Assembly (NCBI GenBank): GCA_965644295.1
Contig: CBFFRP010000073.1
Span: forward strand, 50,839-114,838
Length of the DNA stretch: 64,000 nucleotides
Direction: 5' to 3'
Origin: Paraphysomonas bandaiensis
Taxonomy: Eukaryota > Protista > Chrysophyceae
The notes under the pieces were generated by a model. The model ran no database searches, was not told the origin of the DNA, and saw only the letters and a list, made by a program, of their open reading frames with translations. Both the position numbers and the translations under genes were made by a program. This document shows, piece by piece, positions 1 to 64,000 of the stretch (position 1 is the first letter of the stretch; the number at the start of each line of letters is the position of its first letter).

Positions 1-792
1 CTTTTGATGGCCCCATTAGCCGCCAGATAACGGGCCAATTTTATAGTGGGCCATTCATCCTCCTTCCCCTCAGGCATATCAGCGGCTAGCTCTTCAAATC
101 CAATCAACTTTCCCGTGGCAACACCGTCTTCGAAAAAAACTAGAGTAGGCATGGTACGTATTCTAAGCTTGTCAACGAAAAATGGAGCCTTTTCGGCGTT
201 AATATATATAAACTTCGATTCAATATGACGGGCTGCAAGTTTTTGTAGATGCATATCCATTATTTTGCATCGAGGAAACTCTCTGTGGTAAAAATGGCAA
301 ATGACATGAACGCTTCCCGTCACTTCTGTCAGAAATTCATCCTGTGTTATTTCTCTGTACTGCCCATGACCTTTGCCAATATTTTCTAACTTCTGCAGTT
401 CGGAATTTTTTATCTCTCTCAGGCGCTTTTCACGCAGCATGCGGAGCTCTGCATCCTCATCACCGTGATTATCATCATCGTCATCTTCATTCATAGGTGC
501 TTCTTCATTCTGTTCAGAGGCCGCAGCTGCCGCTTGGGCTCTTCGCCGTTTCTCTTGTGCTATCCGAGCCTGCTCCTTTTTATATGCCTCCCCAGTTGGA
601 CCGTCCACAGAAGTATCATTACCACCTTGTCCCTGGGCATATTTAGCTTTCAAATCATCCACAGCTTTACCCATTCTATTGTTGACCTAATATACCGTAT
701 AAGTGTAGAATTATAGTCATATATAACGTACTCACCTCTTGGGCTACAGCTCCTTGCATTTCGGGTGTCATAGCGGGAGATGATTTCAACAT
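1..792 (-). CDS. Phosducin-like / thioredoxin-domain protein (TXNDC9/PLP1 type); 2 exons (792-736, 686-<1), 3' end outside window
   Basis: Manual translation MLKSSPAMTPEMQGAVAQE|VNNRMG...GHGQYREITQDEFLTEVTGSVHVICHFYHREFPRCKIMDMHLQKLAARHIESKFIYINAEKAPFFVDKLRIRTMPTLVFFEDG; 49-nt GT-AG intron 735-687. Missed by the ORF track. Confidence 0.9.
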
Positions 793-1743
793 CTTATCTT
801 TTTCTGTTACTCTACCTGACAATAATGATCTACGTGTATGTTTAACCACAACTGGAACTGAGCTGCGTGAGTGATATACAGCACCAGTATATATAATGTG
901 TATAAAAAAATTTAAACCAAAAGAAGCCTGTTTTTTTATAGTCGTTTCATCTGTAGTGTAGTATATACTGTGTTGTAGTACAGCAGATAACAGATAGTGT
1001 ACCGGTCTACAGATACGTCAAGTGGTGTAGAGGTACAGATACAGCGCAGTTTCCCACCGCCCCTCATAGTATCGAGACACCATTTATGAGCCATATATGA
1101 GTGCCGTATATACGGGATTAGGGTGACTATTGCGGTGTATCCGTCAGGTGTGACTACTGTCATTGCTACTTTGGGTTCCCAAATTGTCGGCCTGCTACAG
1201 GGAGAAGAGGGAAGAGTGCACTTGATTAGGGTGGAAATTTTCAGATGTTTTCGGAGCAGACTGGTGAAGCTGGTGATTGGTGCCTTTAGAGGATATATAC
1301 CAGTCGGGAATATCTGTAGTAGCGGTGTGGGTGATGTCGTAGTACGTGCCGTGCATCCCTGCGATCAGTAGCCTGCAGCAGGTTGCATCCAGCATAGTTC
1401 GTGAAATAGCAGTAATCAGTGATAAGCTCCGGGTACAGTAGTGATAGGAATATATTTAATGTGAAGAATATTAATACTTGGAATATACCTGGTGAAAATG
1501 AGCAAGTGAGTGACGATATTATGAATTTTGGTGGCATCGAGAACTATACTTTAATCAGTGGTGGCATAGCTCGTCGGTTTCTATATAAAATACATCTATT
1601 AGCAAGAAAATAAATTAACTCACGACTGAACATGGATAGTACTTTTGAATTCAATTATGTCACGAAATCGTGTACGATATAGATATTAAGACTTACTAGC
1701 AATACAAGCAACTTGACATGCATTTCTCGTTGTCACTATAAAT

Positions 1744-2496
1744 CAGGGATAGGGAACAATATATTGCAATACTATTGTTATATAGCGTTCCATCAATAGT
1801 ATTGAAGGATTTTTTAAACCGGTCCTACAATACAATTACAATATATTGTCAATGTATTGCAATATATTAGTATGACTACTCAGTAGGTAAACACATCCGT
1901 AGATTTCATTTTTAGTATTAGTCATTAAGATCACATGACAACCAAACCAACTGTTGCTTATAGCTAATAAAAATCCACCTCGTCCTCATCCTCTGAGCCA
2001 TCATCGGTGAGGTCAACATCACCATATTCATCCACAGAATTAATTGAAATATGCTAGTATCCGGCCATAACTGTCGAATAGCTTTCAGAAATAACAGCAT
2101 ATTAAGTAGGATGGATACTTTTGCGCAACATTGATATAATATGTTTAGCTGTGCTGAACAGACGTTCCCATGTATTGGAAGTACATACCAGGGCCAGGCA
2201 ACCGTTAATGACTCGTGGATCTGTACGTTTCTTAATTTTTTGAGCTGACTGAAGATTTTTAGTCGCATTGTCAACATCAGCTTCATTATCCTTTGTAATG
2301 TTGTAATCAATTTCTCGGTTATATATATCCATTTTGCACCCTACAGCAGTTGAGAATCTTCTCTTATATGACTATCATAATATTGATTGCAATGTATTGC
2401 AATAGTATTGTGAGCTCTTTTAACAGAAACACTATTGATGGAATATTTGACCAGTCCACTAATCAATATATTTTACAATATTGTTCCTTATCCCTG
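1744..2496 (-). mobile_element. Non-autonomous hAT DNA transposon (family hAT-A), internally deleted
   Basis: TIRs CAGGGATA(G/A)GGAACAATAT at 1744 and ending at 2496; perfect 8-bp TSD CTATAAAT on both sides; residual hAT dimerisation motif TSNTWERLFSTAKH...LNMLLFLK (frameshifted). Confidence 0.9.
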
Positions 2497-2889
2497 CTAT
2501 AAATTCAAGAAAGGTAGTTGTAGGTTGCAGTAAAAATTATCAGTACAATGCTATATGATCTGATAGCCTTGCTTGTTGATCAAAGAAGAACATCAGTAGC
2601 ACTATTAAATATTTGTTTAGGTATCGATGAGTATGAACAAAATTTTTCTTGCTTTGCTATAATCGGTACACAGATAAAAGCACATTCGTACTATACAACT
2701 AACGAACAACAGTCCTGCTTAGCATTATGAAACATACAACTGCATAAACATCGTTAATTGAAAATACCGTTCCCAGGAAAGTATAAAAGATATGCCCATA
2801 GTCATGCACTTCATTTTACATGACTACGAGAGTAAAAAGTAATGTCAATATAGTATTTACAATGTACACATTAGGTAGCATATATATCT

Positions 2890-4189
2890 CTATATCCTGT
2901 TCCGACCATAAGAGTGATTTCTCTTTAATCCAGATGCAAGCTGCGGCCTCGCAATGCTAGGTAGAGCTATACTACTCCGCAAGGTAGACCTGCTAAATGT
3001 TTTGTTCATCGAGGTACGGGTCGATGCTGCGGGGTGGAGCTCATTTCCTTCAAGTTTAAATGATTCGTTTTTCCGGAGTACATACTTTGCCGGAGATATA
3101 TCTCCCACTTGTGACTGTTGGTGATGATGGCGCAACATACGCTGATTAGTGTCTATCGGGGATAGAGACAGACCTGAAGGTGGGCAAATCGTGTAATCTA
3201 CTTCATTTTCATTCTAAATTAAAATGAGTACATATAGGGATTTCGGTGTTTCCAGTACCTGAGAAAATGAGGACGATGGAGTGGAGAAAGTTGACAATGA
3301 CGAAGACGACGAGCAGCTAATACTCTGTGGGTCGAAATCCAAAGTTCGCAGTAGGGATGTGGGCAGAGCATCCTCCAGGGGTACCAGTAATGGAGGACGC
3401 CTAGCCGGAGGGTTCTCCTCTTGATCTTGTGCTTCATGTTCTGACAGATCCTTTGAACCACTACTAGAGAGAGAGATACACTGAGGGTTTCTGATGACCT
3501 GATGCAGATACATAACCGTCTGCTTAGATTTCTGCATATGCTGATCGTGTAGCACCACCAATGTATCTAGGTTCTTTCTTTTTCGGCCCTTCACATAGTT
3601 TACAACTCCAGCTGACCTACGATAGCGATTATATATTACTTTCAATCGCAAACACACACCTTCTACTACGATGCCTGCTCAGTTCATGCGCTTCCCAAGC
3701 TCTATCTATCTCAAACGATCTGAAGGCGGCATTATTTACTACGTGCTGCATCAAGACCCCTCGCCGCTGCTGCGTCAATACTGTTTCAGTGGATAATACG
3801 CTGCCACTGTCAACAAGAGCATCAAGTTTATGCAATTGGAGTTTACGAGATGATAAGTTCTGCGCAATGGCCACAAGGAACTCGTCGAATGTTATTTCAC
3901 CAGAGTTGTCAATATCTGCCCCATTAAACATATTTTTAACTTCACTTTTGTTTTTCATAATGCCGGATGAGAGAACCACATTGGCTAGCTCATCAATACT
4001 AACCGTTCCGCCTTTGTCGGCATCCATTGCGTCAAACCACTTGCGGTACTTCATGAGCTGATCATCTGTAAAGGTTCGCTTCTGCTCCTTTACATACAGC
4101 CGTTGAGCCAGTGCCTCTTCGCGAGACATGTTAACGGCAGATAGAGACGGCATACGCTCAAGCGGGTTGCGTTTGATCTGCGGGGTCAT
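2890..4189 (-). CDS. EF-hand calcium-binding protein with low-complexity C-terminus, about 3 exons
   Basis: Two EF-hands DADKGGTVSIDE and DIDNSGEITFDE; ORFs 3629-4189, 3214-3657 and 2890-3138 join via short GT-AG introns. Confidence 0.8.
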
Positions 4190-4902
4190 GGAGGCAAAGG
4201 GGTCGAGTATAAGAAGTGTAGAGGTATCTAGATGTGGAATTATCTATCGAATAGAGGCAATCTACTCGTAGCCAGTTGATGCACTAATTGCTCCCACTCC
4301 CACTTATTTACATCCCTGTTATATCTAAAGATACATGTGTATGGTATGTCGATATATCACTAATCAGAGCTACAATTAATATATATAAGTACTCTATATA
4401 CCAATTGCGCATATAGAATAACAGATATAAAGTGTGGACAATAACATACATACCATACATACGTGTGATATGGTATCATACTTACGAAGTCGCATCCACA
4501 CTACGACTGCGTATATTCAACTCATGCGCACCCAATAAGTGAAACACGTCCCAAATTACCAACTTACTTCAAACAGAAATATGAGATCCAATGATATGAC
4601 GTGATTATAAGTAATCAACTAATGATTGGATATTCGATTTATTTGACCATTCATACCGATTAGTTTACCATTGCGGGGGTATGATTGGACATTACCAATA
4701 ATCTCCCCAATATGGGACGCGTCGAGAACAAATGTGGTGATTTTCATGGCGGTGGCTTCTTCTGCCGTATTATATACAGTATATATATAGCAGTGTGTAC
4801 CTGTCGCTCTGTATATTTAACACCACAGGAGATCAAACCATTTAGTCCACCACTTACAATTTAAGTTATCAAGTTTCCCTTTGAAGGAATAACCTATTCG
4901 TC

Positions 4903-5250
4903 ATGTTGAGAATGATGGAAAGTGGATCCCATGTTACCCGTATCAACTCTGTTCGACGAGTATACAGGGTGCCCCGCGTATCGCTTTGTTCCACTCCGGA
5001 CCCTAATGTACACCCCCATGCACATTCAATAGTTCGCCAGGCTATACGTAACAAAAATCCGGCACTTTACGGTAATAAAAAGGTCTTGACAAATCAAGAA
5101 AAGTTAAGGATAGCTGCTGTGGATATTGTCTCACCCGCTGAAGCAGAAGCAGACAGGAAAGAGATATTAGCTCACAAGGTATACGGTATGGTAGGTTTAT
5201 TTTGTTCACTTGTTGGATTGGGATTGGGGATAAATATATTTTTAAGTTAG
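4903..5250 (+). CDS. Small hypothetical protein, possible mitochondrial presequence and C-terminal TM helix
   Basis: 115-aa ATG ORF; Arg/Ser-rich N-terminus; hydrophobic tail VYGMVGLFCSLVGLGLGINIFLS. Confidence 0.55.
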   Translation: MLRMMESGSHVTRINSVRRVYRVPRVSLCSTPDPNVHPHAHSIVRQAIRNKNPALYGNKKVLTNQEKLRIAAVDIVSPAEAEADRKEILAHKVYGMVGLFCSLVGLGLGINIFLS

Positions 5251-5760
5251 ATGGTTTGAGTGCAATGATGGAAAAGTCTCTTGTTCTATTAGCAGAACTG
5301 CAAATGCATGCATGTGGTGTAAATAATCACTAAAATTTAACAACTAAAAGTCATCTTAATATTTCTCTGTATACTATTGAGAATTCGTTGCAGTTGGACT
5401 TTTCCCATGGTTTATTCAGGATTTAGAACCGCTCATAGTAGTGAAAGTGCATCAACGAATAGGAGTAACTAGTTCATATCATTACCGGATAAAAAGTTGA
5501 TTATGATTATTGACTTTTAATTCTATTTGGCACTATCAGAAACTTTAAAATCAACTGCAATAATAACTATATAAGTATACGATACCACTTTGTGGACGTG
5601 TTTCAAAGGTCACAATAAATAGTTTCAAGAGTACACGCATATAGCGTTGTTGAAATTATTTTACGACGTAATATAGTACAAGATACATAGCTCACTGATT
5701 TCAGCAATGAACTTACATATGAACACATTGCGTTCTTTCGATACCAATAGACTGTTTGCT

Positions 5761-7435
5761 CTAATAGTCACCGTCATCTCCAGTATCCCACGGTTCTGCA
5801 TCAACCACAGCACTAACTGCCAGCGGGATGACCAGTTCATTGTATTTTCTAATTGTCATACGATGAATCCCAAGTCTTCCGGAGGACTCTGATGTACCCA
5901 TTTCGTCTTGTACGAGACTATGTTTCTCCATGCTCAATAGAGTTCCAACGCTACTCCTTACAGAGCTCATGACAGATGAAACTTTTGGATGTGGACTCAA
6001 TGTTTCTTCTATTTCATCTGAACACAAGCATATATTTACAGTACTCACACATTGAATACGCAATACTACCTTCAAATAAGCTAGTGTCCACCACTGCATC
6101 ATACATCTCCTCGGTTATTTCAGGGGGCATCGAGTTCGCCCGATCGTTTTCAGTTAAGTAATGGAACAGCTCATCCCCAGGAGTAATTGGAGTGGCGTTT
6201 TTCTCCTGTCTTGTTAAATCAACCTCGTCAAATGATCCATAGCCTCTCAGCATTCGCTGGCGAGCAAGCATGGGCTTGTCAATATTCCCTGTAGAGCCAG
6301 TGTCTATCTGGCTAAAGAGCATTTTAATGTTATTCAGATCGTCAAGAGTGATTCTCTGCAGTCGCAACAGCTCTAAAATGGTGAACTCTCCCAAACTTAT
6401 GAGCTCGTCGTCGCCATAGAGGTTGGCGGCATAGTTATACTCTTTCTCGGTTAGTGGAGTAGAGAGAACAGACATTTCATGTTCTCTAACTGTCCGCTCG
6501 ACCATAAGGCTTGCGAATTGACCCAAAAGTACTGTGAAAAGAGGGTATCCGATGATGACGTATATAAGTAACGCTATCTCTCGCATAATGCCAATATCGC
6601 ACGTAGAATCTGTTCCACCCTCACAATCGGGCCCTGCATCGATTGCACAACAATTACGAGTACAAGTTGAAATTTTGGAGAAAGAGTGTTAAATACCTAC
6701 GAAGCATGCCCCTGCGATGGTGCTGAGCGCAAAGAAAAGGGCAGATCCCGCACTCTTTCCCTCTACAAATATGCAATATACGGTACCCACTAGCATCCAC
6801 ACGACAACCGCAGCGAAGATTTTGTACTTGGTCTTGTGGTCTTCCCAATGTATGGCATGTGCCAGTCTTTCACTCCAAAAGTACCAGTAGTCCCAGAAAC
6901 CTACATACCCATCACCGTCTATATCCACTGGGGTGTCGGGGTATTCCATGAGCTTCCGACGCTCCTCTGCCGCAATCTCTGGGGCTCTTGACACCAGCAC
7001 TCCCACATATATCCCAATCATACCTGGTATCACACAACGGTCAAACAGCAGTTTACATTATAGACATGTAAAAAACAGACCGGCCAAGAAGAATGCACCG
7101 TATATGTAATAGAGGACCGTAAATACATCCGCAAAGTCGGTGGTATTTGCTGGAACCATAAACAACATGCCCAAAAGAGTGTTCACCGCGTAGAACACAG
7201 ATGTAGAAATTCGCCAGTGGTTGGTAACCTTATAAAATACTGTTCCAACCATAATAGACGCTATAATCAATACGCATCCTTTGTGGTTCGATACCCATTC
7301 CTTTGCTACACTGCAAAACTTCGCAATGCGGGAAATGAGACCACCCGGCCACACGTTGGTTGTGCCCTGGGGATGGACGTTAGTTTCAATGGGCCTGTAG
7401 GACTTTAGCTCAATATCTCGAATATTGGAATCCAT
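5761..7435 (-). CDS. Two-pore-domain (TPK/K2P-like) ion channel with EF-hand motifs, about 4 exons, non-canonical filters
   Basis: Two TM-pore helix-TM repeats (WRISTSVFYAVNTLLGMLF; SAGSALFFALSTIAGACF) and EF-hand-like loops DIDGDGYVGFWD, DDELISLGEF, DTGSTGNIDK; ORFs join across GT-AG introns. Confidence 0.7.
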
Positions 7436-7945
7436 ATTCAGATTGTAATCATTGACCAAAACTCAAGCACGTGTCATCTGTCATAATGTATTCTCTTATC
7501 ATATGAATGTACCACACGCCTATGCATGCAATGCAGAGACCCTCTCAGGCCGTCTTGCACTCTAAACATATCATAGGGCGGTGTTATGTCCCTATTCCTG
7601 CTTTACACTGGACATACAGGTCATTAGTGGGGTGTTGCGGTGTAGTTATATGCATATAAGTTGCATATGATTTGTTGTGTAGACAAACTGGCAGCAGTTC
7701 ACATACATATGTTCTGCTGGATGTACGATATACAGCAGTATACACCATGCACGTATACTTCGATATACAGTACTCAGTATACAGATACAGCAGTATATGG
7801 TATACAGCCATAGTATACAGACATGTACTCCTTGATATACTCTGTCGGTGTACTCTTCCACATATGGCACTTGGAACTGCCCATGGATTGCTTCGACTAA
7901 CAACTGAAGGCCAGGTCTGCACACGGTGTATTGTTCTGGTGTAGA

Positions 7946-9735
7946 ATGAGAATAGGGTGGATATATGTCGCATGCTGTTGCATGCAGGTGATATCACTGC
8001 TAGAGGCATTAATAGTAGAGAATATATGCCCGATAAGAAGCCCCGCCACTGGCACCATTACATTTCTGGAGGAAATACGTCAAGACTTGACCGATGTGCA
8101 TTGGTCAATACAAGAAGGAGAACCCATGGCGTGGGATGTGGCAGTGCCCTCCTCTTCCTTGTCTTCCTGTCCTCATCCTGCTACACTGGGGCTACAAGAG
8201 TTCTCTGACTTCGGACCTCATCCTACAAGTTGGCATAAGAGTAAATATATTAGGTGTTCTGGTCATACTGATGTAACAAACCATGCACACTTTGCGTTTC
8301 TTGACACCTACGGAGCAAGACTCGTAGATAATGTGTTGGAAGTTGTAGTAGCAGATCCTGGTTTTCAAGTCAAGAGTGGGAGCACCACTTCTACACTTTC
8401 AATGTATTACGAAGCCAGCAGTTACGGCCTTGGACTGAACGATAGTGCTGGCCTTGCGCCCCCACTACATGTTAAGGCGGTATCCCCCTCAGAGATGCGA
8501 AATGTGGTTAGACGTGAGGAGCACTCCGGTGGCTGCTATTGTGATATATTACTTCCTGAGAGGGTATATATGGCCCTTGGACTTATATACTACCCACAGT
8601 ATGGACATACCATATTCAATGGTCTCTCTAATCTAATGGCGACAATGTGGCGAAAGCAATTGAGAGCAGGATCTGGTGCTGGTGTTGGAGAAAATGTGGT
8701 ATTTTCTCCATACCTTCGCCGTAATACGACATCATCGGCTGAAGACGTACCACACACACAGTATATGATTCAATGGCATGACATGTATGACGAGCTGTTT
8801 GGAGCACTCGTTGATGAAATTGTACCATGGGAACGAATTTTAGACGCATCGATGAAGGGTGTGAAGGTGTGTTTCAACAGGTTGCTAGTTGGCGCCCTTC
8901 CGCATATGGACCACCTGAATGTCACAGTTCCTGATCATATGTGGGACAGGTTCAGTCGATGGCTAATATCATTTCTCTTCAAAAACGAGATCACTGGTTA
9001 CCGTGGAAAGGAATTCAATCCCCGCATAGAGACTATCTCACAAGAACAATTGATGAAATTTAACCCTTTTCAGCCACATAGTAGAGGCAAAAGTGATTGT
9101 AGCGTGACTTTTGTTGTGCGACGGATTAGATCGAATAGTGAGGAGGCTATCTTTGAACGCGAATCCAGAGACATAGCTAACCTTGCTGCACTGGTGACAG
9201 AGGCTGAAGATATGGGGTGCTCGGTACAGACTTTATTGCTACAGCACATGAACATGAAAGATCAGGTGCATATCCATAGCCTGGACTTTTTTACTCTCTC
9301 TTATCTTAATACCGATTTAATGTTAAAATCCAGGTAGCCCAGGTACGCTGGAACACCACACTACTTGTTGGGGCAGATGGAACCGGTCTCCTTAATGCTG
9401 TGCACATGAATGAATGCAGCACTGTGTTGCGAGTAGAGATGTGGCGCAAGCCCGGGATTGTGGCCCGGTTGGGTCCTGCGAGATGGGTTGACTATCGACC
9501 TACACTGAGCGAGACTGTTTGGTTCAACTCCTCTCACCCAATAGCTCAGTATCTCAACTCAGTTCATCCGATGGAGAGACTTGAAACAATGTCTTTGGGA
9601 GAGTCCCCTTTTCCTGACCACGAGGTAGAGTACTTTTTGAGAGAATATCAGGCTACAACTGTAAATGTAACTGAGTTTAGAAGTGTAGTTGACTCTAGCA
9701 TTAAGTATCATAGGGCATGTTCTGTACCCATGTAA
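7946..9735 (+). CDS. Glycosyltransferase family 61-like protein, 2 exons
   Basis: N-terminal signal/anchor; YGHTIFNGL; RDIANLAAL; spliced MKDQ|VAQVRWNTTLLVGADGTGLLNAVHM resembles the GT61 GxHGAGLTN motif; intron about 9266-9333. Confidence 0.75.
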
Positions 9736-9929
9736 TACCTTTTTTATTGTAATTAAGCTAGTGTATAGTTGTTACTCATTTGGCGATAAAATTTATAACT
9801 GGATATGTTGATTCACGGTGTCAACCACTAGGTTATGATATATTGCAAATTGCAATGGTGTTGTAAGGTTGTGTCTATAATAATATTGCGATAATTTTTT
9901 AACCGGCCCAACAAACTACTGGAAAGTAT

Positions 9930-10400
9930 AATTAATCAGCAACTAAAGCAATGTGTGTATACCATATTGAGTTCAAGTCGTCAACTCACAACATTACCTG
10001 CTGCTTATGAGATTTTTAGACTGCCACCAGGACACTGTTTTAAACTGAAGGAAAGCTTCTATGATCTTCGAAGCTCAGTACAGTCATGGTATAAAGTTGA
10101 TAAGTTTATTAAGTCCTTACATTTTATATCATGTATACTTAACCCATGTTTAAAGGATCAGAGGTGAACTAGTTCTGTTAATTATATTTGTACATGATAT
10201 GCTTAAATTATAATTTCGGAAATTAAGCGACGAGTGTGTTCAATACTACAGCTATGAATGAGATTGGCCAGTTTTTGAACGTGAGAGTTATATTCTAACT
10301 ACAAATTGTCTCACACTTGACCAGACAGTGTACATCAAAGAGATACTGGCGAAGTGAATGTGGAGTTTCTGGGTCTGCAGACTGATAACGAGTGGTTTGA
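9930..10400 (+). pseudogene. Decayed Ty1/Copia reverse transcriptase fragment
   Basis: LPPGHCFKLKESFYDLRSSVQSWYKVDKFIKSLHFISCILNPC resembles the Copia RT signature (L.KSLYGL.Q....W......DPC). Confidence 0.65.
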
Positions 10401-10521
10401 TGACTATTGTCATTTGCTAATTCAGTAGTTGCACTGATTACTCGTGTTTAGTACAAATATTAATTAACAAACGTTTGGTATGCAGTAGTTACTATACACC
10501 ATAATATTATTTTGTATTATT

Positions 10522-11581
10522 GGGATCTATTATTGAACCTATATAGTCAATTTAGTGTAATTTCTTAGTCACACCAAAATTAGTGTAAAAACCTAGTCAA
10601 GCGGTTGAAAACCAACTAGTCATTTGATAATTCATATTTTCAGTTTACAACGGCTAGAGGTTGACTATAGGGTGTCTAGGTTGACTAGGTGCTTATACGG
10701 TATTCACCTACTAGTCAAAGTAAAATATTTTATTCAAACATGAGAGCATACTCTAGCCATTAATTTATGAATGCAGATATTGTATACATGCAATACATCA
10801 CATTTCAACGTCGCATTCCAATGAGCATTGGTCAGTTATCGTGGTCATGTCCAGTGCAGTTCCACAGCTTCCTAAAAAGGCCATGACACCGGCAAGTTCA
10901 CAGTTGATGAGGGTCCTCGCTGCGTTTTGAGGCTTGATGGAGATCGGCATGTGCTTCACATCAATATCCCCTGAGGACATAATAATTAATATAATATTAT
11001 GTAGAGAGCTATAAATATATTTTACATATCTTCCTTTTTTCTTCCTTGGTCTAAAAACAGGGGGATTTATGCTGTCATGGAAGCCTAAACAGTCATGGAA
11101 GTCATTCAATGGAGGGAGTAAAGGAAGATGAGCGTTAGTACTCATAGGATATATGAAGATCTCGAGATGTCCTGTAGATCATAGAGTGAGTTATGTCCAC
11201 AGCTTCATGGACCCCTCTTCCCCATAACACTCACAGGGGACTCATCACTATATATATATTCTATAAGCTATAGATAAGCTCGATAGTCATACACGAATAC
11301 CTGTGTTATAAGTAGATAATATTATGAAAATATAAGGGCTTATTGTTATGTTTGAATGTTTGTTTTGAAGCTCTGTAAAAGCCACTAATATATTGTGTAG
11401 TGTGAGATGGTATCTTTTAGACAGTCACAGTGTGTAATCAATGGATATAAGAATGACTAGTTAAATACCAATATTGACTAGCAGGCTGAGTCATTTATTA
11501 CTTTGATTATATAGGGTTATTCCACCAAAAAGAGAATAACTAGGTTTTTTAACAAAATTTACAAGGTGGAATAATATTTCC
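10522..11581. mobile_element. Non-autonomous TIR element (family M, possibly MULE-like)
   Basis: Degenerate TIR GGGATCTATTATTGAACC / GGTGGAATAATATTTCC with subterminal TTGACTAG repeats; homologous to 35208-36205 plus 36427-36521. TSD not recognisable here. Confidence 0.65.
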
Positions 11582-12154
11582 TTTTTTTAGCATATTGCAT
11601 ATTGTATTTTGTTGTTAATTAAGTTAGATTAACAATATTAATATTGGTGTTTTGTTGTAAACAATAATACATTCAATATGTTGTTCCTTACCCTTGGTAT
11701 CAGTTAGTGTATATATAGTTACAGTGTGCAATATTAGTAGATATATCGTACAGTTGCAACATATGTAATATATTGACTAAAAGTGTTGATTGACAGAAAC
11801 ATAAGGACAGCTAGCTACAGTTCAATATTCAAGACGTCATCATTACTTCTGTGTTAGAAATTGCTCGTTCTTAACTAGATCTCAGACAGAATTTGTCGTT
11901 AGACTAGATAGATTAATTGATATCGTTTACATATAATGTGACAAACAACACAATCTCATTTCGTTCCGCGCATAATATCCTACATATGCGAACCTCTCGT
12001 TACTAAACATATCTTGAGGGATCAAACTATTTTAGTTCCTCAATATCATCACAGCATTTGTACATCACTACATTTCACTGTATTCTCGTACATTGTCTTT
12101 AAGTGACATACTGAATACACTAGTATAAAATCCATATTCTAATAATCTGCGATT

Positions 12155-12325
12155 TCTATATATAAAAGTGATACATTGCTACAACACTCCTGAAGTTAAC
12201 AAATGTCAGGTATATTAACATTCTGCTTGCTCACTGCGTTTGCTTTGAGTGATAGAGAGCGAAGGTAGTTGCACCTTAGCGATGAAGCACATGCAGCTTT
12301 CGTAGCGCTAAATAGGAGGATATCA
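12155..12325 (+). repeat. Helitron-like (family H) fragment with degenerate T-hairpin core
   Basis: Starts TCTATATATAAAAG; homologous to 29700-29780 (reverse) and 22431-22520 (reverse). Confidence 0.55.
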
Positions 12326-12434
12326 GAGTGAAGCACTAGATAGCTAAATTGTTTTGCTTCACCACACAAAATCTTAAAGCGAACATGTGATCGCTAAGCT
12401 GTTATGTTGATTTTTGTACATTTAATTTATCGTG

Positions 12435-13787
12435 TTAAATCTGGTGGTGGTGCGAAACAGCACCACACTCAAGGAATGAACTAATCTCATCTTGCGAAAA
12501 CCCAAGCACAGACTCTAATATATGACCAGTATGCTCTCCCAGGAGAGGCGGAGGAGATCGAATGGAGCAAGGGGTACGGGAAAATTTTACAGGGGGGGCA
12601 ACTACTTGTATATCTCCACACTGCGGGTGATGAACATTCTGCACCATGTTTCTTGCTTTCGCCTGGGGACAACATAGTGCTTCTTCCACGCTTCGCACAG
12701 GACCATAAGGAAAACCTAACTTGTCAAAAGAGGCATCCCAGAATCGAACGTCTTGGCGCAGTAAGATGGTTTGAAGTAGAGGTTCCAACACCTCACGGTG
12801 TTTAACCCGATTCGCGTTCGTGCTAAACTTTTCGCTGACCGCTCTGTTTTCGCCATTCCTATTCTCAGAAAAGAGGATTTCCTGTTCATCTTGTGTTAGC
12901 ACCCCGCAGGCTTGTAGTGCCTCACAAAGAGCCTTGAATTGGGCATCGTTGCCAATAGCAACGAACATATATCCGTCTCCAGCACAAGCAAAGGTTTGGT
13001 ACGGGACAATGGATGGATGTCCTGTTCCCCATCTCTTGGATGTGTCTTTGCCTGTAATTAAGTAGTTGCTAGCTACATTTACTAATGCAGAGAGTTGCGT
13101 CTCCATAAGCGAAGTCTCTACCCGTTGGCCCTTGCCCGACACCGTACGCTCTAGCAGCGCCGCATTGATAGCACCGTATGCCATTAGTCCAGTCAGAATA
13201 TCTGTCAGTGCAACACCAGCACGGACTGGTCCACCTCCTCGTTCTCCAGTAATATGTTGTAGTCCGTACATTGCAGATATAATACCATCATAACCTGGCT
13301 TGTCCTTGTAAACCCCAGTGCTTCCAAAGCCACTGATGGTGCAGTATACTAGACGTGGGTTAATACTGCTGGCGTGCTCATAACCGAATCCAAATTCGTT
13401 GGGCTTTCCCGTCAAAAAATTTTCGAGTAAAACATCTGCTTTCGTAAGTAGTCTATCCAGTATAACTCTACTCTGTGGCACCTTTAAATTTAATGCAATG
13501 CTCATTTTGTTCCGGTTGCAGCTAATGAAGTAAGCACTTTCGCCGTTTTTAAAAGGTGGTCCCCAAGAGCGTGTGTCGTCACCATTATGTGGCTGCTCTA
13601 TTTTAATAACTTCAGCGCCCAGATCTCCTAGCAATTGACTACAATAAGGCCCCGCCAATACCCTCGAAAAATCGACTACACGAATACCAGATAGAGGCCC
13701 CTTAGTGCTGGTGCATAACGAGCGGCTCCCACTGCTGTAAACTTCATTGAAAATGTGACAGCGAAGGCTAGACTTAGGTAAGTACAT
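12435..13787 (-). CDS. SUGCT: CoA-transferase family III (CaiB/BaiF), succinate-hydroxymethylglutarate CoA-transferase-like, mitochondrial; intronless
   Basis: GPLSGIRVVDFSRVLAGPYCSQLLGDLGAEVIKIE, DDTRSWGPPF, CNRNKMSIALNLK, PGYD, GTGHPSIVPYQ, PPLLGEHT; presequence-like N-terminus. Confidence 0.93.
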   Translation of the reverse strand: MYLPKSSLRCHIFNEVYSSGSRSLCTSTKGPLSGIRVVDFSRVLAGPYCSQLLGDLGAEVIKIEQPHNGDDTRSWGPPFKNGESAYFISCNRNKMSIALNLKVPQSRVILDRLLTKADVLLENFLTGKPNEFGFGYEHASSINPRLVYCTISGFGSTGVYKDKPGYDGIISAMYGLQHITGERGGGPVRAGVALTDILTGLMAYGAINAALLERTVSGKGQRVETSLMETQLSALVNVASNYLITGKDTSKRWGTGHPSIVPYQTFACAGDGYMFVAIGNDAQFKALCEALQACGVLTQDEQEILFSENRNGENRAVSEKFSTNANRVKHREVLEPLLQTILLRQDVRFWDASFDKLGFPYGPVRSVEEALCCPQAKARNMVQNVHHPQCGDIQVVAPPVKFSRTPCSIRSPPPLLGEHTGHILESVLGFSQDEISSFLECGAVSHHHQI

Positions 13788-14269
13788 ACTGATATAGGAA
13801 GTGACGATTAGGGGTGAGAAGCAACCACAGCTCTTCCAAGTTGTTCGGTGTTAAGGTGAGGTTGTGATGAATGTATGCTATTTCAACAAGCTGCTGTAGC
13901 TCTTCCATGCTATTTTTGTGTAGGTATTCCCATGGTATTCTAGGTTTTGTACATCATCCAATCAATAGGAAGTTCATTCGAAGAGAGTGCTGCGTATGAA
14001 GTGTATAGAGGTGTGCGTAGTATTCCATCCAATTGGCTGTATATGGTATACGAAATTCAAAAAGAAAGTGAAGTCCAAAGAGTCACACCTCACTCCACTC
14101 TTAATGTATGAGTGTAGAGCACACATTCCTATATAGCACTGTACTATACTGTACAATAGTAGAGATAAGATTCAGGTTAGAGTGTACAAAATTCCCATCA
14201 TGCGAGATTGTTGCCTCTGACATAATTGCACCGGTCACTGGTATGAGGGGATAGGCGACAACTGGTTCG

Positions 14270-17200
14270 ATGATTGTAGCAGACTCATCAGACGAAGAAT
14301 CCATGCCGTGGCGGCTATCACCAGATTATCCCGGATCTATGGCTTCATACAAGCGTTTCTTTGAGCCGCCCTCTCCTCGACCTCCTAATGCAGTCTCTGT
14401 AAAGGCGGAGATGAAGATGGAATTCAAGAACTCCTTTCTGCGGCCGATGACGAGGCATATAGACAGGTGTATACGACACCATCGACTTAAGGAACGAATG
14501 AGTAAGCTTGTTCGTGGCGCTGATGTGAACATATTCCCTTGGGTGGCTGCGGAGAAGAATGGATGTGCAATCGGTGATCAAGTGGATGTGGCGTTGGCTG
14601 AATACTTAGGCACCAGGGGAGTTGTAAAACGAGTCCTGCGTGGTGCGAACATTGCCATATATATGTGACGTTTTGACTTGTCATTAGGTCAACGTTATTG
14701 TGTGGAAATAAAAAAGAAGCGAGTGGTCCTGCCGGGTTGTCTCCTCCGTGTGGCCGAAGGGTGTGGCAATCGCCGGGAGGGTGTGGGATTCACAACCGTA
14801 CCAGTGGAACCCCGACGATGTTATCCCCCTGCATCTTTTAATTGTAACGATTTGGTTGAGGTGGAAGCACGCACATGGAGCGGGATTAACAAAGAAGGTG
14901 GTGTAGGAATAGTCTGTAAAGTTCACCCTCCTGTCAATCCCCAATCTAGTACTGTCGGCACAGATGATGAGGACGACGACAGGTATCCCACGTATGACGT
15001 ACGTTATGTGGTTAGTGGAGGGCGAGAGTTCCGGGTAGCAGCCAAGTATCTGTCACTTAAAAGTTTCGTTGATCGGTCTGAACAAAGGCGAGAGACCTTA
15101 GGTCGTTGCAAGTGAGTGTGGTGGAAAATATTTGTCGCACAGTTTCACACAAAGAATACGTTCAGTTTACCAGGTTGTGGATCTTTTGTTTTGGACTGCA
15201 AACACGAGCAACTGGGACAGAGGGCAGTAATAATTGCCGATAAACTACATGAGACGAATAAGAAGACTGGACAGCCGAAGAAGTCAGTCGCTGTTTGCCC
15301 GCCCAGAGTGGAACCGAAAATAAGAAAACGGCAAAAGGTTCATGCTATGAAGCTTGATGTTTGTGGCTGTTGTGTGTAACTGTGCATTCATCTTCGAATT
15401 TAAAAGCAACTTTTAGGCAATTCCTGTTCGGAGGAATAAAAGCTGTGAAACCTCTAAACCAGCGAAGCGTTTAAAGAGACGTCGTACGAAAGGTGAATCG
15501 TGTACTTTGAAATATGCTGGAAGCCACAAAAGGAAAGTGGTTGGTAGTTTTACAGGTGATTATGCAGTGTTAGAACGATTGATCTTATCTAAACTTTTTT
15601 CTTCAGATTTGTCGCATTGGGCCTTTGTAGATGAGGAAGACACGATGTTTGATGAATCCAGTGACTCAACGAAAATCAATAGACAACGGATTCGAGAGCT
15701 GTTGTGTGACAGCAGTAGCGATGACGAAGACAGTTTTCCCACACGCTCTTCTCTAGTTCGCGATTCTAATTTATCTCCTACTGTATCGAGTAGAGATACT
15801 GGAGCGTCATGTTCTGTCGATGAGAACAACGCGTCACCCATCTCTGCAGGACAACGACGGAGTAAAAATATTGGAATTGAAAGCAGCTATATTAGTTCCA
15901 AGAAATCATCAGGTGGCCAAAGAGTTGAAATATCAACGTGTTCAAGTCTGCATAACCAAGAGTTAGATAAACGCGGAGAGAGTATTATTATGTTCGAAAA
16001 CGCTGTACCTGGTAACGTCACCCAAGTCGATGATTCGATATCGCGCCGAGCGTCGAGTCATCGTGGCGTTACAGCGCCTCATGCCACAGTGCGGTGCACT
16101 TCTGGCATCTCCTCAAGACCCGTCGGTGTGGGCTCGTTGAAAGAAGTGCGACCTAAGCAAAGCGCTCATTCTCAATGTGTGCAAATAAATGTATCTGATG
16201 AAACATTCAGCTCTGCAACCGATGTGTTTACTGAAAGTGGTATAATGTTAAGTACGGCTGTTGCTGTGTCAGATGGATTGAAGCGTGTCAGGTCACACTC
16301 AGGTACGATTGGATATTGTTTCTGAATTGCTAATAACGTATCACTTCTTCAGAAAATGAGGCCCGAGGTTTATGTGAAGTTGAAGCCAGCTGTAGCACGG
16401 AACCTTCGATTAATCAGGACAGTGAAGATGCGTTTATCACTGCGGAAGGCCAGAATCTCCCTCCCGATCTAAAGGAGTACTTGTATGCGCAACTTCTTGG
16501 CTTGAGTGTACGGGATATGCTACGCCTCTATAAGGCCCGACTGAAAGAAATGGAGGGTTTTATAAACCAATGTCATAACTATAAACGTCAATTTGTGGAA
16601 CTTGGTATTAATTTAAGTGCGTCGGGGGCATTTGCTGCTAATTTTCTAGAAGAACTAGATAGTTTGAACCAAACCTTCAAGAAATTCAAAATGAATGTGG
16701 AGTGGCGTGTTGTTGACACGTGTAATGAAATAGCACGCCTGCTGGAGGAGTCGAATAACCTTTCTCAGAAACAACAATTAAAGTTGGAGAACTTTGAATC
16801 CGCGTTGGATCTAAGTCGTACTGAATTTGAGGAAGCCAAGCATAAAGTTAATGCAATTGTGCGAGATTTGGATACTGTGATATCCAGACAAAATGAAGCT
16901 CGAGATATTGTCAATGACAGTGATAGTGATAGTCTGCTCGAAAGTGAATATTACACCAGCAGTGATGAATCCGTTGGAGATGCAGTTGTCGAAGTACAGA
17001 ACCATGACCACACGCAATCCAAGCGGGAACATTTACGAAATGAGAATGCCCCGCACTTGAATTGTCCTACAAGACAAGATACCATCGATGATGACTTTAT
17101 TTCCTCAGAAGACGATGTGTTCGGCTCCCGAGAAGGAATGCGACGTAAGAGAAGTAAGCGTATCAAAGAACTACATGTTAGTGATAGAAACCTAGGCCCT

Positions 17201-20200
17201 TCGACTGTGGTTAGTGTTGATGTTACAAAAAAGCCAAACAAATATTATCGAGAAAAGAGCTTACTGCATATCGAAAACGCTATTAATTTAATGGCACGAA
17301 ATGAGGCGATTAGTTTGAGGGGAGATATGCTGTACTCTACCGACGAAACTTTTTTGTCGCTGGATGGTGCCTCCAACGAGCAAATCTTGCTGGATCTATC
17401 TGACCGAGAGCGTAGAAAGTTGTCAGCACAGAGCGCAGTGACTACGATACTTGCATCTGAAGAAGACAAATCAAATAACTCAATTTCTTGTCAGTGTTGT
17501 GATGAAACACCACTATTTAGTGTTTTAAGAGAGATATTCCTGTCAACTTTGGAAATATGTATGCGTTCGACTGGAGACCGTACCTGGAGAAAAAGCCTTA
17601 CATTAAGGCTACTACAACTCGACGTAATATGGCAGCAGTATGCGCTTTGGGACGTCGTATTGTGCGAGGAGTTTCTACGATTGTGTACTTGTTTAGAGAT
17701 AGAGTGTTCCGTCAATCTGTACGGAAGGAATTCTCGTTTCGTGGAAACGCTATCAAATTGGGCAGAGGAGTCAAAAGGCGCTGGGTGTGGATTGTTTGCG
17801 TTTCTTCGACGTAAATCAATATGGATCAAACTCGGAGCACATGTTGTTGACATTCGTTGTGCACGCCAAATGAATGTTGATGCACAACAAGTGGAACTGG
17901 ATGTGGATGTACTGCAGTCGCTTTTACGGAGTGCTGAGCACGGCTTATGGGCGCAGTTATCTCTTGGTCTAATACTCTATGCACAATACATGCCGGAAGT
18001 ACTCAACTTGCTGCTATGCAAATCGCCCTCTCCACTAACTGGAACCCATTTGCGAGAGAATGTCTTGTCTGAAGCGCTCGACATCGTATTTTCTTGGAAT
18101 ACACTTCAGGCAACCTGTTTCGCTGACCCAGAGCAGCTTGCTGTGAGCGCCTCTGTGCCTCATGATATAGCTGCCTCCTCCGAGCTTGGAAATTACAAAT
18201 GGGATACTTTCAACGCCTATGTGCTTCAGGCAACTATGTGGATTCGATACAATAGCGACGAATCATTGGTGTCCTATGTAGACGTATTTTTGCGAACTGG
18301 CCATTGTGCTGTAATTTCTACGTGTGGCACACCTTGCAGGGAGTCGAGAGAAGTCGTCACATTCTTGGATAGATCGATTTGGATCGCCACTGTTTTGCAC
18401 TCCTTTGTGATGTTGTCGAATACATTACTCTTTCAAACTAGTGGTCACGTCACAGTCGATGCTAACTGGCTGATACTCAAAGAGTTGAGCAGTAGTGCTT
18501 GTGACCCTGCTTCCATATCACTGTGGATGCAAAGGGTGTGTACTATCCTACCATTTTGGAAAACTCCATCCAACGGCTTTGACCTATTCAGGGATCTGTT
18601 AACAAGGCTTCTTGCTGATACCCCGTGGAGTGAGCATTGCCACGCTGGGGATACAGTTTCGAAGTATTCGAGCCCTGAGAGACTAAAGGCACTGGTCACT
18701 CTAGCAACCGAGTTGTCATCAAAACTCTATCGTAGTATAAACACTGCGGTACTTTCTCCATTTAGTGCGTGTGCTGAAAGTAATATACTTGCATTATTTG
18801 CTGATATGCTGGATGTGAGCCCTCCAGATTACATGTCATCATGCATTCTTCCTGTAGACGCCTACGGAAAACACATGGTAACTGCAGTCACTAACATATT
18901 CACGTATGGAATGCGACACATTCCCTCCGGTTCGACTGACTACAAGCGATTACAAAGTCGCGTGTGTAAGATGACCTCGCTTTGGAAAGATGCTCCAACA
19001 TTCAGTGTTGCTGTTGCTCTCGTTCATATATTCCGCAGCATCGTTGACAAATACGGTTGTGCGCTTTACACACATTCGTTTCACCAGACTTTAATCTCTG
19101 CATTGTCATACGAGAAATTCACCTCGGCCGAGAAGCTTTATTTGTCTTGGTTTGCGATCTACGCCCTGTTTGCCCCAGCACAAGTTTGTGATGCAGACGA
19201 AGTGTCTACTTGCATTGTGAAAGAAGGGTTTGATTATTTGTATACTACCTGCAAGCAGTATATCAGTGATATATGTGTGACGCAGATGATGGAAACACCT
19301 ATATCGAACGAATTAAAGGGTGTAGGTGTGATGGTGCTATTGTCTTGTTACGATGTACTGAATGGTGTATCAAAGCGCGGTTTCGGCGAGGGTGATGCAG
19401 AGAGAATGCGTACAGTATTTGTGGTTCTTAACCAATGCATGTCTTATGGGAATATCACTGAATCGTCCAGTTGGACCTGGGATATTGCGGTGGACCTCTT
19501 GTCTTTTTTCTACACCAGCCTATTACAGTATTTAGAGAAGAGTGAGAGAGTGTGCAAGGAAGCTGTGAGGTGAGAAATTGCTGTAAAGATGATCCATTGA
19601 ATAATGCTAGTACAGTACTGTCCTTGACTTACAGCGTGACATGTTGTCTACGATTCGATATGTTTTTAGTTCGATATTCCAGTCGTGCATAGCCACCCCT
19701 GATAAGAAAATGACGAATCATAGATACAACCGGCCTGAATGGACGAAGTGTATGCGAGTAGTTCGTGTGCTCTCGAGTATGTGCTGTACTGCTGTCTATG
19801 CAGTAATGGACTCGAAAGTTCTAGGTGATGTGGCTTTTCGACTACTTGATGTGTTGAAACTTCCTATTGAAGTTAGCGACTACCCATACGATATGTGGTT
19901 GAAGTGTGGGTTCTGGTCGCACATGTTTTCTCAATTTTGTTCAGATTCGACTCCTTTGGCTCGGCAAAACCGCCTTAGGATGCTTTCTCTGTTCACCCCT
20001 AATCATAGTGTATTTTCTGTGTGGGTGGGATGCATGACGACAATTGCTAGTGCTGGTGAAGATCATGCTTTTGAGACGACAATTGGGTTTGACACACTTC
20101 ACGAATACTTGCTGAGTCCAACGTTTTTGGAGAGACCGTCAGGACAGCGATGTCTTTTCTCTGAAGCCTGTGTGCGCCTTACTAGTATGATGTCCTTCAA

Positions 20201-21742
20201 CCCCAGAGATCGCTCTGGATACCATCAGGACATGTACTTGCGATGTATTCACGCTTTTGTTTTATCGTGTGCAGCCTGTGCAAGTGCCCGGCCTATGACT
20301 GAGAAGAAGGCCTTAAAAGAGTTGTGCAAACCTGTAGTGAATACAATTGACAGGTATGCATCCTAGATACCACTTCGGTGTTGTGTAATATGGTGTGTTG
20401 CCCGTCCAGGTGCATTACTTATATCAAGCTGACAGCATCTACCAAGTCATCCAAGCAACACGCCAAGCTACAACTGTTTGTGCAAACCCTAATTGGGAGT
20501 GTGTCGTGTGGCGCACTTGCTTCTCTTATGGATATTGATGATTTTATTACATTATTTCACTCAAATATATCGATTCCTGCAGATAATTTCAGCGTGTTTC
20601 TCAATCGCCACTGCAAACGTATGACTTTAGGATGCAGTGAGCCTTCACTCAGTGATGTACTTGTGCTTACTAACCTGCGGTACTATATTTGCGGAACTTC
20701 GTTCTTCCCATATCATCGTATACCCTGGAAGCTTCTTCTCCGGTGGATGGTGATGGCCCGACTCCATGCTCATCGTAGTGTACGAGAATTTGTGACAAGG
20801 GTTTGGTCCATTGCATTGTGCCACCGTGCTCATATTCCAGACAAAGTTCTCTACGACACAATTCCATTTTTGTGGAGCACGACCATAAAAGTTAGCGTTT
20901 CAGAATTTGTTTTACCGTCTGCATACGAGACGGCAAGACAAGAAATTAGTAACAATAAAAGTACTTTCGTAGCCGATCTGTCGAACCCCAGCTCCTCTTA
21001 TGCTAACCCCTACTACCAGCAGAAACAATTACAGCTGCTCGCAGTTTCAACGGCCTTCTCAAAATTAGATGCTCAAATCGCAGCTAAGTTGGGCGCATTC
21101 CGAAAATATGTTATGACTACGGATGGTGTGTGGACTGAGGAATCGCTGGAGATGATGAGTGGTGGATCCAGCCAGACGGCTATTACGTCAGCGTACCTCG
21201 ACCTCATCACCGATTATTCCTATCTTGTGATGAGTTTTGTACCGATCGAATCGGGGAGAGGAGAAGCGCTGTCTATCATTGCGATACACTTGGAACTTTC
21301 AGCTGTGGTGCATGCAATCAGGGTCCTTCTACTTGGCTTAGGGGAATCCGTGTCCGGAGTTTTGGGCGGACACACTGACGACGATGAGGGAGAGACTCTT
21401 GCTTGCGCTGAGGCCATGTGCAAATGTATCAAAGCTGTATGCTTTTTGGCAGCCGTCACGGCAAATTCAGTAAGAATCTGTGGCCCATGGACTGATATTT
21501 TACGCGCCTGCTGTAGTTCGATATTGAGTGACTGTTCCGACCTACGCTCCGTACACAGGATCGGAGTTGCGTACTTAACATCTATTCCACAGTCTAGCCA
21601 AGGTAGCTTGATAAAACTAGAATGTCAAAAACATCTTGATGTTCTGGATGAACGACTACTCGCAGATCTGGCATCATGTAGACGCGTGTTGTCGTTGTCA
21701 AGCAGGGAGAGTATTTTAAGTGGGATCCAAATGTTGCCGTAA
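14270..21742 (+). CDS. Very large multi-exon protein (>2000 aa): N-terminal Tudor/SH3-like barrel, disordered acidic region, coiled coil, long helical C-terminal region
   Basis: Consecutive same-strand ORFs (14270, 14678, 15116, 15507, 16481, 19641, 20378) separated by short intron-like gaps; DLVEVEARTWSG...TYDVRYVVSGG looks barrel-like. Confidence 0.75.
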
Positions 21743-22177
21743 TGCTATGTAGCTTTTAAATACTAGATGATTATATTTTACTCGAGGTTTCTTATTTATA
21801 TTAATATGGGAATGCAGTTCAGTATAGAGACTCATAGACTTCTACATTTGCTCGTTGCAGTACACACACAACGACGGCAAAATAGTTTCCTCATATATGG
21901 TGTCACAACCAGGAGTGCGTAATAATTAATTGGTGACTGGTATCCAACAATAATTATTGCAATATTAACCAAGCATCCAGTTATTGGCATTGCCTTCAAT
22001 TCTACTGCTGGATTTTAGAACAAACTTTTTAACTATTATCATTCCAATGATGTCGATTCGCAAGCAGAAACATCAATATTTCAAGGCATCATTCGCTTGC
22101 GAAAATCAGTCATAGCAACCTTCGCTCTCTGCTAAACAACCTCTCATCCCACACACTGGTGGTGCTATGCAAATTAT

Positions 22178-22430
22178 TCATGCAACGATATCGTGTTGGC
22201 AGTTTGAAGCATGCTTTTTTTGCGCTTGCGGTTGTCTTTAAGATAAACGAATGGCCTCGTCTTTTCCTCATCATCCTCTTTTTCTTCATCGAGGTTAAAG
22301 TACGTATACTGTCCCTTGTACTGAATAATAAAATGATAAAGTGACTATGTTCATACGTTCAAACTTCTATTTTAACAGAAAATAGGTTTGTACTACATCT
22401 GCAATATTTAAAGAAAGGAATAAAACATAA
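22178..22430 (-). pseudogene. Decayed paralogous C-terminal fragment of the neighbouring 4-TM gene
   Basis: VLFLSLNIADVVQTYFLL* versus VILLSLNIAEIVYARMLL in 22961-23485; in-frame stop; interrupted by repeat 22431-22712. Confidence 0.45.
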
Positions 22431-22712
22431 AACCACTTTCGCTCAATACTCAAAAGCTCAAAGCAAATGCAGGTAGCATGCAGAATGTTGATATACATGA
22501 TATCTGCTAACTTCAGGATTTTTGAGTCTTTAAGGTGAACATGCCTGATGTTTGATTTCAACAGGCAGTCCAGTACCCCGGATGCCCTTGAGGTGGGCCC
22601 ATTCCCGGATGTTAAAGCCTTGTTTACATATGAAAGGGATTCATGTCTGCTTTTGTCGTCGTTGTATGTGTGCAGTTACACTCCTTGTCATTTCTTATTA
22701 ACTTCAGGAGAC
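22431..22712 (-). repeat. Family H mosaic repeat
   Basis: 22431-22520 matches 29699-29775; 22528-22612 matches 60105-60220 in reverse complement. Confidence 0.6.
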
Positions 22713-22960
22713 CAGTCAATATAATCAGGAGATACCATTTCAAGGTATATCATTAAATACTACAGTACGAATACACTGTGTCGATATAAAATTCTGTAGG
22801 TATCGCTCTTCTTTTTGTAAAGCCCAATTGTGTTTTAGTGTCAAAGATGACATAGAGGCAGAGTTACTTAAATTGACTGCTGTACATAACATATAAAGCT
22901 CATAGTGTATTAATCGTACTCTTTTAATCATTATAAACTTCGTCATACTTGTATAAACTA

Positions 22961-23485
22961 TTATAAAGGTGAATCCTCAGGGTGAACTTGTATAGCAAGA
23001 ACAGACAGTAACATTCTAGCATACACTATCTCTGCAATATTTAAAGAAAGTAATATAACTAATATGACAATATCAACTACTCGCCAGTAATATCCTGCCA
23101 CAACATCCCAAACACTGGCAGCGAGAGATAAAAACAGTATAAATACAGCAATATAAAGGTATATGCGATAAATATGGAGTGCAGTACATCCACAGCACAC
23201 AACTTCATTCTTTCTCTTGACACAACTAATAGCATAGTAACATATAAGGCAGTATATAACGATATTAATGCATGACCAAATCAAATTCGGAACAGAGAAA
23301 TTAATGAGGCTAACTAAAGTAATGAGAATCTGAAACGCACACAAGCTTACGGCAATACGAATGATCTTTTGAGACAAACTGTTAATTTTCTCGTCGTAGT
23401 ATCCAGATTGTACATTCACTCCTGGAAATATATTTATAGTAATATCAGCAGACGATATTTCATGCGTGGTGTCATGCGAATTCAT
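22961..23485 (-). CDS. Hypothetical 4-TM membrane protein
   Basis: 174-aa ATG ORF with four hydrophobic segments and a Cys cluster VCCGC. Confidence 0.7.
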   Translation of the reverse strand: MNSHDTTHEISSADITINIFPGVNVQSGYYDEKINSLSQKIIRIAVSLCAFQILITLVSLINFSVPNLIWSCINIVIYCLICYYAISCVKRKNEVVCCGCTALHIYRIYLYIAVFILFLSLAASVWDVVAGYYWRVVDIVILVILLSLNIAEIVYARMLLSVLAIQVHPEDSPL

Positions 23486-23975
23486 CTTTGCAGGAGACTA
23501 GAGGTTGCTTTTTTGTCGACAAATGTAGGCCACTAAAGAGTGCACTCTCACTCGCACAAACACCCCACAAGCAAACCCAATATAATGAATTCTTGGCACT
23601 TATGCAGAGGTGATATGTATACCTCCAATATGTGTCTATAAATTAATGTGGTGGTAGTTAATGCCTCTCTCATCCGGCCATTAGACTACGAAACCGTTAC
23701 GAACGGAATACATTGTATTCCTGCTCGTCACTCTGAATATGTGTCTGTATACGACTGTTGTGTATAGAAGCAACTGTACAAGCTGAAGGAAGTCGAAGTC
23801 AAGTAATTATTCCGCCGCTGTATCTGCCCATAGCTCTCAATAGCCTGTACACCTGCATGAGCCTACACACATACATGTGTAATCATATGACTCTCACCGC
23901 TACCTCTGTGTGGGTCTACCCTTATCACCTGCAGATCTTATAAGTACATTGACTGATTCAATCACTCCACTGACA

Positions 23976-25906
23976 ATGGGAAATGGTCATGTCACACGCT
24001 ATATAGGCGGTAAGCGTCCTTTAAAGTACTTTACAGAGGACCTGTGGCCATCAAGTGAATCATCTCTCCGTAAACTAAACATAGACGAAGCAAGAGGATT
24101 CGAGATATTCAAACTCTTCTGTCGTATCGATACAGATGAGTCAGCATCATTAGAGGTGGATGAGTGTATGAGCTATTTTGGTGGGAAACGAACTCGTTTT
24201 ACTGAGAGAATATTTGATACAATCCGCACATCAGATGAGGAGACTGGACTCGATTTCATACACTTTACATTCACTGTATGGAATTATTGCACTCTCAATA
24301 CTGCGGGGATTGCGAGGTGAGGTGTTTGTTGTTTGTATGTTTGATTAATGAGACGCAGATATGTGTTCGAAATATTTGATCCTGATAATAACGGGTACTT
24401 GGAGCAGCCAGATGTCGAAGCAATGTACCGTATGTTGTATGACACTGAGGACCACGATACGAAACACATTCGGGCGATCAAGTTTGACCCAACTACTGGG
24501 CGCATTGCCAAGGATAAGTTTATGAAGCATATGAAATCGAAAAAGTTTGTAATTCGCCCGGCATTGGAGTACCAGAACCGTATGCGGAGGAACCTTGGCG
24601 GAGTGATTATGTGGGAGGGACTTACAGGATATCGTAAACGACATTTCTCAGTTTACGACAGCAAGGTGCTCCAGTGTTTTATTGTATGTTATTTAATGGA
24701 GCATTAATATTTCTGCCTTTTTGGTATCAGTGTACGACCCTGGAGGAGTCGTTCGTAGCAATTTTAGCAGCACCGGTGAGTGGAATGTCTCCCTCCTTTT
24801 TCTGCATTTTTAGCTACATGAATTTGTAGGATCCTAATGTTCCTGAAACGCAACCAGATTCGAGGGAATTGTTGGAACGAGAGAGATCCAAGCTTATGGA
24901 TTCAGTGACTGATGCAAAGCAGCGCATGAAAGAGTTCCAGCGGTACCAGGAAGACGAAAAACGTAAAAGTGCAATGAAGATGGAAGACAGAGCTGTTCAG
25001 CTGGCCTGGATGGCCTTTGAGGCGAAGAAGTATCAGTTCGAGAGTATGCACTTTGGTTTGGATGATATATGGGCACGACAAGAGGAACGGAATGCCGTGT
25101 ACGAGGTATTCGACGAGGCGGTGGCGGTGCAGAATCGTTATTGGGAAGAGCGAGGTCGAAAAGAGGAGTTTACGGCATATGGCTCTGAATCGGATAGAGA
25201 GGCACGTATACGGGATGTATTACGGACCGAAGAGGGACAGATGGACAGGGAGAGAGTAAAGTGGATATTGATCCTGGAGGCTGCCTTGAAGCGAGTCGCT
25301 ATACAGGCTGGAAACAGTGAGGTGAGTATTGCCTGGAAAGATAAAATATATATATAATTTGTACCATCTTCCACAGAAAGCACAGAACGATGTTGCGAAT
25401 TTAGAAGCTCAATTAAGTAAATTAAGAGATGGTTCCACGAACTTTCACCCGGCGAAAAAGCTAAGCCAAAAGTTTACGAAAAAGTATGACCTAGAAGACA
25501 TAGAGGAAAGGACCGACAAGTTGTTTGCGGAAGTGACAATAGAAAAAGCGATTGCAGAGATGCGTGAGAGTAGAAAGGAGTCTGAGGAGGAGCGTCTGAA
25601 AGATATCAAAAGGAAAGAATTTGATATCGCAACAAAGTACGGGTCTAGAAACACACGGTGGGAGACCGTGAATGACTACGACAATAACCGCATCGTTACA
25701 ATTAATGTGGACACGCTGAAGGTGAATATAAATATTGCGTGGTCTATTTTCTTGTATTGACTGCCTTTTAGGTATTGGACCCGAAAGCTGTCATATGTGA
25801 GCTCTGTGATGCAATTATTGAGCAAAATGACTTTAGATGCTATCAATGCAATGCACTAAGGAGCGCCAAAAATACGCCGTTTTTTAAACCATTAGGAGCA
25901 CTGTAA
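23976..25906 (+). CDS. EF-hand protein (possible N-myristoylation MGNG) with coiled coil and C-terminal CxxC...CxxC zinc ribbon, about 6 exons
   Basis: EF loops DTDESASLEVDE and DPDNNGYLEQPD; last exon ICELCDAIIEQNDFRCYQCNALR; GT-AG introns link the ORFs. Confidence 0.8.
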
Positions 25907-26159
25907 TTACTGTGAATATACTTTGATGACATAATATTTTTACTATTTCATCGGTACAACGTGTATATTAGTACGAACTACTTTTCGGATGTATGAACTT
26001 GTATGAATTAAGTCGCAAACACCAACTTTTTCACAGCAATCTCAGTTTTGCTGCAATATTTTAAAAAGTAGGTTTACCAGAGGGCTAATATATATTGCAC
26101 AGTATGGGACCGCTTTAAATTTTGCTGTTTGTAACCAATAAAATACTGTAGTTCTAAGA

Positions 26160-26725
26160 AGGGATGGGTATCAATTAATTGTCAATTATAAATCGGGATA
26201 TCAAATCATAATTGCAATTATAATTGACTCCAGCTAATCGAAGATTGGTGAAATATTATAATATCCATACGATTATCTCGCATAGCAATTCATTTAATTA
26301 ATTAGCGATATGAGCGATAAACTGGCACCAGTAGTCATTGCACGAGCGTTTTTTGAGAAAATATATGCTAATAACGAAGGCGTAGCAATAGAGACTGGGC
26401 AGTGCCGGGAGTGTCTTGTAGGAAAAGGGGTTCCACATTTGTTGCCATGATTGATCGCTACTTACTTCTATCTAATCAATTCCAATCATGCGAGTTTGGT
26501 TCGGACGTGTTAAATCTAATATCAAGTGAAATAGAGCATGCCAAGCTCGTGCAATTACGGGAGGAATTGGAATTGTTTCAACTAGTGCCCATATAGTTAC
26601 AGAAGGAAGAGGTGAACACCAGCTTGACCTCCACGATGTTCGCATATTGTTTGACGAACTCATCTTAAGGCACCCAATTGTCGAGCGTCATCTGGGCCAC
26701 AGTGCTGCTATAATTCATAAGGCTA
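26160..26725 (+). mobile_element. hAT family B remnant (left end plus transposase fragment)
   Basis: Degenerate end GGGATGGGTATCAATTAATTG; MIDRYLLLSNQ...HPIVERHL fragment nearly identical to 36696-36950. Confidence 0.7.
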
Positions 26726-27110
26726 CATGAAACTTAAATATATAATATTATTATAATGTTGACTGTATAATATCGTGACTATCAATTAAATTATTATGTA
26801 GTATTCTCAACATGTATCGCAATTTAGTAGATACTAAAAGTAAATAAAAATAAAAATAGTGTGAGCTTCGAGTTGTCAACGCAATTACTATTAACTTAAA
26901 CTGTTACAAGTAAGTGTTAAATTACTACAAAAAAAGTAGTTTAAAATAGTAGGTTTTGACCGTTTTACCAGATTTGGGCATCACATCGACTTTATATGTC
27001 AGAATTTCTAGCAGACGTCGTCAATGATGGTACAAGGTATACTAATATTACTTATAAGTACATGTATGTCTTAAATATTGAACCTTGACGAATAAACAGG
27101 CAATATATAA

Positions 27111-27700
27111 CTACTCCACTCCTATTCTTAATTCTGGTCGGATGTACACTTCATTGCAGTTTTGCATATCTCCAACAGAAAATAAATTGCATCTTGCACA
27201 CTCGAATTCTGTGGAGCTGGCAAGACACGGAGAAGAAAAGGTGCAGCACTCAGAATTCGAAGTTCCAAATCGTAAATCCCCATCCAATAAAAATGCAAAC
27301 CCACCACCACCGCCACCCATCCCGATGCTATCTACAGAAGTTAACATGAAATAGTCATTATCCAAAGTCGCAACATAGGTACTAATTGTTTCCTTCTCGC
27401 CTTGATGCCTTCCAGAGAAACGAAACACACGACATGTGCCTCTGCCATAGTACTTCTCTCCTTCTGTAGTATACGTTATTCAGATATCGTACATATGCAC
27501 AGTTATCGCACCAAATCGCCAAGGGTCATCGCAGACTATACCACCAAACAGCGCACCAGCAGTATCTTCTATCAATAGAATCGTCCTTGAGCTTCCTTTG
27601 CTTCGTTTAACGAGTGTTTCAACACTGGCCCCATCACGTAGAAGGCTATACCTGCGTAACGACGGTGACAAGGTCAGCTCAATATCATCGAATATAGCAA
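27111..27700 (-). pseudogene. TLDc-domain (OXR1/NCOA7-like) gene fragment, 5' end missing or TE-disrupted
   Basis: YSLLRDGASVETL...ILLIEDTAGALFGG...|YYGRGTCRVFRF...IGMGGGGGGFAFLLDGDLRFGTS..CCTFSSPCL; no convincing N-terminus, upstream DNA is repeats. Confidence 0.75.
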
Positions 27701-28014
27701 ACCTCAGCTCCCACCTCGACAACGAGCACCATCTACACCACCGACTTACACTCTCATATACATCTAGCCCCAACCATCCCCCGTAAAACTCACGATACAG
27801 GCCCGGCAGACACACTGCCCAAAGGCAGACCCCCCGATTAACCTCACTGCAAGGGACGGTTGAACCATGGTGCTCGCAGCGATGCACAAGCAGTCCCGAG
27901 ACGGTAGCCCGCCACTAGTAGTATATAGTAAGTCGAGTTATTAGTTATTCTATAGATGTAAAACTAGTTTCTGTACGCAACCGTTCTCATGTAATAATCA
28001 GATATTCTTTTATA

Positions 28015-28390
28015 TTTCACTATACACCCATATACTACCTCACTATACATCACTATATTATACCACTATACCATCTCACTATACATCACTATACCATCTC
28101 ACCATATGCCACTATACTATCTCACTATATACCACTATACCATCTCACTATACAACCACTGTACCATCTAACTATATATCACTATCCATCTAACTATGCT
28201 AATATACCATCTCACTATACATCCCTATACCATATTACTATTCACCACTATACCATCCCACTATATACCACTATACCATCTCACTATATACCACTACTAT
28301 ACCATATCACTATATATCACTATACCATCTCACCATATGCCACTATACTATCTCACTATACATCACTCTACCATCTCACTATACTATACC
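28015..28390. repeat. Degenerate minisatellite built from CACTATAC / CACTATACCATCT units
   Basis: Directly visible tandem array, almost G-free on the + strand. Confidence 0.9.
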
Positions 28391-28685
28391 AATAAAGGTA
28401 GTATAGGTCGTTGCAATAAATATATAATACGTTAATACATTGCAATATGATAAGATACTAGATATCACACTGAGTAGTGAATGTCTTACTGTTAGCAACG
28501 GGCGTTTAAGAGTCAGTGCTTTCCTCTAGTAGTAAATGTCTGACAACTAGCAATCGGCGTGTAAGAGTCAGAACTAATGAGCAAACCAAGTTAGTGCTTA
28601 ACTCTGATATCCTACTCTATTAAGCGCTACGATTTCAACGTAGACAACTCAGCCAGCTCTTTTTACGTTCAACTTATACACTGCA

Positions 28686-29342
28686 GTCTGACACAGAATC
28701 AGATTGCCACCATTCGTCACCAACATTATTTGCAGTTGGCGAACTAGTTTCATACTCAATTTAAGAGATAAGCAGCGACATGTGTAACACATATATTTAA
28801 TCAATAAATGTAAGAGATATACATATACTCAGGTACACAGTGACAATACTTACGATATCAAATATAATGATGGACTGTATGACAACAACCTAGCGGCAAA
28901 CTACTTGAGGCACTTAACAGGTTAGTATAATATATATGACTATTATGTAAACGTTATATTATAATATACACAGTAACTTCGTCAACAAAGAAAAGGACTT
29001 AAAAACAGCAATGGGAAATAGTGACAGAGCGTACATTCGGTTGGATCAAGGCGCTCTCTCGACTGAGAATGTTGTGACCGGAAAACGTCGACGTAGTAGT
29101 GAGGTATCGTACAAAGAATAGCTCTATATTATGCTTGACGGAATGCTGTGAAGATTGCTGTAAAATACTGAAGTAATATGCAAGAAAGTAGTAAAAAATA
29201 TTATAAACAATATTCTTTACACTATTAATACCTTCATAGTTAGTTATTATGCATATATATTTAAACCCTTTTCCGACCATCATCAAATATTTCACCAGTA
29301 TTTTATACATTATTTCACCAGTTTTTGGTATTACCTCGACTA
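28686..29342 (+). mobile_element. Partial second copy (right end) of the outer AAG/CTA TIR element
   Basis: Aligns to 45755-46448 including the Tudor-like exons and terminal TTTTGGTATTACCTCGACT. Confidence 0.85.
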
Positions 29343-29542
29343 CTTAGCGGAGCCCCGAGACTCTGCAGATTTTACACATCCCTCTTGCACCTTGCACTAT
29401 ATCTCACTTTCACACGGAACACTATCTCCAATCGATCCAACTCTGACCCTCCCTTAAACATCGCGGACCCCGACCCCAAAGCACCGCTTGACACAGAAGG
29501 ACTACACGTCAATGAGCAGCTCTCACACATACTTACTCAAAA

Positions 29543-29780
29543 TCCTTAAGTCAGCAGAAGTCAGGTAAGGTATATCGACATTCTGCTTGCACAATGTGTT
29601 TACTTTGTGCGATGGAGCGAAATTAGTTGCTTCCTCTTCTATCCTACTATTTGACGCTACGAAACCTACGTGTGCGCCACCGCAAGTACCAAGGTGCAAC
29701 CACTTTCGCTCTATCACTAAAAGCAAACGCAGTGAGCAAGCAGAATGTTGATATACCTGACATCTGCTGCTGACTTTTAG
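29543..29780. repeat. Fold-back family H repeat: ~80-bp imperfect inverted arms around the T-hairpin core
   Basis: Left TAAGTCAGCAG...ACATTCTGCTTGC...GAGCGAAA versus right TTTCGCTC...GCAAGCAGAATGT...CTGCTGACTT. Confidence 0.75.
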
Positions 29781-29958
29781 CAATCAGCTACAAGTACGTA
29801 CTTCGGAGTAGGTTGTAGTTAATATACTAACGTGCGTGGAATACGTGGGTGCGTATTACATCACAGATAGGCTAGCATTTTTGGAGAAATAAATGGATGG
29901 ATAATTATTAGAAAACAGTATGTTACAATCAATTCACTAAAAGTTGCAACTATTTGGT

Positions 29959-32900
29959 CTATTTTGATTTTCTGACTTTCGCTTTCGACTTGCGCTTAGA
30001 TGTGGAAACCGCAGATGCAGATCGTTTATTGCCAGAAAGAGGTTTCGTTTCCCCTTTGTAGCCCTGCCATTTCTCTTGTTGTCGTACACTGGTGGTGGTC
30101 GCATCAGTAAAGAAATGATGGGGTGCAATGCGTTCAGACCCTATCTCGACCCATTCATCGTGGCAAGATTTCCAGCCCTTAAAATGAAACTTCGCTTCTC
30201 GTTTGCCAGGAATTTTTTTTGAGTCACGTATACTCTTTACTTGGGCCTCATAATAGATCTTGTTTCTAAGACAGAACACATCTTTCCAAGTACCTACTGT
30301 GCACATCTCTTCCGTGACATCGTGGGGCAAACATGTGCCCACTGTGTTTTCCTTGTCTGGGTCGAAGTAATCCTGCGGTGCATCACATGAAGCTTTCTCG
30401 GGCTCATCCCAGAAGTTGAGTTCACAGGTCCACTCTTCTGGTAACTCTTCTATGTTAATATGAAAAGGCACTCGCCGCCATTTGAGGCAGCGCTCGCATT
30501 GCACCCACTCAGTGGGTTTCTCGGGTGGAAGATTACTATCAAACTGACCAAAATCCTGCGTTGTGCGTCTGCGATCGGCACCAAACATGTCGTCCAGACA
30601 ACGCTCGACGGCGTCCACACGACCCAGAGCAACGTCCAGTACAGGTGATCCTATAAGAGGAGTATCGCCGGGAGGTGGTTCTGAGAAACACCGACGCACG
30701 GCTGAGGGCCATGGCTGGGCCTGAGACCGATCAGTCATCAAGTGCGCATGCAGCTGGTCCCGCGTCTCAGTCGTATAACGCCCTTCAACACTGCCAAAAC
30801 AAGTGGCTGGGGCAGGGAGGATGCAAGTGCCCAGCAAGTCAGGTACACTGGATTCTTGATCTGTGCCCGCATTAAACCAGCCGATACACTGCCAGAAAAC
30901 GTAACTAGGATCATAAGCTTTCTTTCCAGTATATATAACTTCGTTCGGATGCAGTGATACCACACCCGATTTTGACGAGGACTGGTTGGAAGACTGTGGC
31001 ATCAATAAACAAAGAAATGGAACTCAATTATGACTCACCCGTGACCTCTTCTGCCCACTAGTGGATTTAGATTTCTTCGGTGCACCCTCTGTGTTGATAT
31101 TAGTCTCTGTATTATTGCTTAGTGATTCTCCAGTAACTATATGTCCATTGCCGCTAAGTTCACCACCAACCGATACTTCCTCTTCCATAGACTGTACTTC
31201 CATAGGTTCGAATGACACCCCGTTCTCTCCACTTGCAGCACAGACAACAGTTTGTGGAAGACTCCCTGCACGTCAACTTATAAATTGAGAACGCTTGCCA
31301 CATGGACTCCGTACCGTTACTCGGTAAGGACCCAGAAGTAGTCCGAAGCTTCTTGATTTTGTCTTTGGCTATGGTAGTGGTACCCAATTCTCGTGCTACC
31401 ACTTCTACGGGTTCGGAGTAAATGGGTTCGTACTCCTACGTCACCACAGTCAGATATCGCACAATCTCATGAACTAAAACATGTACACCTGTATCTGTGC
31501 AAAGTTTGTAGTATTGATCCACATGTTAAGAACATCCACCAGCAAGGTTAGTCTGGCAAAAAATTAGCACAGAAACATATCATTATCTCGTTTTCACCGT
31601 GCAGTAGGGATTTCTAGATCTTTAATTGCAACCAGCACGTCGCGGGCAACCCGTATTTTCTCCTTAAGCAGAGACGTGGTAGCTGGAACATTCACTTCAG
31701 CAAAGACGTCTTTAAGGGCACTGGTCGCTGCCTCCGCCCTACTGCGCGCCCCTCCTTCCACCTGGACGGCGGGGAGAGCATTAACGAGGTGCTTTTGTAA
31801 AAGCCTAGGAATAGGTTTTAGAGCGCCCCACACAAGTGGGATAGTGTCGACTGCTGACAACATTCGCAAAGGCTGTGCGGCTCTGAGCTTCTCCGGCTGG
31901 CGAGAAAGGAACCTAGACACCAAGGAGCAGCAGCAAACGAGGCTCTGTAAGCGCTGCTCTAGCACACACCTCGCGTCCATGTCCGCAGAGGAGTAGGTGT
32001 ATGGGGATGGAGATCCATCTCGTGAACGAAGTAGGGCGCAAGGTAAGGCCTTACGTTCATACTCAACAAATCGGAGGTTGTCAATGACAAATTTTTTTAG
32101 CCACAGGGCGGAGTTATTGCCCAGAGCTATATCGCCTATCCCATGGTGAGCCAGAATGGCCTGGTCACTCGCAGAAAGGCTTCTTCCAGAACATCCCCGC
32201 AGAAGGGAAGCAACTCGTAATACGGGACCGCAGCCCTGGTTAAGTACTTGCTGAAGATCATCTTGCGTAGCTAGGTGCAGGAACGACCCTCGACAGGCAA
32301 GGGAACCACATAAACAGATGGCGGCACGCCATTCCACTTCCGAGGTAGTGATGCTATAGTAATCCATACACAGTTCCTCGCCGTAGCTTACATGTCGGTT
32401 CTGTGAACATAACATTGAGCACATGAGATACATAGGTATGAGCAGCATGCGCATACCGTGGTCAGAGTGATGCAGAGTCTCCCGTTACGAGCTACGACGG
32501 CAGAAGTGCAGTTGGCATCACATGAATGCGAGCAACTGCTTCCAAGATTAGCGCGTTGAGAAGCGTCCACAAATATAAGGCCTGCATCCACAACATAATT
32601 CACCGCAATGTGATATCAAATACAATAGTACACACCATATCCCCTGTCGTCCTTGCGCGGCCTTTCTAGTAGGATATTGTAGAAATCCGGCAGCGTCGGT
32701 TTAAGCTCATAGCTTTTCTGCGCCTGCTGCACCACTTCCAGCTTCTCGCACCACCTGTAAGGGGGATACATCTCGCCAAGGTATTCAGCAATCACAACAT
32801 GAGCGGCGATTCCCTCCTTTGCAGTACAGATTACTCCAGTACCCTTAGGATGGATACGCAGATATTGTTCACTGTCTAGTTCCAAAGAGGCCGTTAGTAC

Positions 32901-34194
32901 AGTCTCCGCGTAGAGTGCGTCTCGAACCGATGTTAATGGATTCTAACGCACCATTACGTGCCATATTCAACATAATTACTAACATGACTTACTTTGATAA
33001 TATGTTTAAGGACGAGATCAATTCGATGAGCATGTGGAGTGGGGACTGCATTGATTGCCGGCAACAGGGTTTTCTCAATGAACCGCCTGAAGTCTTTTTC
33101 ACAATGTGGTAGGGCTAGTCCGTCTTCAGCGGGTTGCTTGTGCAGATATTCGTCCTGCAGTATGAGCTCGATCATCCGGGTAGTGTGGCAGTCCATACCC
33201 CACACTGGTCTCTCCTCTAGGGCTGGTCCTAGTCCAAGGGGTGCCCGCTTAAGTACCTCCAGGTCATTACAGACCTTGTCTTGCACCTTCCCAATCATGA
33301 TCTCCATTAAACCTTCAATCTGAGAACGAATTATGTCATCTTCTGAAGGAGGAGTGGCCATACTGTCTCTAAAGTTGAGCATCCATTCTTCGGTAAGGCT
33401 ACGGTCATCATAATTATAAGCGGGACCCAAGAATCCGTCCAGGGTCGTGTCAAGCTGTCGCTTTAGCTCTTCGTCATCAGCAGGGTCAACGGACCCAGCA
33501 ACCACATACTCATTTATCGGGTCATACTGCCTGAGAGCATAAGCCTCTTTTCTCCACCTGGTGACAATACACGTAGATTATGCGCAACAAGTGCAATATT
33601 CAGTTACATACTTCCCGGGAAACATTGGCTGTCCGTTGCGGTCCTGGTAACACATATTACATATACACACCAACGAAATGAAAGCAGCACAATACATAAC
33701 ATACCAACAGGCTCTTAATGCGCATTTTAGAGGGTGGCATGGGTTTAGGAGTCTCCAAGTTTTGTCTCTCTATCTCATATACGATCTCATCACTTATGCT
33801 CTCAGGAAGCGTCTTCATCTCAAACTTCTGTTCACAAACAGTTACACAGACAACACAACACCACCAACCTCACCTCACTGTTGCTAACGGAGTACCCTAT
33901 TTGAATATCCTCAGCCACTAACTGCCAGTTGACGCCTCTATACGCCACTGTACCTTTATCTCTCACCAGACTCCGCGGCAAGATATCTCCCTTATGATCA
34001 AAATCCTCGAAATAAATCCCTGTCTTCGCCTTATTGTAGAGATCATTCAACCATGATATATCTGCATTAAGGGGGTGTATTTGTCTGCACTCATTAGTGA
34101 TTCTATCGAACAGTAATCGAACTCTTTTCAAGTTTTTCAAATCAGCGTCATCGAAGTTCGTCTCGCACTTCACTGCGCGGTGTCCCTTCAACAT
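29959..34194 (-). CDS. ATXR3/SDG2-like SET-domain histone lysine methyltransferase with CW zinc finger and C-terminal chromo-barrel, multi-exon
   Basis: HPKGTGVIC...EYLGEMYPPYRWCEK...PDFYNILLERP..D..GY|LIFVDAS...SHSCDANC...GEELCMDY.S.T....AICLCGSLACRGSFL; CW finger WVQCERCLKWR...WTCELNFWD...CDAPQD; barrel YEAQV...FHFKGWKSCHDEWV. Confidence 0.88.
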
Positions 34195-35207
34195 CGAGCG
34201 AAGTCACACCCAATTAGGAAGATAATGCGGTTAGTGACCCTAAAAGGTTGGGTGTCGGACTTTAGTTTACAGGGTTAAGTTGCACTATATGTATTGTATA
34301 TGTTCGATGTATAGTTTCTGTAGCTTAAAGATGAGCTGAGCCACTGTCTGGGACTGCTGCTTCCGCAGTGCACATGAAAAGACCAGGATAATTCGAATTT
34401 AAAAATATCCGGTTGAAAAAATGTGTAGCCGGATCAGCAGCCAGAGCATGGATTGGAGTACATTGTATTCATGCCATAAATACTGCTGTAAGGTGTACAG
34501 GGTCTGCGTATTCCGGTATTCTTTAACAGCCACGCCTAAAAAAAAAACTCTGAAATCCACGGACGCCCCAATATATCCAGATATCTCTGTCATATACAAG
34601 CCACTCCATAGTCATGCAGGTCTTATAAAACTTCGACTTGGTACGTAAAACTGCATACATAGATTACACTTGAGTAGTCTATGGAACATAATTGGCTATG
34701 AGCGTATCAGGACGATGTGACTCATTATATGGACGCACCTACTGATACACTGTCAGAGTGGAGGCCTGTTGGTCGTCCAATGGACGGGCTTCTAGATTTT
34801 CCCTGTGTCCGCCTTCCTGCTGCAATGATATGGTAACTGTCTATGGTAAGTAACCTACGTGATATATAAAATCCTGTTGCGTTGAGCTTCAATATGTATC
34901 TACTAAATGTATATGTACTACGTCGAACATGTCGTGGTGTGGTGATGGGGCCTGTACATCATTGATCTTTGCTAAACCACTGGAGATAATAGCCAATATC
35001 CAATATATACTGCTATCTGCGTATACTAAATACTATACAACGTAAACACTCTTACAAATAGACAACAGAATTGGCATATATATATAAGGCTGGCTTCATA
35101 CAAAACATGCCATGTTGTGGCATAATAAAGTAGCAGAACATGAAACACGTCAATTTACAAGAAATTAATTAACATTGATATTATCACACGAAAGACACTG
35201 TAAAGTT

Positions 35208-36521
35208 AACCTAGTCTTTTAATAATTTTTATTTTCAGTTTACAATAAATAGGTTGACTATAGGTGTTTTAGGAATTTCACCTAAGTCAAAAACAATAAT
35301 TCCACTCAAACATGAAAGCATACTCTAGCCATCAAGTAATGAAAATTCAACCATTGTACACATGCAATACATCACATTTCATCTTCGCAATCAAACGAGA
35401 TTGAATATAAACGAGGTAGTTTCTTCGTCTGAATATAAAAATGGTCGTTTTTCCAAGGAACTTGGAAGATCTGATGATGTATCTGGAGTTCTGTCAGCGA
35501 CATCGTTGATCATTGCAACTCTACTTCTTCCTCAGACAACTGAATAGGGGACACCATGAGTATTAAGCTATAACTATAAGCTACACTCCTTCAAGTAGCT
35601 TATAATAATGTATACAGCTTATTGATTTTGGGGTGTTTGTTTGGATGCTCTCAGAGCCAATAATATTTTCTATGGTGGGGAGCAAGTATCTTGAACAGAC
35701 AGAATCTTTTAGCTACGATGTATCCAACGAACTGAAAATCCTTTCAAGATGCGGTTTGGTTTCGTAACCAATCATTTGAGTACGTTGTTTTGTGTGTCAG
35801 GTCGCTGCATGTTGTTGTCATATCTGTCATATAAACATAAGTGCCACTGATAACCCTTCAGACGGCAAGATTTCATGTCGTTTGGTTCGAAGGGAACTTT
35901 AAGAAATATATGTATATTCTGTTCAGAGAACGAAGAAGAGTGGAGTCCTGTCTATGCTACTATGAAATGTCTCTTTTTCTATATCTAACTTTGCTTTGAC
36001 TTGATCTATGCCGCGTTGGTTTCACTTACCTGCTGTGTGACTTCAACGTTCTGTAATGCGTAGTTATATGCGAGTACAATTTATGACTAGGTTTATAACT
36101 AAAATTGACTAGGTTGAATCATTTATTACTTTGACTAGGTATTTACACCAAAAATAGTGTGACTAGGTAATTCCACCAATTTGACTAGGTTGAATAACAT
36201 TTCCCTTTCACAAATCTTCGAGCTTTATTGGATCTTTGCAATAAAAATGCGGTTTTTAAAATAGTATTTATTACTTTTAAGCATATAAAAAGGTATTAGT
36301 GATTACTTTTGATCAATTAAATGAAGCAAGCTAGAGTCAATTATAATTGCAATTATGATATGTTGTCCCAATTTCAATAATTGACAATTAATTGATACGC
36401 AGCCCTATAAACTACATGTGTACACAATTGCTTTCAACTACTTGACTATAGATTTTACACCAATTTTGGTGTGACTAGAAAATTACACCAAATTGACTAA
36501 TTTGGTTGAATAATACATCCC
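35208..36521. mobile_element. Family M TIR element split by an inversion (35208-36205 body and right TIR; 36427-36521 left TIR inverted)
   Basis: Homology to 10522-11581; TIR ends GGTTGAATAACATTTCCC (36205) and GGTTGAATAATACATCCC (36521). Confidence 0.7.
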
Positions 36522-37412
36522 TTGTTGGTGAAAGACTATAATATCCTCTATACGATTATCTCACATAGTAGTTCATTTAATTAATTAGCGATAAACTGGC
36601 ACCAGTAGTCATTGCACGAGTTTTCTTTGAGAAAATATATGATAATACCGAAGACGTAGCAATAGAAGAAAAGGGGCTCCACATTTGTTGCCATCATGAT
36701 TGACCGCTACTTACTTCTATCTAATCAAATGCGATCATGCGAGTTTGGTTCGGACGTGTTAAGTCTAATATCAAGTGAAGTAGAGCATGCCAAGCTCGTG
36801 CAATTACAGGAGGAATTGGAATTGTTTCAATTAGTGTCCATACAATTACAGAAGGAAGATGAACACCAGCTTGACCTCTACGACGTTTGTACATTGTTTA
36901 ACTACTTCATCTTAAGGCACCCAATTGTCGAGCGTCATCTGCTGGCGACAGTGCTGCTATTATTCATAAGAATCAGTCGTGAAGTTTTAATATGGCAACG
37001 AAGCCGTACTAACTCCGTGAAAAGATCAAATTCAAATTTATTGTTTGATGAGGATGAAGAAGATTATGACGGTGCGAGTCTAGTTCAGAATGACGACGCA
37101 CCGCATCGATTGATTGATAGTAGCGGAAGCGAGAAAGACTTAATCAGCAAACTCGTTACCACAGCATGAAGCACTTGCATGCCACAACCAATAAAGTTGA
37201 AAGGTTGTTCAGTAGAGAGCTAAGATTGTTATGACGGGTTTCATATGCACAAGAGCTTGACTCCTCGACATTGAGAGCTACTTATGGTTTTACGCATGAA
37301 TCGTCGTCTTTTTGGAATGAAATGACAGTTGAGGTAGCTATATTGGCAGCTCTAGTGTATTTAGAACTAAATAGTTGCAATTAATTGCAATAATTGTAAT
37401 TGAGACGAGCTG
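36206..37412 (+). mobile_element. hAT family B element, decayed; left end inverted at 36206-36406
   Basis: End TAGGGCTGCGTATCAATT (reverse, 36406); transposase fragment 36696-37300 including ATTNKVERLFSR dimerisation motif. Confidence 0.75.
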
Positions 37413-37539
37413 AACTTAGTCTTGTAGCTTAAGGTCTAGAGGAAAGAAAAGTAATCGACCGTACAAAGAAACAGCACCTTTCAGAATACGGGATACGGGT
37501 GAAAATACAGTTCAACAAAAAGTTACACCTTCTTAGCTC

Positions 37540-38317
37540 GCACCAAGCTCAATGTCTCAGTTGAGACCGTGGTTGTGTTACATCAGCGGCTCCAGGCTCA
37601 GATTGTCTTCTCCTCCCCACGCATGGCTGTATTTTGTATCACACCACACTGCCGACAAACACCTTGTCTTACCATGTTGTACATGCTTCCCGTTCGATAA
37701 CGTGGCTTTGCAACCATTATCTTCACTAACTCCGTCAGTTAAACTAAGTGCCTGCACCATTGCAGCGCTGTCAGTTCCTATTGGACATCTCCCTTGTAGA
37801 CGTATCTGTCTCACACACCGTTCTCTACGGTTACAACCACTCATCGCATGGCTCGTGCGGGTAGGCACTCGAAAACGGTCCACTTGTTCATTCGCTAACA
37901 CCCATGTTCCCCATCGGCCCCGCTACCTTGTAAGACAGGACCATTTCTTGACGACCGCACAAACCAACCCAGCATGGTTAGTCTGTGCGTCTATTCCCCG
38001 ATGCAAATTGCACACAGTGTATGTGTAGTCTTAAGCGTTCCAGTGTTGTAGTAGTAGACTTAGATCACTGCTTTCACTTGTCATGCTGTACGTTGCACAA
38101 CGTGTCCCCTACATACACACCTATCATATAGCGCCGGTGAGTCCTAGGACACACGACAATGGCGAAACTCGCAATCAACATCAAGAACGGAAGTGGTCGC
38201 ACCTTGGTGCTTGCGGCGACGCACAAGCAGCTTCTGTAGCGTTAAATAGTAGGATAATGGAATTTGTGCTGATTAGTTATGGGTAGAGGTCTAACTAGTA
38301 TGTCTAGCATTCAACTA
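37540..38317 (-). mobile_element. Family H (Helitron-like) mosaic element, continues at 46449-46510 after the nested insertion
   Basis: 37997-38317 plus 46449-46510 is near-identical to the reverse complement of 54334-54719; 37570-37690 matches 55565-55683. Confidence 0.75.
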
Positions 38318-39249
38318 AAGTCGAGGTAATACCAAAACCTGGTAAAGCGATTTCACCAGGTTTCATATCTAATTAAGTATGGAGTTATTATTTTACTGTA
38401 ATTTGTATCTGAGAGGTTAAAGATAAAGAAAAAGTTGCAATTATAGTTGTTATTAGCAATAATTATTGCGTTACAAGTTGGCCCTGCCACGACTTGTGTT
38501 TTGTAATATCATATTCTCATATAGCTGCATTTGCCTCTCTTGAGATTGCAAACGCTCCAACCGAATAGCCTGGTTTTGGATACAATGCATACGCATAAAG
38601 CTATCTTCACCACTACTACTTACACTAGTAGTATTAGTACCTATGCTCTGAGACGACGCGGCTACAGCCGTTGGGGGCGCAGTACTAAAGCAACCTTAAG
38701 ACAAACGTGGGAAAAATGTTCAAATTTGGGACTTTTGATTGAAAGCTATGTTCTACGAGTAATTTTAATGTTAATTTGTCCCGAAATGTTATTCGAGTAG
38801 TTTGCAAGAAGTTTTCATAATTATAGTATGATATTTTAATAAAATATATGATATATTCATTATTTATAAGTAGTTACCGTGGGGCTAGTACGTTTTTCCA
38901 TAACTTTTGGGGCTGAACCTACTGCACTCTAGTATCTTTTCATTCATAAGGTACAATTTCTACTTCATAACTAGCACAAGTTCTATTGACTCTTTTCATG
39001 ACGTTAGCAGCTTCCCTTCCATTCCTTCAGCTACTTCACCGACTATGAACTCTATATCATATTTTCCATTCTTGTATTCTAATACGGCACCATTAATATT
39101 GTGAATTTTCTGATCTTTTCACCTATATTTCATAGAAGTGTTCGTGCCCACTACTATTCTCAGCACTACTATCGCCACAAGTTTCAATGCATTGCGTCGA
39201 TGACCTCATTTCCAATATCTTCACTCAACTATATCTTCATTTCCACTTT

Positions 39250-41620
39250 CTTCACTCATATACTGCTTTCACTTGAACAGAGCTCTTCCTCACTGGGGAG
39301 CTGCTAACTTGAAATCGTGAACGCTTCTTCTTATGGACAACCTTTCGACGAACAGTTCTACGCAACTCAAAATCACTGCCATCATAGGACACATCAGACA
39401 ATACAACGGTCAAGATTGAGTGGGTCACGACGCCCTCCAGGAGTAGCCACATTCATCAACAATGACGCCATCGCCCTGTCCCCCAATGCAATCAACAAGT
39501 GCATTTATCTCCCCATGTGCAATCCAATCTTCCGCTACCACATTCTCAAATGAATTCATGGGGTCATCGCCTGGATGCAACCTGACCACTCCGCTTATTC
39601 CTCCAGTAAATCCTCTTGCCTCCACCTCGGATATTAATCATATGTCCTTGACGAACGAATCGGGATGCCATATCCGTTGGGGACTCTCTCCCCACAACTC
39701 AAAATTCCGACCTCATGTGCAGCCAGCTTTTTCCTTCTCTTCCACTTCCTGAAGACCTGAACTTATACCGGGAGAGCGTTCCTATTCACAACTTCTCCGT
39801 TAATCATACAGCGCTCAACACGCACACTGAGATCAACGTGGTTATCTGAACGCTTAAAGCCCCATCAACTCCATCGAACACAGCCCGTGGCGCACATCCA
39901 CTGAAGATCGCTGGCTATACAGCGATCACTCAAGGGAACAACCTCCACAGGTTCCGTAGTTTCCCTTGAGAAAAGGATATCACCAAGTAAGTGGTATTCG
40001 AAGACGGTGGTGATATATTCTGCTACCGTATCTACACGTAGAATTCTGACCTTGCCCACTCGTTCCCCATTCGCGGAGAGCAGATAGATGTTTCCTTGGA
40101 ACTCTATTCGGCATTCGTATAACACCGCATCTATCACTCCTCTGGACCCTTCATTAAAAGAGTAAGGGTCAGGAGGTTGAGAGGGCTATGACGATAGAAT
40201 TACCATCCATCCATGTAAATACCTTGGTCGATATCCTTCATCGGGTTATCGGAAACATCCGCGGACTTGGCATATCGTTTGGAAGAGTCGGAAATGATCT
40301 GACCTACGTCGTCTGCGCAGTATGCGCGGTAAAACACCCGTACGCCTTTGCTTAAGCACACTGTAGCAAGGGCCAGCGCCTCAAACGTCCACTGAAGTAG
40401 CGCCTTCTCACCTATGATACGGGCATTTACGAGAGGGTCGACGTGATGTCGAGGGCTTCTTATAATCTGGAATGGCAAAGAGATCTTAAAGCACACGTGG
40501 GGTCTTATTCGTCGACAAAGCTTTCTCAATCTTAGCTTTATACTGTTGAGGGGTATATATACATACTTCGATTGAATTGCTTTTCACAACAACATTCCAA
40601 ACTTGGGAGTCGATATCCTCCTGAGTGTGTCCTACCATCAGCCTGGTAAGAACAAATCGCTTGCACAGACGCCTTCTTGCTGCAATCAACTCGTACAAGG
40701 CAAACCAATCGAATAGTCTTCTCCATGGTGTCCAAGAGACAATACATCGCAACATTTGCACAATTATTAATTGTATGAAATGTACGATACAGTATATAAT
40801 ACTACCACGGTTGCGGTTAAAACGCCTTGAAGGTGTGCTGGGGCATGCTTTCCATGGTGAAAAGCATGCATCATCGTGATTTATTTTCCCTATCCATATG
40901 TGACTTATGGGTTCGTCGAAAAGTGTACTAAGAGCAGCATAGCATTGACATTTTCCTATCACTCCCTCATTACTACGTAGAGGATGCAGTGAACCCAGAG
41001 ACGCAAATTGCTCCACAGATATTGCTCCACGTCCACATTAGTCAGATCGTTAATATACTTGTGGTGGACCTCCTTAATATATCGAGGTTCGAGATGAATA
41101 TCCCCACCAAGATGGGGTTGATAGTCACCCACTACGTGAAAGTGATCAATCATCCAACCATACGCAGATAATACCACGGGGCTTTTGGGGAGAGCTCTGT
41201 TGCTGCTACCTCTTTCTGCGTTAAATGAATTCCAAATGACTTTTTGCAAGACCAGCGAGAAGAGCAGAAGCAACTTGGCTACAGGCATTCAACTTCGCCT
41301 CGGTGTTAGTTGAGCCACCCTTCATATCATTGATAACACTGCCAACATGAGAAAAGGACACAGCGTACACATTGCAGAAACAGTCCTGTAAATAAAGAAC
41401 CTAAACTTAACTCATAATTCGTCCATAACTATATACCTTGCAGACACCACTGATTCTTGTAATCATTCTGTCCACTACCTTCCAATCAATCCATGCAATT
41501 TGAAAGAAGACTACGAATGAGTTTTTTCTCCCGACGATTCATAAAATCACTCTCGTGGATACAGTCGAAAGCCAAATCCACAGCTGCATCATATTCCACG
41601 CAAAAGGCATATATCATTGC
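39250..41620 (-). pseudogene. Decayed transposase of the inner element (GHTxEDID type; Sola-like / DUF7869-like, tentative)
   Basis: ELIAARRRLCKRFVLTRLMVGHTQEDIDSQ...IYTPQQY; LQWTFEA...KGVRVFYRAY; several frameshifted fragments. Confidence 0.65.
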
Positions 41621-41757
41621 AACATGTCGGCCTCACAATCACATCAGGATACTTCTTCAGTTCAAAACGATCTACGATACACAATAATTTTAGTTCCATC
41701 GAATGAGGCAAAATACATATATACTGTATGTTCAATTTACTACATATATAATATACA

Positions 41758-43117
41758 TATCAAACAAACTGATGTGGACATATATGCCATGTGGGGCGCG
41801 GGTCCAGGGCGCTCAACCTTTCTATGACCACCGAATTTGCTCTAGAAAGGAGCTACCCTAGCGAGCGGCATCAGCCACAGCATTGCTGCTATGTAAGTCA
41901 TAGTGGGAGCTCTCATGGGCCAGGGAATTACACCCCGTTAAACTCTATATACCATAAGGTCTACAGAGTAAGCCCTCGCAGTGGACTCGCACCACTTTAA
42001 GCACATGCCGAGCAAGGCCGCGCAAACTAGTACCCCTTCTCTACGTCTACCCCAGCATATACGAGCATACAGTATACTACTACATGATACATGATGTATG
42101 TATATATCAAACAAACTGATGTGGACATATATGCCATGTGGGGCGCGGGTCCAGGGCGCTCAACCTTTCTATGACCACCGAATTTGCTCTAGAAAGGAGC
42201 TACCCTAGCGAGCGGCATCAGCCACAGCATTGCTGCTATGTAAGTCATAGTGGGAGCTCTCATGGGCCAGGGAATTACACCCCGTTAAACTCTATATACC
42301 ATAAGGTCTACAGAGTAAGCCCTCGCAGTGGACTCGCACCACTTTAAGCACATGCCGAGCAAGGCCGCGCAAACTAGTACCCCTTCTCTACGTCTACCCC
42401 AGCATATACGAGCATACAGTATACTACTACATGATACATGATGTATGTATATATCAAACAAACTGATGTAGACATATATGCCATGTGGGGCGCGGGTCCA
42501 GGGCGCTCAACCTTTCTATGACCACCGAATTTGCTCTAGAAAGGAGCTACCCTAGCGAGCGGCATCAGCCACAGCATTGCTGCTATGTAAGTCATAGTGG
42601 GAGCTCTCATGGGCCAGGGAATTACACCCCGTTAAACTCTATATACCATAAGGTCTACAGAGTAAGCCCTCGCAGTGGACTCGCACCACTTTAAGCACAT
42701 GCCGAGCAAGGCCGCGCAAACTAGTACCCCTTCTCTACGTCTACCCCAGCATATACGAGCATACAGTATACTACTACATGATACATGATGTATGTATATA
42801 TCAAACAAACTGATGTGGACATATATGCCATGTGGGGCGCGGGTCCAGGGCGCTCAACCTTTCTATGACCACCGAATTTGCTCTAGAAAGGAGCTACCCT
42901 AGCGAGCGGCATCAGCCACAGCATTGCTGCTATGTAAGTCATAGTGGGAGCTCTCATGGGCCAGGGAATTACACCCCGTTAAACTCTATATACCATAAGG
43001 TCTACAGAGTAAGCCCTCGCAGTGGACTCGCACCACTTTAAGCACATGCCGAGCAAGGCCGCGCAAACTAGTACCCCTTCTCTACGTCTACCCCAGCATA
43101 TACGAGCATACAGTATG
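41758..43117 (-). repeat. Tandem array of about 3.9 near-identical 347-bp units; candidate structured ncRNA on the minus strand
   Basis: Period 347 (identical ORF calls at 41791/42138/42485/42832); one substitution noticed (about 42469); multiple hairpins. Confidence 0.95.
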
Positions 43118-44744
43118 CTATATATATACATGTATATCTAACTCTCAGTCATGAAGACACTCAGCTACACTATAAGCATACAGCACACCAGCGGCACCAC
43201 TAACCTGTGAGTGACACATACTTGGAACGTGAAGAAGTCATAACCAAACTCTACCTCATCATAAGGGACAATCAGATTGTGTGTGTGTGTGTGCTGACAG
43301 CTCTGCGGAATATATTTGAATTATCTCACTGCGAGTAACACACACACACCTACATATATACATACATACATCCACATGTCCAAGTCTCTATTTTTGATGT
43401 GTGCATGTTTTCATACGAAAACCGTGACCCTCATCATCACCACGCATGACCCTCATCACCGTACTGTATACGTATATACGCAAAATACCATATCTAATTT
43501 TGAATGTAGACATCATGGTCACACATACATGCATATACATATATAGACATGTAGACATGGACATAATGATGCGCATTAAGACGCACTGTGCCAGAGTATG
43601 ATATAGTAATATCATGACTGATTTAGATGCATTGCAAGGTATGGTTCAGGATACAACAGGGGACCTGAGTGAGAGCGATACGGGTGACGTCGCCATCACT
43701 GCACCCTGTACAGATGTATGCACCCCATCTCCATCTGCCACATGTGCGGGTTGAGGTGGTTGTGACAAGGAGTTCCCGATTGATGAGAAGGGCTCCGATT
43801 TTTATCATGGAGTGCTATGTGGCGCATGTAATTGGATGTAATCATATGTACCCCACATCACACATATATACAGAGAGTGTACATGTTGTCACGTTCGTAG
43901 TATTCATCGAAGGTTCTAATCTTGGAGATGCTCTTCAGTCTGACCTCACTACTGGTGATGGCACCCCTCTTTCACAACTTCCCTCTAGTCCCGTGACGTA
44001 TTACTACGTAGAAGATTACTGTTTTGATGATGATGACCCTGGTCATACTCTACCAAAGGTGACGACCCTCTTACTCCTCTGTCTCAGCCCGTTGCATATG
44101 AGGAGGTGAGTTCCCGTAGTATATATTAGTGATTCAATTTACTCCTTCTTACTATTTTCGGACAGTTGCTCCCCGGTTAATGGTTCTTTGAGGAGTAAGT
44201 TATTACATGTATACCCCTCTTTCACTTATGTACCATGCTGGTAGTATTAATACCGGTCAGTGTAGTTGTTGTGCTTGGTGTAAGTTTTTAAATGTTTTTT
44301 ACTTATATTGTCGCTGTATTACTTAGTTAATATTGTACATGTTTTATATTGATGAGGCTATTTCGATACTTACAGACGCAGTAATAACAATTTCGTTGTG
44401 CTGAGCACTGTCCTGAAATCATTCTTGGAATATTGTTATTTTTTTAATAAAATAACAATAAGAATAGTATTGTATAGCTACTATAATATTATTACACAGT
44501 TTTAATAATATTAGATTAATGAAAACGATAAGTATAGGATAGGGTACAAAGGGGTCCAAAACGTGGGAAAAAATTTTTCCCACGTTTGTCTTAAGGTTGC
44601 TTCTAGTAGGTGGAGGATCATAAGCAGGTGGAGGATCATCATTTTTTCTCATTAAAAGATCACGAAGTTCTGCTAGTCCGGACATCATTTCCTGACGAAG
44701 TTCAGCAACAGCGGGAGGTATCAGATCTGCTTTCTGCTGAGATT

Positions 44745-45418
44745 CGACGACCCCGTCACCATCTTCATGAACAGTACTACTGTCCCTGCTCGTGCGCTTT
44801 CGTGGTACCTCTTCCTCCGAGTCGTCGTTGGATATGTCGCCACGAATTTCGACCACATTCTTCTTCCCTTTGTACTTCTCCTACACCATTATACTACACA
44901 GTTAGTACAGTGTATAGTAACAACGCACAACAATAATCAGAACAATACCGCATATATACGTACGACGACCCCGTCACCTTCTTCATGAACAGTACTACTT
45001 ACCCTGCTCGTGCGCTTTCGTGGTACCTCCGAGTCGTCGTTGGATATGTCGCCACGAATTTCGACGACATTCTTCTTCCCATTGCACTACACACAGCAGT
45101 TAGTACATGTATAGTAACAGCACACAACAATAATCAGAACAATACCGCATATATACGTACGACGACCCCGTCACCTTCTTCATGAACAGTACTACTTACC
45201 CTGCTCGTGCGCTTTCGTGGTACCTCCGAGTCGTCGTTGGATATGTCGCCACGAATTTCGACGACATTCTTCTTCCCATTGCACTACACACAGCAGTTAG
45301 TACATGTATAGTAACAGCACACAACAATAATCAGAACAATACCGCATATATACGTACGACGACCCCGTCACCTTCTTCATGAACAGTACTACTTACCCTG
45401 CTCGTGCGCTTTCGTGGT
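44745..45418 (-). repeat. Tandem 197-bp repeat (about 3.3 units) = 123-nt exon + 74-nt intron
   Basis: Period 197 (44985/45182/45379; first unit 218); minus strand GTACGT...TACTAAC...TGTAG introns at 45160-45087 and 45357-45284. Confidence 0.85.
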
Positions 45419-45437
45419 GGAACAGGTGTATCAGAAA

Positions 45438-46072
45438 TGCATGTTGAAGCACGTGAACGGGGAACAAGAAGTCTTTGTGGCCGTCCAGGTATAAGGACGG
45501 TTAGAGCACAACCCACTGTTCAATACAGCGGGCACAACTCAGCTGCAATTAAGCGCATCCCTCCACGATTAGTTATTCCAGAGTCAGATGGATCTTTACC
45601 TGACGAACCGAGAGGTGTGCTCAATGCACCGTACATTGGACGAGAAGCACGACGTGAGGTCAACAGGAAGAATGCTGCTGCTAGGAAGAGGGAGGAGCAG
45701 GAGCGTATCAATGCAACCCGTTTAACAGAAAGTGATTCTGAGGCTGAAGAACAAGTATCAGACCCAGAATCAGATTGTCATCGTTCGTCACCAACATTCG
45801 CAGTTGGTGAACTAGTTTCTAACATACACAATTTAAGAGGTATTATTTCTGAGGTAAGCAGCGACATGTATGTGTAACACATATATTTAATCAATAAATG
45901 TAAGAGATATATATACTCAGGTACATAGCGACAATACTTACGATATCAAATATAATGATGGACAGTATGACAACAACCTAGCGGCAAGTTACTTGAGGCA
46001 CATAAAAGGTTAGTATATGTAATAATATGATTATTATGTAAACGTTATAATATATTATATATTATACAGTAA
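45438..46072 (+). CDS. Transposon-borne gene fragment with C-terminal Tudor-like barrel, spliced
   Basis: FAVGELVSNIHNLRGIISE|VHSDNTYDIKYNDGQYDNNLAASYLR across a GTAAGC...CAG intron; second copy at 28730-28920. Confidence 0.5.
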
Positions 46073-46628
46073 CTTCGTCAAAGAAAAGGACTAAAAAACA
46101 GCAATGGGAAATAGTGACAGAGCCTACAACCGAATGGGTGGATCAAGGCGCTCTCTCATCTGAGAATGTTGTGACCGGAAAACGTCGACGTAGTAGTGGG
46201 GTATCGTACAAAGAATAGCTTTATATTATGCTTGAACTGTATAATATATGTGTGTAGTCGGTGACTTTTATTGCTGTAAAACTGAAGTAATATGGAAGAA
46301 ATTAGTAAAAAATATTATAAATAATACTTTTCACACTGTTATTAACTTCATAGTTACTTATTGTGCATAGTTATACCCTTTTCCGACCATCACCAAAAAT
46401 TTCACCAGGTTTTACATCAAAACCCAGGTTTTGGTATTACCTCGACTTCTAGCCACTATATTGGTACAGGTTTTTAACGCCTATTGCTAAATAAAAAGAC
46501 TTTCAATATACCGTTCAGAATGTAAGTTACTTATACGCAGATATTAATCACAGTCCTTAAAGTTTTTTAAGTTCGAATCCTAATATGTCCTTATACAAAA
46601 TAGTAAATAATTGCCAATTAATTACAAC

Positions 46629-47892
46629 CAGGGCTAGGAAACAATATATTGCAATACTATTGTAAGTTAGCGTTCTATCAATACTATTGATGGAGATTTT
46701 AAGCAGACTCAACAATACAATTACAATATATTGCAATATATTGTCAATATATTGCAATATATTAGTATGACTAAGCAGTAAGTAAACACACCCGTAGATT
46801 CCATATTTAGTATTAGTCATTAAGATCTTATGACAACCAAACCCACAACTGCTTATAGCTACTAAAAATCCACCTCGTTCTCATCCTCTGAGCCATCATC
46901 GCTGACGTCAACATCACCATATTCATCCAAAATTAGTTCTGAGGCTGCTTAAACTTCCCCATGAGTAGGTCTACGTGCCGAATGAGAGGTCTAATGCCTT
47001 GGTCAGGTCTTGTCACAACTCCTTCCTTATTTCGCTTCTCTTTGCTCCCGAGGAGTTCATTGACCGCAAGGTCGATGAGATGACATCCAACTAGGGGCAC
47101 ACCTATACACTATTGAAAAGTTATAACAGACGACGGTTTTACTCAAACAAAGGTATTACCGGAATCGTTTGCCAGCTTTCTGTTTGTAACGCAGTTGTTC
47201 CCAATGCAAAACTCAACAATAATGCAAACATTATCAGCATTAATCACTCTACCCACTCTCAAAAATGTTTTTGATTTGCCCGAAGGTTGGAAAACAAAAG
47301 CATCCATGGGACCATTGGTGCAGACAACCCGGAAAATACTTCTTCATGGAATCTTCCCACTCACCGTCATACATGTGACGATGTGTGGTTCTTCAAGCTG
47401 TTGTAGCCATTCGATATCTTCTGTACTCGTATGCGCCCACAGACTTTTCATTCATGCTTGTTTGGTTCACCTTCAACCGAACTCCAAAAACAGCGGTAGA
47501 TATCTCTACTTTTGTATGCATTCATCGTTCAGATGTCTCTTCTTGTCAATATAGGATATATATACTATATTAAGAGGTACTGTACATACATGTAGAGAGG
47601 TGGAGAGTGCTGTTTGAGCTGGCGATACATAAAAAATAGAAAATAACATCAAAAATAGGCTTTTTTTCTTATTTTCCGGATATTTGTATACATGGACTTG
47701 GATTTTTTACCCTACAGTTAAGGATCTTCTCTTACATGACTATCATAATATTGATTGCAATATATTGTGAGCCACTTTAACAGAAACAATATTGATGGGA
47801 TTTTTGGCCGGTCGAACAATCAATATATTTTACAATATATTGCAATATATTGTACAATGTATTGCAATTCAATATATTGTTTCCTAGCCCTG
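46629..47892 (-). mobile_element. Non-autonomous hAT (family hAT-A), second deletion derivative
   Basis: Perfect TIR CAGGGCTAGGAAACAATATATTG; 8-bp TSD ATTACAAC; BED-finger-like remnant KVCGRIRVQKISNGYNSLKNH; arms homologous to 1744-2496; inserted in a hAT-B-like end terminating at about 48016. Confidence 0.92.
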
Positions 47893-48234
47893 ATTACAAC
47901 CTACCTGCGAGCAATTATATTGCAATTATTACGTATATTTCATGCAATTTAAATGGAATTACGATTTATTGCAATTCAATTTATTGTTGCGCAGCCCAGA
48001 TTGATACGCAGCCCTGGTACTGTATGTATGTTGATCTTGCAACTGGTGTAACATTCCTATATTCTATATGGACTACTTCAGGGATCATACATGTGTAGCA
48101 CGGCGAAACCAGGCCAACATTATATACAAAGTTATTGTCGATAGGGAATACGTAACAGAAATTCTACGAGGAAAGTATCAATCAACACGAAACAACACAG
48201 TGACTGTAACACAAAAAAATATATGCATATGCAA

Positions 48235-49991
48235 TCAATACTTCATCCCATCAGTCTCCTCGCTGTCAGAATCGTCAACCTGGCCCTCTGTTCTATCAAG
48301 AAGTTCCTCAGCAATAATATCAACAATATCGATAGGATCCTATAACACACATACAAACAGATGTTAGATTGCAGCCCACAGTGCCGTTGGCCCTCCTACC
48401 AACTCCGTTATCCTGGCTTGAACGCGCAGCATTGCATCGGCCATCATCTGTGCTTCAGTGGGTCCAGTATATGGCACTGCGATCTTAGGTAAGGAGGTTG
48501 TGGAAGTGTTCACAGTTGCAGTGTCCGGGGCAATAGAAGCAGCCCTAAATTTCATCATATAAGATAGAAAACAACACAGCTACACTGCACCTCTTTTCCT
48601 CTTCCATCCGACTTTTAAGAGTATTATATCTAGAGCTTTCGATGAGTCGCTTTTCTTTTTCCTCATTTAACTGTGCCGTGAGTACGGTTAATTTCTCTCG
48701 CAACATTTCAGCTTCACTCCGAGCCTGCAGTAGCTCCTTTGCTGTCCGGCTCGCAGCAGCAGCAGCCTGTGCATGGTGAGATAAAAGAGCCCCTTTCCAT
48801 ATATTGAATGCCTGAGCTACCCGACCCTGTGTGGCTGCACACCAACGTTAAAATTCGAGGTATGTACACGCGGTAAAAAGGACTCACACTTGTTCTGCAT
48901 GCGAGTGAGCATACCAAGGGCGGCTTCAACTCCCCTAGATAGCGAGGAAGGAGGCTCATCGACAGTCGGTGCAGGGGGGGTGTTGACACCAACTGTCCTA
49001 CACTCAGGCTTGGGAAGGACAGGTTTGGTACCGAGTGGGGCTGCCTTGGTCTCGTACTCAGATCGCTGGATCTCCAGATCATGCAGCCTATCCTGCAGCT
49101 CCCGCTCTCCCTCCCGTAGCTGCATAAATACAACCATCATAAGTAATTCGAAACTCAACCGTGTACCTTTTGTTCTCTGGCCGCTAATTTCCGCAGTCTT
49201 GCCTCCGCCTCCGCCCTCTCATGCTTCCTAGAGGCCTCGTAATCTCCAACCCTTTCCTTTTCACCCCGTTGGCCTCTGTCAACCACATCCTCCAGACGAC
49301 GAGCCAGTTGATCCATACATGCACTTAATTGCTCCTCCACGCTTCTTTCCCCACCACTAGCAGTGGGACGGGATGCAATCCGGTCAAGCTCTCGGGAAAG
49401 TGCTGATCGCTGCTCTTCCATCATCTCCCGCACAAATTCTCTGGTCTGTCGCTCATGGCGCAACATCGATTCCACTATAGGCGCAACAGCATTCTCTGTA
49501 CTGGGTTGTTGTTGCTGCTGCAATGTGGGGCGGGAATCCAAGGCGTTAAAAGCCCTGGGTGGAGCCTCTACATATCCCTCTCCTTTGTGAACCAAGTCTT
49601 TATATTTCTCGAGCGATGTCTTTAAAACAGATAACTGTCGACGATATATACGAAGGTCTTCCCTGCATGATTCATTCTTAGCAACTAGCTCTTTATTCTT
49701 TCGCTTCAGTGCACTGTTCCGAGCATGCATCTCGCGAATAAGCTGCAACTGTGACTCCTGACAGTATAACAGATACTCGAGCATCAGTTGCATTAGATGA
49801 ATTAATTTTTTGGTATCTTGAATTGATGAGGACTTAATATCTGCACTCTTTATCTCACAAAAAGTAACATCATCAACAATAGATTGCAGCTCCTCTATTT
49901 GATTATCATCCACCACTGTTTCAATATCTACTGACGTAATAGCCTTCCAATTAACATGACCTACTCGCTGTCGAAACGCAAACGGCTTCAT
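48235..49991 (-). CDS. DZIP1/Iguana-like ciliary coiled-coil protein (Dzip-like N-terminal domain), about 5 exons
   Basis: FAFRQRVGHVNWKAITSVDIETVV....IEELQSIVDDVTFC...KLIHLMQLMLEYLLYCQE followed by coiled coil; last exon DPIDIV...GMKY*. Confidence 0.85.
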
Positions 49992-50527
49992 GCTAGCTAC
50001 GAACTTTCTTGCGACGTGCTGCTAACTATCAAATAGTGAGTGTCATATTGCATACACTTGAAACAGTATCAATGATGCTATATAAGTGTGCCTCAACAAC
50101 ACCAGTGCAGTTGGAGTGGGAAATTTCAAATTTCTCTGTACAACTGTATCTAATACAGTGGAATACAGAGAGTACAGTAGATCGTAATTGCAACTTCCCT
50201 GTACTCCTGCAGTATTCTTTATGGACACTACTGTGGACCATCAACGTGCAGTGTCCTTCTCTCTCCATCCATTTATGAATTTTTGTACACATATATGCAG
50301 GAGCTGCCCCAGGCATCACACTTCTCCATACTTCATGTCTGATACACGTATTATATATATATATATATATACATCCCATTGGGTTCGTCTAATTCCTTAT
50401 ATATATCCATCCACCCATCACAACTTAGACCTACATATATATACTCGTACTACATACACTCATATCACGTGTAGACACCAACACACCACCCTATCACCCA
50501 CCTAACTATTCATCTCCTTTACTCTCA

Positions 50528-53500
50528 ATGGAAACTACTGTTGAGACTAAAAAGAAAACCAAGGCCGGTAGTTTTCAAGCTATGGGTCTCAACTTAGACG
50601 TGTTCAAGGGCATCAATCGGATGGGGTACAAGGTCCCCACACCTGTGCAGCGCAAGGCCTTGCCTGTCGTACTCGCAGGCATGGACTGTGTATGTATGGC
50701 CCGTACGGGGTCAGGAAAAACCTGCGTGTTTTTGCTCCCTATGATGGAGAAGTTATTGACACACAGCAGTACCAGTGGTGTGAGGGGGATAGTTCTCTCT
50801 CCGACCAGAGAACTGGCGAAACAGACCTTTAAGTTTGCCCGAGATATGGCGAAGTTCACGAACTTGCGGATAATATCTGTGTGTGGTGGAGACCCGATTG
50901 AGGCACAGTTTGAAGCTCTCTCTGAGCGCCCTGATATAATAATTGCCACCCCTGGGCGACTGATGCACCATATCCGTGAAATATCGACGTTTAAGCTGAA
51001 GCATGTGCAGTATCTTGTGTTCGATGAGGCAGACAGATTGTTTGAGATGGGATTCGCCGAGCAGTTGAATGTATCCTACCCCTGATTCATGGCTCATGAT
51101 CTGATATGTCTGTATTACAGGAAATTATTCGAGAGTGTCCTACGGAACGGCAAACTCTTTTGTTTTCTGCTACAATGCCACAACAGCTAGTTCAATTCTC
51201 TCGCGCTGGCCTTCGAGACCCTCAGCTAATACGTCTCGACACGGACACTAAAATGTCTGAGGAACTGAGGCTAGCCTTCCTGTGCGTGAGGTCCAATGAG
51301 AAGGTGCCATTTATTCGATGCTGATATTTTTAGTTTACTGTACTTTTCTGTTACAGGTTGCTGCACTTCTATACATCGTACGTCAAGTGATTCCAGCCAA
51401 CCAGCTGACGATAATCTTCACTGCCACCAAGCACCATTCCGAATTTATTCACGCTCTCTTTCAGGTATGTGCTCTTTATGTATAAATACATTGAGAGTAA
51501 TTATTACTGCCCATAGTACATATGTATAGTGTGTAATACAAATGTTCAAACACTAGTCACAGTAAATTGCGTGTGGGTTTTTGTAAATTTTAATATTTGC
51601 ATACATCCATGTTCAGTGTGTTGGTCTCAAGAGTACGCTTGTGTACGGATCTATGGATCAGGATGCCAGGAGCCTAAACCTCAAGTAGGAACTATGTTGA
51701 TCCAATTAATCTCCAATAACACTTTTTCTACAATAGAGCTTTTCGTAATGGGGACGTGAATTTCATGGTCGTCACTGACCTCGCTGCACGTGGTATCGAC
51801 GTACCGCTCTTGAACAACGTCATCAATTTTCATTTCCCCCCCTCTCCGAAGCTGTTTGTCCACAGGTGTGGTCGCGCTGCCCGTCAGGGACGTGTTGGGT
51901 TTGCATTCTCTATAGTCGAACCCGATGAGATGGCTTATATGGTGGACGTACACACATTTCTCGGTAAACGTGTTGAGACGGGTTATCCGGATGATGGGGA
52001 GTTGTCGTCGCTGACTTCCGTGGCTTATACACTGTCATCTATGCGCCCAAGTATGGTGCATACTGGTATATTTCCGCAAGACGTGATAGCAGAGGAAATG
52101 GACTCGGCAGGACGATTAATGACTGAGTCAGAGGAACTCCAGATCTTGTGGCGAATATGCGAAAATGGTATGAAGCAGTATCGCCGCACTCGTACAGAGG
52201 CCACGCGATCAGGTATCAAGATTGCCAAGACTCTCGCGAAACAGGATGTGATTCGCACCATTCACCCTTTAATAGCTGGTATGGATCCCGATAGATGCTC
52301 CTCGAATGTTTTGCAAAAAGCCAGCTTCATAAGACACTTGCAGAGCTTTCGTCCGGCCCAAACGGTGTTCGAGTCAGGTATTGGAACCGGCACTGCCGGA
52401 GCTAAGACGGGATCTAAGAATGGAAAGGGAGGAACGGACTCTTTTGGTGTGGAGATCATGCGGGCTCTTAGGAAAGAGGTTGCTCCTGCGCTGGAGCGGG
52501 CTCAGAAACATTCTGAGACAGATCCGTCATCAGAGTGCAATGAGGGCAGTGACAACTTTAGCAGTGGAGATGCTTCAGACGCGGAAGTAGACATCGGCAG
52601 TGATGACGACTATGGCGCTTCTGTGACTGATGAATACGTAGACGAGAAAGAACATATTGCCAAGCGTCCACGACTTTCTCGCGCAGACCGTAAGCGTTTG
52701 AAGAAGCAAGGAAACAAAGTGGAGAGATCCCCCGCAACCAATGGTAACGACGGCGATGACCCACTCTGTACGATTAGTGGGGATAAAGCATCGAAAAAAC
52801 GTGGATATGCTGATGAGAAGTTTTACATGTCGTACGGCAACGAAGATGAGGTCGCGACGTACATTGAAGACACTTTGCAGCCCCAGTCTGGCCTCAAGAG
52901 TGCCGAGTCTTTGGGTGCGCAAATGCTGGAGAATGCTATGTTAGATGTGGCACCAGACGATGCAATGGAAATGAATAGAAAGAAGAAGATGCTTCGCTGG
53001 GATGCCAAGAAGAGAAAGTTCGTGAAGGTACGAGATATTAATATATATTGAGTGTGTTGTCGGTACTAATGATACAATACTGATAATTTAGCAAACCCTG
53101 GAGGAGATGTCCCAATCAAAGAGTGGCGTGAAAAAGGTCCGTACAGAGAGCGGAGTAGTCCTATCAAAGTCGGCTAAGCCTCAAGGAGAAATGTACAATA
53201 CGTGGAAAAAGAAGACTAAGAGAGAAGTCAGTCTTGCCGGTACTGGCGACGACGATGATGATACGTACAATAGGCCCAAGCCTAACTTTAGGTAAATATT
53301 GTACATTGTGGTCGTGTTACTCATGTAATACTGGTGGGGTGTGTGCAGGTTTAACCGCAAGGTACCGGATGAGATTCGCAATGCACATCAAATTAGAAAG
53401 ATTCAAAATAAGAGGTCCGATATGAAGCTAAAGAACATGAAAAAAGAGAAACGGAAATCCATAGAAGGAAACAACAGAAAGAAGAAGTCCGAGCAGGCCA

Positions 53501-53562
53501 AGAATGCTTTCAGTGGTCCTAAAGCAGGAAATAGAAAGGTTAAAGTAATTGTTCGTCGTTAA
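50528..53562 (+). CDS. DDX54: DEAD-box RNA helicase DDX54/Dbp10, about 7 exons
   Basis: [67 protein letters not shown]-terminal [10 protein letters not shown] and KVRTESG. Confidence 0.95.
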
Positions 53563-54333
53563 CAAATAAGTATTAGATTGTCAGACCACTACCTTTGAAT
53601 GCTTTTATACTGTTAATTTAATAATAGTTGTAGTCTGAATTACTATATTATTTGTGTGGTGTATTGTGTAAAAAGGCTCGAGGCATTATTTATCAGGCAT
53701 AAGTTTCTTTGCATCAGTTGTCCAGGACTTTAACGTTTTCATCTTCACTTTGATTCTCACGATGTTTTCGTAAAAAGTGACACCAATATTCCGGTATCAT
53801 GTGATGGTCTTCGTACAGAGCACCAGAGTGGAATTCAATGTATCATCTGTCCACTCGAGTGGATTAATTCATCTACTAGAAAATTTCATGGGTTCTCTGT
53901 GCTTTGCCTTAAGTCTTTTGTGACGATTCTGATATACACCATTTTACTGAAACTGTGAGCTGTTGGAATATGTATGTTTTCCTAAGATAGAACTGTAGAA
54001 TACGTTATAAATATGAAATAACCGTCCAAGATACTATACAGCTATAACTGTGAAACTGAAGTACCATGACAATTCAAGATACGAAAGAAGCATAAAACTA
54101 TGTTGTTGATGTGCTTTACATGATAAATATTGGAAACTAGTGTAACACCCTCCTATTGGTGTCAGAATCATCTAATCCAATAACGAGTCCAATATCTCTG
54201 ACGCACTGCTCATCAGCACTCCATATCGACTGTTGTTCTTCAATAATCATTGCTCTGATCCTTCTCAGAGCTAAATGAAACAAACTAGAGTCATGAACCT
54301 CCATTTTAGGTTCTCCCTCCATTGTAATAATAG

Positions 54334-55685
54334 ATATATATTGAAAGTCTTTTTATTTAGCAATAGGCGTTAAAAACCTGTACCAATATAGTGACTAGTT
54401 GAATGCTAGACATACTAGTTAGACCTCTACCCATAACTAATCAGCACAAATTCCATTATCCTACTATTTAACGCTACAGAAGCTGCTTGTGCGTCGCCGC
54501 AAGCACCAAGGTGCGACCACTTCCGTTCTTGATGTTGATTGCGAGTTGCGCCATTGTCGTGTGTCCTAGGACTCACCGGCGCTATATGATAGGTGTGTAT
54601 GTAGGGGACACGTTGTGCAACGTACAGCATGACAAGTGAAAGCAGTGATCTAAGTCTACTACTACAACACTGGAACGCTTAAGACTACACATACACTGTG
54701 TGCAATTTGCATCGGGGACTGCCTTTTATGTACCTCACGGCAACCAGGGGAAACAGTACTATACCCTGCTGAGATTGGCGATCTCAGTGGTGGTCTTCCT
54801 TTAGGCATTGTGCCAAGTGACTCGGAGGTATGTGGACGAAGATCTTGCAAAAGGTTATGGCCTACTGTGAAGAAGCGTCAAAATAGAATCTTTTGCTGTC
54901 TTAGCCAGCGGTAGAGAGCACATGCAAGAGAGTGTATAGCTGGACAGGGGTGGGATATGAGGGTCATCCGGTGTGTCCAGCAACAGGGAGTCGAGAGGGA
55001 GTGTGATGGTGCAAAAGAGGCAACATCTGATTGAGGAGAGTGGGACTGCGCAACAGAACTAGGTCTGCCAAGGTCGGGTACTCTGATAGACCTATGCACG
55101 AGATGATCATGATGATGGTCTGGAGGAGACACTCGGACGTCCTCAGCTGCCCTTGTTAGTGTCTGTGTTGGTGCACGGGGGTACAGGCTGAGGCATAGAG
55201 TGTGTGTGGAAGGAAGATGACGGCAAGGTATCAGAGACGAAGGGAGGGGAGATGGTTTGTCTGGAGGTTCTCGAGGAGGAGGTAGAGTGTAAGGTGCGTG
55301 TGTATGACACAGTGCAGCGGTGTTATGAGTGTGTTGGACAGAGAGAGAGAGAGCCGGTGATGTGTCCAACAGTACAGGTATACAGGTACATGGACAGGTA
55401 CATGGGACGGAGTGAGCTGTGTGGTGTACTGCAGTATATTACACACAAGAAGGACGGAATTGGAGCCGGACGCTTGTGCCGCTTAGGCATTCTTCCTGGG
55501 CCAGAAGTAAGGGCCCTCCTATCGTAATAAAACAATCGTTTCATTACTCTTCCTTTCCACTGGAAGCATGTACAACATGGTAAGACAAGATATTTGTCGG
55601 CAGTGTGGTGTGATACAAAATGCAGCCATGCTTGGGGAGAAGAGGACAATCTGAGCCTGGACCCGCTGATGTAACACAACCACAA
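54334..55685 (+). mobile_element. Family H mosaic element with variable cargo
   Basis: Starts TATATATTGAAAGTC; modules shared with 37540-38317 but a different ~840-bp middle. Confidence 0.7.
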
Positions 55686-55689
55686 AGGA

Positions 55690-57325
55690 AAACTAGAAGG
55701 ACACAAAGGAAAACGAGACCTTCGTGGCTTCGCAAAATCATTGCAGCTGACAGCCCCACTCACATACAATCCCTTGACACAGAGGTCCCATACCACACCT
55801 TCTACTGGAAAGACCGTGGTATCTCCCGAATCGACCACATACTGCATGCACCCCTCCCCACCCATCTCCGCAACACTGGCAACGGATGCTATACATCTGA
55901 CGCCCTCCTAGCAGCAACCTTTGATCACAGACCGGTCTGGATCAAGGTTGCCATTAGTGGAACAGGACCAACCCTCCCGAAGGAACGGCATCTCAAGATC
56001 CCACCTCGCCTCAACATCAACCCTGCTGACCACGAATTGGTAGAAGAATTCCAGAAACATCTCCACGCCCACCTCACCTCCTTACCTGAGCTCCACACAA
56101 ACCCCCATACCGCCGAACAAGCCGCCATAAAACTGGCGCTTTTCCATCGCATCACCCTGGACGCAGCCCATGACACCCGCTGTGCGGAAAGATCGAAGAA
56201 AACCAGCATCCATGCAAAATGTCAACGCAAACGCTCCCGGTTCAAGGACGGATTCTCTGCCGAGATGCGAGAGTCCTCCAAACATCACTCCACCTGCTCA
56301 TATACCTCGAAAACGAAAACTCTTCACCAGAGCTGGACACCTCCACCCCTGGGTCTCGGACCCCTGCCTATATAGCATCATCCGGAAAGGGATCAGCAGA
56401 TGGGAACACAGCGCCGCTGAGCTAGACCGCTCCTCAGAGGACCCCGATCGACCGCCCACTGCCATCATCCGGGCCGCGACAGACTCACGGCAAATGTTAA
56501 CATGGACTGCGGCAACCGTCACCGGCGCCGACTTTGACAACCTCCGAGACAGTCTCACGCGGCGAATGATCCAAGGGAGAGCCCGCTCTGAAATGAGGAA
56601 AAGGATGACCATCAGAACGCACGCCCTCCAAGAGCAACTAGAACTTCAAAATATCGGCAACGTACTACAATCCATTGGACTAAAGCGAAAGCAAACACCA
56701 GCACTTACTCGTCTCACCTTAGAAGATGGGGCCACGCTCACGAAATACAGGACGCCCTAAACAAACACTTCACAGCACATTACGCATTCCCCACGGGCCT
56801 GGACCCCGCTTTCCACAGATTACACCACGATGCCACCTGGTGGCGCGAGCTAACAGCCGGCACTAATCTCAACAACCCCCTTCACCCAAACTCAGCCATC
56901 CCGCTCCAACACCAACTCGGACTCCGCACACTCTGCAAGACGAAGGTCAGCTCATCCACCACAGAAAAAATCCGGGAACCCTACGGAAACAAATCACGCT
57001 CAACGAATTCCACTTCACCCTCGACAACATGGCCACTGGTAAAGCACCTGGGCCGTCCATGGTCATCACCACATCCCCCACTGGTGGCGAGACAGAGTCA
57101 TGACCCCACTGCTCAAAAAAACGGTGAAAACGTCACTCAAAAATCTCAGACCAATCTGATTACTAGAGGTCCTACGCAAATTAATGACACGCATCATCAC
57201 CCACCGACTTCTTCAAATCTGGGAAGACGACGATGTTCTACACCCGGCAAAACACACGGCTACAGGTGGAGACATGGCACAGACACTGCCATCCTTCGCT
57301 TACTAGCGGCCACCGAACTGGCAAT
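55690..57325 (+). pseudogene. Non-LTR retrotransposon (LINE) ORF2 fragment: APE endonuclease C-terminus to RT N-terminus, frameshifted and truncated
   Basis: TFYWKDRGISRIDHIL...DHRPV; GKAPGPS; NLRPI*LLEVLRKLMTRII...HGYRWRHGTDTAI. Confidence 0.88.
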
Positions 57326-57339
57326 TATTTAATACCAAA

Positions 57340-57590
57340 CTACATATATTGAAAGTCTTCCTTTTTGGCAGTAGTAGGAGTTAAAAATCTGCACCAGGGT
57401 AGTGGCTAGTTGAATGCTAGATAGACAAACTAGTTAGACCTCTATCTATAACTAATCAGTGCAAACTCTATTATCCTACAGAAGCTGCTTGTGCGTCACC
57501 GCAGGACAAAGGTGCGACCATTTCAGTTCTTAATAATGTTGATTGCGAGTTTCGATATTGTTTTGTGTCCTAGGACTCTTTGGCGCGTGT
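57340..57590 (+). repeat. Diverged family H end
   Basis: Homologous to 54334-54585 including the T-hairpin. Confidence 0.75.
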
Positions 57591-60104
57591 TATCAGGCGT
57601 ATCTCCTTGGAATGAGACTCCACAGGGCTTTGTGGTGGTACCGGGGTTTATGTAGTAAGGTCGTGAGTGTACCGAGTGCTAGGTGGAGAAATGGAATATG
57701 AATGTGAATGTGGCGCTGTCTCAGTGCACTGTTTGGGCCTCGAGCATAGGTAGAGTTGCCGGAGACGGAGTCGTTGTCGTGGGCGGGAATTTTTTTTACG
57801 GTCCTGACGGGTGCCTTAAGTTCTTCAAACAATATGTGACTAGCACAACCACATCCAACCAGTTGCAACTCATCGAATAAGTAATCTCCTAGTGACTCAG
57901 CAGTGTAGTTCATCTTGCACATCACAGCAAAGTAGGCTGTACCTCATTGGCATCGGTCCATTCAGTATATTCTCATTGTTGTTGGTGAAGCCTTGCATAC
58001 GTACTTCAAAGTACCAAATGAAGTACAACTCACATCAACAAGAAGAAGAATTGATATTTAGTTGCGTGCTGGGGCATTTCTTTCGTTCCACTTACTACGA
58101 TTTTAATTTTTACATTTTACTACGGTTTCAATTTTTTTTTACATTACTACGATTTCAATTTTTACATTACTACGATTATTTCAATTTTCAAGCCAAATTT
58201 CGGATATTTCTCCTTTTTTACATTTAAGTTTACTAGTATTTGTTATTTAATCGTGTTTATAATATGTTAATCGCAATACTTAGCGCTTAATCTATATATA
58301 AACACAGAATGAACACCTGTATGGACTTCATTTATACGGCTTTTTCTGATGAACTACCTTATAAACTACCGTATAATAGCGGCGACTTCGATCTTGGATC
58401 ATGCATGAGCTTTGCTGCAGCAAAAGCGGGAGAAGCAGACGTCAATTATGACTCAACCAACTCGGATTCGACACAAGCGAAAAGCCTGTATGCTGAAATT
58501 CGATGTGAAGTAAACTTATCCAGATGGCAGCAGAAGTCCCGTGCATGGTTCTATTGCAAGCCTGATCGTTTATACTCAACAAAACATCTAATCGCGCTTA
58601 TAAAGCAGGATAAAACTCAGATGACAAGATTACCAATATATCGACTCGAACAGTATTAGAACGCGAAAAACTACCTATGCTAAGCGAAAATGAAGGTAAT
58701 AACTACCTATGTGGTAAGTCATTTCGAGCTCTATGAAAGCGACATTAAGTATTTTTGATTCGGAGGAAAGGGGTCGTATTTCATATGTATGTATGGTGTG
58801 TTAAGTATGCATATGTATTATGGTCATGTTGTGCGTGTTGTAAGCACTGCTCGTGCTGTGTTTTTGCGGTGAAGTGTGATAGGTTAAAGGTTCAGGAGGG
58901 ATCAAAGCAGGGGGAATGGAAAGTGTTCTAGCGTGCACAATCAAACGATGTCCACACGAGTCCACTCACCTCAATCTACTGCCTTGTGATCAAACACTGT
59001 CATGAAGACATTTGCGTCCTTCCTGAAAGGCAGTTATAAGCCTGAAACTCTGAACCACATAGTAAGAGTGTCTTCTGAGTGCGGTATGACCTCTGTAGCA
59101 TTCGGATGTATGTGTGTGTGTGTCTGTATGATATATATATGTATATATATATGTATGTATGTCTGTGTTCTCAGGATGTGTGAATCTATGTCGTAGTTAT
59201 TCATTTTATCATTTCAGTATAGTTTGTAGGTTACTGTAGTCATCATGAAAAACCTGTTCGCTATGCTCAACACCTATGTCAGTTTGTTGCTGCATAACCT
59301 GCATGATGACGTGTGCATGTGGGGCTGTTTTTGTATAGAAATAGTGATGTTTGTACGACTGTTACAACCAGCAGAGTTCGAAATGCTTGTCTTGTGAATT
59401 TTTAACTAATCATGCTATATGTGTGGTATGCTATGTGTGATACGCTATATAGCTATATGTAGCATTTAACATTCTATGCACTCACACTTATTACTACATA
59501 ACTTACGTTATATACCTCATCATTATAGCATACAAATCACACACTATACACATATATAACACCACACGCAGCGTTTGTACTGATTCCTCTCTAGCTGCAG
59601 ATAGAAGGAATTAGATATCAATGTAGTACATTCACATTCATCCACACCTTCTGATATCTCTATATGTATGTGTATTACCTGCATATTGTATGGCATATAC
59701 GTCATAAGCACGGTCTATATGACACGAATATGACGTATGTAAGGTATATGCACACATAAGGTCCATTCATCTTGTTATGAGGCTTCTGGTACTCTCTGTG
59801 TGGTCTTCATATTCCTGTGGAGCGCAATGGACTCTAACTTCTCTCATTCATTATCGTTGGAGTCGGGTGCCTGAGCAATGGAAATGTAGACAGCAATGGA
59901 AACGCCCAAGAGTGCTCGCACTTTTTCGTGTTGTTCTGGGGGATAAGTACCGGAGAGATTCTCTCTGGGAAACTAACGTGAGCCGCAAACATATAGTCAG
60001 CAGATATTCTTTTCTGCCCACTCATAGCCGAATGCTTATGTGGTACAAGGGACACCAATAAGTGTCAATTGTGTAGACGTCTTTCAACCCTGAAGAATAA
60101 ACAG

Positions 60105-60590
60105 GTATCCGGGAATGGGCCCACCTCAAGGGCATCCGGAACAGGGCTCACCTCAGGGGTAGTATCCGGGGTATTGGGCTGCCTGCTGAAGTCAAGCATC
60201 CGGGATGTTCGCCTTAAGAACTGGTCGCACCTTGGTGCTTGCGGCGACGCACAAGCAGCTTCCGTTGCGTTAAATAGTAGGATTAAAAAGTGTATACTGA
60301 TTAGTTACAGGTAGAGGTCTATAACTAGTTTGTCTAGCATTCATCTAGCTACTAAAAGTTGGTGCAGGTTTTTAACGCCTATTGCTAATATAATAAGACC
60401 TTCAATATATACCTTGGTGCAGATTTTTAACGCCTCTACTGCTAAATAAGAAGACTTTCAATATATGTAGTTTAGTAGGATAATAGAGTGAGTTATGGGT
60501 AGAGGTCTAAATAGTCTCTCTAGCATTCAGCTAGCCACTACATTGGTGCAGATTTTTAACGACTATTGCTAAATAATAAGACTTCAATAT
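60105..60590 (-). repeat. Family H ends, tandemly reiterated
   Basis: T-hairpin at 60222-60262; three repeats of TTGGTGCAG.TTTTTAACG...AAGAC.TTCAATAT. Confidence 0.75.
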
Positions 60591-61178
60591 GCTTGTTAAA
60601 TTGTTACATTAGTTCTGACTCTAACAATGCAGATTTAAGCTTAGTAATAGTAAGAAGTAAGAAGGGTGTTGTGATTATGAAAGCGTAAGTAAGTGATGAA
60701 CACAGTAACGTACTAGAAAAGTGAATAATAATGCAGAACATAACTATCGCACACTCAACGGAATAGAGTTAGAAGTATAACAACTGACAATGACGATAGT
60801 TGTGATGACGATCCAGTATCTTCAAAAGATACAATCATTAATTCAGTTCATGATATATTTCATTGAACATCATATTATAATATATTAAAGATCTGATTAT
60901 TACATGAGAGAACTTATTGCATTTATCTATCTATTACTCCAGCATTGAACGTAATAACTCACATACGTAACGACTACGGGTGATTGAGCCTCGCCATCAT
61001 GACTAACATTGCTGGTCTTAATTGTCATCCCTCATGTGCACAGGTGATGTAGGGTAGGAATTATCTTCTTACAACACTCTTCACTTAACTTACTTATCTT
61101 ACTCTTTACTTCGCTACTTCTTAAATTTCAACTCAACTACGATATCAACTCTCTACGATATCTAAAAATCCATATCCT

Positions 61179-61330
61179 TCTATATATATAAAGATCTGAT
61201 TATTACAGGAGAGAACTACTTTGTTAAGCTATCTACGACTTTAGACTAGTGGTAGCAGAGTTGCTAAATACTGAGTTGTCTCGGGACTGCTTGTGCATTG
61301 CTGCAAGCACCTTGGTGCAACCATCCCTAA
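61179..61330. repeat. Helitron-like termini with T-hairpin variant
   Basis: TCTATATATATAAAGATCTGATTATTACA (also at about 60880); reverse-strand hairpin 61283-61327 followed by CCACTAGT as at 27853-27918. Confidence 0.55.
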
Positions 61331-61819
61331 TTCTTCTACCTATATCCCCATAGTTAATTCTAGAAGCGGTTTCCCAGCCTTAAATAGCTAGTTTTCTACT
61401 TCCAGAAATAATCATATAGAAATCCCTTAACATCCTGCTATCTACTCCTATATCATCCTACAGAATACCTACGTATACCATCATAATACTGTACGGGTTA
61501 CCAAAAACGTCCGTGAGACCCGTATACACAGATAGTCACGGTACACTCCAACCCTATATCTGGCCTTAATACTCGTATCTTCTAATCTAATCATAACTAC
61601 TATCTACATCTCATCTCATTCTACAACCCACATCACTTACTTCATCTTATTCTTAAGCCATAACAGCCTCCTAAATCACCCATACTTGTCATAATACCCA
61701 ATTTTGCTACACATATGCTATCTTATATTAGGATGAATCCTAATATTAATCCAACCAATTAATAATAATAATTTTAAATATCATTTAAAAAACAATTAAC
61801 TTAATTGACAATGCAACTA

Positions 61820-63165
61820 TTAGCTTATATCGTTCATATCTGAGGTAACAGATGATCCATAGTTGGATATTCCATTCTCAGCTTTAAGTTTACAATTATT
61901 AAGGTTATACCGCTGCAGAGCAATTTGATACATGCACCCACCAAGCAAACCAAAAATAATTAGAGTAAAAACCATTCCTACTCGAGTCATGGAACCGAAG
62001 AAGAAAAAGCCAAAACCATTGCCCACGAAGAAGAAAAATATAGCATAGCGAATGCATCTTCAGATTTGTTTGGAATAGTTCCGTACATATCCGCAACAAT
62101 TGCTTTGTTCAAACTCTCCCACACACCTAGAGTAACTCCTTCCAGCATGAGATACGGACATATGCATCGCCATGTTCCAAGCTCATCATCGGGAACCAAG
62201 AGAAGGACAATCCCCAGTGCAACAATGCACGCTCCTGCGATGAATATAACCAACTGCTTGCCTACATAGGCTATAAGAGTAGACGAAATCATGGAAAGAA
62301 AAGCTGCACATATGACAACTGATGCAGCAAGGACACCGACGTATGAATGACCAAGTACTTCAGAGTGTGCGATGATCGTGCCATATACATACGATGATAC
62401 GAAACTCAGTGATAGCCCGCTGGCAAGCTGGAACCATCCAATAAAAAAAAAATACTGATCTTCCACTATGATGAATGAACTTTTGACAGCATCCGATAAA
62501 GTAAATCGTAGCATTATGCTTTCGCTAGCTACAAGGCCTAAATCACTCACGCGACATATCAAGACACAAGATATTACCGACATTGTGGAATACAGGGAAA
62601 ATACTGGAATAGGACCTATAGCTGGAAAAGAAAAAAATATACCAGTAGCGCTTATCTTCAGTAAGACCTCTAGACATAGGAAGATGCTCGCAAAAATTGA
62701 TACAAATTTGGCGTTGCATGTTTCAAGTTCGATCCCACTACCTGAGGAGTACAGAGCAGCGGCCGTACTGAAGTACTTTCCTTGTGCTGTCCATTGTAAC
62801 CCACTCGCTGCACCTCCCACTGCACTTGACACAATGAAAATAAACCATGCAGAGTCAGGAAAGATAAGTGAAATCAAAAAACCAAATACAAACACGCAAT
62901 TTCCAACAAGCCCAACGATCATTGTAAACTTAGGGCCGTACAGCTGGACAAAGTTTCCTGCAACGAGAAAAGCGCAAATCGCATTGCAAATGTATAGTGT
63001 CCCATTAGAATAGCGACTGAGGGCGCCCGGAAACTCCGTTGACGAATATGCAACACAAGACATCACAGTTGCATGACATAACGAAAACGACAAAGAAAAT
63101 AATATATAATCTCTTAATTGTTGTTCTGGTAGTGTCTGCAGAAGCGGTGTCACATACTGCGGCAT
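61820..63165 (-). CDS. UNC93-like / MFSD11-type MFS membrane protein with apparent frameshift before the last TM helix
   Basis: About 11 TM segments, GGAASGLQWTAQGKYFS motif; final TM encoded in overlapping frame 61820-62026. Confidence 0.85.
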
Positions 63166-63488
63166 GAATCACTAAATTTCTCTTTTAATTCGGTGTTGTC
63201 GAGACTACTTCCATCAATGTCTCTGGAAGAATAGACATAAGCGCAGCGCTCTCCATATGCGTGGACCTTACATTTCCTTATGATTTTTTACCCCTACTGG
63301 AAATACTTCGTACCATAAATAAGGAAGTGCGCTGGTTTTGTTTTTTAGAAGCGCTTTTTGATCAATAAGCGCGCTTTTTTGGGGTGCCCTTATTATTGAT
63401 CGAAAAATTGCCGACCACAGCCTAATAAAAAACTCCCTCATCTAGGTCGTGCTGGTGTATGCCTAGTATTTCGAACACTTTTTTTTAT

Positions 63489-64000
63489 TTAGCTACGTAG
63501 CAACCGCCAACCATAACTATCATATTGAAAATCCTGTAGAATATGGTAAAAACCCTCCAACCCGAGGCAGAAATTTCCAGGCACACATTCCTCCTGTATT
63601 ACAATATAATACAATATATAATACTGTACATTTAGGATCCGGGAATGTAGGATTGCTACTTGTACTCGCTCAGAGTACAAATAGAGTACAACACTGTGTA
63701 TGGGCTAATAGATATGAGTGCACTGCGTCCACTGGATCCTCCTATTAGATATAAAGAAGAATAGAAGGTGACACTAACAGAATCGAAGGTGTTCTGGAAT
63801 AATCAAATGGTTGGCGCATAATATTTCACATACAATACAGTAGCTTACCTCACAATTCGGAGTTCGTAATAAGTTTATATATTCTCAGTTATGACCCGTT
63901 TTCACAACACCATCCTTACCGCCCTTTTGTCTTTCGTGTTTGGGTTGGAGAATACGCATGTGCTTGACCACTGCCAGTGCAATGTCCACTTCGATGATAT
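63489..64000 (-). CDS. Possible 3' exons of a gene starting beyond the window
   Basis: Open stretches bounded by GTAAG donors (about 63919, 63849) and CAG acceptors; no recognisable domain. Confidence 0.3.

Follow-up and report, generated by a model that had tools for sequence, protein, structure and literature searches.

Two transposable elements, one inserted within the other, lie in a 64,000-nucleotide stretch of Paraphysomonas bandaiensis DNA (the window); both start with AAG, end with CTT and are flanked on each side by CTA. To which kind of transposon do these elements belong, and does the common triplet reflect a rule of target choice? The length of the target-site duplication is treated as a fixed signature of a superfamily, and it is used to classify short non-coding copies. 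The original prediction, made from the letters of the window, proposed an uncharacterised lineage with a DUF7869/Sola-like transposase, a CTA duplication and a preference for CTAG targets. The Sola superfamily, with the Sola1 group among its members, was reportedly described by Bao et al. in 2009.

Results

Two nested elements with related ends

The outer element occupies positions 38318-46448 and the inner element positions 38688-44602. Their termini, duplications and unoccupied target are as follows.

38315-38317, no strand: left copy of the outer duplication (CTA), read directly; a single CTA stands at the empty site 54337-54718
38318-38342, plus strand: outer left terminal inverted repeat, 25 bp, starting AAGTCGAGG; complementary to 46424-46448, with 285 genome matches
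38685-38687, no strand: left copy of the inner duplication (CTA), read directly
38688-38720, plus strand: inner left terminal inverted repeat, starting AAGCAACCTT; complementary to 44570-44602, with 28 genome matches
44570-44602, minus strand: inner right terminal inverted repeat, paired with 38688-38720
44603-44605, no strand: right copy of the inner duplication (CTA), read directly
46424-46448, minus strand: outer right terminal inverted repeat, paired with 38318-38342
46449-46451, no strand: right copy of the outer duplication (CTA), read directly
54337-54718, minus strand: paralogous unoccupied target of the outer element, spanning the junction

The predicted pair of nested elements was borne out, with inverted repeats complementary at 25/25 positions in the outer element and over 33 nt (97%) in the inner one. 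The flanks read CAACTA-AAG...CTT-CTAGCC for the outer element and GTACTA-AAG...CTT-CTAGTA for the inner, so that each element is bordered by a 3-bp CTA duplication within ACTAG; when read directly, neither set of flanks fits a 4-bp duplication. Both empty sites could also be reconstructed, as had been anticipated. The outer element's empty site aligns with the joined flanks over 382 bp at 99.5% identity, unbroken across the junction and with a single CTA (CAACTAGTC). When the inner element and one CTA were excised in silico, an open frame of 163 aa was restored, and the same junction is uninterrupted at 16 other outer-family loci (about 13 distinct copies).

Because the outer and inner end patterns matched the genome 285 and 28 times, respectively, and their reversed control patterns not once, these ends are not a product of chance. 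The two sets of inverted repeats had been considered unrelated. They are related, since both begin with AAG (positions 1-3) and have CAAA(A)C(G/C)TGG at roughly positions 17-25.

Remnants of two genes in each element

Remnants of a transposase gene and of a second gene (ORF2) were found in each of the two window elements, together with tandem repeats.

38474-38687, resuming at 44606-44880, minus strand: 3' remnant of the outer element's ORF2, split by the inner insertion (BLASTP and tblastn)
39428-41526, minus strand: DUF7869 (Sola1-like) transposase pseudogene of the inner element (tblastn with intact relatives)
41757-43132, no strand: four tandem 347-bp units between the inner element's gene remnants (Tandem Repeats Finder)
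43605-44106, plus strand: 5' remnant of the inner element's ORF2, divergent from the transposase (tblastn; open frame 43669-44106)
44899-45418, no strand: 2.6 tandem 197-bp units in the outer element (Tandem Repeats Finder, 99% matches)
45416-46212, plus strand: 3' remnant of the outer element's transposase (tblastn)

In the outer element, the frame at 38474-38695 (minus strand) matched ORF2 of the intact relative L097 by BLASTP (E = 1e-8, 40% identity over 47 aa), and tblastn mapped this remnant to 38498-38608. On the transposase side, tblastn matched 45416-45775 to aa 673-791 of the L097 transposase (E = 1.8e-16) and 46132-46212 to aa 880-906 of the transposase of C373, another intact relative. 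The outer element is derived by internal deletion, which left only the 3' ends of both genes. A longer outer-family copy on contig C168 matched aa 444-791 of the L097 transposase (42% identity, E = 8e-86); it holds only the C-terminal 407 aa of the protein and lies behind another insertion.

The inner pseudogene covers aa 3-712 of the L093 transposase piecewise, with at least five frame changes by tblastn, and its piece at 40489-41037, which contains the motif VGHTQEDID, gave a weak match to PF25273 (E = 0.0066). The segment 43605-43829 matched ORF2 of L093 (aa 5-79) and ORF2 of C373 (aa 23-61) by tblastn. The array between the two remnants has a period of 347, 4.0 copies and 99% matches. Another copy of the inner element, C336, is 99.7% identical and has identical defects. 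The inner element is close to full length; its transposase is frameshifted and its second gene truncated, and it contains the 4 × 347-bp array. Both window elements are dead, non-autonomous relics of the same lineage, one nested within the other.

Copies in the genome and choice of target

The genome contains about 140 outer-type and 14 inner-type copies, and the near identity of copies (99.5-100%) suggests that elements have moved here recently. A search behind the outer-type and inner-type ends of the P. bandaiensis genome revealed no intact transposase. None of the outer-family elements of about 7 kb proved autonomous: low-complexity repeats are all that L065, L066 and L068 contain, and L067 carries a LINE insertion with reverse transcriptase and endonuclease domains.

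Among paired copies elsewhere in the genome, matching 3-bp duplications flanked 10/12 outer and 7/10 inner pairs, leaving 5/22 without matching 3-bp flanks. The 17 duplications comprise 13 different trinucleotides (GTA, AAT, AAA, TAC, CTG, TTC, TAA, GTT, CAA, CGG, ATG, AAG and TTG). The original prediction would have been refuted by random or 4-bp duplications in other copies; the duplication does vary in sequence, but its length of 3 bp is kept. The middle base is A or T at 50/55 outer ends (p = 8e-8) and a C stands at position -4 at 25/55 (p = 4e-5), and this weak C-NWN-G pattern is the sole real target bias.

It is thus scarcely credible that a CTA duplication and a preference for CTAG (ACTAG) targets define the lineage. 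CTA does flank both window insertions and the inner-family copy C336, and CTA/TAG accounts for 12/87 ends when the window is counted. However, C336 lies in CCTAT rather than CTAG, none of the six resolved metagenome insertions described below has CTA, and outside the window CTA/TAG is not enriched (8/83 ends versus 6% expected under the NWN bias, p = 0.13). Neither the proposed CTA rule nor the CTAG preference survives these counts; the CTA flank common to both window elements is a coincidence.

Intact relatives and a third family

Intact members of the lineage were recovered from this genome and from metagenome contigs. They are 5-6 kb long, carry two genes on opposite strands and have ends of the form AAG...AAAC(G/C)(T/A)GG, with that motif repeated. 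The metagenome two-gene elements with AAG ends as in the window are flanked by ATA (L097), TCG (L100), TTA (L101), ATA (L102), CTG (L099) and TTT (L093), giving a 3-bp duplication in 6/8 metagenome insertions; examination of the flanks of family L103/L105 revealed no resolvable duplication. A third family in the P. bandaiensis genome, with ends AAGTAAACAWTATGCAAACGTGG, gave 129 matches, and both duplications read for it (TAT and CGG) are 3 bp long. An intact 907-aa DUF7869 gene has its stop codon 140 bp before one of the right ends of this family. A search of 3.4 kb upstream did not reveal the left end of the intact C373 element, and a 5.7-kb third-family copy, C118, contains no long open frames.

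ORF2 encodes 630-700 aa and is conserved between genomes (E = 4e-42); its matches to Myb/SANT-like domains are weak and below the Pfam cut-offs (E = 6e-4 and 0.028). A profile search with the transposase retrieved 8634 cluster representatives at E ≤ 0.001.

The transposase and its catalytic core

In the intact transposase, of about 900 aa, a winged-helix domain at the N terminus is accompanied by a CxxC motif and a DUF7869 core with an RNase-H fold, whose D/D/D triad lies in the motifs DGMQQ, QIDGGSEN and VGHTHEDID. PF25273 (DUF7869) was matched by 42/42 aligned transposases (E from 1e-23 to 1e-32). Invariant columns, of 30-42 sequences, include the D of DGMQQ, the D of IDGGSEN and both D residues of HTHEDID, and the second and third acidic residues are spaced about 38-40 aa apart. 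In an AlphaFold model (mean pLDDT 89.5), the first of the three acidic residues closes strand 1, the second follows strand 4 and the third opens the helix behind strand 5, and these are the canonical RNase-H positions. The best structural matches of the model were Mos1 (Z 9.4), Metnase (Z 9.3) and retroviral integrases (Z 8-9), and the RFX5 winged helix matched residues 11-92 (Z 6.9). Foldseek returned only weak RNase-H-fold matches, and nothing beyond low-complexity noise came from searching PDB sequences with a profile.

The transposase was also compared by eye with the Sola1-1_AP core (PMC3985635) and Ectocarpus Sola1-1 (PMC12477816). The published Sola1 sequences have the corresponding motifs in the same order as the lineage, as FP.LK...CK.C..L, MDGANQS, VDN...ENKN and MVGHTH..ID..F. 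Judged by this motif order, the transposase appears to be of the Sola1 type, and, together with the PF25273 matches, this agrees with its earlier description as DUF7869/Sola-like. Moreover, the AAG...CTT ends and the 3-bp duplication mark a distinct lineage, as had been suspected; canonical Sola1 generates 4-bp AWWT duplications (PMC3845634), and a 4-bp duplication was also given for Ectocarpus Sola1-1 (PMC12477816, supplement 3). Searches of the literature for DUF7869, for the motifs and for a Sola1 element with a 3-bp duplication yielded no paper.

Discussion

We consider it probable that both window elements, one nested in the other, are dead, non-autonomous copies from a single two-gene Sola1-type lineage, which makes a 3-bp duplication and has its own ends and a second gene. 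In the mechanism that we propose, the transposase, probably aided by the Myb-like ORF2 protein, would bind the AAAC(G/C)(T/A)GG motifs at the ends and excise the element. Insertion would follow at a 3-bp staggered cut, repair of which would leave the 3-bp duplication, and the target would be chosen loosely, the middle base being A/T and the neighbouring outer bases C/G. The inner element jumped into the ORF2 remnant of the outer one, and both window elements would have had to be mobilised in trans.

A 3-bp duplication is the hallmark of Zator, which is usually placed near Tc1/mariner. It is conceivable, but unlikely, that the lineage is of Zator/ISAzo13 type rather than Sola1, the DUF7869 core then being distantly related to the bacterial transposase-36 family. 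The confirmed 3-bp duplications speak for this, as does the mariner Mos1 core as best structural match, although its Z of 9.4 is tied with those of integrases (8-9). The Zator-1_HM core also has VDGGPDEN, which resembles QIDGGSEN of the lineage (PMC3985635, supplement); however, in catalytic motifs one and three and in its N-terminal CxxC block the lineage is far closer to published Sola1 than to Zator-1_HM. Furthermore, sequence-to-profile comparison gave no match of PF07592 to individual proteins at E ≤ 1. PF07592 was absent among the 25 of 56 Pfam families listed for the 42 transposases at E ≤ 10, a search in which HMMER filters drop most weak matches, and the NCBIfam families listed included no transposase family of any kind. 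The genome gave one weak PF07592 match (E = 0.18), on contig C66, which has no listed DUF7869 match.

A far-diverged PIF/Harbinger-like element would account for the two-gene layout, with a transposase and a weakly Myb-like partner, and for the 3-bp NWN duplication. This origin is highly improbable, as no member matched DDE_Tnp_4 or Plant_tran in Pfam scans, the catalytic motifs differ and match Sola1 instead, and the duplications are not confined to TWA. CACTA/CMC elements were also considered and rejected: the ends are AAG...CTT, and the Pfam scans gave no Transposase_21-type match.

If the lineage is Sola1-type, as we favour, what is new would be the 3-bp duplication, the AAG ends and the second gene, whereas the transposase, by its motifs as compared by eye, would be of a known type. 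To our knowledge, a conserved Myb-like second gene has never been described for Sola1. Because a Sola1-type enzyme would here give 3-bp duplications alongside a conserved helper gene, the rule of a fixed duplication length appears broken, and therefore copies such as those in the window would be mistaken for Zator, Harbinger or CACTA relics. The Pfam family DUF7869, which has no stated function, is now tied to a transposase role. We suggest more tentatively, at somewhat less than an even chance, that the AAG-ended two-gene DUF7869 elements might form an undescribed fourth Sola branch of marine protists, in which the stagger went from 4 bp to 3 bp and a Myb-like helper became fixed. If so, they would offer a natural case for studying what sets duplication length in DDD transposases.

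Comparison with known systems

On paper, the lineage resembles PIF/Harbinger in combining a transposase with a putative Myb-like DNA binder, in its A/T-centred 3-bp duplication and in its many short non-autonomous derivatives, but its transposase is not DDE_Tnp_4, its ends differ and its duplication is not TWA-specific. With Zator it shares the 3-bp duplication and a compact RNase-H core with a short second-to-third acidic spacing, but the first and third motifs differ from those of Zator-1_HM and similarity to PF07592 was undetected by sequence-to-profile comparison. The likeness to Sola1 (e.g. Sola1-1_AP and Sola1-1_Ec32), as judged by eye for the motifs, extends to an FP..K...C..C block in the N-terminal part, to D-G/L-x-Q in strand 1, to D....(E/Q)N behind strand 4 and to (V/R)GHT(H/Q) with a D downstream, as well as to the all-aspartate triad, the large transposase (about 900 aa) and the element length of about 5-6 kb. 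Moreover, CAAACGTGG in the lineage ends resembles GAAAGTGG, which insect Sola1 ends carry at about positions 15-22 (PMC3845634, Table 1), and Ectocarpus Sola1-1 likewise has an extra gene on the strand opposite to its transposase (PMC12477816). Unlike Sola1, with its 4-bp duplications (AWWT, or 4 bp ending in A) and its GGACCG or AACCG ends, the lineage has 3-bp NWN duplications, ends that start with AAG and a conserved, weakly Myb-like second gene.

Ends, flanks and empty sites of the nested elements

Both elements lie in the window (C73:50839-114838; the assembly comprises 62.6 Mb), with the following limits:

38318-46448, outer element, perfect inverted ends of 25 bp
38688-44602, inner element, inverted ends of 33 nt (97%)

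Direct reading of ends and flanks confirmed the predicted nested TIR pair, each element starting with AAG, finishing with CTT and carrying CTA on either flank; a 4-bp duplication fitted the flanks of neither. An unoccupied outer target was found in the window at 54337-54718 (99.5% identity over 382 bp), continuous across the junction and with a single CTA. When the inner element and one CTA were excised, a 163-aa frame was regained, and the same empty-site sequence was uninterrupted in 16 other outer-family loci (∼13 distinct copies). Both empty sites could thus be reconstructed, as the original prediction had proposed, and the nested insertion stands. The inverted ends of the two elements had also been called unrelated, which was wrong: when aligned with the ends of related elements, both had AAG as their first three bases, with a CAAA(A)C(G/C)TGG block around positions 17-25.

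The host sequence at the outer insertion (joined flanks 37995-38377) recurred in the window at 54337-54718, 57345-57586, 60218-60590 and 1741-2034, and the receiving sequence is therefore probably a member of a further repeat family. To the immediate right of the outer element were two inverted repeats of 35 nt, separated by 1.2 kb (46626-46660 / 47861-47895), a second paired segment (46713-46763 / 47821-47864) and clusters of CAATATATTGCAATATATTG palindromes; the inverted repeat pair may represent one more small TIR element or a foldback.

Genome-wide copies and target preference

The genome contained 285 matches to the outer end (∼140 copies) and 28 to the inner end, and the reversed control gave none for either. 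A 3-bp duplication flanked 10 of 12 paired outer copies and 7 of 10 paired inner copies, the window included in each case.

Duplications of paired copies
Outer pairs: GTA, AAT, AAA, TAC, CTG, TTC, TAA, GTT, CAA and CTA (window)
Inner pairs: CGG, ATG, AAG, AAG, TTG, CTA (contig C336) and CTA (window)

The length was constant at 3 bp and the sequence was variable. For target bias, the three AAG-ended families of this genome supplied 87 distinct ends. The middle base of the duplication was A or T at 50/55 outer ends (p = 8e-8) and 23/26 inner ends (p = 8e-4), counts that overstate the independent sample, as the middle base is common to the two ends of one insertion. Moreover, C stood immediately outside the duplication at 25/55 outer ends (p = 4e-5). 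Together, these biases describe a weak target, C-NWN-G. Outside the window, CTA/TAG occurred at 8/83 ends, no excess over the expectation from the NWN bias (p = 0.13). Given that this bias explains the CTA/TAG frequency, the proposed CTAG preference is refuted, and the two CTA duplications of the window are a coincidence.

Gene remnants within the two elements

Gene remnants and tandem repeats in the window
38498-38608, minus strand, tail of the outer second gene (E = 1e-8 against the intact relative L097)
∼41526-39428, minus strand, inner transposase pseudogene, aligning to aa 3-712 of intact relatives
41757-43132, inner tandem array, 4 x 347 bp, 99% identity, between the two inner gene remnants
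43605-44106, plus strand, inner second-gene remnant, first ∼80-146 codons
44899-45418, outer tandem repeat, 2.6 x 197 bp, 99% alike
45416-45775 and 46132-46212, plus strand, outer transposase tail

Without its guest, the outer element measures 2213 bp and retains the 3′ ends of the two genes only, as is typical of a deletion derivative. No intact transposase was found in this genome behind exact outer-type or inner-type ends. The 197-bp units each carry a repeated short open frame. Other outer-family copies were themselves interrupted: in L098 (C168), a 727-aa open frame of no recognised type (1262-3442) severs the N-terminal half of the transposase gene, and L067 (C159:104132-111453), an outer-family copy whose own duplication is TAA, has received a non-LTR retrotransposon (335-3004). 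The retrotransposon has two frames, one of 890 aa that encodes endonuclease and reverse-transcriptase domains and one of 773 aa without family.

The inner pseudogene aligned in pieces, with at least 5 frame changes; the piece at 40489-41037 gave a weak Pfam DUF7869 match and contains the motif VGHTQEDID. An inner-type copy on C336 (5.9 kb, 99.7% identical) has the same defects, and shorter copies are internal deletions with 95-100% identity. Such near-identical defective copies point to recent movement of the inner element, in trans. Each 347-bp unit holds the same 69-75-aa open frame, and the array was found in the C336 copy too.

Intact relatives and the second gene

At least 23 DUF7869 matches were detected in the genome, several of them in open frames 700-1150 aa long. 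Intact genes and complete two-gene elements, the latter in metagenome contigs, were as follows:

C373:284465-287185, intact transposase gene, 907 aa
L097, L100, L101 and L102, four separate insertions in one ENA assembly, ends starting AAGTCG(A/C)ACCGACCACAAAACCAGG, duplications ATA, TCG, TTA and ATA
L099, ends starting AAGTCGAGTCGAC, duplication CTG
L093-L096, one insertion locus in four JGI samples, ends AAGCAAACAWTACGCAAACGTGGGAAAAA, duplication TTT

The ends of L097 and L100-L102 are close to the outer end of the window, and those of L093-L096 to the inner end. The right end 140 bp beyond the C373 gene, AAGTAAACAATATGCAAACGTGG, is that of the third AAG-ended family (129 matches; duplications TAT and CGG). 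Ahead of this gene lies a divergent gene of 703 aa whose Myb match is weak, and each of L093-L097 and L099-L102 combines a transposase with a 535-662-aa gene in convergent orientation. Between C373 and L093, the second gene is conserved (29% identity, E = 4e-42). A further metagenome family (L103/L105) has AAG-type ends, with no duplication discerned at its flanks. One relative carries an organism name, the chrysophyte Spumella. Copies elsewhere in the genome and intact relatives indicate that AAG ends with a 3-bp duplication are a real mark of the lineage.

One more AAG-type end (reverse complement AAGCAAACTATTTTCAAACTTGGGAAAAAA) lies in L083 (C132, ∼680-720), where it disrupts a member of a 728-aa DUF7869 gene family with at least 4 near-identical copies (C93, C132, C346 and C400).

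Motifs and predicted fold of the transposase

A word search recovered 146 relatives, all with DUF7869 and all unnamed, and a profile search recovered 8634 cluster representatives at E <= 0.001. Invariant in the alignments were the D of DGMQQ, the D of QIDGGSEN and the H-T-H, D and D of VGHTHEDID. In the AlphaFold model (mean pLDDT 89.5), strands and helices follow the RNase-H order, and the invariant residues close strand 1, follow strand 4 and open the helix that comes next after strand 5. The best structural matches were Mos1 (Z 9.4, 172 residues aligned) and Metnase (9.3), followed by retroviral integrases (Z 8-9) and IstA and TnsB (∼8). Also, the RFX5 winged helix matched model residues 11-92 (Z 6.9), and the RFX DNA-binding family matched weakly in 14/42 members. 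The enzyme is a DDD transposase that carries a DNA-binding domain at its head.

In some metagenome DUF7869 transposases (P0058, P0065, P0078 and the P0059 cluster), Ulp1-type protease domains (PF02902) occur as fusions or as cluster partners. One Ulp1-associated transposase was entered in NCBI under an alphaproteobacterial MAG, a label that is probably a binning error.

Building on what the analysis shows (ends, duplications, empty sites, gene remnants, fold and triad), we propose that the transposase would bind the repeated AAAC(G/C)(T/A)GG motifs near each end, probably together with the Myb-like protein, excise the element and insert it at a 3-bp staggered cut. Both window elements would have been moved by enzymes from other copies.

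Comparison with Sola1, Zator and Harbinger

With Harbinger, this family has in common the two-protein layout and a 3-bp duplication with a central A/T, but not the enzyme. Zator also makes a 3-bp duplication and is defined by its link to transposase-36 (PF07592). That link was not seen here: PF07592 gave no match to individual DUF7869 proteins at E <= 1 and was absent among the families listed for 42 members at E <= 10, and the NCBIfam matches listed included no transposase family. The published Sola1 sequences Sola1-1_AP (PMC3985635 supplement) and the Ectocarpus Sola1-1 transposase (PMC12477816 supplement 2) were compared by eye, without a statistic, and show the same motif order as this family, namely an FP.LK...CK.C..L block, MDGANQS, VDN...ENKN and MVGHTH..ID..F, which supports the earlier call of a Sola-like transposase. 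However, the canonical Sola1 duplication is 4 bp (AWWT in insects, PMC3845634; the Ectocarpus element, likewise 4 bp, has AACCG ends, PMC12477816 supplement 3), whereas that of this family is 3 bp. Taken together, the motif agreement, the duplication length, the absence of PF07592 from the matches listed and the non-Harbinger enzyme suggest that the family is best filed as a Sola1-type enzyme inside an element with a non-Sola1 duplication.

Follow-up and report, generated by a model that had tools for sequence, protein, structure and literature searches.

A candidate structured RNA repeated in tandem in the first intron of a transposase gene of Paraphysomonas bandaiensis

The 64,000-nucleotide stretch of P. 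bandaiensis DNA analysed here (hereafter the window) contains a cut-and-paste transposon whose transposase gene carries, within its first intron, four tandem copies of a unit that we regard as a real and undescribed candidate for a structured RNA, its support from comparison being fair. The core, which takes up about 170 of the 347 nt of a unit, was probably shaped by selection on RNA structure in the lineage of this element. As to its function, our proposal is tentative, with rather less than an even chance of being right: while still part of the nascent transposase transcript, the RNA could act in cis as a platform for protein binding and so tune elongation or splicing.

Transposon, intron and tandem array

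The transposon spans 5.9 kb (38688..44602), has terminal inverted repeats (TIRs) of about 33 bp starting with AAGCAACC, and is flanked by a 3-bp target duplication, CTA, at 38685-38687 and 44603-44605; across eight or more insertions the 3-bp duplication is variable. As the initial annotation had it, the array lies inside a DNA transposon, upstream of and co-oriented with a broken, minus-strand transposase, which is of the DUF7869 type. Several internally deleted copies that are devoid of the array are 97-100% identical, so the family has moved recently and the array is dispensable in DNA.

Public RNA contigs define the structure of the transposase gene, all features of which are on the minus strand. 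In exon 1 the coding sequence (43205..43241) begins with an ATG at 43241, 37 nt before the donor site, and consists of 12 codons and one nucleotide; its phase 1 fits the frame of exon 2, a match obtained by phase arithmetic, with the spliced model examined exon by exon. Intron 1 (41672..43204; 1533 nt, GT..AG) contains the array and about 100 nt between each splice site and the nearest unit. Since RNA contigs join position 41671 to 43205 (run X15), the whole array lies within one spliced intron. Exon 2 (41436..41671) has a Cys-rich start and contains stops, and is followed by a second intron of 51 nt (41385..41435). The remainder of the transposase (38860..41384) has several stops and frame shifts; transcript contigs carry these breaks without gaps, so the gene is truly dead, and hidden introns or editing are ruled out as their explanation. 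Transcription is also seen within the intron: one RNA contig (42065-42441) crosses a unit junction, as pre-mRNA would, and a 209-nt contig from a random-primed metatranscriptome is confined to a unit (41829-42036). Contigs of this kind cannot reveal the ends, strand or level of an RNA.

Tandem Repeats Finder reports a 347-bp period, 4.0 copies and 99% matches at 41757-43132 (minus strand). The last unit is about 12 nt short, and its ragged end excepted, the units differ by two substitutions only, in line with the four near-identical units originally described; the spacers are TA-rich and microsatellite-like. In the genome, the unit is present only within two transposon copies, that of the window and a second insertion of the 5.9-kb element, on contig C336, which is 99.4% identical. 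Because this insertion has different flanks and also four units, the array is not a local assembly error, and the array stretch is moreover present in 20 public runs; the suspicion that a single unit had been multiplied by an assembly artefact can thus be dismissed. The contrast between an invariant unit and a decayed transposase, taken initially as a sign of selection, does not hold. When the two full elements are compared, 2 of 1376 nt differ in the array and 7 of 2987 in the broken part of the transposase; the near-identity among units is therefore the product of recent duplication, not of selection.

A divergent second gene (43556..44600, plus strand), with a 60-nt intron at 44104-44163, is also transcribed. 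In a related element the Cys-rich start of a Myb-like protein of 703 aa has its match at 43716-43829 of the window; the match covers this start of the protein, not its Myb domain. In relatives the second gene is Myb-like, and two layouts occur in the transposon group, with the Myb-like gene either downstream and convergent or upstream and divergent; in a comparison of L047 and L055 with the window and C373, a relative whose transposase frame is open over a long stretch, the layout tracks the transposase tree. The window's element has TIRs and a transposase motif that we take to be Sola-like, and it shares with PIF/Harbinger a 3-bp duplication and, in relatives, a Myb-like second gene. However, Sola elements make 4-bp duplications, and PIF/Harbinger elements make TAA/TTA duplications and use another transposase family (PMC10741241). 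The 3-bp, variable duplications argue against the former, and this variability together with a DUF7869 transposase against the latter. We found no description of DUF7869 in a literature search of incomplete coverage, and the transposon group, with its DUF7869 transposase, Myb-like second gene and variable 3-bp duplication, fits none of the listed superfamilies cleanly.

An outer TIR element (38318-46448), both ends of which begin with AAGTCGAGGTAATACC, encloses the transposon and includes a 197-bp tandem repeat at 44899-45418. A perfect inverted pair of 323 nt (37995-38317 and 54396-54718), 16 kb apart, is part of another dispersed repeat. Elsewhere, two 5S rRNA genes (L049, 6254-6856) directly adjoin one end of a related transposon.

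Predicted fold and homology with a sister lineage

The core is predicted to fold as a four-way junction (41807..41975 in unit 1, minus strand, repeated at +347, +694 and +1041). It comprises P1 (41975-72 with 41810-07), a hairpin with a UUAU loop (41969-42), a T-loop hairpin (41937-21) and a long arm, P4 (41910-896 with 41829-11). This arm has two bulged U residues at 41816-15 and ends in a UAGCU loop at 41855-51. The fold based on homology lies within 2.8 kcal/mol of the minimum of the window unit, and the G-U pairs of the unit are strand-specific. Against shuffled sequences the minus strand does exceed the plus strand, for the whole unit (z -1.8 to -2.1 against -1.5 to -1.8) and for the core (41800-41980; z -3.0 against -2.0), but the excess is modest, and the 5' third of the unit folds on a par with shuffles.

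The hairpins proposed in the initial annotation are all found in the unit where it had placed them, but several of its readings need revision. The supposed GNRA hairpin at 41936-41923 is better taken as a T-loop of 7 nt on a stem of 5 bp. The other T-loop hairpin (41996-41980) is present but competes with a long-range helix that is predicted to be about 12 kcal/mol more stable, and the helix region 42023-42001 folds no better than shuffles (z +1.0). The suggested pseudoknot is not supported: CUAUGACU/GGUCAUAG is a nested helix, and it and CCUUUCUA/UAGAAAGG exclude each other. The hairpin with the GCAA loop is present in the window unit but absent from the sister unit described below; this hairpin and the first T-loop hairpin are lineage-specific.

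Another subfamily, with three copies in the genome, has 2-3 tandem units of 243-248 nt at the same intron position, and one metagenome contig carries a single unit of this sister type. In the transposase tree this subfamily and the window's lineage group as sisters (95/95). Between window and sister units BLAST sees no likeness, and a local alignment reaches only p about 0.016. Nevertheless, a covariance model (R1) for which the window unit, with the minimum-energy folds of its domains, was the sole source ranks three sister units at the top, at full length and on the sense strand, with E values of 0.03-0.18 when 86 kb are searched and of 0.003-0.006 for 10 kb. Both types of unit share P1, the UUAU hairpin, a 5-bp arm with a 7-nt T-loop, a long bulged arm and the UAGCU tip; arm P4a-c is missing from the minimum-energy fold of the sister unit. 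Among 38 pairs, 15 are the same in the two units, four are changed on one side, 15 are changed on both sides and four are broken, a count anchored by hand on shared loop words, and hence biased, and drawn from two independent sequences. The broader idea of an undescribed, transposon-borne structured RNA amplified in tandem is favoured by the homology, by these double changes and by the transcription of the intron, with the qualification that only about half of the unit, some 170 of 347 nt, is conserved.

More distant searches returned little. R1 and a further model, R3, gave nothing significant on about 30 distant loci, and pattern scans of viral and prokaryotic contigs were blank. A single full-length R1 match (E 0.0095) lies at 52889-53055 of contig C111 (minus strand), with no transposase nearby; R3 did not repeat it among the 150 of 2157 candidates scored.

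Introns of relatives and comparison with known RNAs

Six metagenome elements, whose transposases are about 60% identical, agree in the short exon 1 and in the intron. A single folded RNA lies in each of these introns, closed by a long stem that is unrelated in sequence (L047 2850-3014; L136 1910-2090; L055 767-932; L138 1236-1383; L141 123-335; L054 1466-1677). Folding z scores are -3.4 to -8.6 in five of the six, the exception being L138. The RNAs of this second clade are homologous to one another: a model from L047 (R2) finds L136, L055 and L138, and double changes affect 22 of 48 pairs, above all shuffles and slid controls, in an alignment that was fitted to the structure. Their predicted fold is a three-way junction, in which loops UGGC and GCC could kiss; as this contact is invariant, it is unproven. 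The family is not in Rfam. R2 has no match in the window or sister units, so the RNA of the window's intron differs from that of the second clade, which is the better supported of the two. Still other architectures occupy the intron in L057, L061 and L147, and upstream of the transposase of C373 there is no folded RNA.

Tandem repetition recurs among distant members. In intron 1 of a distant DUF7869 transposase gene (L061, 4780-5390) there are about ten tandem, slightly varied hairpin units of 46-59 nt, with GAUYGA and YCUC words that resemble the bulge motif considered next. L147 has three tandem 46-nt hairpins in intron 1 (200-335); in the first, two UU bulges face each other around a GAGCUC palindrome, an arrangement that resembles the symmetric site of 7SK. 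At L064 (2940-3400), three to four tandem units of 140 nt, probably intronic, lie upstream of a distant transposase.

In the arginine-sandwich motifs of the HIV TAR bulge and of 7SK SL1, a pyrimidine bulge is followed by G-C and A-U pairs (PMC6189040). A strict, structure-based definition (a two-pyrimidine bulge, then G-C and A-U) is satisfied in the predicted folds of six introns (the sister unit, L047, L136, L138, L141 and L147), with no antisense occurrences and in 0-2.5% of shuffles. L147, which was fetched after the motif idea had been noted, has four copies, two of which face each other symmetrically, as do ASM3 and ASM4 of 7SK. For the window unit, the domain fold and the homology fold both contain the motif, but only 1% of the full-unit ensemble does. 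It is absent from the predicted folds of L054, L055, L057 and L061, and a loose definition yields no enrichment. The RNAs would resemble TAR and 7SK in the predicted bulge followed by G-C and A-U and, like TAR, would be promoter-proximal in the nascent transcript of a mobile element. They differ in being intronic, in lying within larger junctions and in having no TAR apical loop; moreover, no Tat- or HEXIM-like partner was found, and the candidate site is weakly predicted in the window unit. A conserved arginine-rich peptide was not found in the transposases of the elements; some second genes carry basic patches, which may be nuclear signals.

The initial annotation had been unable to assign the unit to a known family, and neither could we. 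Rfam has no match in the window (best E 5.4 on the unit) or in the introns of the relatives, ARAGORN is blank on the unit, and no C/D or H/ACA boxes were seen. These results give no support to a snoRNA and, together with the confinement of the unit to two transposon copies, none to a tRNA or tmRNA, which would show a cloverleaf and an anticodon arm, or to a tRNA-derived SINE, which would be dispersed and carry A and B boxes. mascRNA is a tRNA-like element, and the 5-bp arm with a 7-nt T-loop beside a junction recalls it; the loops of the unit, however, are UGUAAUU or UGAAACU, and there is no D-loop partner and no acceptor end. A guide or bridge RNA was rejected because complementarity to the TIRs or splice sites lies within shuffles (one of 23 tests gave p 0.005). 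Intronic TPP riboswitches are known in fungi and algae, and the window RNA is likewise structured, lies in a 5' intron and could influence splicing; it differs in having no Rfam match, no TPP core and no pairing to the splice sites, and TPP, FMN and cobalamin riboswitches match neither by eye nor in Rfam. If it works at all, the unit would work like TAR or an intronic riboswitch, while belonging to neither. Retroelements and bacterial insertion sequences are well-known carriers of structured regulatory RNAs; for intron RNAs of eukaryotic cut-and-paste transposons, our literature search, incomplete in coverage, returned no description.

Candidate function and alternatives

Under the platform proposal, the transposon lineage would keep a folded RNA in the promoter-proximal first intron of its transposase gene. 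Folding on the nascent transcript, this RNA would form a junction that displays protein-binding surfaces, chiefly the two-pyrimidine bulge followed by G-C and A-U, with the arginine-sandwich geometry of TAR and 7SK, and in addition the T-loop. A host elongation or splicing factor, or the second protein of the element, might bind there and set the amount of spliced transposase mRNA. The tandem copies, which would multiply the sites, could have arisen recently at the TA-rich spacers, by slippage or by unequal exchange; in the window's element, the transposase being dead, the copies may now be passengers. The fold in the cell, the partner and the effect of such a platform are all inferred. A more specific version, in which intron-borne TAR/7SK-type mimics, varying in scaffold and copy number, attract or sequester a host factor of elongation or splicing and so control the transposon's own expression, we consider distinctly unlikely.

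That the intron instead hosts a stable non-coding RNA that is cut out and acts in trans is rather unlikely. Such an RNA might serve the transposase as a scaffold, or act as a decoy, whether of host silencing or of a complex of the 7SK type, and the units would form a polycistronic precursor, perhaps released at the tRNA-like T-arm. The long closing stems around the RNA in every relative would suit this, as would the T-loop arm common to window and sister units and the 209-nt contig within a unit (41829-42036). Yet the contigs show neither ends, strand nor level, the one at 42065-42441 spans a unit junction in the manner of pre-mRNA, and the blank results for boxes, ARAGORN and Rfam, along with the absence of complementarity to the ends of the element, speak against it. 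It is unlikely, too, that the fold is a relic, either selected in an ancestor or a hairpin-prone sequence, with the array a neutral tandem expansion in a dead element. The transposase is indeed broken and the array no better conserved than it, the folding excess of the whole unit is weak, the RNA architecture varies between clades and C373 has none. Against this, the double changes relative to the sister unit and the strong covariation of the other clade need past selection on RNA structure; the motif recurs in a strand-specific manner; and neutral expansion accounts for the copy number, not for the origin of the RNA.

A self-cleaving ribozyme of a new class, whose cuts within the intron would limit transposase mRNA or set free RNA of unit length, is quite improbable, and known cores lend no support to the ribozyme reading of the initial annotation. 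Tandem layouts are found in retrozymes, and a multi-way junction and the possible kissing loops of the second clade would fit. The closest likeness is to twister-sister (RF02681; PMC5660989, PMC11620745), likewise a junction RNA with a 7-nt T-loop hairpin, since GCUAG and GCUCA words occur in the unit; these words, however, are on the opposite strands from the T-loop or have no flanking P1 and P2 stems, for any pairing of GCWAG and GCUYAW words at most one of the two stems forms, and RF02681 has no match in the genome. A descriptor scan of both strands of two tandem units, covering six ribozyme classes including twister-sister, returned no hammerhead, HDV-like, twister, hairpin or pistol core. 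In addition, at least part of the transcripts splice the intron normally, and few invariant unpaired bases are common to the clades. Less probable still, and largely refuted, is an IRES or other translational element, as had also been suggested, or a DNA-level transposition signal. The array does lie upstream of the main coding exons, and repeats are common near transposon ends; an IRES or 5' leader element, however, requires presence in the mature mRNA, from which the array is spliced out, and a DNA signal is at odds with the recent transposition of array-less copies and with G-U pairs and a bulge motif that are strand-specific.

We return, then, to the platform on the nascent transcript. Were its TAR/7SK-type version true, a cut-and-paste transposon would be controlling its own expression with an RNA device of which retroviruses and 7SK have so far supplied the known examples. 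One orthologous intron position holds two new families of covarying RNA in which a small bulge motif recurs, and these offer compact, testable substrates for how marine-protist transposons may tune their own transcription or splicing.
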